Assembly (NCBI GenBank): GCA_035348395.1
Contig: DAOPQX010000002.1
Location: 1 to 30,894, forward strand
DNA: 30,894 nt
Source: Vicinamibacterales bacterium
GTDB lineage: Bacteria > Acidobacteriota > Vicinamibacteria > Vicinamibacterales > Fen-181
Direction of reading: 5' to 3'
Shown: positions 1-30,894 of the stretch, piece after piece
Layout: every line of letters starts with the position of its first letter
Numbering within the stretch: the stretch's first letter is position 1
Notes under the pieces: generated by a model
The model's database searches: none
Told to the model about the DNA's origin: nothing
The model's input: only the letters and a program-made list of their open reading frames with translations
Translations under genes and position numbers: made by a program

Positions 1-116
1 GCCGGCTTGCCGTGCGGGAGATCCCTCGCAGCGGGAAGCCCGAGGAGCTGCTCGACCGGTTCGGGATCTCTGCGGCGCGGATCGTGGCGGCGGTCAGGGA
101 AGGCGTGCTCGATTGA
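1..116 (+). CDS. tkt: Transketolase, C-terminal fragment (gene starts upstream of the window)
   Basis: The frame from nt 3 reads RLAVREIPRSGKPEELLDRFGISAARIVAAVREGVLD*, stop TGA at 114-116. This matches the transketolase C-terminal motif LAV..PRSGKP.ELL..FGI. It is not in the ORF track. Confidence 0.8.
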   Translation, partial: RLAVREIPRSGKPEELLDRFGISAARIVAAVREGVLD

Positions 117-1008
117 CCAGCCAGACGCCGGCAAGGATGGCCGCCCCCCCGGCCACGACCGCCGGCGTCACCGGCTCGCCGAGCACGCGGTTGGCGACGG
201 CGAGGGTTACGATCGGCTGGATGTACTGGAACGAGGCAAGCGCCGAGGCGTCGGTCTCGGCGAGCGCGTCGTACCAGAAGGCGTAGGCGACCCCCGAACA
301 CCCCACGCCGAGGAACACCAGGCTCCACCATCCGCCCGCGGTGAGGCTGGGCAACGCCTGCCAGCCAAGGTCCACCGCGGCGAGCGGCAGCGAGGCGAGC
401 CACCCGAAGGCCAGCACGTGGGTCATCGTGACGGCCGGCGGGTAGCGGCCGATCACGCGCTTCGACCAGGTGGTGAAGAGGGCCATGTTGGCGGCGCTGA
501 GCAGCATGAGCCCGTCGCCGGGGGCTGGGTTCGCGACGAGTCCCCGGAGGTCGAACCCGCGTGCGGCCACGACCAGCGCACCGGCGGATGCCGCCGCCAG
601 GCCCAGCACCTTGTGGCGCCCGAACGGCTCGCCGAGCATCAGGCGGGCCAGGACGGCGGTGAACACCGGGATGAGGGCAATCATCCAGCCCGAGTTGGTC
701 GCCGTGGTCGTCAGCAGGCCGACCGACTGCAGCAGCTGGTGCACGGTCACGCCGATGACGCCGAGCAGCGCGAGCCAGGCGAGGTCGCCCCGGTCGGCGA
801 GGCGCGTCTGGCGCCGCCACGCCAGCAGCGCCAGGAGGAAGGCGAGACCGAGGCCGAAGCGGGCCGCGATGATCGCCAGCGGCGACAGTTCGCGCAGCGC
901 GATCTTGGTCGCCACGAACGAACCGCCCCAGAGGGCGATGGCGGCGAGCACTTTCAGGATGGTGACCGGCCGGCGGAGGGTCTGCGGGGCCGGGACGATC
1001 GCGTGCAT
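94..1008 (-). CDS. EamA/DMT family transporter (two EamA repeats, about 304 aa)
   Basis: This is the C-terminal half of ORF 94..1911. It starts at MHAIVP (ATG at 1008) and has about 10 hydrophobic segments, with LWGGSFVATKIAL and GVAYAFWYDAL motifs. The ORF extension upstream of 1008 is an antisense shadow of fbaB. Confidence 0.88.
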   Translation of the reverse strand: MHAIVPAPQTLRRPVTILKVLAAIALWGGSFVATKIALRELSPLAIIAARFGLGLAFLLALLAWRRQTRLADRGDLAWLALLGVIGVTVHQLLQSVGLLTTTATNSGWMIALIPVFTAVLARLMLGEPFGRHKVLGLAAASAGALVVAARGFDLRGLVANPAPGDGLMLLSAANMALFTTWSKRVIGRYPPAVTMTHVLAFGWLASLPLAAVDLGWQALPSLTAGGWWSLVFLGVGCSGVAYAFWYDALAETDASALASFQYIQPIVTLAVANRVLGEPVTPAVVAGGAAILAGVWLVNRARLP

Positions 1009-1014
1009 CGGCGC

Positions 1015-1020
1015 AGTGTA
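1015..1020 (-). promoter_or_regulatory. Putative -10 hexamer TACACT, 6 nt before the EamA ATG (leaderless geometry)
   Basis: The minus strand reads ...ctg TACACT gcgccg ATG, with no Shine-Dalgarno. Confidence 0.45.
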
Positions 1021-1095
1021 CAGTGGGAATCGGCCGGCCCGCTGCCACTTGATGTTGCCGGCCGGTTGTGTGAGGCTTGAGGCGAGGAGGAGCGA

Positions 1096-2160
1096 GTGAA
1101 CAAGGAAATCGTGGATCTGCTCGGCGAAAAGGCAAGTGACCTGCTCGAGCACGAGTGCAAGACGGTGTCGAAGGACATGCTGCAACTGCCCGGCCCCGAC
1201 TTCGTTGACCGGGTCTGGGCGCCTTCCGACCGCAACAACCGCGTGCTCGGCAGCCTGCAGCGGCTCTTCAACACGGGCCGCCTCGCCGGCACCGGCTACA
1301 TGTCGATCCTGCCGGTCGACCAGGGCATCGAGCATTCGGGAGGAGCGAGCTTCGCCAAGAACCCGGCGTACTTCGACCCCGAGAACATCGTCAAGCTGGC
1401 GGTCGAGGGAGGCTGCAACGCCGTGGCCTCGACCTTCGGCGTGCTCGGGGCCGTGTCGCGCCGCTACGCGCACAAGATCCCCTTCATCGTGAAGATCAAC
1501 CACAACGAGCTGCTGACCTACCCGAACAAGTTCGACCAGATCATGTTCGGCGAGGTGCAGCAGGCGGCCGACATGGGCGCGGCCGCCGTGGGCGCGACGA
1601 TCTACTTTGGATCCGAGGAGAGCGGCCGCCAGATCGTCGAGGTGGCGCAGGCCTTCGCGCTGGCGCACGAGATGGGGATGGCGACCGTGCTGTGGTGCTA
1701 CCTGCGCAACTCGGCGTTCAAGAAGGACAAGGACTACCACGTCAGCGCCGACCTGACGGGGCAGGCCAACCACCTGGGCGTCACCCTGCAGGCCGACATC
1801 ATCAAGCAGAAGCTGCCCGAGAACAACGGCGGCTTCAAGGCGATGAACACCGGCAGCTCCAGCTACGGCAAGCTCGACGAGCGCATCTACACGCAGCTGA
1901 CCACCGATCACCCGATCGACCTGACGCGCTACCAGGTGGCCAACTGCTACATGGGCCGCGCCGGGCTCATCAACTCGGGCGGGGCGTCGGGCAAGAGCGA
2001 CTTCCCCGAAGCGGCGATCACCGCGGTCGTGAACAAGCGGGCGGGCGGCATGGGCCTCATCTCCGGGCGGAAGGCGTTCCAGCGGCCGATGGCCGAGGGC
2101 GTCAAGCTGCTCAACATCATCCAGGACGTCTACCTCGACAAGGACATCACGATCGCGTAG
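1096..2160 (+). CDS. fbaB: Class I fructose-bisphosphate aldolase (DhnA/FbaB type)
   Basis: Motifs [32 protein letters not shown] and [15 protein letters not shown] start preceded by GAGGAGGAG. Confidence 0.95.
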
Positions 2161-2171
2161 GCAGCCTGATT

Positions 2172-2201
2172 CGGCGAGCAGGGCTTCAGCCCTGCTCGCC
2201 G
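2172..2201. terminator. 13-bp perfect hairpin between convergent fbaB and secA2 (bidirectional terminator or REP-like element)
   Basis: CGGCGAGCAGGGC-TTCA-GCCCTGCTCGCCG, read directly from the sequence. Confidence 0.7.
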
Positions 2202-4615
2202 CGTTCTACTTGACGACCGCCCTTCCTCTTCTTGCTCCATCGCCTCCAGAAAATCGTGATCGCCGTCACCAGCGTGACCGGCCAGTAGATCACCCCGAGG
2301 ATCCCGGCGGCGGTCGCCAGCGTGCGGCTGGCGAGCAGCGACGAGCCCAGCGGCGAGAACGGGTTGTCGTCGACCAGGTACGTCCAGGTCGCCGACGACC
2401 GCGACGGGCCGATGCCGGAGAAGTCGATCCCCTCCTCGCTCGCGCGGAGCCGGGCGAAGAGCCCGATCGTTTCGTCCTCCACGCGGTGCATCATCGCGTC
2501 GAACGCCTCGATCAGCTGGCGGCTGAACTCGGTGAGGGGGTCCTTGCCGCCGTAGCGCTGCAGGTGGATTCCCTCGCGCACGTCCTCGACGAACGCCAGG
2601 TGGTCGGTCCAGGCCTGGTCCAGCGCGCGCACGATCAAGCGCTGCTCGGCGCGGCGCACAGCTGCTTCGCCGGCGGCCCGGACGAGGGCGGCGTACTGCT
2701 CCGGCGCCCGCGCCCGGCAGACGTCGGGGTCGGCCTCGTCGCGCAGGAAGGCCTGGCGCCGCTCGTACACCATCCGCCGCTGGTCGTCCACCATCTCGGA
2801 GTACCGCCAGAGCGTCCGGCGGATCTCGAAGTTCTGACCCTCGATGATTCGTTGCGCCCGCGCGATCTCGCAGACGACCACCGGGTCGCGCAGCGGCCCG
2901 TCCTGCCGCGCGGGGCGGTGGCGCGGCGGGATCAGCGACATGACGCCGTAACGCTTGATCAGGTCATCCTCGATCGAGATGAAGAAGCGCGACGAACCCG
3001 GGTCGCCCTGGCGCCCCGACCGTCCACGGAGCTGGTCGTCGACCCGCCGGCTCTCGTGCCGGTTGGTGCCGACGACGTAGAGGCCGCCGAGGGCTTCGAC
3101 GCGCGCCCGATCGGCCGGGTCGCCGGCCCCCAGCACGATGTCGGTGCCGCGCCCCGCCATGTTCGTGGAGATCGTCACCGCGCCGGTCGTCCCGGCCGTG
3201 GCCACGATGGCGGCCTCGCGCGCGTCGTGCCTCGCGTTGAGCACCTGGCACGGCACCCCCGCCGCCGAGAGCGCCTCCGCGAGCGCCTCCGACTCGGCGA
3301 CGCTCGCCGTGCCGACCAGCACCGGGCGTCCGGTCGCGTGCACCTCGGCGATCTCGGCCACGATCGCCGCGTTCTTCGCCTCGCGGTGGGTGAACACCTC
3401 GTCGTCTTCGTCCCTCCGGACGCCAGACTTGTGAGGGGGGAAGACCACCGTGCGCAGTCCGTAGAACTCGTCGAACTCCTGGGCCGCCGGTTCAGCCGTC
3501 GCCGTCATCCCCGCGAGGCGCGGGTAGCGGCGCACGAAGTGCTGGATCGGGATGGAGCCGAGGATCCTTCCCTCGGCGCTGACGGCCAGGCCTTCCTTCG
3601 CCTCGACGGCGGAGTGGATGCCGTGGGGCCACCGCCGGTTGTCGGCGACGCGGCCGGTGAACTCGTCAACCAGTTCGATCCGCCCGTCGCGGACGATGTA
3701 GTCGCGGTCACGGTGAAGGAGAACGCGCGCGTGCAGTGCGACGTGCAGCGCGCTGAGCAGCAGGCGCCGGTCCGGCGACGTGAGGTCGGCGCCGAGCAGC
3801 CTCGAGGCGTGGGCGAAGCCGGCCTCGGTCAGCACGACCGTGCGCTCGTACTCGTCGGCGTCGAAATCCCTGCCGGCGACGAGCGCTTCGGCAGCCTCCG
3901 CCACCGCCCGATGGTCGACCCCGGCGTCGGGGGCGGCGCCCGCGATGACCAGCGGCACGCGCGCCTCGTCGATCAGGATGAAGTCGGCTTCGTCCACGAT
4001 GGCGAAGTGAGGCGGGCGCTGCACCAGGTCGGCGGGGCCGGCCGCGGTGTGGTCGCGCAGGAAATCGAATCCCGCTTCCTTGGCGGTCACGTAGGTCACG
4101 TCGGCCGCATAGGCCCGGCGACGCTCCTCCCGGGACAGGCGCTGGCCGACGAAGGAAGGGGTCAGGCCGAAGAACCGGTAAACCGGCCCCATCCACCCGG
4201 CGTCGCGCTCGGCGAGGTAGTCGTTGGCGGTGAAAACGTGCACGCCGCGGCCGGTGAGCGCGTTGAGGACCGCCGGCATGACGGCCACCAGCGTCTTGCC
4301 TTCACCCGTCGCGAGCTGCGCTAGGCGGCCGCGGTGGAGGGCGACCGCCGCTTCGACCTGGACGTCGAAGGGGCGCAGGCCCAGCAGCCGCGCCGACGCC
4401 TCGCGCACGAGGGCGAAAACCTCCGGCAGCAGGTCGTCGAGCGGGCGGCCGCTTGCGGCGGCCTCCCTCGCCGCGGTGGCCCGCTCCGCGAGCGCGGCGT
4501 CGGAGAGGCTGGCCGTCTCGATGGCCTCGACGGCCGCGAGCGCTTGCGCGTACGGCTTCAGGTCGTGGTCGATCGGGACGCCGGCGGCGTGAAGGTACGC
4601 ACGGCGGATGTGCAT
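2186..4615 (-). CDS. secA2: Accessory SecA2-type translocase ATPase (mycobacterial-type architecture) with a hydrophobic C-terminal extension
   Basis: Motifs ATGEGKT (Walker A), IVDEAD.ILIDEAR.PL, GMTAT, STNMAGRGTDI and ESRRVDDQLRGRSGRQGDPG. The helical wing domain is very short and there is no C-terminal Cys/Zn motif. TWTYLVDDNP resembles the recalled C-terminus of mycobacterial SecA2. Confidence 0.85.
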   Translation of the reverse strand: MHIRRAYLHAAGVPIDHDLKPYAQALAAVEAIETASLSDAALAERATAAREAAASGRPLDDLLPEVFALVREASARLLGLRPFDVQVEAAVALHRGRLAQLATGEGKTLVAVMPAVLNALTGRGVHVFTANDYLAERDAGWMGPVYRFFGLTPSFVGQRLSREERRRAYAADVTYVTAKEAGFDFLRDHTAAGPADLVQRPPHFAIVDEADFILIDEARVPLVIAGAAPDAGVDHRAVAEAAEALVAGRDFDADEYERTVVLTEAGFAHASRLLGADLTSPDRRLLLSALHVALHARVLLHRDRDYIVRDGRIELVDEFTGRVADNRRWPHGIHSAVEAKEGLAVSAEGRILGSIPIQHFVRRYPRLAGMTATAEPAAQEFDEFYGLRTVVFPPHKSGVRRDEDDEVFTHREAKNAAIVAEIAEVHATGRPVLVGTASVAESEALAEALSAAGVPCQVLNARHDAREAAIVATAGTTGAVTISTNMAGRGTDIVLGAGDPADRARVEALGGLYVVGTNRHESRRVDDQLRGRSGRQGDPGSSRFFISIEDDLIKRYGVMSLIPPRHRPARQDGPLRDPVVVCEIARAQRIIEGQNFEIRRTLWRYSEMVDDQRRMVYERRQAFLRDEADPDVCRARAPEQYAALVRAAGEAAVRRAEQRLIVRALDQAWTDHLAFVEDVREGIHLQRYGGKDPLTEFSRQLIEAFDAMMHRVEDETIGLFARLRASEEGIDFSGIGPSRSSATWTYLVDDNPFSPLGSSLLASRTLATAAGILGVIYWPVTLVTAITIFWRRWSKKRKGGRQVERGEQG

Positions 4616-4644
4616 GTTCCGGGAATGCTACTCTCGACAACTTG

Positions 4645-4674
4645 GTATAGGATATCTATATCGGTATTCTATAC
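4645..4674. promoter_or_regulatory. AT-rich nested inverted repeats in the secA2/padR divergent gap; candidate PadR operator and promoter
   Basis: TATAG(4646-50)/CTATA(4656-60), GATAT(4651-55)/ATATC(4658-62) and GTATAG(4645-50)/CTATAC(4669-74), all in a strongly GC-rich background. Confidence 0.55.
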
Positions 4675-4688
4675 ATGAGGCCCGCAGC

Positions 4689-5027
4689 ATGACTCCCTCT
4701 CGCGACGACACCTCGACCCTGCTCCGCGGCACGCTCGGGCTGCTCATCCTCCGGACGCTCGAGCTGCAGCCGCTGCACGGTCTGGCGATCGCCGACCGGA
4801 TCGCGCAGGTGACGCGAGGCACGTTCCGGGTGCCGGCGGGTTCGTTGTTCCCGGCGCTGCACCGGCTCGAGCAGGGCGGGTGGATCCGCGGGGAATGGAC
4901 CTTCACGGGCGACGGCCGCCGCGTCAAGACCTACTCGCTGACGGCACCGGGACGCCGGAAGCTGGCCACCGAGCAGCGGAACTGGGCGCGCACGGTTGCC
5001 GCGATGTCGCAGGTTCTCGGGTCGTAG
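4689..5027 (+). CDS. PadR family transcriptional regulator (acidobacterial type)
   Basis: 112 aa from MTPSRDD. Motifs LLRGTLGLLIL, LHGLAIADRI, GSLFPALHRLE..GWI and Y.LT..GRR.L. It lies directly upstream of an ADOP permease. Confidence 0.92.
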   Translation: MTPSRDDTSTLLRGTLGLLILRTLELQPLHGLAIADRIAQVTRGTFRVPAGSLFPALHRLEQGGWIRGEWTFTGDGRRVKTYSLTAPGRRKLATEQRNWARTVAAMSQVLGS

Positions 5028-5059
5028 CCCGAATTGTCCGCGAACGCGAGGAGGACGGG

Positions 5060-7771
5060 ATGCCGCTCGGTTACCGGCTGTGGAGCCTCTACCGCACGCT
5101 CTTTCGGCGCGACCGCGTCGAGCGCGATCTGGACGCCGAACTCACATCCTTCGTGGACGAGCTTGCCGCCCGCAACGCGGCCAACGGGATGAGCCCCGGC
5201 GAGGCAAGGCGATCGGCGCTGCTCGAGGCCGGTGGCGTCGAGCAGGTGAAGGAGCGGGTGAGGGACGCGCGCACGGGCGTCTGGCTCGAGCAGCTGCTCC
5301 AGGACGCGCGCATCGCGCTGCGGATGCTCGCCCGGTCGCCCGGGTTCACGGCCGTCGCCGTCGCGACGATGGCCCTCGGGATCGGGGCGAACACCGCGAT
5401 CTTCAGCGTCGTGGACGGCGTGCTGCTGCGTCCCGCGCCTTTCCGCGACATCGATCGGCTCGCCATGGTCTGGGAGACCGACCGCCACAGCGGGACCACA
5501 CGCGAGCCGGCATCGGTGCCCGACTACCTCGATTTCAAGGCTCGCAGTTCGAGCTTCGACGCGATTGCCGGCCTGTCGGCGCGGGAAGTGAACCTCTCGC
5601 TCGAGGGAACCGACCCGGTGCGGCTTGCTGCCATGGGGGTGACGGGAGACCTCCTTTCGATGGTGGGCGTCACCCCCGTTGCCGGTCGTGGCTTCGACGC
5701 GGGCGAGGAACAGCTCGGCGGACCGGATGTCGCGCTGATCAGCGAGTCGCTCTGGCAGCGAGCCTTCGGGCGCGATCCGAACGTGGTCGGCCGCACGCTC
5801 CGGCTGGACGAGAAGCCCCACGTGGTGGTGGGTGTTCTGCCCGACGCCGCCGATTTCGGCACGCTGCAGATCCTCGGCGCCGCCGCGTACGCCCGCGGGT
5901 TTGCCGACAGGGACGCGCGGGCCCACGTCGAGGTCTGGCTGCCGCTGCGGCCGGATCCCGTGTCGTACCCGCGCGACACGCACGGCGTGTTCATGCTCGG
6001 CCGGCTGGCGCCCGGCGCCGCGCTGTCCACGGCTGCGCAGGAGTCAACCGCCATCGCGGCAGACCTGGAGCGCGCGTATCCCTCGAATGCCGGCCGGGGC
6101 GTCTTCGTCGAGCCGCTCGAGGAGGTGGTGTTCGGCCCGGTCCGGCCCCCGCTGTTCGTGCTGCTCGGCGCCGTGGGCCTGGTCCTGCTGGTGGCGTCGG
6201 TCAACGTCGCCAACCTCCTGCTGGCGCGCGGGGCCGCGCGGCGGCGCGAGGCCGCCATCCGGAGCGCCCTCGGTGCGAGCGGCAGCCGGCTGTCGCGGCA
6301 GTTCCTGGTCGAAGGCGTGGTCCTGATGCTCATTGCCGGGGCCGCCGGCGGGCTGCTGGCCCTGGGCGGCGTGAAGGCGCTCGTCGGGATCGCGCCGGGC
6401 GACGTCCCGCGCCTGTCGATGGTCACGCTCGACCTGCGCGTGCTCGGCATCGCCCTGGCAGTGTCGATTGCCGTCGGCCTCGTCTTCGGGATGGTGCCGA
6501 CGCTCCAGGCCCGCCGGCTCGACCTGCAGTCCACCCTGAAGGGCGAGGGTCCGGCACAGGCGTCCTCCGGCCGGTCTCGCAGGCGCCTGCGGTCGCTGCT
6601 GGTTGCCGGCGAGGTGGCCATGGCGGTGATGCTGGTGATTGCCGCCGGGCTCCTGCTCAGGAGCTTCTGGGAGCTGTGGCGCGTGGATCCCGGGTTCCGC
6701 GCCGCCGGCACGCTGAAAGCCGAGTACCAGCTGCCCCCCACCCGGTACCCCGTCTCATTCGCCGCGTTCCCCGACTTCAAGGAGATGCACGCCTTCACGG
6801 CGGCGCTGCTGCGCGAGGCCGCCGCCGACCCCGCCGTCGAGTCGGCGGCCATCGCGGGCAACCACCCGCTCGACCCGGGCTTCACGAACTCGTTCCAGGT
6901 GGTCGGCCGCGAGTCGGAGGCTCGGAACTGGCCCGAGATCTCCGTCCGCCGCGTGACGCCGGGGTACTTCCGCACGGTGGGTCTGGCGCTTCAAGACGGA
7001 CGGCTCCTCGAGGAGCGGGATGAAACCCGCGAGGCGCCCGTCCTGCTCCTCAACGAGGCGGCGGCCGAGCGGTTCTTCCCGGGCACCGCCTCGCTCGGCG
7101 CACGCATCCGGCTCTGGGGCACCGAGCGGACGGTCGTCGGGGTGGTGGCCAACGAGAGGATTCACGGCCTGGTCGAGGCGGCCCCTCCCTGCGTGTACCT
7201 GCCGCTCGCCCAGGCTCCGTCGTTCAACGGCGCCGGCGTCCTGCTGCTGCGGACCTCCGGCCGCGATCCGCTGGCGCTGGCCCCGTCGGTCAGGGCGATG
7301 GTCCGGAAGGTCGACCCTGAGCTGGCTGTTTTCGGGATCGAGCCGTTGTCCGAGACGCTGTCGCGCTCGGTCTCGACCCGCCGCTTCACGATGCTGGTCG
7401 TCGGGCTGTTCGCCTTCCTGGCCCTGGCGTTGGCCGCCATCGGGATCCACGGAGTGCTGAGCTACGGCGTGGCGCTGCGCACCCGGGAGATTGGCCTGCG
7501 CATGGCGCTCGGGGCCGACGCGGCCGGCGTGGTGCGCCTGGTCATCGGCGAGGGCCTCGTGCTGGCGCTCGCCGGCCTGGCGCTGGGCCTGGCCGGCGCC
7601 CTCGCGTTGACGCGGGTGCTCGCCACGCTGCTGTTCGGCGTGTCGCCGACCGACCCGGCGACCTTCGCGGCAATCGCGCTTTTCCTGCTGCTCGTCGCCG
7701 CCGCGGCCAGCGGCATTCCCGCCTGGAGGGCGGCGCACATCGACCCGGTGGTCGCCCTCCGCTCGGAGTAA
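5060..7771 (+). CDS. Acidobacterial duplicated orphan ABC permease (ADOP; MacB/FtsX repeats), 903 aa
   Basis: N-terminal prefix ERDLDAEL...GGVEQVKE, then LGIGANTAIFS, two FtsX-like halves (NVANLLLARG; RTREIGLRMALGA) and the ending RAAHIDPVVALRSE. SD GAGGAGG precedes the ATG at 5060. Confidence 0.93.
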   Translation: MPLGYRLWSLYRTLFRRDRVERDLDAELTSFVDELAARNAANGMSPGEARRSALLEAGGVEQVKERVRDARTGVWLEQLLQDARIALRMLARSPGFTAVAVATMALGIGANTAIFSVVDGVLLRPAPFRDIDRLAMVWETDRHSGTTREPASVPDYLDFKARSSSFDAIAGLSAREVNLSLEGTDPVRLAAMGVTGDLLSMVGVTPVAGRGFDAGEEQLGGPDVALISESLWQRAFGRDPNVVGRTLRLDEKPHVVVGVLPDAADFGTLQILGAAAYARGFADRDARAHVEVWLPLRPDPVSYPRDTHGVFMLGRLAPGAALSTAAQESTAIAADLERAYPSNAGRGVFVEPLEEVVFGPVRPPLFVLLGAVGLVLLVASVNVANLLLARGAARRREAAIRSALGASGSRLSRQFLVEGVVLMLIAGAAGGLLALGGVKALVGIAPGDVPRLSMVTLDLRVLGIALAVSIAVGLVFGMVPTLQARRLDLQSTLKGEGPAQASSGRSRRRLRSLLVAGEVAMAVMLVIAAGLLLRSFWELWRVDPGFRAAGTLKAEYQLPPTRYPVSFAAFPDFKEMHAFTAALLREAAADPAVESAAIAGNHPLDPGFTNSFQVVGRESEARNWPEISVRRVTPGYFRTVGLALQDGRLLEERDETREAPVLLLNEAAAERFFPGTASLGARIRLWGTERTVVGVVANERIHGLVEAAPPCVYLPLAQAPSFNGAGVLLLRTSGRDPLALAPSVRAMVRKVDPELAVFGIEPLSETLSRSVSTRRFTMLVVGLFAFLALALAAIGIHGVLSYGVALRTREIGLRMALGADAAGVVRLVIGEGLVLALAGLALGLAGALALTRVLATLLFGVSPTDPATFAAIALFLLLVAAAASGIPAWRAAHIDPVVALRSE

Positions 7772-7803
7772 TGCCGCGTCGCGCCAGGCGCTACGGCGCG
7801 GCA
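7772..7803. terminator. GC-rich hairpin immediately after the ADOP stop codon
   Basis: TGCCGCGTCG (7772-81) pairs with CGGCGCGGCA (7794-7803), including one G-U pair. Confidence 0.5.
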
Positions 7804-7831
7804 AGCCCTGAGCCCTGAGCCTTGAGCCTTC
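7804..7831. repeat. Heptamer tandem repeat (AGCCYTG) x4
   Basis: AGCCCTG AGCCCTG AGCCTTG AGCCTTC, between convergent genes. Confidence 0.75.
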
Positions 7832-7832
7832 C

Positions 7833-8795
7833 TTACACCGCCTCGATCGTCGACGGCGGCTTGGTGGCGATGTTGTAGGTCACGCTCACCACGCCCGGCA
7901 CCGCCTCGAGGATCTCGTCCGCGATTCGCCGCAGCAGCTCGTACGGCAGGTTGGTCGGCGTCGCCTGGCGCGCGTCGAGGCTGTCCCAGCACCGCACCTC
8001 GATCTGGCCGCCGAACTGGCGCTTCCCGCCGCGCATGCCGGTGACCCGGTCCTCGTGGAGGATGGCCAAGTACTGGAAGGCGCCGACGCCAGCGAGCAGG
8101 CGCTCCACCACGGTCGTCGCCTTTCGTACCGTGTCGACCCGCTCCCGCGTCACCTCGCCGATCACCCTCGCCGCCAGCGCCGGGCCGGGGAACGGGATCC
8201 GGTTGAACAGCTCGGCGGGCAGGCCGAGCGCGCGGCCCACCGCCCGGACTCCGTCCTTGCGCAGCTGGACGAGCGGCTCGAGGATCCGGTAGCCGAAGGC
8301 CTCCTGCGGGTCGATGCCGAGCTGCTCGAACACGTTGTGCTGCCGCTTGATCCCCGCCACCGTCTCGTCCACGTCGGTCAGGATCGTCCCCTGCAGCAGC
8401 GACCGCGCGCCGCTCTCGCGGACGATGCGGCCGAAGACCTTCTTGTAGAAGGTCTGGGTAATCGCCTCGCGCTTCTCCTCGGGGTCGGTCAGGCCGGCGA
8501 GGGCCGCGAAGAAGTCGTCGCGCGCGTCCACGATGTCGACCGGCACCCCGAGCGAACCGAAGAGCCCGGCGACGCGCTCGGCCTCTCCCTCACGCATCAG
8601 GCCGTTCTCGATGAACACCGACTTCAACCGCGGCCCGAGCGCTCGATGCCCCAGCATGGTGACGGTGGAGGAGTCCACGCCGCCCGAGAGGGCGCTGATG
8701 GCCTCGCCGTCGCCGACCGCGGCCCTGATCTCGGCCACCTTCTCCTCGATGAACCGCTCGGTGTCCAGCTCGCGCAGCGTGATTTCCTTGATCAT
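7833..8795 (-). CDS. Stand-alone GMP synthase-like ATP pyrophosphatase subunit (GuaA subunit B type, no glutaminase domain)
   Basis: PP-loop SALSGGVDSS, LLQGTI, EPL..LRKDGVR, RIPFPGPALAARV and C-terminal KPPSTIE. Length 320 aa, SD AAAGGA. Confidence 0.82.
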   Translation of the reverse strand: MIKEITLRELDTERFIEEKVAEIRAAVGDGEAISALSGGVDSSTVTMLGHRALGPRLKSVFIENGLMREGEAERVAGLFGSLGVPVDIVDARDDFFAALAGLTDPEEKREAITQTFYKKVFGRIVRESGARSLLQGTILTDVDETVAGIKRQHNVFEQLGIDPQEAFGYRILEPLVQLRKDGVRAVGRALGLPAELFNRIPFPGPALAARVIGEVTRERVDTVRKATTVVERLLAGVGAFQYLAILHEDRVTGMRGGKRQFGGQIEVRCWDSLDARQATPTNLPYELLRRIADEILEAVPGVVSVTYNIATKPPSTIEAV

Positions 8796-8866
8796 CTGAG
8801 CCGTCCTTTCGTGCCGGGGGCCCAGGCGGCAAGCCCCGTGAATGGTGATGCCTCACGACTGAAAGC

Positions 8867-8875
8867 TGATAAGTT
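8867..8875 (+). promoter_or_regulatory. Extended -10 (TGaTAAGTT), 7 nt before the DDAH ATG (leaderless geometry)
   Basis: TGnTAnnnT at 8867-8875, ATG at 8883, no SD. Confidence 0.5.
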
Positions 8876-8882
8876 AGCCCCT

Positions 8883-9650
8883 ATGCCGCTCCTGGCCGTC
8901 ACCCGCGATCTCAGCCCGTCGTTCGAGCAGTGCCAGCTCACCCATCTCGCCCGCCAGCCCATCGACCTCGCGCGCGCGCGAACGCAGCACGAGGCCTACG
9001 AGCGGTGCCTGGCCTCGCTCGGCTGCCGCGTGGAGCGGCTGCCGGCCGGCGACGACCTCCCCGACTCCGTCTTCGTCGAGGACTGCGCGATCGTGCTCGA
9101 CGAGATCGCCGTCCTCACCCGCCCCGGCGCCGCGTCCCGGCGGCCGGAGGTGCCGGCGGTCGAGGCGGCACTTCGCCCCTATCGCCCCTCGGTGCGCATC
9201 GCCGCCCCCGCCACCATCGACGGCGGCGACGTGCTTCGCGTCGGCCGCACCCTGTACGTCGGCCTCTCCACCCGGACCACCGAACTGGCGGTCGAGCAGC
9301 TCGAAGGCCTCGTCGGGCCGTTCGGATACCAGGTGGTGGCCGCCAAGGTGCACGGCTGCCTGCACCTCAAGAGCGCGGCCACCGAGGTGGCTCCGAACCT
9401 CCTCCTCGTGAACCCCGCCTGGGTCGGCGACTGGGCCCGCGCCTTCGACCGCATCGAGGTCGATCCCGCCGAGCCGTTCGCAGCCAACGCCCTCAGGGTC
9501 GGCGACGCGCTCGTCTATCCCTGCGCCTTCCCCCGGACCCGGGCGCGCCTCGAGGCCCGGGGGCTCGACGTGCGCCCGGTCGACGTCTCCGAGCTGGCCA
9601 AGGCCGAGGGGGCCGTCACCTGCTGCAGCCTCGTGTTCGAGGCCCCGTGA
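8883..9650 (+). CDS. ddaH: N(G),N(G)-dimethylarginine dimethylaminohydrolase (amidinotransferase superfamily), 255 aa
   Basis: Motifs PDSVFVED, IDGGDVL, LHLKS and SELAKAEGAVTCCSL give the Asp/His/Cys triad pattern. It is the C-terminal part of ORF 8055..9650. Confidence 0.88.
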   Translation: MPLLAVTRDLSPSFEQCQLTHLARQPIDLARARTQHEAYERCLASLGCRVERLPAGDDLPDSVFVEDCAIVLDEIAVLTRPGAASRRPEVPAVEAALRPYRPSVRIAAPATIDGGDVLRVGRTLYVGLSTRTTELAVEQLEGLVGPFGYQVVAAKVHGCLHLKSAATEVAPNLLLVNPAWVGDWARAFDRIEVDPAEPFAANALRVGDALVYPCAFPRTRARLEARGLDVRPVDVSELAKAEGAVTCCSLVFEAP

Positions 9651-9653
9651 CGC

Positions 9654-9673
9654 CTGGGGGGCCGACCCCCCAG
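9654..9673. terminator. 8-bp hairpin after the DDAH stop codon
   Basis: CTGGGGGG-CCGA-CCCCCCAG. Confidence 0.55.
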
Positions 9674-9692
9674 CCCCCAGTCCCGAGCCCCT
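9672..9692. repeat. Degenerate heptamer tandem repeat x3 (STRR-like)
   Basis: AGCCCCC AGTCCCG AGCCCCT; contains CCCCAGT. Confidence 0.55.
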
Positions 9693-11649
9693 ATTTCCGT
9701 CGCACGGCCGTCACGGTGACCTGCGACGGGTACTGCTTCGAGTGGTGCACCACGTTGTGCGCCACGACGCCGCGGCTCTCGTCGTAGTTGTTGCCGCCGG
9801 TGTTCAGATTGCGATCGAAGCGCGGGAAGTTGCTGCTCGACACCTCGATCCGCAGCCGGTGCCCCGGCGCGAAGTAGTTGCTCGTCGTCAGCGGCTGCAG
9901 CGTCACCTTGTAGACCTTTCCCGGCTGCATCCACACCGGCGCGTCGTACCCCTCCCGGTACCGCATCCGTTGGATCGACTCGTCCAGGTTGTAGGCGCGT
10001 CCGTCCGGGTACACGTCGAGCACCTTCACCGTGAAGTCGGTGTCCTTCGCGTCGGACGAGACGTACAGCGTCGGCTCGATCGGGCCGCTCAGCTCGATCC
10101 CCTGCTCGAAGGGTTCCGAGGTGTACACGAGGATGTCGTGGCGCGCCTCCATCTTCCGCTGGTCGAACGACCCCGCCGTGACCGCCGTCCCCATGCAGCA
10201 CACGTTGCCGCCGTACGAGGTCACCGGGTTCATCGGGTCGTACGTGAAGGCGTCGGGCGTGTCGGCCTCCGGCGGGCGGGCCGCCAGCACGCCGTCGCCG
10301 TGCAGCGAGTTCGCCTTGCCGCCGCTTGCCAGGTAGAACGTCATCGGGGCGGCGCCTTCCGGCGGCCACGTGGGCGACTCCTGCCACCGGTTCGACCCCA
10401 TGGTGAAGTACGTCACCTTCGGCAGGCTCTCGAGCCGGCCGCCCTTCTCCCCCTTGAGGTACCGGTCGAAGAAGCCGTAGATCACCTCCTGGTAGTCGAA
10501 GCGGGCGTCGCCCATGCTGCGCTCGCCGACGACCGTGTCCTCGGTGGCGCGAGTGTAGGCGCAGTGGGCCACCGGCGCGATGATCGCCCACTGCTGCTCC
10601 GCGATCTCGGGCCGCGCCGTCTTGCGAACGTGGTTGTAGAGGGCCAGGTTCGGGCCGACCGACACGTCGTACCACGACATGAACCACAGACCCGGCACGT
10701 TGATGGTGTCGTTGTCGTGGAAGAGCCCACCCTTGTACCAGGCCGGGTCGTTCGGCGCCCGCTGGATCATGCGGCCCCCCGTCGGCACCGGCATCGGATC
10801 GGAGAAGATTCCCCGCTGGCCGTCCACGTTCTTCAGGATGTCCTGCACCGGGAGGTGCCACAGCGCCTGCGACCAGTCCACCTGTGCGATTCGCGGCGCG
10901 AGGTCGAAGTACCGCGAGGCGGCCACCAGGTCCTCGCGAGGCATGTCGCGCGGGAACATCGGCCGCAGCTGATTCTGCTCGCCGTGGAGCCACGCGATGA
11001 AGAGCATCTGGACGGCGCCGCCGCGGTACCAGTTGCCCTGCTCGAAGTACGGCGCGACGCGGCCCACCCCGGCGCCGAACCCCTGGACGTTCATCGCGGC
11101 GTAGGCGGGGTGACCCATCGCGGCGATCGCCATCTGGTACTCCGCCGTCGACGAGCACCCGGTCGTGCCGACCCTGCCGTTCGACCACGGCTGCTTCGCG
11201 ATCCAGTCGAGGGCGTCGTAGCCGTCGGTGGTCGGCGCCCCGAGGATGTCGTAGTGCCCCTCGGAGAAGAAGTGGCCGCGCTCGTTCTGGATGACGTAGG
11301 CGTAGCCGCGCTTCACGGCGGCGAGCACCTGCGTCATGTCCCTCGGGACGCCGTTCTGCACGTCCCAGTGGTTGAAGTTGTAGGGCGTGCGGACGAAGAT
11401 CGTTGGAACCTTCGCCCCGCCGTTCCTGGGGCGATAGACGTCGGTGGCCAGGCGGACGCCGTCGCGCATCGGCATCATCACCTTGCGCTCCACCTCGGCC
11501 ACCTCCTGCAGCTCCCGCTCGGCACGCCAGCGTTGGGCGGCCTGGTCGGGGGTGAGCCCGGCCTGGCGTTGGGCGGCGAGCGAGCCGGCCATCGCGGTGG
11601 CGAGGGCGGCCAGGGCGGCGACGAGGAACCGGCGAACGGGATTGGGCAT
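9691..11649 (-). CDS. Secreted CocE/NonD family alpha/beta hydrolase (S15 peptidase/acylase-like), 652 aa
   Basis: Motifs [27 protein letters not shown], nucleophile elbow GCSS, SWYD, D.TDFTVK.LDVYPDG and [22 protein letters not shown]-terminal signal peptide [17 protein letters not shown]. Confidence 0.9.
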
Positions 11650-11781
11650 CGGGCGCTCCTCGAATGTGCGCCATACATTACAACGAACAGGCACGGCCCC
11701 GCGTCACGGGGCGGCCCGGCTCGGGGTATTCTACGGGGGCGTACGGCCCGTCCGAGCCATGAGACCTGATCCAGAAGACCC

Positions 11782-14211
11782 ATGAACAAAGCACTTCTCG
11801 TTGCCGTCCTGGCCGGTTGTACCGCGGTCGTGTCGTCCCAGCCCCGGGCCGACTACCCGGCGGCGCCGGTTCCCTTCACCGACGTCCACCTCTCGGATTC
11901 ATTCTGGGCGCCGCGCCTCGAGCGGAACCGCTCGGTGACCATCCCCCACAACCTGGCGCAGCTCACCGAGAGCAAGCGCGTCGAGAACTTCGACCGGGCG
12001 GCCGCGGCCATGGCGAGCGGCCGGGAGGGCCAGTTCTGCTCCGTCTTCCCGTTCGACGACTCCGACGTCTACAAGGCGATCGAAGCCGCGTCGTACGCCC
12101 TCGCCATCAAGCCGGATCCGGCGCTCGACGCGCGCATCGACGAGCTGATCGCCAAGGTCGCGAAGTCGCAGGAGCCGGATGGGTACCTCTACACCGCCCG
12201 GACGATCGGCGGCCCGCCGCCGCAGCCCTGGGTGGGCAGCCAGCGGTGGTCGTATCTCTACCTGAGCCACGAGCTGTACAACGTGGGGCACCTTTACGAG
12301 GCGGCCGCCGCCCATTTCCAGGCCACCGGCAAGCGGAGCCTGCTCGACATCGCGATCAAGAGCGCCGACCTGGTCGCCAAGGAATTCGGCCCCGGCAAGC
12401 GGACCAATCCCCCGGGCCACCAGGAAATCGAGATCGGCCTGGTGAAGCTGTACCGCGTCACGGGGAACGCGGCATACCTCGACCTCGCGAAGTTCTTCAT
12501 CGACGTGCGCGGCCGCACAGACGCGCGGATCCCCTTCGAGCTGGACGGCAGGACGCAGCTGCTCTACGGCGAGTACGCGCAGGACGACAAGCCGTTTGTG
12601 GAGCAGACCGAGGCGGTGGGCCATGCGGTGCGTGCCGGCTACCTCTACGCGGGAGCGGCCGACGTGGCCGCCCTTCGCCAGGACAAGGCCTACATGGCGG
12701 CCCTCGAGCGCATCTGGGCCGACGTGGTGGGGAAGAAGCTGTACATCACTGGCGGCATCGGCGCGGCCGGCGCGTGGGAGGGCTACGGCCCGGCGTACCG
12801 CCTGCCCAACGCCAGCGCCTACGCCGAGACTTGCGCCAACATCGCCACCTTCCTCTGGAACTCGCGGATGCAGCGCCTCGCCCTCGACGCGAAGTACGCC
12901 GACGTGATGGAACGGATCCTCTACAACGGCGTGCTGTCGGGGCTGTCGCTCTCGGGCGACCGTTTCTTCTACCCGAACCCGCTGGCCTCGTTCGGCCAGC
13001 ACGAGCGCACCCCCTGGTTCACGTGCGCCTGCTGCCCGCCGAACGTCGCCCGCGTCCTCACCTCGGTGCCGGGCTACTTCTACGCGGCGTCCCAGGACAG
13101 CGTCTACGTGAACCTGTTCGCCGAGGGGCGGGCGGCGATGTCGCCTCGCGGGACGAAACTGGAGCTGCGCCAGAAGACCGAGTACCCGTGGCAGGGTGAC
13201 ATCCTGATCGAGGTTGACCCCGAGCGCCCCGTCGCGTTCCGCCTGCACGTCCGCATCCCCGGCTGGGCCCGGAACCAGCCCGTGCCCTCCGACCTCTACC
13301 GGTACATCGAGCCGCCCGCGGGAGTCCCCGTGCTTCGCGTGAACGGCTCGGAGGTGAAGCCCCCTGTCGAGAAGGGCTACGCGGTGATCGACCGCACGTG
13401 GAAGTCAGGCGACAAGGTCGAGCTGAGCCTGCCGATGCCGATCCGGCGCGTGGTCGCACACGACGCGGTCGAGGCCGACAGGGGGCGCGTCGCGATCGAG
13501 CGCGGGCCGCTGGTGTACTGCGCCGAGGGGCCCGACAACGACGGCCGGGCCGCGAACCTCGTCCTGCCCGACGGGGCCGCCCTGGCCGCCGAGAAGCGGC
13601 CCGACCTGCTGGGGGGCGTCGTCGTGATCAAGGGCGTGGGCGAGGCAGTTGCGGAGAAGGGGGGGCGGGTCGGCTCGGCGCCGAAGCCGGTGACCTTGAT
13701 CCCGTACTACGCCTGGGCCAACCGCGGAAAGGCCGAGATGGCCGTCTGGCTCGCGCGCGATCCGTCACGGGCCCGCCCGGTCCGCGAGCCCGGCCTGGCG
13801 GCGAAGGCGAAGGTGGCCGCCTCACCGAAGGCCGCCTACCCGCAGCGCGTCAACGACCAGTACGATCCCGAGTCGTCGGACGATGGGACCGGCTACATGC
13901 ACTGGTACCCGCAGAAGGGGAACCTGGCGTGGGTCGAGTACGCGTTCGACGCCCCGGTGACCGTGTCGGAGTCGTCGGTGTACTGGTTCGACGATACCGG
14001 CGGCGGCAGCGTCCGCGTCCCCGCGTCGTGGCGGTTGCTCTACAAGGACGGGCAGGAGTGGAAGCCGGTCGTCCTCAAAGAGCAGCCCGGCGTGGCCCGG
14101 GACCGCTGGAACACCGTGACGTTCGCGCCGCTGACCACCAGTGCCCTCCGCCTCGAGATCCAGGCGCAGAAGGACTGGTCGGTCGGCGTGCACGAGTGGA
14201 GCATCCGGTAG
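11782..14211 (+). CDS. Glycoside hydrolase family 127 (DUF1680; beta-L-arabinofuranosidase-like) with a C-terminal F5/8-like domain
   Basis: Motifs FPFDDSDVYKAIE, SHELY, GHQEIE, GHAVR, AETCA (Zn ligands), CACCPPN (Cys nucleophile), FYPNPL and LIPYYAWANRG. N-terminal signal peptide. Confidence 0.92.
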   Translation: MNKALLVAVLAGCTAVVSSQPRADYPAAPVPFTDVHLSDSFWAPRLERNRSVTIPHNLAQLTESKRVENFDRAAAAMASGREGQFCSVFPFDDSDVYKAIEAASYALAIKPDPALDARIDELIAKVAKSQEPDGYLYTARTIGGPPPQPWVGSQRWSYLYLSHELYNVGHLYEAAAAHFQATGKRSLLDIAIKSADLVAKEFGPGKRTNPPGHQEIEIGLVKLYRVTGNAAYLDLAKFFIDVRGRTDARIPFELDGRTQLLYGEYAQDDKPFVEQTEAVGHAVRAGYLYAGAADVAALRQDKAYMAALERIWADVVGKKLYITGGIGAAGAWEGYGPAYRLPNASAYAETCANIATFLWNSRMQRLALDAKYADVMERILYNGVLSGLSLSGDRFFYPNPLASFGQHERTPWFTCACCPPNVARVLTSVPGYFYAASQDSVYVNLFAEGRAAMSPRGTKLELRQKTEYPWQGDILIEVDPERPVAFRLHVRIPGWARNQPVPSDLYRYIEPPAGVPVLRVNGSEVKPPVEKGYAVIDRTWKSGDKVELSLPMPIRRVVAHDAVEADRGRVAIERGPLVYCAEGPDNDGRAANLVLPDGAALAAEKRPDLLGGVVVIKGVGEAVAEKGGRVGSAPKPVTLIPYYAWANRGKAEMAVWLARDPSRARPVREPGLAAKAKVAASPKAAYPQRVNDQYDPESSDDGTGYMHWYPQKGNLAWVEYAFDAPVTVSESSVYWFDDTGGGSVRVPASWRLLYKDGQEWKPVVLKEQPGVARDRWNTVTFAPLTTSALRLEIQAQKDWSVGVHEWSIR

Positions 14212-14228
14212 GGCAGCCGGGGGAGGAC

Positions 14229-14717
14229 ATGCACTACGCCTGGGAGGACAGCCCGGTCGGCCGGTTGTTGATTGGCGGCGACGAGCGCGGGCTTCGCTTC
14301 GTCCTCTTCGAGGAAGGCCGCGCGCCCGTCGTGCCCGAGCCCGGGTGGCGGGAAGACCCGGCGGCCGTGGCCGACGCGGTCACGCAGCTGCGGGAGTACT
14401 TCGCCGGAGTGCGGCGCCGCTTCGACCTCCCCCTGGCCCCGGCCGGGACGCCCTTCCAGCTGCGGGTCTGGGAGGCGCTGCGGCAGATTCCTTACGGCGA
14501 GACGGTGTCGTACGGCGAGCTGGCCAGGCGCGTGGGGTGCCCGAACGGGTCGCGGGCCGTGGGGCTGGCCAACGGCGCGAACCCGTTGTCGATCGTGGTG
14601 CCGTGCCACCGGGTCGTCGGCGCCGGCGGCAGACTGGTTGGCTACGGAGGGGGGCTTGGAGCGAAGCGGTGGTTGCTGGCGCTCGAGCAGGGAAGCAGGC
14701 GGATGTTGAACCTGTAA
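14229..14717 (+). CDS. ogt: Methylated-DNA--protein-cysteine methyltransferase, 162 aa
   Basis: Motifs GTPFQLRVWEALRQIPYGETVSY, RAVGLANGANP and the active-site PCHRV. SD GGGAGG precedes the ATG at 14229. Confidence 0.95.
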   Translation: MHYAWEDSPVGRLLIGGDERGLRFVLFEEGRAPVVPEPGWREDPAAVADAVTQLREYFAGVRRRFDLPLAPAGTPFQLRVWEALRQIPYGETVSYGELARRVGCPNGSRAVGLANGANPLSIVVPCHRVVGAGGRLVGYGGGLGAKRWLLALEQGSRRMLNL

Positions 14718-14718
14718 C

Positions 14719-14776
14719 CGGGAACGCGAGAGCGGAGGACGGAAACGGGGGACATTCTTTCCGCCGCCCGTTCCCG
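14719..14776. repeat. Long imperfect intergenic inverted repeat
   Basis: CGGGAACG(14719-26)/CGTTCCCG(14769-76), with inner pairs GCGG/CCGC and CGGAAA/TTTCCG. Confidence 0.45.
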
Positions 14777-14797
14777 CAATCATTGAGGGGCATTCCG

Positions 14798-16123
14798 ATG
14801 AATCGACGCGACTTCATGAAGACGACGGTGGTGGCGACGGCGGCGAGCGCGATCGGGACCAGGGCTGCGGGGGCGAAGACCGTGCAGGCCAACGATCGCA
14901 TCCAGGTGGGCTACATCGGCTGCGGCGCCCGGGCACACCAGCTCATGGATGCGACCGTGGCCCAGCCCGGCATCGAGGTCGTGGGGCTGTGCGACGCCTA
15001 CGCGGGCCGGATCGAGCGGGCGCAGGCGCGGGTTGGCGGGCGGGCGCAGGTCTACCGCGACTACAAGGAGCTGCTCGCGAACCCCGCGATCGACGCGGTC
15101 TTCATCGTGACCCCCGACCACTGGCACAAGACGATGACCCTCGACGCGCTGGCCGCGAAGAAGGACATCTACATCGAGAAGCCGTTCACCTTCACGGTGG
15201 ACGACGGCGTCGCGCTGGTCGATGCCGTGAAGAAGTCGGACCGCATCCTCCAGGTGGGCAGCCAGAGCGTCAGCTCGGCGGAGTACGGCACGGTGCGCGA
15301 GCTGATCCAGGGCGGCAAGATCGGCAAGGTCGTCATGGTGCGGGCGGCCTACAACCGCAACAGCGACAGCGGGGCCTGGCTCTACCCGATCCCGCCCGAC
15401 GCCAGCCCGAAGACCGTCAACTGGGAGCAGTTTCTCGGGCCTGCGCCGAAGCGGCCCTTCGACCTGGCGCGCTTCTTCCGGTGGCGCTGCTACTGGGACT
15501 ACTCGGGCGGCGTCGCGACCGACCTGTTCGTGCACCTGGTGTCGTGGATGCACTTCGCCACCGGCGCCAAGGCGCCGAAGATGGTGGTGGCGACCGGCGA
15601 GACCTACAAGTACGGCAAGACCCACGAGGTGCCCGACACGGTCAACGCGCTGCTGACCTACCCGGAGGGGTTCACCGCCAACCTGACCTGCACCTTCAAC
15701 AACGAGCAGGGCGCCGAGTCGGGCATGGAGATTCTCGGGACCAACGGCAGCCTGGTCGTCCGCGGCGGCACGGTGACCTTCAAGCCCGAGCCGCGGCGCG
15801 AGGACAACCGGTGGGTCGTGGCCTCGTGGCCCGAGGCGATGGAGAAGGCCTACTACGACGACCCCAAGGTGCAGGCGATCGAGTCGCCGTTCCTGTGGGA
15901 TCCAAAGATGGCGGGCGGCGTCGAGACCTGGGTCGCCGAGGGGCGCGACGACACCTACACCCACATTGCGAACTTCTTCGCGTCGGTCAAGTCGCGCAAG
16001 CAGCCGGTCGAGGATGCCTTGTTCGGCCACCGCGCGGCGGCCTGCGCGCACATGGTGAACCGGTCGATCCGCGAGAAGACGTTCGTCGAGTGGGATGCCG
16101 CCAACGAGCGGATGAAGGGATAA
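14798..16123 (+). CDS. Gfo/Idh/MocA family NAD(P)-dependent oxidoreductase with a Tat signal, 441 aa
   Basis: Starts MNRRDFMK. Motifs VGYIGCGAR, VTPDHWH, YIEKP, LQVGSQ, FFRWRCYWDYSGG and DLFVH. Confidence 0.92.
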   Translation: MNRRDFMKTTVVATAASAIGTRAAGAKTVQANDRIQVGYIGCGARAHQLMDATVAQPGIEVVGLCDAYAGRIERAQARVGGRAQVYRDYKELLANPAIDAVFIVTPDHWHKTMTLDALAAKKDIYIEKPFTFTVDDGVALVDAVKKSDRILQVGSQSVSSAEYGTVRELIQGGKIGKVVMVRAAYNRNSDSGAWLYPIPPDASPKTVNWEQFLGPAPKRPFDLARFFRWRCYWDYSGGVATDLFVHLVSWMHFATGAKAPKMVVATGETYKYGKTHEVPDTVNALLTYPEGFTANLTCTFNNEQGAESGMEILGTNGSLVVRGGTVTFKPEPRREDNRWVVASWPEAMEKAYYDDPKVQAIESPFLWDPKMAGGVETWVAEGRDDTYTHIANFFASVKSRKQPVEDALFGHRAAACAHMVNRSIREKTFVEWDAANERMKG

Positions 16124-16139
16124 GAGGAGGGCAGGTCCG

Positions 16140-17033
16140 ATGATTCGCAGCCGCCGGGAATTCTTGTCCGACAGTGCCGTCGTCCTGGCAGGGGCCGCCG
16201 TGCTCGGCGACCCCGCCACCTTGTTGGCCGCCCCCCCGCCCGCGAAGTGGCCCATCGGGTGCTTCAACCGCCCGTGGGCCCAGTGGCCGTTCGCCGAGAC
16301 GCTGAAGGGTGTCAAGGCCGCCGGGTACGGCCTGACCGGCCTGCTCACCCGCACGAAGATGGACCGGTTCATCGCCGACGATGCGACGCCCGAGTACCTC
16401 GAGGGGCTGAAGGCCGCGATTGCCGCCAGCGGGGTGAAGGCGGTCATGGGGGCGCTCAGGAGCCGCCACGACGTCCCGCTGGAACAGACCACCGCCAGCC
16501 TTCACAAGCAGATCGACAACGCGGCCTTCCTCGGCCTGCAGTCGGTCATGACCTTCGGCATCGACAACCCGGCGCAGCTCGACCACTACTTCAAGGCGAT
16601 GGCCGATGCGGCCGCGTACGGCCAGGAGAAGGGCGTCCAGGTCGTGATGAAGCCGCACGGGGGCAGCAGCGGCGCCTCCGACGAGATCATCGCCGCGATG
16701 AAGAAGGTCAACCACCGCAACTTCTCCATCTGGTACGACGCCGGGAACATCATCTACTACACCGGCAAGGACCCGATCGAGGAGCTGAAGCCGATCGTCC
16801 AGTACGTCACCGGGTTCTGCGCGAAGGACTGCGGCCAGCCGAAAGGCGACGTGATGATCCAGTTCGGCACCGGCAAGGTGGACTTCAGGGGCGTCTTCAA
16901 GGTGATGAAGGACGCGGGGTTCAACGGCCCGATCATGGTCGAAGGCGTGGCCCCGGGCGAGACGCCCGAGGCGGTGGCCGCCAACGCCCGCGCCAACCGC
17001 GAGTTCCTCGAGAAGGTTCTGGCGAGCCTGTAG
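16140..17033 (+). CDS. Xylose-isomerase-like TIM-barrel protein (sugar phosphate isomerase/epimerase family) with a Tat signal and an atypical metal site
   Basis: Tat motif SRREFL. Motifs WYDAGN, AKD, FGTGKVDF and GFNGPIMVE. Confidence 0.82.
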   Translation: MIRSRREFLSDSAVVLAGAAVLGDPATLLAAPPPAKWPIGCFNRPWAQWPFAETLKGVKAAGYGLTGLLTRTKMDRFIADDATPEYLEGLKAAIAASGVKAVMGALRSRHDVPLEQTTASLHKQIDNAAFLGLQSVMTFGIDNPAQLDHYFKAMADAAAYGQEKGVQVVMKPHGGSSGASDEIIAAMKKVNHRNFSIWYDAGNIIYYTGKDPIEELKPIVQYVTGFCAKDCGQPKGDVMIQFGTGKVDFRGVFKVMKDAGFNGPIMVEGVAPGETPEAVAANARANREFLEKVLASL

Positions 17034-17072
17034 CACGCGGCAGCCGTTCGGGCTGTTCGCGAGGAGATATCG

Positions 17073-18005
17073 ATGCCACACCACACAACCCGTCGCGACT
17101 TCCTCAAGGCCTCGGTGGCCGGGACGCTCGGCGCCGCGGCCGGCCTGCGGGCGATCGGCCTGGGCGCGCAGGGAAGCGTCGCGGGCCGCCTGGCCGTCTG
17201 CAGCTGGTCGCTGCAGCCGGCCTCAGCAGACGACCTGTTCTCGAAGCTGGCCGCCACCGGCCTGACCCGGGTGCAGATCGCCCTCGACCCGATCCGGACG
17301 AACGAGGGCGGGGGATGGGCCGACTTCGGCGCCAGGGCCTCGAAGCGCGGCGTGATGCTCGTCTCCGGGATGATCGCCACGGTTGGCGAGGACTACTCCA
17401 CGCTCGAGAGCATCCGCCGCACCGGCGGCGTGGTGCCCGACGCCACCTGGCCCGAGACGTGGAAGAACATCCAGGCCGACCTCGAGCTGGCCTCCAAGCT
17501 CGGCCTCGGCCTGGTGAGCTTCCACGCCGGCTTCCTGCCCCACGAGGAGAGCGACCCCACCTTCGCGACGCTCCAGGGCCGGCTTCGCCAGATTGCCGAC
17601 CTGGCGGCCTCCAAGAAGGTGCAGGTCGCGCTCGAGACCGGCCAGGAGGAGGCGGCGACGCTCGCCACCTTCCTGAAGAAGCTCGAGCGGCAGAACGTCG
17701 GGGTCAACTTCGACCCGGCGAACATGATCCTGTACGACAAGGGCGACCCAGTGGCCGCGCTGAAGGTGCTGTCGCCCTGGCTGCGCCAGGTCCACCTGAA
17801 GGACGCGGTGCGAACGAAGACGCCGGGGGAGTGGGGCGAGGAAGTGCGGCTCGGCACCGGCCAGGTGAACTGGAAGGCGTTCTTCAGCACGCTGGACTCG
17901 GTCGGCTTCAAGGGCAACCTGTGCATCGAGCGCGAGGCCGGCAAGGAGCGGGTGGCCGACATCCGCGCCGCGCGCGAGTACGTGGAGAAGCTGGTGGGGA
18001 AGTAA
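17073..18005 (+). CDS. Xylose-isomerase-like TIM-barrel sugar isomerase/epimerase with a Tat signal
   Basis: Tat motif TRRDFLK. Canonical E/D/H/E metal motifs LETGQE, NFDPAN, HLKD and CIERE. Confidence 0.88.
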   Translation: MPHHTTRRDFLKASVAGTLGAAAGLRAIGLGAQGSVAGRLAVCSWSLQPASADDLFSKLAATGLTRVQIALDPIRTNEGGGWADFGARASKRGVMLVSGMIATVGEDYSTLESIRRTGGVVPDATWPETWKNIQADLELASKLGLGLVSFHAGFLPHEESDPTFATLQGRLRQIADLAASKKVQVALETGQEEAATLATFLKKLERQNVGVNFDPANMILYDKGDPVAALKVLSPWLRQVHLKDAVRTKTPGEWGEEVRLGTGQVNWKAFFSTLDSVGFKGNLCIEREAGKERVADIRAAREYVEKLVGK

Positions 18006-18043
18006 CGGCGAACGCAATCTGAAGACCCATCCCACGCGTACCA

Positions 18044-18084
18044 GCGGTTGAGAGGCGCGGGCGCGCCTCGCGCGTCTCAACCGC
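18044..18084. terminator. Intergenic hairpin upstream of the GntP permease
   Basis: GCGGTTGAGA(18044-53)/TCTCAACCGC(18075-84) form a perfect 10-bp outer stem, with a GC inner stem. Confidence 0.5.
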
Positions 18085-18107
18085 ACCCGGGGCCTGGAGT
18101 TCAACGC

Positions 18108-19424
18108 ATGCCGCTCGTCATCGTGGCCCTGGGGATCGCGGCGCTGCTCGCGCTGATCCTCTTCCTCAAGCTCAACTCGTTCCTGGCGTTCGTCATCGTG
18201 TCGCTCGGGGTGGCCCTGGCCGAGGGGATGGGCCTCCACGAGGCGGTGGCGTCGATCGAGAAGGGGATCGGCGACACCCTCGGCATCCTCGTCATGATCC
18301 TCGGCCTCGGGGCGATGCTGGGCAAGCTGGTCGCCGACAGCGGGGCCGCCGAGCGCATCACCTCGAGCCTGATCGGCCTCTTCGGCCTCGGCCGCGTGCA
18401 GTGGGCCCTGATGCTCACCGCGTTCATCGTCGGGGTCCCGCTGTTCTACGACGTCGGCTTCGTGATCATGATGCCGATCGTCTTCGCCGTCGTCGCCTCC
18501 ACCGGCGTGCCGCTGCTGTACGTCGGGCTCCCGACGCTCGCTTCGCTGTCGGTCACCCACGGGTACCTCCCGCCGCACCCGGCCCCGACCGCCATCGCGA
18601 CGATGTTCGGCGCCGACATCGGGAAGACGCTGGTGTACGGCGTCCTGATCGCGATCCCGGCAATCATCGTCGCAGGCCCGATCCTGTCGCGCGGCCTGCG
18701 GAAGGTGAACGCGCGGCCGATGGACGAGTTCACCGCGGCGCCCTCGGCCGTCGAGCGAAGCCTCCCGGGTTTCGCCACCAGCGTCGTCTCGGCGCTGCTG
18801 CCGGTGATCCTGATCGGCTCGGCCACCATCGCCGCCTACCTTCTACCCGAGGGCAACGCGGTGCGCCGGGTGCTCGGATGGGCAGGCAACCCGGTGATCG
18901 CCATGCTCGTGTCGCTGCTGCTGGCGATCTACACGCTCGGGCTGGCCAGGGGCCGCGAGATGGGCGACATCATGGCGTCGCTCGCCCACTCGATCTCGAG
19001 CCTGACCATGGTGATGCTGATCATCGGGGGGGCGGGCGCGCTGAAGCAGGTGCTGGTGGACAGCGGCGTCAGCGCCTACATCGGCGGCCTGCTGAAGGGG
19101 TCGGCGGTGTCGCCGCTGGTGCTGGGGTGGCTGATTGCGACGGTCCTGCGGGTGTGCGTCGGCTCGGCGACCGTGGCCGGCATCACCACCGCGGGCATCA
19201 TCCTGCCGCTGGTCAGCACGTCCGGCGTCAACCCCGAGCTGATGGTGCTGGCGATCGGCTCGGGCAGCCTGATGCTGGCGCACGTGAACGACGGCGGCTT
19301 CTGGCTGGTGAAGGAGTACTTCAACCTGAGCATCGTGGACACGATCAAGACCTGGACGGTGATGGAGACGGCGGTCGGGGTCACCGGCCTGCTGGGCGTC
19401 CTGGTGCTGAACGCGTTCATCTGA
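18108..19424 (+). CDS. Gluconate:H+ symporter (GntP/GntT family), 438 aa
   Basis: Motifs LGAMLGKL.ADSGAA, LFYDVGFV, THGYLPPHPAP, ALKQVLVDSG, GSATVA and HVNDGGFWL.KEYF. Confidence 0.93.
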   Translation: MPLVIVALGIAALLALILFLKLNSFLAFVIVSLGVALAEGMGLHEAVASIEKGIGDTLGILVMILGLGAMLGKLVADSGAAERITSSLIGLFGLGRVQWALMLTAFIVGVPLFYDVGFVIMMPIVFAVVASTGVPLLYVGLPTLASLSVTHGYLPPHPAPTAIATMFGADIGKTLVYGVLIAIPAIIVAGPILSRGLRKVNARPMDEFTAAPSAVERSLPGFATSVVSALLPVILIGSATIAAYLLPEGNAVRRVLGWAGNPVIAMLVSLLLAIYTLGLARGREMGDIMASLAHSISSLTMVMLIIGGAGALKQVLVDSGVSAYIGGLLKGSAVSPLVLGWLIATVLRVCVGSATVAGITTAGIILPLVSTSGVNPELMVLAIGSGSLMLAHVNDGGFWLVKEYFNLSIVDTIKTWTVMETAVGVTGLLGVLVLNAFI

Positions 19425-19435
19425 CCAGGGCGAGA

Positions 19436-19441
19436 TAGCAT
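19436..19441 (+). promoter_or_regulatory. Putative -10 TAGCAT, 6 nt before the dipeptidase ATG (leaderless geometry)
   Basis: TAGCAT aagggc ATG, in a 23-nt intergenic gap with no SD. Confidence 0.45.
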
Positions 19442-19447
19442 AAGGGC

Positions 19448-20524
19448 ATGGCACCTCTTCCGCTGATCTTCGACGCACACCTCGATCTCTCGATGAACGC
19501 GCTCGAGTGGAACCGCGACCTGCGCTGGACGGTCGACGAGATCCGCGCGTCCGAGCGGGGGATGGCCGACAAGCCCGATCGGGGGCGCGGGACCGTGTCG
19601 TTCGAGGCGATGCGCCGAGGCAACGTCGGCATCTGCGTGGCGACGTTGATCGCCCGATTCGTGCGCCCGGGGAACCAGATCCCCGGGTGGCACTCGCAGC
19701 AGCAGGCCTGGGCGCAGACGCAGGGGCAGCTGGCCTGGTACCGCGCGATGGAAGAGGCCGGCGAGATGGCGCAGATCACGACGCTCGCCGAGCTCGAGCG
19801 GCACCTGAAGCTCTGGGAAGAGGGCGGGCGCTCCGGCCCCATCGGCTACGTCCTCAGTCTTGAAGGGGCCGATTCACTGGTCTCGCTCGAGCACCTCGCC
19901 CGCGCGCACGCGCGGGGCCTGCGGGCCGTCGGCCCAGCCCATTACGGGCCCGGCATCTACGCGCAGGGAACCAACGCCTGCGGCGGGCTCGGCGTGAAGG
20001 GGCGCGAGCTGCTGAAGGAGATGGAGCGGCTGAACGTCATCCTCGACGTCAGTCACCTGTGCGACGAGAGCTTCTGGGAAAGTCTCGAGGTGTTCGGCGG
20101 GCCGGTGTGGGCGAGCCACAGCAACTGCCGCTCGCTCGTCCCGCACGTCCGGCAGTTCTCGGACGACCAGTTGAAGGCGCTCATCGAGCGTGGCGCCGTC
20201 GTCGGCGCCGCCCTCGACGCGTGGATGCTGGCTCCGGGGTGGGAGCGTGGGCGCTCGACGCCGCGGGGGATGGATGTCACCCTCGCGCGGGTCGTGGACC
20301 ACATCGACCACGTCTGCCAGCTCGCGGGCAACTCGCGGCACGCCGGCATCGGGTCCGACCTCGACGGCGCGTTCGGGACCGAGCAGTGCCCGGCCGACGT
20401 GGACACCATCGCCGACCTGCAGAAGATCCCGTCGCTCCTCGCCGCGCGCGGCTACTCGGCCGAGGACGTGGAGAACGTTCTGAGCGCCAACTACCTCAGA
20501 TTCCTGAGAGAGGCTTGGCGCTAG
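19448..20524 (+). CDS. Membrane dipeptidase family (peptidase M19) amidohydrolase
   Basis: Motifs FDAHLD, LSLEGAD, ILDVSH, WASHSN and GIGSDLDG. Confidence 0.9.
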   Translation: MAPLPLIFDAHLDLSMNALEWNRDLRWTVDEIRASERGMADKPDRGRGTVSFEAMRRGNVGICVATLIARFVRPGNQIPGWHSQQQAWAQTQGQLAWYRAMEEAGEMAQITTLAELERHLKLWEEGGRSGPIGYVLSLEGADSLVSLEHLARAHARGLRAVGPAHYGPGIYAQGTNACGGLGVKGRELLKEMERLNVILDVSHLCDESFWESLEVFGGPVWASHSNCRSLVPHVRQFSDDQLKALIERGAVVGAALDAWMLAPGWERGRSTPRGMDVTLARVVDHIDHVCQLAGNSRHAGIGSDLDGAFGTEQCPADVDTIADLQKIPSLLAARGYSAEDVENVLSANYLRFLREAWR

Positions 20525-22390
20525 TCACCGCGCGTCAAGCTCTTCGAGCCGCGACTCGGCCTCCTCGAGACCGATGCCGTGGCGAAGGCGCATCGTGGCG
20601 ACGCCAACCGGGGGCGGGTAGACCTTGCCCGCGGCGCGCCGCGGCTCGACGTACTCGACCACCTCGAACAGCGCGTGGCAGGCCGCCTCGTAGCTGACGC
20701 CCGCCAGGTCGCTGATGTAGCGCGTGGAGCGATCGATCAGCTTCAGGTTGCTCGGCACCACCCAGATCATCCGGTTCCCGAGCACCCGGCCCAGCCGTAC
20801 CATCGTGCAGGTGGACAGCGCGTTCAGCAGCATCTTCACGCCGATCCGGACCAGCGGGTCGAGCAGGAACGGCGTGTCGGCAACCGGGAGGACCACCGTC
20901 TGCCCCGCCGCCTGCGCCGCCGCCGACGTCCGCAGCCCGTGGAGGTCGGCGTGCCGGCCAACGGCGATGAGGGCGGCGTCGGCCTCGACGGCGGTGGCCG
21001 CCTCGATCTGGCGTGAGAAGGTCGAGCCGGCCTCCTTCACCAGGGGGAGGTCGGAGGTCGTCACGACCACCGTCACCGCGTCGCCGGCGCGCGTGAGCCG
21101 ATGCTGCAGGCCGTCGAGGCCGATGCGGAAGCGCATCAGGTCGTGGTGGCCGATCTCGCGCACGACCGCCGCCTGCCGGGAGGCCGCCTCGGCGTCCAGC
21201 AGCTTGCGCAGGTCGCGCTCGGTCCATTCGATGGTCTGGGGTTCGCGCCGCAGCAGCGTCCGCCACGCCCCCTCGGTCCTCTGCTCACCGGTGAACAGGA
21301 AGGCCCACGACTCGGCCGCCTCGGTGTCGTCCCACTTGCGGAACGGCGGCGTGCAGAAGGTGGGGCTCCGCTCGGTGGTGTCGGTGAGGACGTCCACCGC
21401 CAGGGTGTGCGCAAAGTACGAAGTCCGGCCGCCGCGGCGGTAGATGCGCTCCTCCGTCTCGACGAGACCGGCCAGCGGTCCCAGGATCGCGTCACCGCAA
21501 AGCGTTCCGTGCAGCGCCTCGAGCCCGGACCTGATCTCGGCCGGAACCTCCTCGGGCCGCCCGACCCCGGCCTCGTGCCTCCCGCGCTCGCCGACCAGCT
21601 CGCGCACGACCATCTCGAGGACGGTCAGCATGGCCAGCAGTTCCATGCTGGTGGCCTGCATGCGGGTCGAGCCCGTGATGGCCATCGGGCCAGAGGCGAG
21701 GTTGACCTTTTCGATGCGCGCCTCGTCGAGCACCTCGCGGCTGCGGCGGACGGGGCGAAGGTCCTCGTCGGGGTTGTTGTAGACGAAGAAGACCCGCGCC
21801 CCGGTCTCCAGGGCTTGCCAGGCCGTGCCGATGACGAACGAGGTCTCGCCCCCCTCGGTGATCGCGAAGAGCGTGTCGCCCTTCTCCAGGCCGAGGTCCT
21901 GGACCTGCCGCTGCCCGAACGGAGCAAAGTCTTCGAACCCCTCCACCGACTTGATCAGCGCGTAGTCGCCGCCGGCCATGGCGCCGCGGGTGCGGTGCTC
22001 CCACCCGCCCGGGGCGGGCTGTTCGAGGCCGCGCGCCGCCCAGTTCTGCCAGAAGGCACGCCAGGCGGCGTCGAGCTGGATGCTGAGGCGGCCGGTGGCG
22101 CCGCAGCCCGTGAAGAACAGCCTGCCGCCCCTTCGCAGCGTCTCGAGGGCAGCCGAGGCCATGCGCGCCGCCTGGCCGCTGGCCGACCATTCGCGGTACT
22201 TGTGGACCACGTCGCCGTCCACGTCGAAGAGCGCGGCCAGGCCCTCCTCGGTGCTACGGCGGGCGACCGCGCTGAGATCGGCCGTTCGCGGGTGGGCCGA
22301 CTCGGTGAGAAGCGAGCCGAGGTGGAAGTCGGATGCGATCTCGAGGAACTGCTCGGCCCGTTCGCGTGCGGTGAGGGATTGTGTCGGCAT
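20525..22390 (-). CDS. Tandem SIS-domain protein (fused MurQ-like pseudo-dimer / glucokinase regulatory protein-like), 621 aa
   Basis: First SIS domain: GGRLFFTGCGATGRL, AGGD..LIKSVEGFED and GPMAITGSTRM. Second SIS domain: DTTERSPTF, KMLLNALST, RLGRVLGNRM and PSNLKLIDR. It is about twice the length of MurQ. Confidence 0.8.
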   Translation of the reverse strand: MPTQSLTARERAEQFLEIASDFHLGSLLTESAHPRTADLSAVARRSTEEGLAALFDVDGDVVHKYREWSASGQAARMASAALETLRRGGRLFFTGCGATGRLSIQLDAAWRAFWQNWAARGLEQPAPGGWEHRTRGAMAGGDYALIKSVEGFEDFAPFGQRQVQDLGLEKGDTLFAITEGGETSFVIGTAWQALETGARVFFVYNNPDEDLRPVRRSREVLDEARIEKVNLASGPMAITGSTRMQATSMELLAMLTVLEMVVRELVGERGRHEAGVGRPEEVPAEIRSGLEALHGTLCGDAILGPLAGLVETEERIYRRGGRTSYFAHTLAVDVLTDTTERSPTFCTPPFRKWDDTEAAESWAFLFTGEQRTEGAWRTLLRREPQTIEWTERDLRKLLDAEAASRQAAVVREIGHHDLMRFRIGLDGLQHRLTRAGDAVTVVVTTSDLPLVKEAGSTFSRQIEAATAVEADAALIAVGRHADLHGLRTSAAAQAAGQTVVLPVADTPFLLDPLVRIGVKMLLNALSTCTMVRLGRVLGNRMIWVVPSNLKLIDRSTRYISDLAGVSYEAACHALFEVVEYVEPRRAAGKVYPPPVGVATMRLRHGIGLEEAESRLEELDAR

Positions 22391-22425
22391 AAGGACGAGG
22401 GACCCATTGGGGGGCGTGCCCCTCG

Positions 22426-22431
22426 ATTATA
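22426..22431 (-). promoter_or_regulatory. Consensus -10 TATAAT upstream of the GKRP-like gene
   Basis: The plus strand ATTATA at 22426-31 is TATAAT on the minus strand, 35 nt before the ATG at 22390. No clear -35 is visible. Confidence 0.5.
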
Positions 22432-22511
22432 GGCCACGGTCCGGCCGGGTGCCCGATGCTGGCGCCCGCCGGGCCGTCCGTGGTGGAATACCGTCGCCGG
22501 CGAGCGACGTC

Positions 22512-22622
22512 ATGCCAGCGAACCTCACCCCGAGCGTGTGGGGCTCGGGCGCCTTCGACGGCCAGACCGCCCACCGCGATCACGTGCTGGCGGACGGCGA
22601 CATCGTCGAGATTCACGAGTAG
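22512..22622 (+). pseudogene. Collapsed remnant of a DRG/Obg-like TGS-domain GTPase (36 aa)
   Basis: MPANLTP|SVWGSGAFDGQTAHRDHVLADGDIVEIHE*. The first 7 residues match the recalled N-terminus of this family, and the last 29 match the TGS C-terminus. Confidence 0.65.
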
Positions 22623-22669
22623 GATCGCGAGGTACACCACGGCCGCCGAAGACATGCGCAAGCGTCACT

Positions 22670-22696
22670 CTTCGTGTTCTTTGTGATCTTTGTGGT
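22670..22696. repeat. Nonamer tandem repeat (CTTYGTGDT) x3
   Basis: CTTCGTGTT CTTTGTGAT CTTTGTGGT. Confidence 0.75.
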
Positions 22697-22744
22697 TCAA
22701 TTCGTCCGTGAGGGCCCGTGGCGGCCGGTCACATAGAGGAGAGC

Positions 22745-23668
22745 ATGGCAATGTTTCGTCGAGCGACAGCGATGATCGGGGTTGCCTTGGCGCTGGTGGC
22801 GCCCGTAGCCCTCGCAGCCAGTGCGCCGGTGCAGGGGGATAGCCCGATTGGCATCTTCCTGAGGTGCACCGGGCAGGACGATCCCCTGCGCGCGCTGCAG
22901 GCGGTCAAGTCGATGGGCGTGAGCACGATCCAGGTCAGCCGTCTTCCCGACCGCTTCTACAGCCCCGAGGGGGCTCGCGAGTTCGCGGGCATGCTGCGCG
23001 ACACCGGCATCCGCGCCGACTCGGTGGTGGTCGTGTTCGACGGCGAGAGCTACCGCGACCGGGACGCTGTGGTCCGGACGGTCGGGTTTCGCCCGCTGCA
23101 CCTGATTCCCGAGCGCCTGGCGTACGCACGCCGGTGCGTCGACTTCGCGCGGGCGATCGGCGCGCGGATCGTGACGTTCCACATGGGCTTCCTGCCGGCC
23201 GATCCCGAAGACGAGGCCTACCGCGCCATGCTGAAGGCGGTCACCGACATCGCGTCGTACGCCGCGAGCCAGGACGTGACCATCTCGCTCGAGACTGGCC
23301 AGGAGACCGGCGAGCAGCTGGCCGCGTTCCTGAACGAAATCACCGTCGCGCGCGTGGGGGTCAACTTCGACCCCGCCAACCTCGTGATCTACGGTGTGGA
23401 CTCGCCGTCGCGCGCGCTGCAGCACTTCGTCACCCGGGTCACCTCGGTGCACGTAAAGGACGCGCTGCTGCCGGAGAAGCCGGGTGCGATGGGCCGTGAG
23501 GTCAGGCCCGGCGAGGGGCGCGCCGAGCTGGCCGAGTGCTTCCTGATGCTGAAGGCATCGGGCTTCCGCGGTGCACTGGTAATCGAGAACTACGTCGCCC
23601 GTGGTCTGAAGACCGACCCGATGGACGAGCTTCGCGGCGCGAAGGCCTTCATCGAGAAGACCTGGTAG
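22745..23668 (+). CDS. Exported xylose-isomerase-like TIM-barrel sugar isomerase/epimerase, 307 aa
   Basis: Signal peptide MAMFRRATAMIGVALALVAPVALA. Motifs FHMGFLP, LETGQE, VNFDPAN, HVKD and VIENY. SD GAGGAG. Confidence 0.85.
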   Translation: MAMFRRATAMIGVALALVAPVALAASAPVQGDSPIGIFLRCTGQDDPLRALQAVKSMGVSTIQVSRLPDRFYSPEGAREFAGMLRDTGIRADSVVVVFDGESYRDRDAVVRTVGFRPLHLIPERLAYARRCVDFARAIGARIVTFHMGFLPADPEDEAYRAMLKAVTDIASYAASQDVTISLETGQETGEQLAAFLNEITVARVGVNFDPANLVIYGVDSPSRALQHFVTRVTSVHVKDALLPEKPGAMGREVRPGEGRAELAECFLMLKASGFRGALVIENYVARGLKTDPMDELRGAKAFIEKTW

Positions 23669-23698
23669 ACCCGCTCATCGCCAAACCCGGCCCGCCTC

Positions 23699-23707
23699 TG
23701 CTATGCT
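23699..23707 (+). promoter_or_regulatory. Extended -10 TGcTATGCT upstream of the SGNH-carbamoyltransferase module
   Basis: TGnTAnnnT, 19 nt before the ATG at 23727. Confidence 0.45.
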
Positions 23708-23726
23708 CTGAAACTCTTGAGCGGGC

Positions 23727-24740
23727 ATGTTCAGCGAGGGTTCACTGGCTCAGCGGCAGGTCGAAGGGAACGCGGGCGAGGCGGCGAGGCGCGGGCGCGT
23801 TGGCGGTGTCCTGATCCGCGTCGGCATCGCCGTTCTCATGACCGCCCTCGCGCTCGTGGCCAGCGAGTGGGGCCTGCGGTATCACTACCGCGGGGTGGGC
23901 TCGAGCGGCCACGATGGGGACTACTTCTCGAAGCGGCCCGAGGTCCGGCGCAACAGCCTCGGGTTCCGGGAGCGGGAGATCCCGCCCAAGACACCTGATC
24001 AGTACCGGATCGTCGTCGTCGGCGACTCCTTCACGTTCGGGCAGGGCCTGGATGAGCGCGACCGCCTTTCGAACGTGCTCGCGACGCACCTCGGGCCCCG
24101 GTACGAGGTCTTCAACTTCGGGAGGCGCGGCGCCAACCTGGACGACCACCTCGCAATCCTCGACCGGGCGCTGAGCGTGTCGCCCGACTTCGTGCTGCTG
24201 CAGTTGTTCACGAACGACTTCGAGCTGTCGGAGGCGAGGCGGCCGCGACACTACCCCCTCCTGCCGGCCGCGGCCGACCGGACGATGGGGCGTTCGTCGC
24301 TCACCTACCTTCTCGTGCGGCGCGGCTGGATCCGTCTGCAGGAGGTCGTGGGCCTTGCCGACAGCTACGCGGGCTATCTCGAGCGGCGGCTGCGCGACCC
24401 GGCGTCGCGTGACTCGGTGAAGACGTCAGCGCTTTTGCGCCGGTTGTTCAGGATGGCGCGGGCGGCCGGCGCCGGTGTGGGCGTGGTGATGTTCCCGGCA
24501 ACCGACACCTTCGGCCCCGGCGGCAGCGGCTACCCTTACGGCTACCTGCACGAGCGAGTGCGCCTGATCTGCCGCGACCAGGGGGTCGGGTGCGTCGATC
24601 TCTTTTCGGCGCTGTCGCGGGTGCCCGACCCGCGCATCTGGTGGGTGAGCGCCGTCGATGCCCATCCCAGCGCGGCCGCCAACCGGCGGGCCGCGGGGGA
24701 GGTGGTGGCCGCCTTCGCGTCGGAGTGGGGCGGGCGGTGA
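23727..24740 (+). CDS. Membrane-anchored SGNH/GDSL hydrolase-family protein
   Basis: N-terminal TM helix (VLIRVGIAVLMTALALVASE). SGNH blocks GDSFTFG, G, TND and DAHP. The exact start codon is uncertain. Confidence 0.82.
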   Translation: MFSEGSLAQRQVEGNAGEAARRGRVGGVLIRVGIAVLMTALALVASEWGLRYHYRGVGSSGHDGDYFSKRPEVRRNSLGFREREIPPKTPDQYRIVVVGDSFTFGQGLDERDRLSNVLATHLGPRYEVFNFGRRGANLDDHLAILDRALSVSPDFVLLQLFTNDFELSEARRPRHYPLLPAAADRTMGRSSLTYLLVRRGWIRLQEVVGLADSYAGYLERRLRDPASRDSVKTSALLRRLFRMARAAGAGVGVVMFPATDTFGPGGSGYPYGYLHERVRLICRDQGVGCVDLFSALSRVPDPRIWWVSAVDAHPSAAANRRAAGEVVAAFASEWGGR

Positions 24741-24765
24741 TCGAAGGAAGCGAGCCGGCGGTCCC

Positions 24766-26610
24766 ATGAGCAACCCTGTCTTCGTCCTCGGCATCTCCGG
24801 CTTTTACCACGACGCCGCTGCCGCGCTCGTCCGCGACGGCGAGATCGTGGCAGCCGCGCAGGAAGAGCGCTTTACCCGCGTCAAGCACGACCCCGGGTTT
24901 CCGCAGCTCGCGATCGACTATTGCCTCCGCGAGGGGGGCATCGAGCCGGGAGACCTCGACGCGGTTGCGTTCTACGAGAAGCCGCTCACCAAGTTCGAAC
25001 GGCTGCTCGAAACCTACCTGTCCTTCGCCCCTTCCGGCTTCGCCAGCTTCCGCCAGGCCCTGCCCATCTGGCTCCGCCAGAAGCTGCACCTGCCGCGGGT
25101 GATGGACCGGGGGCTGCGCGGCGGGTTCAAGGGCCGCTACGTCTTCCCTGAGCACCACGAGTCGCACGCGGCCAGCGCGTTCTTCCCCTCCCCCTTCGAG
25201 GAGGCCGCGATCCTCACGATCGACGGGGTGGGCGAGTGGGCGACGGCGGCCCTCGGCTTCGGCCGGGGGAACCGGGTCGAGCTGACCCACGAGTTGCGCT
25301 TCCCCCACTCGCTCGGCCTGCTGTATTCCGCGTTCACCTACTACACGGGCTTCAAGGTGAACTCGGGCGAGTACAAGCTCATGGGCCTCGCCCCGTACGG
25401 CGAGCCGCGCTACGCGGAGCTGATCCTCGAGAAGCTGCTCGACCTGAAGGAGGACGGATCGTTTCGCCTCGACCTGCAGTACTTCAACTACTGTCAGGGC
25501 CTGACGATGACGAGCGAGCTGTTCCATCGCCTGTTCGGAGGGCCGCCCCGCCAGCCCGAGTCACCCGTGACCGATCGCGACATGGACCTCGCCGCCAGCA
25601 TCCAGGTCGTGACCGAGGAGATCGTCTCGCGCATGGCGCGGCACCTCCACGGCCTGACCGGGATGAAGAACCTGTGCCTGGCGGGAGGTGTCGCCCTCAA
25701 CTGCGTCGCCAATGGCCGCCTGCGGCGCGAGGGGCCGTTCGAGGGCCTGTGGATCCAGCCTGCCGCCGGCGACGCCGGCGGCGCGCTCGGCGCCGCGCTT
25801 CTCGTGTGGCATCAGCTCATGGGGCGCGAGCGCCGGCCGCGCTCCTGCGACAGCATGCAGGGCGCCCTGCTCGGTCCGGCGTTCGACGACGCGCAAATCA
25901 AGGCGGTCCTTGATCGGGCCGGCGCCTGCTACCACCAGTACGACGACGAGACGATGCTCGAGCAGGTGGTGTCGCTGCTCGCCAGCGAGAAGGTGGTCGG
26001 CCGCCTGCAGGGGCGCATGGAGTTCGGCCCGCGGGCCTTGGGCAGCCGCAGCATCCTGGGCGACGCCCGCAGCACCCGGATGCAGTCGGTGATGAACCTG
26101 AAGATCAAGTTCAGGGAGTCGTTCCGCCCCTTCGCCCCGTCCGTGCTCCAGGAGCACGCCCACGAGTACTTCTCGATGGACCCGGAGGTCGAGAGCCCCT
26201 ACATGCTGCTGGTTGCCGACGTGCGCCCCGACAAGCGGGTGAACGACGACGGGCGGCGCGCCGGCCTGCGGGGGATGGAACTGCTCAAGGCGAAGCGCTC
26301 GGTCGTTCCCGCCATCACGCACGTGGACTACTCGGCCCGCGTGCAGACGGTCGAGCGCGACCGCCACGCCTCGTACCACCGGCTGATCAGCCGGTTCCAC
26401 GAGGCGACCGGCTGCCCGGTCGTCATCAACACGAGCTTCAACGTGCGCGGCGAGCCGATCGTCTGCTCGCCCGAGGATGCCCTGAACTGCTTCCTGAACA
26501 CCGGCATGGACGCCCTGGTCATGGAGCACTTCCTCCTGCTCAAGGCGGAGCAGCCCGCGTCGCTGCTCGGCAACCAGGAGGAGTACCTGAAGGCCTTCAA
26601 GCTCGACTAG
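24766..26610 (+). CDS. O-carbamoyltransferase (NodU/CmcH/SxtI family), 614 aa
   Basis: Motifs LGISGFYHDAAA, HHESHAASAF, DGVGE, GEYKLMGLAPYG, GGVALNCVANG, EFGPRALGSRS, FRESFRPFAP and NTSFN. Confidence 0.95.
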   Translation: MSNPVFVLGISGFYHDAAAALVRDGEIVAAAQEERFTRVKHDPGFPQLAIDYCLREGGIEPGDLDAVAFYEKPLTKFERLLETYLSFAPSGFASFRQALPIWLRQKLHLPRVMDRGLRGGFKGRYVFPEHHESHAASAFFPSPFEEAAILTIDGVGEWATAALGFGRGNRVELTHELRFPHSLGLLYSAFTYYTGFKVNSGEYKLMGLAPYGEPRYAELILEKLLDLKEDGSFRLDLQYFNYCQGLTMTSELFHRLFGGPPRQPESPVTDRDMDLAASIQVVTEEIVSRMARHLHGLTGMKNLCLAGGVALNCVANGRLRREGPFEGLWIQPAAGDAGGALGAALLVWHQLMGRERRPRSCDSMQGALLGPAFDDAQIKAVLDRAGACYHQYDDETMLEQVVSLLASEKVVGRLQGRMEFGPRALGSRSILGDARSTRMQSVMNLKIKFRESFRPFAPSVLQEHAHEYFSMDPEVESPYMLLVADVRPDKRVNDDGRRAGLRGMELLKAKRSVVPAITHVDYSARVQTVERDRHASYHRLISRFHEATGCPVVINTSFNVRGEPIVCSPEDALNCFLNTGMDALVMEHFLLLKAEQPASLLGNQEEYLKAFKLD

Positions 26611-26626
26611 CAGGCGGCTGACCGCG

Positions 26627-27079
26627 ATGAACTTTCGAGACCTCAACCTCCGACCCAACGACCGCGAGCTCCGGCAGTTCTCGGCCCTGTGGCTCGTCGG
26701 TTTCGGCCTGCTCGGCGCGATCGTGGCCTGGCGCGCCGGCGCCTTCGCCTCGGGCATCCCTCCCGGCTGGCACGCGCCGTGGCGCCTGCCGATCGCCCTC
26801 TGGGGGATCGCGGCGATGGGGGCCGCCGTCGGCCTGGCCGTCCCCCGCGCGATCCGGCCGGTCTACGTCGCCTGGATGGTGGCCGCGTTCCCCATCGGGT
26901 GGGCCGTCAGCCAGCTGTTGCTCGCGCTGGTCTACTACGTGTTGTTCACCGCGTTCGGCCTGGTGTTTCGGATCGCCGGCCGCGACGCCCTTGGCCGGTC
27001 GTTCGATCGCGGCGCGTCGAGCTACTGGGTCGCGCGCAAGCCGGCAAGCAGCCTCGAGCGGTACTTCAGGCAGTTCTGA
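26627..27079 (+). CDS. SxtJ family membrane protein
   Basis: Starts P..RELRQF, has TM helices and ends SYWVARK....RYFRQF. It sits directly after the carbamoyltransferase. Confidence 0.85.
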   Translation: MNFRDLNLRPNDRELRQFSALWLVGFGLLGAIVAWRAGAFASGIPPGWHAPWRLPIALWGIAAMGAAVGLAVPRAIRPVYVAWMVAAFPIGWAVSQLLLALVYYVLFTAFGLVFRIAGRDALGRSFDRGASSYWVARKPASSLERYFRQF

Positions 27080-27090
27080 GAGGAACCGGG

Positions 27091-27291
27091 ATGGTGGATC
27101 GCGACTCCGTCGATCGCTTCGAGAAGGCGGCCGCCGCGCCGCGCGCGTCGCTGGCCGCCGAGCTGTGGCAGTTTCTCGCGCACAACAAGAAGTGGTGGCT
27201 GCTGCCGATCGTGATCGTGTTCGCGCTGCTGGGGGCGTTGATGCTGCTTGGCGGCACCGCGGCTGCGCCGTTCATCTACACGCTGTTCTAG
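27091..27291 (+). CDS. DUF5989 / SxtK-like small membrane protein, 66 aa
   Basis: ELWQFL..NKKWWLLPIVIV...LG......APFIYTLF*. Read manually as the end of ORF 26689..27291. Confidence 0.88.
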   Translation: MVDRDSVDRFEKAAAAPRASLAAELWQFLAHNKKWWLLPIVIVFALLGALMLLGGTAAAPFIYTLF

Positions 27292-28080
27292 GGTTCCGTC
27301 GGCGGATCTCCTTGCACGGCCCTCGACCACGCGCAGGCCCTCGGCCTGTTCCTGCACTTCAAGCTGCAGGAGACCGAGAACGACGACACTATCCGCGAGG
27401 ATCGTGGCCCCGCCCCGACGGCCCTCGACCAGGGAGAGCTGGGCGTCGAGCGGAAGCTCTACCTGCGCGAGCTGGTCGCGCGATTCGGTTACGAGCTGGC
27501 GCTCAACTGGAACCTCGGCGAGGAGAACACGCAGACACCGGATCAGCAGCGTGCGATGGCGCGCTTCATCCGTGAGACCGACCCATATCCCCACCCGATC
27601 GTCATCCACACCTACCCCCATCTGCAGGACAAGGTCTACGTTCCCCTGCTCGGCGCCCAGTCGGGGTTGAGTGGCATTTCGCTGCAGAACCACTGGCGCA
27701 CCGCCCACCAGCGCGTCCTCAAGTGGATCACCGAGTCGGAGAAGGCTGGCAGGCCCTGGGTGGTCGCCAACGACGAGCAGAACCCGCATTTCACAGGGGT
27801 GCCGCCCGATCCAGGCTACGAGGGACACGACGGCGTGGCGCGTCCCGGCAAGATCTACGTCGTCTACCTGCCCGACGGCGGCACGACCGCGCTCGATCTC
27901 GGCCCGGCGAAGGCGGAGTACAGCGTCCGGTGGTACGATCCGAGGAACGGCGGTCCGCTTCTGCCGGGCAGCGTGACCTCGGTCACGGGGCCCGGTGTTG
28001 CGACGCTCGGCCAGCCGCCTCGCGATCCCGGCGACGACTGGGTGATCCTGGTCAGGCGGCGCGGTGAGGACACGGAGTGA
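27292..28080 (+). pseudogene. 5'-truncated and internally deleted DUF5060/DUF4038-type glycosidase-like gene with a C-terminal putative collagen-binding domain
   Basis: The frame is open from 27292 with no start before 27556, yet it already reads DHAQALGLFLHFKLQETEND, ERKLYLRELVARFG and WNLGEEN. It later jumps from PPDPGYEGHDGVA directly to PGKIYVVYLP...WYDPRNGG...DWVILV. Confidence 0.6.
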
Positions 28081-28085
28081 CTCAC

Positions 28086-28955
28086 ATGAAGCACGCTCGA
28101 TCGATGCTGCTGGTCTTGCTGGTTGGGGCGGTGGGGGCGGGCGCCGCCGCGGCGCAGGGCGACGCCGACAGGAAGGAGTGGGTTCCGATCTTCAACGGGA
28201 AGAACCTCGACGGCTGGGATGTGAAGATCACCGGCCACGACCTGAACGACAACGCCGGCAACACCTTCCGGGTCGAGAACGGGGTGCTGAAGACCGCCTA
28301 CGATGCCTACGGTCAGTCGTTCGGCAACCGCTTCGGCCACCTCTTCTACCGTCAGAAGCTCTCCCACTACGTCGTGGCGGTGGAGTACCGCTTCGTCGGC
28401 GAGCAGGCGCCCGGCGCGCCCGACTGGGCGTTCCGCAACAGCGGCGTCATGGTGCACTCCCAATCGGCCCGCAGCATGACGAAGGGGCAGGACTTCCCGG
28501 TCAGCATCGAGGTGCAGCTGCTCGGCGGGCCGGAGACAGGCGAGCGCACGACCGCGAACCTGTGCACCCCCGGCACCAACGTCGAGATGGACGGCAAGCT
28601 GGTGACCCAGCACTGCGTCAACTCGACCTCCAGGACGTATCGCGGCGACCAGTGGGTGCGCGTCGAGGTCGAAGTGCTCGGCGGCGCGTCGATCAGGCAC
28701 ATCGTCGAGGGGCAGACGGTGCTCGCGTACCAGAAGCCCCAGGCCGGCGGCGGCAACGTGACCAGCGCCGACCCTTCCGTGGTAAAAGACGGGGCCCTGC
28801 TCGAGGAGGGGTACATTGCCCTTCAGAGCGAGAGTCACCCGATCGAGTTCCGGAAGGTGGAGCTGCTGAACCTCGTTGGCTGCACCGACCCGAAGGCCGC
28901 GAACTTCAAGAGCTACTACGTGAAGTCCGACAACGCCGCGTGCCGGTACCGGTAA
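28086..28955 (+). CDS. DUF1080 domain protein (3-keto-disaccharide hydrolase family), exported
   Basis: Signal peptide, then IFNGKNLDGW, NSGVM.H, SIEVQLL and GYIALQSESHPIEFRK. Cys-containing tail GCTDPKA.N. Confidence 0.9.
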   Translation: MKHARSMLLVLLVGAVGAGAAAAQGDADRKEWVPIFNGKNLDGWDVKITGHDLNDNAGNTFRVENGVLKTAYDAYGQSFGNRFGHLFYRQKLSHYVVAVEYRFVGEQAPGAPDWAFRNSGVMVHSQSARSMTKGQDFPVSIEVQLLGGPETGERTTANLCTPGTNVEMDGKLVTQHCVNSTSRTYRGDQWVRVEVEVLGGASIRHIVEGQTVLAYQKPQAGGGNVTSADPSVVKDGALLEEGYIALQSESHPIEFRKVELLNLVGCTDPKAANFKSYYVKSDNAACRYR

Positions 28956-28983
28956 GGCCACCGCACAGCTGAGCGTCCCCTCC

Positions 28984-29042
28984 GGGGTCGGGAGTAATTA
29001 GAAGTCGTGCCGGATTTCCGATTTCCAATTACTCCCGACCCC
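28984..29042. repeat. 59-bp palindromic element with 16-bp perfect terminal inverted repeats (REP/MITE-like)
   Basis: GGGGTCGGGAGTAATT(28984-99)/AATTACTCCCGACCCC(29027-42). Inner GAAGTCG/CGATTTC extends the stem, and it contains a tandem GATTTCC x2. Confidence 0.75.
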
Positions 29043-29112
29043 AATCCTTCCGTCCGTGGCACGGCCATTGCTGCGACAGAGCGCAAGCGCGTCGTGAGGG
29101 CCGGAGGACGGT

Positions 29113-29793
29113 ATGTGGAGCTATTTCGCCAAGGGCGGCCCCGTGATGTGGCCGCTTCTGGTTCTGTCGATTCTCGCCGTCGTGGTGATCGTGTGGCGGT
29201 GGCTCGCGCTTCGCGAGGCCACGAGGAACGCGGCGTCGCTGATGGCGGCCCTGAAGGAGCGGCTGCTCGCGCGCGATCCGATGGGTGCGGTGGCGGCGTG
29301 CGATGCTCACCCGGGGGCCGTGGCAAGCATCGTCCGCGCCGGCCTGCTGCGCCTCGGGCGCCCCAAGGACGAGATCGAGCTGGGGCTGCAGGATGCGTCG
29401 GCGCACGAGCTCATGGCGCTCGAGCGCGGCTTGCCCGTGCTCGCCACAGTCGCGATGGTCGCGCCCCTTCTCGGCTTCCTCGGGACCGTCACAGGGATGA
29501 TCAACTCCTTCGACGCGCTGGCGGCCGTGGGACTGAACAACCCCGCGGCCGTCGCATCCGGCATTTCCGAGGCGCTGATCACCACGGCGGCCGGCCTCAT
29601 GATCGCCATCCCCGTGCAGATGGCCTACAACTACTTCGTGGTGCGGGTGAACGTCACGGTCCGCGACATGGAGGCGGCTGCCAACCTCGTGCTCGAGGCG
29701 CTGACCGATGTCCGCTTGAGCGAGACCGGCGGCGAGCGGGCGGCTGCGCCGCGTCTCGCCGTTCCGAACCCCAACCCGGCGGCGGCGCGGTAG
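29113..29793 (+). CDS. exbB: MotA/TolQ/ExbB proton channel protein
   Basis: Motifs GGPVMWPL, APLLGFLGTVTGMI and GISEALITTAAGL. Confidence 0.92.
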   Translation: MWSYFAKGGPVMWPLLVLSILAVVVIVWRWLALREATRNAASLMAALKERLLARDPMGAVAACDAHPGAVASIVRAGLLRLGRPKDEIELGLQDASAHELMALERGLPVLATVAMVAPLLGFLGTVTGMINSFDALAAVGLNNPAAVASGISEALITTAAGLMIAIPVQMAYNYFVVRVNVTVRDMEAAANLVLEALTDVRLSETGGERAAAPRLAVPNPNPAAAR

Positions 29794-29805
29794 GAGGAGG
29801 GCCGC

Positions 29806-30231
29806 ATGCGCCTCCACAGGCCGCGCACGACGCTGCGGGGGGTGATCCCGACGGCCACGATGGCCGACATCGCCTTCCTGCTGATCATCTTCTTCATGGT
29901 CACGACGGCATACAGCCTCGATCGGACCGCGCTCGAGCTGCCCCAGACCGCCGAGCAGCAGCAGGCGCCGAAAGGGGCCGCGCTGGTCGTGATTGCGCCC
30001 GACGACACGTTCCGCTTCTCGGCCGGCGAGGAGGATGCCAAGCTCGTTGAAGGGCTGGAAGGGCTGGGGACCGCTGTCCGGCAGGTGACTGCCGCCAACA
30101 GGCTTCAGCCGTTCAGCATCAAGGCGGACAGGCGGGTGAAGTACCGCACCATCGACGCCGTGCTGGAGCAGTTGCGGCAGGCGGGGGCCGAGAACATCAC
30201 GCTGCTGTCGCGCGGGGAGAACGAGCGATGA
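29806..30231 (+). CDS. exbD: ExbD/TolR biopolymer transport protein
   Basis: IPTATMADIAFLLIIFFMV (conserved TM Asp) and IKADRRVKY. Confidence 0.9.
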   Translation: MRLHRPRTTLRGVIPTATMADIAFLLIIFFMVTTAYSLDRTALELPQTAEQQQAPKGAALVVIAPDDTFRFSAGEEDAKLVEGLEGLGTAVRQVTAANRLQPFSIKADRRVKYRTIDAVLEQLRQAGAENITLLSRGENER

Positions 30232-30659
30232 GGGTCCCGCGCCGCGAGGTGCCGTCGGAGATTCCAACCGCGTCGATGGCGGACGTGGCCTTTCTCCTGA
30301 TCATCTTCTTCCTGGTCGCTTCCTTCTACAGCGTGACGCGGGGCGTGCAGTTCTCGCTCCCGCGCCACGACGAGGCGACCGTCAACGTCGAGCCCGAGGC
30401 GTCGGTGCTCGTCGAGATCGCGCCCGACGCCTCGCTGCGGGTGGACGGGCGTTCGATGCCGCTCGCCCACCTGCCCGGCTACCTGCGGCCCAGGCTGGTG
30501 GCGAACCCGGCGAAGCCGGTGATCATCCGGACCGACCTGGACGCGTCGTACTCGGCGATGACCGACGTGTTCGACGAACTCCGCCAGGCCGGTGTCCGCA
30601 ACGTCGTCATCCCTACGCAGGCCGAGCTTGCGTTGTACGGGCTGGAGGGACAGCGGTGA
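30228..30659 (+). CDS. exbD: Second ExbD/TolR protein
   Basis: IPTASMADVAFLLIIFFLV. It overlaps the preceding gene at ATGA. Confidence 0.9.
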   Translation: MRVPRREVPSEIPTASMADVAFLLIIFFLVASFYSVTRGVQFSLPRHDEATVNVEPEASVLVEIAPDASLRVDGRSMPLAHLPGYLRPRLVANPAKPVIIRTDLDASYSAMTDVFDELRQAGVRNVVIPTQAELALYGLEGQR

Positions 30660-30894
30660 CCGACCAACCGCAGGCTCGCCCGCCCGACCGCCGGGAGGGA
30701 CGCGCCCGCGAGGAGCTGGCGCTGGCCGAGCGCTGGCTGAGGAGGGACCCGCGCGACCGAAAGTGGGTGGCCCGGGGTGTCGCCGTCGCGCTGTTGCTGC
30801 ACGCGGGTGTCCTGTTTGCGCGCATGCCTGGCTGGGGGGCCGAGCCGAAGCGGGTGGAGCCGCCGCAGGAGCAGGCCATGCAGGTGCAGTTCCT
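30656..30894 (+). CDS. tonB: TonB-like energy transducer, 5' part (runs off the window end)
   Basis: GTG start overlaps the exbD stop (GTGA). It reads ...KWVARGVAVALLLHAGVLFARMPGWGAEPKRVEPPQEQ, a single TM helix with the TonB-type His followed by a Pro-containing linker. Confidence 0.7.
   Translation, partial: MTDQPQARPPDRREGRAREELALAERWLRRDPRDRKWVARGVAVALLLHAGVLFARMPGWGAEPKRVEPPQEQAMQVQF

Follow-up and report, generated by a model that had tools for sequence, protein, structure and literature searches.

Why should a SecA paralogue end in a hydrophobic helix followed by clustered positive charges? Textbooks describe SecA as a soluble or peripheral motor that drives protein export in bacteria, and it has been debated for decades whether, and in what manner, the protein becomes embedded in the membrane. 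The question is raised by a second SecA encoded in a 30,894-nt stretch of DNA (the window) from a Vicinamibacterales MAG (86% complete, in 452 contigs). An initial annotation of the window had described the protein as an orphan mycobacterial-type SecA2 of a diderm host, ending in a possible membrane tail anchor and perhaps working with a partner other than SecYEG. The analysis reported here indicates that the SecA2 of this soil acidobacterium is probably fixed to the inner membrane by a conserved hydrophobic helix and a positive cluster. No published description of a SecA2 with a hydrophobic helix and basic tail was found in a literature search.

Family assignment and Sec machinery of the host

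The secA2 coding sequence (2186..4615, minus strand, stop codon included) encodes an 809-aa protein in which four Pfam SecA domains were found. Against the NCBIfam model TIGR04221 the protein scored 803.1 bits, above the curated equivalog cut-off of 725, with a match spanning residues 26–763 and profile positions 24–756 of 762; judged by its sequence, it is a TIGR04221 (mycobacterial-type) SecA2, as first annotated. Other SecA2 models scored well under their cut-offs (563 vs 930 bits for TIGR03714, 496 vs 1100 and 666 vs 1085), and the SecA2/SecY2 accessory type (TIGR03714) was rejected on this score and on the absence of a second SecY in relatives. The core of the protein, residues 1–753 (2357..4615, minus strand), was delimited from a 67-sequence alignment and a list of gaps relative to SecA1. 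It has an intact Walker A motif (GEGKT, residues 104–108) and DEAD motif (residues 208–211), and the motor residues were invariant in the 67-sequence alignment. Compared with the SecA1 of a same-genus relative, 72 aa were missing at the position of the helical wing, NBD2 was shorter by 58 aa and the preprotein-binding domain by 18 aa, and there was no Cys/His zinc-binding end. The AF2 model (pLDDT 79) showed a SecA fold and was nearest to the SecY-bound SecA structures 5eul and 6itc (TM 0.75–0.80). At the N-terminus the SecA1-type hydrophobic motif was missing and an Arg-rich one stood in its place, a feature that is not decisive.

In a tree built with the tails trimmed off, 31 SecA2 rows were separated from 9 SecA1 rows with support of 100/100. 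Within the SecA2 clade the branching order collapsed into a polytomy at the base and the actinobacterial stem was long, so that the tree gives no answer as to whether the tail is ancestral.

The accessory SecA2 coexists with a canonical SecA1. A SecA1 fragment with a canonical N-terminus was found on contig C174 of the same MAG, and every relative encoded a full SecA1 of about 960–1000 aa with a zinc-finger end. The number of SecY proteins was taken from five relatives carrying this SecA2, the MAG itself being too incomplete for a count, and was one in each of them. This agrees with the absence of SecY2 stated by the initial annotation, whose suggestion of a partner other than SecYEG found no support. 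Omp85 was found, and the host is therefore a diderm, as had been supposed.

Genomic context of secA2

A terminator-like, GC-rich hairpin of 13 pairs (2172..2201, no strand assigned) lies between secA2 and a convergent aldolase gene and overlaps the secA2 stop codon. On the other side, an AT-rich gap of 97 nt (4616..4712, no strand assigned) with an imperfect palindrome of 30 nt (4645–4674) separates the start of secA2 from a divergent padR-like gene, the PadR domain of which covers 4713–5027 (plus strand). Comparison of the neighbourhoods of 20 loci revealed no gene conserved beside secA2 across lineages, and no Sec-related neighbour, including secY2 and asp genes, at the loci compared. The sole recurring neighbour was the DeoC/LacD aldolase, within the query's own family only; a functional link to SecA2 was rejected, this limited recurrence being a matter of shared ancestry. 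The label “orphan” is thus apt insofar as no accessory neighbour is conserved, but it describes the normal state of TIGR04221 SecA2 and not an oddity.

No stalling leader gene was found ahead of secA2 in the 97-nt gap of this window. A leader that bears a signal and ends in RAPP lies 45–78 nt ahead of a tail-bearing secA2 in two further acidobacterial lineages. Its layout is that of secretion-monitoring arrest peptides (PMC10987492) and, at those two loci, would fit a motor that is induced when export falters.

Layout and conservation of the C-terminal tail

The interval 2186–2356 corresponds exactly to residues 754–809 and the stop codon of SecA2. The residues originally quoted past TWTYLVDDNPF are all present in the translation, followed by 11 more. 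The accompanying claim that mycobacterial SecA2 ends at about this motif also holds, because M. tuberculosis SecA2 (4uaq, 778 aa) aligns to query residue 755 with just 13 residues past there, and the TIGR04221 match ends at 763. The region begins with a conserved linker (residues 754–764; 2324..2356, minus strand), in which S759, L760, A762 and R764 are nearly invariant and the TIGR04221 profile ends. It is followed by a hydrophobic segment of 26 uncharged residues (765–790; 2246..2323, minus strand), delimited by Kyte-Doolittle values, conservation and the AF2 helix, and by a basic cluster, RRWSKKRK (791–798; 2222..2245, minus strand), delimited by conservation and K/R counts. The last 11 residues and the stop codon (799–809; 2186..2221, minus strand) are not conserved, with column entropy rising and occupancy falling past 798, and the final few residues are encoded by the stem of the terminator hairpin.

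The best 19-residue Kyte-Doolittle window of the whole protein (1.90) lies in this tail, the best elsewhere being 1.34. The helical hydrophobic moment of residues 765–790 is only 0.16, so that the segment is transmembrane-like and not amphipathic, and six of the eight residues directly past it are K or R. In the AF2 model, residues 755–798 form a single helix of low to moderate confidence (tail pLDDT 35–78) that points away from the SecA2 body with no confident docking. The tail codons have a coding-type GC3 of 0.89.

A search with the tail region gave 973 environmental matches, and the tail sample consists of the best 120 of these. Among these best 120 of 973, the tail was present and in register in all 120 homologues, with a median uncharged run of 28 residues, a median Kyte-Doolittle value of 2.1, a median moment of 0.12, a mean Eisenberg hydrophobicity of 0.75 and no polar face. 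All 120 had a mid-helix Pro and at least three K/R within 10 residues past the hydrophobic run (median 5); the median ahead of the segment was one K/R, and 7–38 residues followed it. P779 and R792 were invariant in the 116 unique tails and in the 67-sequence alignment. G771, A774, Y777 and T781 were conserved, as were R791 and W793 in the basic cluster, and F789 was looser (92 of 116 unique tails). Read column by column, the conservation of G771, A774, Y777/W778, P779, T781, F789 and R792 exceeds mere hydrophobicity. When conservation in the 116 unique tails was examined for helical periodicity, no clean 100-degree peak emerged, and any “conserved face” is therefore a reading of individual columns only.

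Closer to the query, 12 of 12 full-length SecA2 genes in same-family genomes aligned through residues 795–802, tail included. Other Acidobacteriota, as well as MAGs that bear the labels Bacteroidota and Bacillota, carried shorter variants of the tail, and no such tail was present in the two actinobacterial SecA2 genes that were examined or in M. tuberculosis 4UAQ. When 1.84 billion representatives were searched with a profile of the tail alone, 179 clusters were obtained, mostly nameless contig-end fragments that carry little taxonomic information. The expectation of a transmembrane-like tail and basic cluster conserved within a clade was thus confirmed, both in the best 120 of 973 matches and in the family genes. 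Dedicated TM prediction aside, the computational checks suggested in the initial annotation all gave favourable results. The “mycobacterial” SecA2 family TIGR04221 is not confined to Actinobacteria, which changes the picture of the family.

Proposed function and alternative explanations

The reading we favour, with a probability of roughly 0.7, is that SecA2 is an accessory translocation ATPase with a C-terminal membrane anchor of about 45 residues, held near SecYEG. The putative anchor would comprise the conserved linker, a hydrophobic helix of about 26 residues with an invariant central Pro and the polybasic stretch, and would stand where the housekeeping SecA1 has its soluble zinc-finger tail. 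Our inferences on insertion into the membrane, on the use of SecYEG and on what the protein does are as follows: the anchor would keep SecA2 on the cytoplasmic side of the inner membrane, by the single SecYEG of the cell, and there the tethered motor would drive some of the exported proteins or act as a spare. In E. coli, a C-terminal segment with a GRAVY value of 1.04–2.9 is sufficient for the targeting and insertion of tail-anchored proteins (PMC6794478), and the SecA2 segment at 1.9 falls within this working range. Since specific positions are conserved and not hydrophobicity alone, the sequence further suggests that the helix also packs on a neighbouring membrane helix, contributed by the tail of a second SecA2 or by a subunit of the translocon. 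Weighing against this reading are the charge bias of the tail, the low to moderate AF2 confidence there, the reportedly mainly soluble mycobacterial SecA2, and the lack of a conserved neighbour and, in this window, of a stalling leader.

The orientation of the segment is less clear. With one K/R before it and five to six after, the charge bias predicts a cytoplasmic C-terminal flank, which contradicts a simple N-in/C-out tail anchor. The tail anchor originally proposed therefore stands as a hydrophobic, conserved segment, but its plain topology conflicts with the positive-inside rule. A single N-in/C-out span is nevertheless our tentative first choice, at somewhat under even odds. An arrangement with both ends cytoplasmic, the helix being kinked or re-entrant around the Pro and the basic cluster lying on anionic lipid heads, is a serious but less probable possibility. 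The third, unlikely, is that the helix is held by protein and not in lipid.

This last arrangement shades into a different explanation, in which the tail would not be a lipid anchor but a regulatory pseudo-substrate or translocon plug that docks in the preprotein groove of SecA2 itself or in the SecY lateral gate until activation dislodges it. In E. coli SecA, the C-terminal linker does bind the substrate groove and modulate activity (PMC6620043), and both the conservation of specific positions and the charge bias, awkward for a membrane span, would suit such a role. However, the AF2 helix projects from the body without confident docking, helices of 26–28 residues that are uniformly hydrophobic and barely amphipathic are typically embedded in lipid, and in a signal peptide the order is the reverse, with charges first. 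We consider this explanation improbable. Still less probable is a peripheral, in-plane lipid-binding helix, reversible as in MinD or FtsA, with which SecA2 would cycle on and off the membrane. A basic cluster beside Trp (RRW) is a common interfacial motif, and in the two actinobacterial SecA2 genes that were examined the corresponding position is taken by a short tail that is amphipathic and basic, but the very low median moment, high Eisenberg hydrophobicity and lack of a polar face led us to reject an amphipathic helix as the reading of this tail.

An artefactual tail, added through loss of a stop codon, a frameshift or an assembly error, might be suspected in a fragmented, incomplete MAG whose SecA2 runs through 11 non-conserved residues into a terminator stem. 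Its likelihood is negligible: the same tail recurs throughout the sampled homologues, the family genes and divergent lineages with its Pro and Arg invariant, and this conservation together with the coding-type GC3 excludes chance or artefact and refutes a lost stop codon or frameshift. Equally negligible is a cleaved C-terminal sorting signal of the sortase/exosortase kind, whose layout of motif, transmembrane helix and basic cluster and whose charge bias are similar and in whose substrates, in the case of exosortase, Acidobacteriota are rich, since SecA2 has no N-terminal signal peptide, its body is a cytoplasmic ATPase and the NCBIfam/Pfam sorting-signal models gave no match to the tail even at E = 10.

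Comparison with known SecA proteins and tail anchors

A membrane-anchored SecA2 would matter beyond this host. A SecA paralogue that occurs naturally, is widely conserved and has a hydrophobic C-terminal helix of its own offers a direct handle on the effects of permanently tethering the motor, and the tail, with its charges biased the other way round, is well suited to studying how C-terminal segments insert in bacteria. A bolder and unlikely extension is that the tailed form is the common, perhaps original, state of TIGR04221 in several mostly diderm phyla, the soluble actinobacterial SecA2 being a fast-evolving offshoot that lost the tail, and that the tail, through its conserved positions from G771 to R792 listed above, makes SecA2 a fixed subunit of SecYEG or a membrane-embedded dimer. 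If true, the tailed SecA2 would be a natural “integral-membrane SecA”.

The housekeeping SecA1 (E. coli SecA; PMC6620043) shares with the query the motor, the preprotein clamp, the fold and an appendage past the conserved core, but the SecA1 of relatives ends in a Cys/His zinc finger, whereas SecA2 ends in a hydrophobic helix; a survey of SecA tails makes no mention of a transmembrane one (PMC6620043). With the tail-anchored E. coli proteins DjlC and Flk (PMC6794478) it has in common a large cytoplasmic body and a single C-terminal hydrophobic segment of working-range hydrophobicity. In model tail anchors the C-terminal end is very short and carries little charge, and the positive charges lie on the N-terminal side (PMC6794478), whereas in SecA2 tails the charges are reversed and 7–38 residues follow the segment. 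The streptococcal and staphylococcal SecA2/SecY2 systems (TIGR03714) and the SecA2 of Listeria, Bacillus anthracis and Clostridioides also have an additional SecA that serves only part of the cargo, a role that may apply to the query as well; unlike the SecA2/SecY2 systems, the query has no secY2 or asp genes.

The closest counterpart is the mycobacterial/actinobacterial SecA2 (TIGR04221; M. tuberculosis Rv1821, PDB 4UAQ; “SecA2-only”), which shares with the query the family cut-off, the SecA2 clade, a reduced build that lacks the helical wing and zinc-finger tail, and a place beside SecA1, with no SecY2 in the five relatives and no asp genes at the loci compared. Swanson, in 2015, is said to have described the M. 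tuberculosis SecA2 as lacking the helical wing. Reports describe this relative, the only one studied, as mainly soluble. The acidobacterial SecA2 differs from it in about 45 extra C-terminal residues, forming the hydrophobic helix and basic cluster, and in its diderm host.

A mycobacterial-type SecA2 with an additional C-terminus

The secA2 ORF at 2186–4615 (minus strand) of the window (70% G+C) translates into an 809-aa protein, P0001, in which four Pfam SecA domains were recognized. Its proposed identity as a mycobacterial-type SecA2 was confirmed by a score of 803 bits against the NCBIfam model TIGR04221 (curated cut-off 725), P0001 remaining below the cut-offs of the models for SecA1, the canonical housekeeping SecA, and of three other SecA2 models. 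The SecA2 motor motifs were intact and invariant in a 67-sequence full-length alignment, so that P0001 is predicted to be a working ATPase. Relative to SecA1, SecA2 is shorter by 72 aa where the helical wing would lie, by 58 aa within NBD2 and by 18 aa within the preprotein-binding domain; M. tuberculosis SecA2 has been described with matching reductions. An AF2 model using the 67-sequence alignment as input (mean pLDDT 79.3) showed, tail aside, a body with the SecA fold, the nearest structures being SecY-bound SecA (5eul and 6itc, TM 0.75–0.80). The TIGR04221 match ended at residue 763, with the profile end six positions further, and the alignment with the M. tuberculosis SecA2 structure 4uaq (778 aa) reached residue 755 with 13 residues left over, leaving about 45 residues of P0001 without a counterpart in the known family. 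Positions 2186–2356 encode exactly residues 754–809 and the stop codon, and the residues quoted for this region in the initial annotation were present.

Properties and conservation of the tail

Residues 765–790 form a stretch of 26 in a row with no charge, directly followed by the basic cluster RRWSKKRK. The Kyte-Doolittle peak of P0001 (19-residue window) lay at 771–789 with a value of 1.90, the best window elsewhere giving 1.34. The helical hydrophobic moment was low (0.16) at a high mean hydrophobicity, and the segment is therefore of the membrane-span type and not amphipathic. In the AF2 model, residues 755–798 formed a single long helix after a low-confidence stretch starting at 737, with pLDDT values of 35–57 up to 780, about 78 at 781–790 and about 61 at 791–800.

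A database search with residues 560–809 gave 973 matches, the best 120 of which all contained the same tail in register, a search biased toward tail-bearing matches as its search words derive partly from the tail. A whole-protein search of genomes was free of such bias; from the family of the window it retrieved 12 full-length SecA2 genes, all aligning through residues 795–802. Among the best 120 of the 973 matches, the uncharged run covered 22–40 residues (median 28) with a median Kyte-Doolittle maximum of 2.1; every run included a proline and was followed within 10 residues by at least three K/R (median 5), the median in the 10 residues ahead being 1. Specifically, P779 and R792 were invariant in the 67-sequence alignment, and across 116 unique tails G771, A774, Y777 and T781 were strongly conserved as well, F789, R791 and W793 somewhat less so and the last 11 residues of P0001 not at all. 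For the last few residues, the coding sequence runs into the stem of a GC-rich hairpin of 13 pairs (2172–2201) between secA2 and the convergent aldolase gene. GC3 of the tail codons (0.89) was similar to that of the remainder of secA2. The occurrence of the tail in all of these best matches and family genes ruled out an artefact and upheld the proposal of a conserved transmembrane-like tail.

Distribution and phylogeny of tail-bearing SecA2

The close relatives of P0001 were from MAGs labelled Acidobacteriota or Vicinamibacterales; the window's genome, itself a MAG, comprises 452 contigs totalling 3.56 Mb and is 86% complete. SecA2 was found in 15 of 21 genomes of the window's family (split or broken in three of the 15) and was absent from all 20 genomes representing other families of this order. 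Across 301 evenly sampled genomes of the phylum, 11, the window's genome counted, had a SecA2 with a hydrophobic tail. Four fairly complete family genomes contained SecA1 but no SecA2, which makes secA2 dispensable. The three split matches (G319, contig C12; G316, contig C93; G317) showed stops, overlapping frames or contig breaks and are possibly pseudogenes or assembly errors. At locus L060 (7944–11372, minus strand) of the same-genus genome G302, the secA2 frame is open upstream, totalling 1142 aa; the extension is similar to a GMP-synthase-C/NAD-synthase-like protein that in the window has a gene of its own (7833–8795, minus strand), and the long frame reflects either a rearrangement with an internal true start or a fusion.

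Other acidobacterial lineages had a shorter tail, alignable with that of P0001, consisting of a Gly/Ala-rich half, a nearly invariant proline, a Leu-rich half and then a basic cluster. Hydrophobic SecA2 tails also occurred in MAGs labelled Bacteroidota, Ruminiclostridium and, dubiously in one case, Enterobacteriaceae, and the tails of two actinobacterial genes examined were short and non-hydrophobic. Tail-bearing SecA2s with 50–62% identity from MAGs with unlikely labels (loci L022/L074, Enterobacteriaceae; protein P0028, Bacteroidales) are more likely the result of errors in binning or labelling than of transfer. A Maximum Likelihood tree of tail-trimmed sequences placed all 31 SecA2 rows apart from the nine SecA1 rows (support 100/100) and united window-type SecA2 in one clade (100/99); branches at the base of the SecA2 clade had no resolved order, and the actinobacterial pair had a long stem.

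Genomic context and export machinery

In the window, secA2 is convergent with a DeoC/LacD aldolase gene (1096–2160) and divergent from a padR-like regulator gene (4713–5027, plus strand), which is followed by a MacB/FtsX-type permease gene (to 7771, plus strand). At the loci examined from g188, the main genus of the window's family, the aldolase gene lies directly upstream of secA2 on the same strand (L062, L064, L065 and L067), whereas it is convergent in the window, a difference that points to a local inversion in this family. Further along, a run of sugar-use genes (11782–19424, plus strand) encodes a GH127 beta-L-arabinofuranosidase-like enzyme, a GFO/IDH/MocA oxidoreductase, two xylose-isomerase-like TIM-barrel proteins and a GntP permease. 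The description of secA2 as an orphan was correct in that no neighbour was conserved across lineages in the 20 loci compared, but this is normal for this SecA2 type and not an oddity.

The 97-nt gap from 4616 separating secA2 from the padR-like gene is AT-rich in a 70% G+C genome and contains a 30-nt imperfect palindrome (4645–4674), a candidate operator shared by both genes. No ribosome-stalling leader was found ahead of secA2 in the window. Two other lineages of Acidobacteriota have, ahead of a tail-bearing secA2, a small ORF that contains a membrane or signal-like segment and ends in RAPP plus one residue (L069, 5460–5708, plus strand, 78 nt before the secA2 start; L071, 10392–10751, minus strand, 45 nt before it). 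These ORFs look like secretion-monitoring arrest leaders, sharing the anatomy of the arrest peptides surveyed in PMC10987492, and would fit a motor induced when export falters, a reading not applicable to the window. At a further acidobacterial locus (L070, 5417–5782, plus strand), the small ORF before the tail-bearing secA2 has multiple spans, ends in GTPP and was less convincing as a leader.

A SecA1 fragment with a canonical N-terminus, at a contig end of the window's own genome, supported the presence of a separate canonical SecA; SecA1 in relatives is about 960 aa long and ends in a Cys/His zinc-finger motif. Omp85/BamA was present, and the host is therefore diderm, as had been proposed. 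Five relatives carrying window-type SecA2 had one SecY each; none was seen in the window's own MAG, which is attributed to its incompleteness, and a search of four genomes for SecB was negative. The idea of a partner other than SecYEG was left unsupported.

Proposed function and membrane topology

In the most economical reading, the tail probably serves as an inner-membrane holder of SecA2, which would there drive export via the single SecYEG. SecA requires its own N-terminus for tethering to the membrane, a function that an artificial tether can take over, so that a built-in anchor is a plausible alternative solution. The N-termini of tail-bearing SecA2s have no SecA1-type hydrophobic motif (M-L-x-x-L-L-x-K-V-F-G) and consist of an Arg-rich helix followed by G-x-P-V-E-Y-D-L; the N-terminal lipid-binding element may perhaps have been exchanged for the C-terminal anchor. 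The hydropathy of the tail is that of a membrane segment, and in E. coli C-terminal segments with a GRAVY of 1.04 to 2.9 suffice for targeting and insertion of tail-anchored proteins (PMC6794478). Conservation at particular positions, among them a central Tyr-Trp-Pro and a small-xx-small pair, suggests specific helix packing, possibly with the tail of another SecA2 or with a subunit of the translocon.

Although the segment is transmembrane-like, a simple tail-anchor topology is questionable, since classical N-in/C-out tail anchors have the opposite charge order to that seen here (a single K/R ahead of the segment and 5–6 behind it). Under the positive-inside rule, the K/R following the segment would place the C-terminal flank in the cytoplasm. 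The segment is followed in some homologues by as many as 38 residues, some of them acidic, and the sole Pfam model with a weak resemblance to the tail, the EGFR transmembrane-juxtamembrane segment, has the opposite orientation. That the basic cluster is carried across the membrane despite this rule is given a rough probability of 0.45. Tentatively, the segment could instead bend back around the invariant proline with both ends inside, and a tail helix held by protein is unlikely.

The initial annotation was thus largely right in substance as to SecA2 type, conserved tail, SecA1 and diderm host. No SecA with a transmembrane tail was found described in the literature searched on SecA2 with tail anchoring, C-terminal transmembrane segments or Acidobacteria, nor in a survey of SecA C-terminal tails (PMC6620043). 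Judged by its sequence, the hydrophobic-tailed protein appears to combine a known type of SecA2 with a new, transmembrane-like tail.

Follow-up and report, generated by a model that had tools for sequence, protein, structure and literature searches.

A bacterial two-SIS protein with GKRP-like architecture and MurQ-type active-site motifs

We find that a 621-residue protein encoded in a 30,894-nucleotide stretch of DNA from a soil bacterium of the Vicinamibacterales (hereafter the window) shares its modelled fold and domain order with the glucokinase regulatory protein (GKRP, also GCKR), and carries the catalytic and phosphate-binding motifs of MurQ. The protein is probably a monomeric, cytoplasmic sugar-phosphate etherase or lyase of the MurQ type, a single-chain version of the MurQ dimer. 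GKRP is a textbook enzyme-turned-regulator and a drug and GWAS target, and a bacterial family with a GKRP-like fusion offers a natural comparison for the passage from a two-site homodimeric enzyme to a one-site single chain. With this widespread family, the place and the number of origins of the fusion can be tested directly.

Gene, domain organisation and modelled structure

The gene (protein P0001) occupies positions 20525–22390 of the minus strand, with an ATG at 22390, 621 codons and a stop at 20525–20527, as read from the open reading frame list and translation. Homologues aligned to the protein start at residues 1–5 and reach its end. A TATAAT hexamer at 22426–22431 (minus strand), found by direct reading 35 nt 5′ of the ATG, is a possible −10 box. 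The initial annotation had given the gene its own TATAAT promoter; the hexamer is indeed present, but a consensus promoter scan returned no −35/−10 pair, and a terminator scan was likewise empty. The same annotation had the gene converging on the upstream block, and the convergent M19 peptidase gene does end at 20524. It was also right that the window has no glucokinase gene; a Glk-type gene lies on another contig of the genome.

Four parts can be recognised in the protein, all encoded on the minus strand. An N-terminal helix (residues 1–21, 22328–22390; helix 8–21 in the model) packs with the lid like the GKRP N-terminus, with the structural alignment beginning at model residue 15, which is equivalent to GKRP residue 6. 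SIS-1 (residues 22–262, 21605–22327) is a MurQ-like sugar-phosphate-binding domain by profile and sequence matches to MurQ and GKRP, where MurQ 4s12 covers residues 22–249, the NCBIfam MurQ models cover 25–261 and Pfam GKRP_SIS_N covers 78–189. Linker helices and SIS-2 (residues 263–512, 20855–21604) are inserted between SIS-1 and the C-terminal lid (residues 513–621, 20528–20854). The lid contains K519 and the KMLLNALST, LGNRM and SNLKLIDR blocks; its residues 518–583 match residues 204–269 of MurQ 4s12, and the GKRP lid matches too.

The AlphaFold model of the protein has a pLDDT of 94.6 and a pTM of 0.94. Superposed on GKRP (4bb9) with VIA-align, it matches over its full length, with Z = 38.4 and an r.m.s.d. 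of 2.9 Å across 521 residues, pairing model residues 15–621 with residues 6–599 of the chain. Foldseek against GKRP gives an E-value of 1e-21 and a TM-score of 0.69–0.74, with residues 27–620 aligned to GCKR 29–596. The end-to-end collinearity with GCKR put forward in the initial annotation is therefore real and far above chance. The model scores Z = 22 against MurQ and about 25 against double-SIS proteins of the GlmS/NagB-II type, so that among modelled-fold comparisons GKRP is the best full-length match, far above either. When SIS-2 was folded alone (pLDDT 90.3), its match to GKRP SIS-2 (Z = 13.9, 183 residues) exceeded those to MurQ (12.5) and to other SIS domains (≤11.2), and as modelled it is a SIS fold of the MurQ/GKRP type.

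Sequence relationships and the candidate active site

The match of MurQ 4s12 to the protein falls into two segments, at residues 22–249 and 518–583, which an insert of ∼268 residues keeps apart (97.9 bits from the single sequence and 165.7 bits from the family profile). Against GKRP, phmmer gives 34.6 bits for the human protein and 19.9 bits for Xenopus. Judged by these scores, the protein would not be grouped with GKRP, given 97.9 bits to MurQ 4s12 versus 34.6 to GKRP. The Pfam scan agrees, as PF20741 (GKRP-like_C) reaches 15.3 against a cut-off of 27.7 and PF22198 (GKRP_SIS_2) has no match. Neither do the NCBIfam MurQ models reach their cut-offs: NF003915 scores 152.2 against 168 bits and TIGR00274 scores 120.7 against 302 bits, and both matches are split into two stretches. 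The canonical MurQ of the same genome scores 364 bits on the curated MurQ model, and against GKRP it scores 68.9 bits (human) and 90.7 bits (Xenopus), including a stretch in GKRP SIS-2.

The initial annotation had described two MurQ-like halves. This holds for the first half, whereas the second is MurQ-like by fold and motif but not by sequence. SIS-2 has no sequence match to MurQ or GKRP, and searching the PDB with its profile yielded nothing beyond chance ribosomal matches. BLASTP of one half against the other found nothing, and when the family profiles of the two SIS domains were compared with hhalign the probability was 2.3%, which is no match. With all these searches empty, internal duplication was dropped as a sequence-level claim; it is visible only in the fold and one short motif. 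The motifs that the initial annotation quoted from the protein are all present, and the GKRP strings it gave (ITEKSNPLTQDL, GGLVVLSGGGTSGRM, AGGDRSVVASREGTED, GPEGLSGSSRMK, GFNP, DGVECIHTF, KWVLNTVST, LGKILQNHM and SNSKL) occur in the HMMER alignments, in the human or Xenopus GKRP chains. One of its pairings was wrong, that of YNNP with GFNP; HMMER places YNNP against RNDP of GKRP.

A closer examination of the motifs, using 42 homologues that span only 32–86% identity, shows E150, E153, D154, E340, K519 and the loops G95–R101 and G240–R243 to be invariant or nearly so. The first phosphate-binding loop of SIS-1, GCGATGRL (residues 95–102, 22085–22108, minus strand), pairs with GAGTSGRL of MurQ and GGGTSGRM of GKRP, with C96, G97, G100 and R101 invariant. 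The MurQ-type acidic catalytic motif EGFED (residues 150–154, 21929–21943, minus strand) pairs with EGAED of MurQ and EGTED of GKRP, and its E150, E153 and D154 are invariant. The conserved loop closing SIS-1, GSTRMQ (residues 240–245, 21656–21673, minus strand), pairs with GSTRMK of MurQ and GSSRMK of GKRP, with G240, S241, T242, R243 and Q245 invariant. These three assignments come from alignment and conservation. In SIS-2, DTTERSPTF (residues 337–345, 21356–21382, minus strand) is the counterpart of DASECPPTF in MurQ by conservation and spacing: D337, E340, R341, P343 and T344 are invariant, and the motif follows the domain's first strand at the same distance as in MurQ, as seen from the secondary structure of the model and the alignment with MurQ and GKRP SIS-2. 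The lid contributes the invariant residues K519, N523, S526, N539, M541, N548, K550, D553 and R554.

Across the family, DxxExxPTF is absent from SIS-1 and a conserved EGxED is absent from SIS-2, confirming the split of the MurQ acidic motifs between the two halves that the initial annotation had seen. Both types of catalytic glutamate motif are thus kept in different domains, E150 and E153 in SIS-1 and E340 in SIS-2. In Escherichia coli MurQ, the catalytic glutamates are Glu83 in DASEC and Glu114 in EGAED. The SIS-1 loops, EGxED, the SIS-2 glutamate and the lid lysine align to GKRP and are invariant in the family, and this motif split, together with the lid lysine, fits one composite active site. 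C96, D142 and E179, near the site, are invariant in the family and absent from MurQ.

Distribution and genomic context

The family is present in at least 582 species genomes from the Verrucomicrobiota, Acidobacteriota, Armatimonadota and Planctomycetota, and from its motifs would be a common enzyme in these phyla. Among the carriers is a metagenome-assembled genome that bears the label of a cultured species, Chthonomonas calidirosea. We found no characterised member and no paper on the family in literature searches. Automatic annotation labels it ‘MurNAc-6-phosphate etherase’ without evidence, and one member is named ‘sugar phosphate isomerase’ at NCBI. In a tree of 42 two-SIS and 16 canonical MurQ sequences (bacterial MurQ and the two-SIS family, with eukaryotic GKRP left out), a single branch of length 2.7 with 100/100 support separates the two, and the bacterial two-SIS family is one clade apart from canonical MurQ. 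Canonical MurQ matches ∼600 residues long were considered as a second fused type and rejected, being kinase–MurQ fusions; within these phyla a sugar kinase of the BadF/BadG or ROK type is often joined to canonical MurQ, a link that the two-SIS gene does not have.

A canonical MurQ gene is also present in the source genome. Among 81 Verrucomicrobiota genomes both types occur in four, against a chance expectation of 3.7, and the presence of one looks independent of the presence of the other. This chance-level overlap speaks against a protein that merely duplicates MurQ, and it does not single out a substrate. In 30 of the 48 carrier genomes examined canonical MurQ was not found, which makes the two-SIS protein the sole MurQ homologue there.

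An all-against-all comparison of open reading frames around 80 loci rejected a conserved gene neighbourhood, as no partner recurs in more than 18 of the 80. The neighbours that recur most often (frr, thpR, an aldo-keto reductase and mnmE) have housekeeping or unrelated roles, and no kinase, transporter, nagA or nagB is a conserved neighbour across the 80 loci. The gene mostly stands alone, without pathway neighbours. The window's block of GntP, M19 and TIM-barrel genes is kept only in a relative with 85–86% identity and is absent at 70% identity; two of the neighbours in the window are xylose-isomerase-like TIM-barrel genes. In one lineage only, nagA and a transaldolase/FSA gene adjoin the two-SIS gene, while in another it is adjoined by an aldo-keto reductase, GH141 and a GlcNAc 2-epimerase. 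In six Verrucomicrobial loci the divergent neighbour is a YdiJ-like FAD/FeS D-2-hydroxyacid dehydrogenase, which would fit D-lactate release. Fusion partners within the family are GH2, DUF4838/GH67N, GlcNAc 2-epimerase, a GDSL esterase and DUF6259, taken from metagenomic gene calls in which miscalls are possible. A link to anhydro-MurNAc recycling was rejected, with AnmK found in just one of six carrier genomes, as was a link to Glk-type glucokinase, whose gene was not found in three of five other carriers, including one with a complete chromosome.

Proposed function, origin and relation to known systems

Fold and conservation assign a part of the site to each domain. The phosphate-binding loops and the acid/base motif EGFED come from SIS-1, K519 comes from the lid, and E340 of DTTERSPTF, the second of the catalytic glutamates, comes from the inserted SIS-2; its counterpart in MurQ is borrowed from the partner subunit of the dimer. 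These elements would form a single composite active site, with the pseudo-symmetric second site decayed. A 6-phospho-sugar is probably bound in its open-chain form, and MurQ-type chemistry would follow: abstraction of the C2 proton, elimination of what is attached at 3-O, and addition of water. MurNAc-6-phosphate is a candidate substrate, which would be converted to GlcNAc-6-phosphate and D-lactate; a related 3-O-substituted sugar or amino-sugar phosphate from polysaccharide breakdown is equally possible. Whichever it is, the substrate could mark an undescribed step in the catabolism of amino sugars or polysaccharides. The initial annotation had offered an uncharacterised etherase or isomerase as one of its readings, and this is supported by the invariant acid/base residues and phosphate loops, by the carbohydrate-active fusions and neighbours, and by eukaryotic precedent: proteins of GKRP architecture from non-vertebrate eukaryotes, among them Naegleria and the lancelet, are reported to be active MurNAc-6-phosphate etherases (bioRxiv 10.64898/2026.05.08.723886). 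The same preprint describes a coupled assay with D-LDH and diaphorase for this conversion. The scores below the NCBIfam MurQ cut-offs, the lack of a kinase, transporter, nagA or nagB as a conserved neighbour, the rarity of AnmK and the canonical MurQ already in the genome count against a MurQ-type etherase.

The narrower reading, that the protein is a second MurNAc-6-phosphate etherase, a single-chain isozyme doing MurQ's job in peptidoglycan recycling or scavenging, is possible but doubtful. The retained catalytic motifs, the etherase activity reported for eukaryotic proteins of the same architecture (10.64898/2026.05.08.723886), the carriers with no canonical MurQ, the nagA neighbour in one lineage and the D-2-hydroxyacid dehydrogenase in six loci all favour it. 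Set against these are the lack of mutual exclusion with canonical MurQ (both in the source genome, and co-occurrence at the chance level), the absence of the sugar kinase fusions frequent in canonical MurQ, the failure to find AnmK in most carriers, the long branch between the families, and the family-specific C96, D142 and E179 close to the site. An aldose–ketose isomerase, deaminase or deglycase resembling the GlmS isomerase domain, NagB-II, AgaS or FrlB, with no ether-lyase activity, seems improbable; such enzymes are the next-best structural matches (Z = 23–25), one member bears the isomerase name at NCBI and the two TIM-barrel genes lie near the gene in the window, but GKRP and MurQ are clearly nearer in both sequence and fold, and the known double-SIS enzymes have neither the lid nor the EGxED and DxxExxPTF motifs that are invariant in the family.

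We give very little credence to the idea that the protein is a sugar-phosphate sensor without catalytic activity, controlling a sugar kinase or other partner by protein–protein contact as vertebrate GKRP does, which was one of the readings in the initial annotation. The overall architecture and ligand-site motifs are those of GKRP, the gene mostly stands alone, and the source genome does have a Glk-type glucokinase. However, glucokinase inhibition is reported only for GKRP of jawed vertebrates, with earlier-branching GKRPs being enzymes (10.64898/2026.05.08.723886), the invariant glutamates speak for catalysis, a kinase gene is never a conserved neighbour, and the protein is less like GKRP than ordinary MurQ is. 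The co-occurrence with a glucokinase type that the initial annotation had raised was likewise not seen in three of the five other carriers.

Returning to the MurQ-type etherase or lyase, the bacterial family would have arisen once, by SIS insertion or duplication in a MurQ-like gene, and may have acquired its GKRP architecture independently of eukaryotes. A place on the path from MurQ to GKRP, as the initial annotation had it, is not supported by the comparisons made, since canonical MurQ scores 68.9–90.7 bits against GKRP and the two-SIS protein 19.9–34.6, and since SIS-1 carries a 13-residue insertion absent from GKRP. It is rather unlikely that a single bacterial SIS–SIS–lid fusion occurred and that eukaryotes then gained GKRP ready-fused from a relative of this family. 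The identical architecture and the slightly closer match of isolated SIS-2 to GKRP SIS-2 than to MurQ favour such a history, but GKRP is nearer in sequence to canonical MurQ, and any internal SIS duplication would be expected to yield this architecture and force the same site to survive. No insertions or deletions common to GKRP and the two-SIS family were seen in the alignments.

Among known systems, the double-SIS enzymes (GlmS isomerase domain, NagB-II, AgaS and the FrlB/FraB deglycases) share the tandem SIS pseudo-dimer, but have no MurQ-type lid, EGxED or DxxExxPTF; they match the model at Z = 22–25 over ∼320–350 residues with about 10–13% identity, clearly more weakly than GKRP, and have no significant sequence match. 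MurQ (EC 4.2.1.126; PDB IDs: 4S12, 4LZJ and 1NRI) is nearest by sequence, with SIS-1 and the lid collinear and the catalytic and phosphate-binding motifs conserved. MurQ is a homodimer of about 300-residue subunits, each with a single SIS domain and a lid, which the 621-residue protein does not fit: it has double the length, with a SIS-2 of roughly 250 residues between SIS-1 and lid, the DASEC-type glutamate is gone from SIS-1 and provided by SIS-2, and it is presumably a monomer with one site where MurQ has two. The protein also falls short of the NCBIfam MurQ cut-offs, and its family sits in a clade of its own, set off by a long branch, with no conserved linkage to genes for MurNAc-6-phosphate supply (MurK/ROK kinase, MurP or AnmK) or to nagA/nagB. 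A third known system is GKRP (human, rat and Xenopus; PDB IDs: 4BB9, 4BBA, 3W0L, 4LY9 and 4LC9), together with the non-vertebrate GKRP-like etherases. The two-SIS protein differs from GKRP in being bacterial with no sign of a kinase partner, in an identity of just 15–19%, in a phmmer score about half or less of that of canonical MurQ against GKRP, in the missing GKRP_SIS_2 match and sub-threshold GKRP-like_C, and, as from MurQ, in SIS-1, where the segment that joins the GRL loop to the GGD motif is 13 residues longer. It shares with GKRP the order of N-terminal helix, SIS-1, SIS-2 and C-terminal lid, and the same division of motifs, with EGxED in SIS-1, D..E...TF in SIS-2 and the lysine in the lid.

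Predicted fold and probable composite site

The 621-aa two-SIS protein (SIS-1, residues 22–262; SIS-2, residues 263–512; C-terminal lid, residues 513–621) was modelled with AlphaFold2 from an alignment of 42 homologues (32–86% identical to the query). The model has a mean pLDDT of 94.6 and a pTM of 0.94; templates were not used, while GKRP structures are part of the AlphaFold training set. Its best full-length matches among the PDB and the Swiss-Prot AlphaFold models are the animal glucokinase regulatory proteins (GKRP/GCKR). Foldseek placed residues 27–620 on GCKR 29–596 (E 1e-21, TM 0.69–0.74), and VIA-align gave a Z of 38.4 and an r.m.s.d. of 2.9 Å across 521 aligned residues with 19% identity. 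The double-SIS isomerases are the next structural group (Z 22–25), and MurQ alone scores Z 22. With GKRP as the best full-length match, the full GKRP architecture proposed in the initial annotation is therefore confirmed for the predicted structure.

At the sequence level, Pfam GKRP_SIS_N matches residues 78–189 (34 bits, cut-off 27), a model that is not exclusive to GKRP, scoring 72 bits for the host genome's own canonical MurQ. GKRP-like_C (residues 539–579) falls under its cut-off, as do the NCBIfam MurQ models, which match in two separate stretches. In a PDB sequence search, MurQ 4s12 aligned with residues 22–249 and then 518–583, leaving an insert of ∼268 residues, and GKRP chains ranked after MurQ (E 7e-8). 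The nine GCKR motif pairs quoted in the initial annotation are correct strings on both sides, with the GKRP strings present in the HMMER alignments.

Across the 42 sequences, the invariant residues are Glu150, Glu153 and Asp154 in SIS-1 (EGFED), Asp337, Glu340, Arg341, Pro343 and Thr344 in SIS-2 (DTTERSPTF), and Lys519, Asn523 and Ser526 in the lid; the loops Cys96–Arg101 and Gly240–Arg243 are invariant or nearly so. The reported split of the acidic motifs holds family-wide, with DxxExxPTF absent from SIS-1 and a conserved EGxED absent from SIS-2. Where DxxExxPTF would be, SIS-1 carries LLExxWRxFW, within a stretch that exceeds its MurQ and GKRP counterparts by 13 residues. Judged from the alignment, a fused chain that retains just one of a MurQ dimer's two composite sites would be expected to look like this, and acid/base residues that never vary speak for catalysis rather than mere binding.

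No sequence similarity of residues 263–512 to SIS-1, MurQ or GKRP SIS-2 was detected. Folded alone, this segment is predicted to adopt an SIS fold (pLDDT 90.3). An exhaustive structural search with it returned Xenopus GKRP SIS-2 first (residues 280–475, Z 13.9, 183 aligned) and MurQ second (Z 12.5), with no other SIS protein exceeding Z 11.2; Foldseek instead placed MurQ on top (E 2e-4) and GKRP slightly below. DTTERSPTF follows the first strand of its domain by the same distance as do DASECPPTF in MurQ and MDAVECVPTY in Xenopus GKRP SIS-2. The second half is thus MurQ-like in predicted fold and motif placement, but not in detectable sequence similarity.

Gene and genomic surroundings

The gene is a single open frame of 621 codons (20525–22390, minus strand; ATG at 22390, stop at 20525–20527). 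Convergent with it is an M19 peptidase gene (19448–20524, plus strand), the last of a plus-strand block comprising a GH127 glycosidase, two xylose-isomerase-like TIM-barrel genes and a GntP permease. The two stops lie back to back with 0 intergenic bases, bearing out the described convergence on a sugar-catabolic block; a scan found no terminator or terminator-like hairpin between them. The GntP/M19/two TIM-barrel arrangement is kept in an 85–86% identical relative but not in one at 70% identity. As for the proposed promoter, a TATAAT hexamer does lie 35 nt before the ATG, but a consensus scan found no full promoter around the gene.

A 36-codon ORF at 22512–22622 (plus strand) joins MPANLTP to a 28-residue tail. 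These correspond to residues 34–40 and 333–360 (tail 96% identical) of a 360-aa MMR_HSR1/TGS GTPase that occupies the same position in the 85–86% identical relative locus (L006), which suggests that ∼290 codons were deleted in frame or that the assembly collapsed here. Pfam matches are absent for the window ORFs at 14989–16143 (plus), 22697–23452 (minus), 9515–11674 (minus) and 27022–30267 (minus), and NCBIfam matches also for the first two; given the high GC, some long ORFs of this kind may be shadow frames rather than genes.

We found no neighbour gene conserved across the family in a comparison of 80 loci. In metagenomic gene calls, some members are fused to GH2, DUF4838/GH67N, GlcNAc 2-epimerase, GDSL esterase or DUF6259, and one is adjoined by aldo-keto reductase, GH141 and GlcNAc 2-epimerase genes. 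In one lineage (L099:6001–8598), a 240-aa transaldolase/fructose-6-phosphate-aldolase gene follows 33 nt after the two-SIS gene, nagA (with a NagA_N domain) lies divergent upstream, and a DeoR regulator is close by. A ∼940-aa gene with FAD_binding_4, FAD-oxidase_C, 4Fe-4S and CCG domains is present at six Verrucomicrobial loci (L023:5111–7936, minus strand; same position in L025, L036, L046, L070 and L080), among which the two-SIS proteins share 58–78% identity. Its best NCBIfam match, under cut-off, is YdiJ D-2-hydroxyglutarate dehydrogenase, and it diverges from the two-SIS gene, the starts being close or slightly overlapping in crude ORF calls. This YdiJ-like FAD/FeS D-2-hydroxyacid dehydrogenase may oxidise a released D-2-hydroxy acid and would be compatible with D-lactate release. 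The local clues, fusions and neighbours alike, all point to sugar catabolism.

Distribution and co-occurrence with canonical MurQ

A complete HMMER search over 1.84 billion cluster representatives gave 453 clusters with E-values of 1e-30 or lower, and most of those listed are full-length proteins of 500–630 aa. With each species represented by one genome, relatives occur in no fewer than 582 genomes, and the carriers listed belong chiefly to Verrucomicrobiota (Limisphaerales), Acidobacteriota (Vicinamibacterales), Armatimonadota (including Chthonomonas) and Planctomycetota. Where named in databases, members are called 'N-acetylmuramic acid 6-phosphate etherase', 'sugar phosphate isomerase' or 'hypothetical protein'; our literature search found no paper on bacterial members. 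In a tree of SIS-1 plus lid, a single branch (support 100/100, length 2.7) parts the 42 two-SIS sequences from 16 canonical MurQs of the same phyla, which fits a single, old origin of the bacterial family.

The host genome (assembly 86% complete, 452 contigs) encodes a canonical MurQ on another contig (364 bits). Canonical MurQ was found in 17 of 47 other carrier genomes and not seen in 30; these genomes are MAGs, so the absences are provisional. An even sample of 81 Verrucomicrobiota contained the two-SIS type, recognised by its split-match signature, in 25, canonical MurQ in 12 and both in 4 (3.7 by chance). Among 61 Acidobacteriota genomes, 20 have canonical MurQ (including G023, an unpublished genome that enters no other result) and only 2 the two-SIS type. 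The two genes look independent: they do not exclude each other, nor does one require the other, and this counts against simple redundancy.

Several canonical MurQs of Verrucomicrobiota and Acidobacteriota are themselves fused to a sugar kinase, a fusion absent from the two-SIS type. In these 538–601-aa proteins (L106:1998–3803, minus; L107:1039–2790, plus; L108:1030–2778, plus; L109:1994–3610, minus), the MurQ domain follows a BadF/BadG-type (MurK-like) or ROK kinase, and they would be single-chain kinase-etherase enzymes.

Function and relation to GKRP

The two-SIS protein is most likely an enzyme. MurQ-type lyase chemistry is somewhat favoured, and MurNAc-6P itself is a rather doubtful substrate; AnmK was found in one of six carriers. 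The initial annotation had offered a sensor that regulates a kinase, and a Glk-type glucokinase is present in the host genome and two of five other carriers. Glucokinase inhibition is reported to be restricted to jawed vertebrates, and the GKRP-like proteins of Naegleria and the lancelet to be active etherases (10.64898/2026.05.08.723886); we regard a kinase regulator as very improbable.

Of the other reading offered, an etherase or isomerase on the path from MurQ to GKRP, the scores do not support the evolutionary path. The host's canonical MurQ reaches 68.9 bits against human and 90.7 bits against Xenopus GKRP, including a 15.9-bit stretch in Xenopus SIS-2, whereas the two-SIS protein reaches 34.6 and 19.9 bits. 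MurQ is thus the hub, with GKRP and the two-SIS family as separate long branches, and we saw no insertion or deletion common to these two. Duplication of the SIS segment within a MurQ-like chain would yield SIS-SIS-lid directly. The GKRP site suggests that the lid and the glutamate of the partner act on the site of the adjacent domain; if so, which site survives would be forced, and an independent origin would then be plausible. One fusion common to GKRP and the bacterial family seems unlikely. The initial interpretation is therefore supported in part, for a probable enzyme, and not for a kinase regulator or a demonstrable line of GKRP ancestry. The two-SIS protein is an uncharacterised bacterial form of the MurQ/GKRP type.
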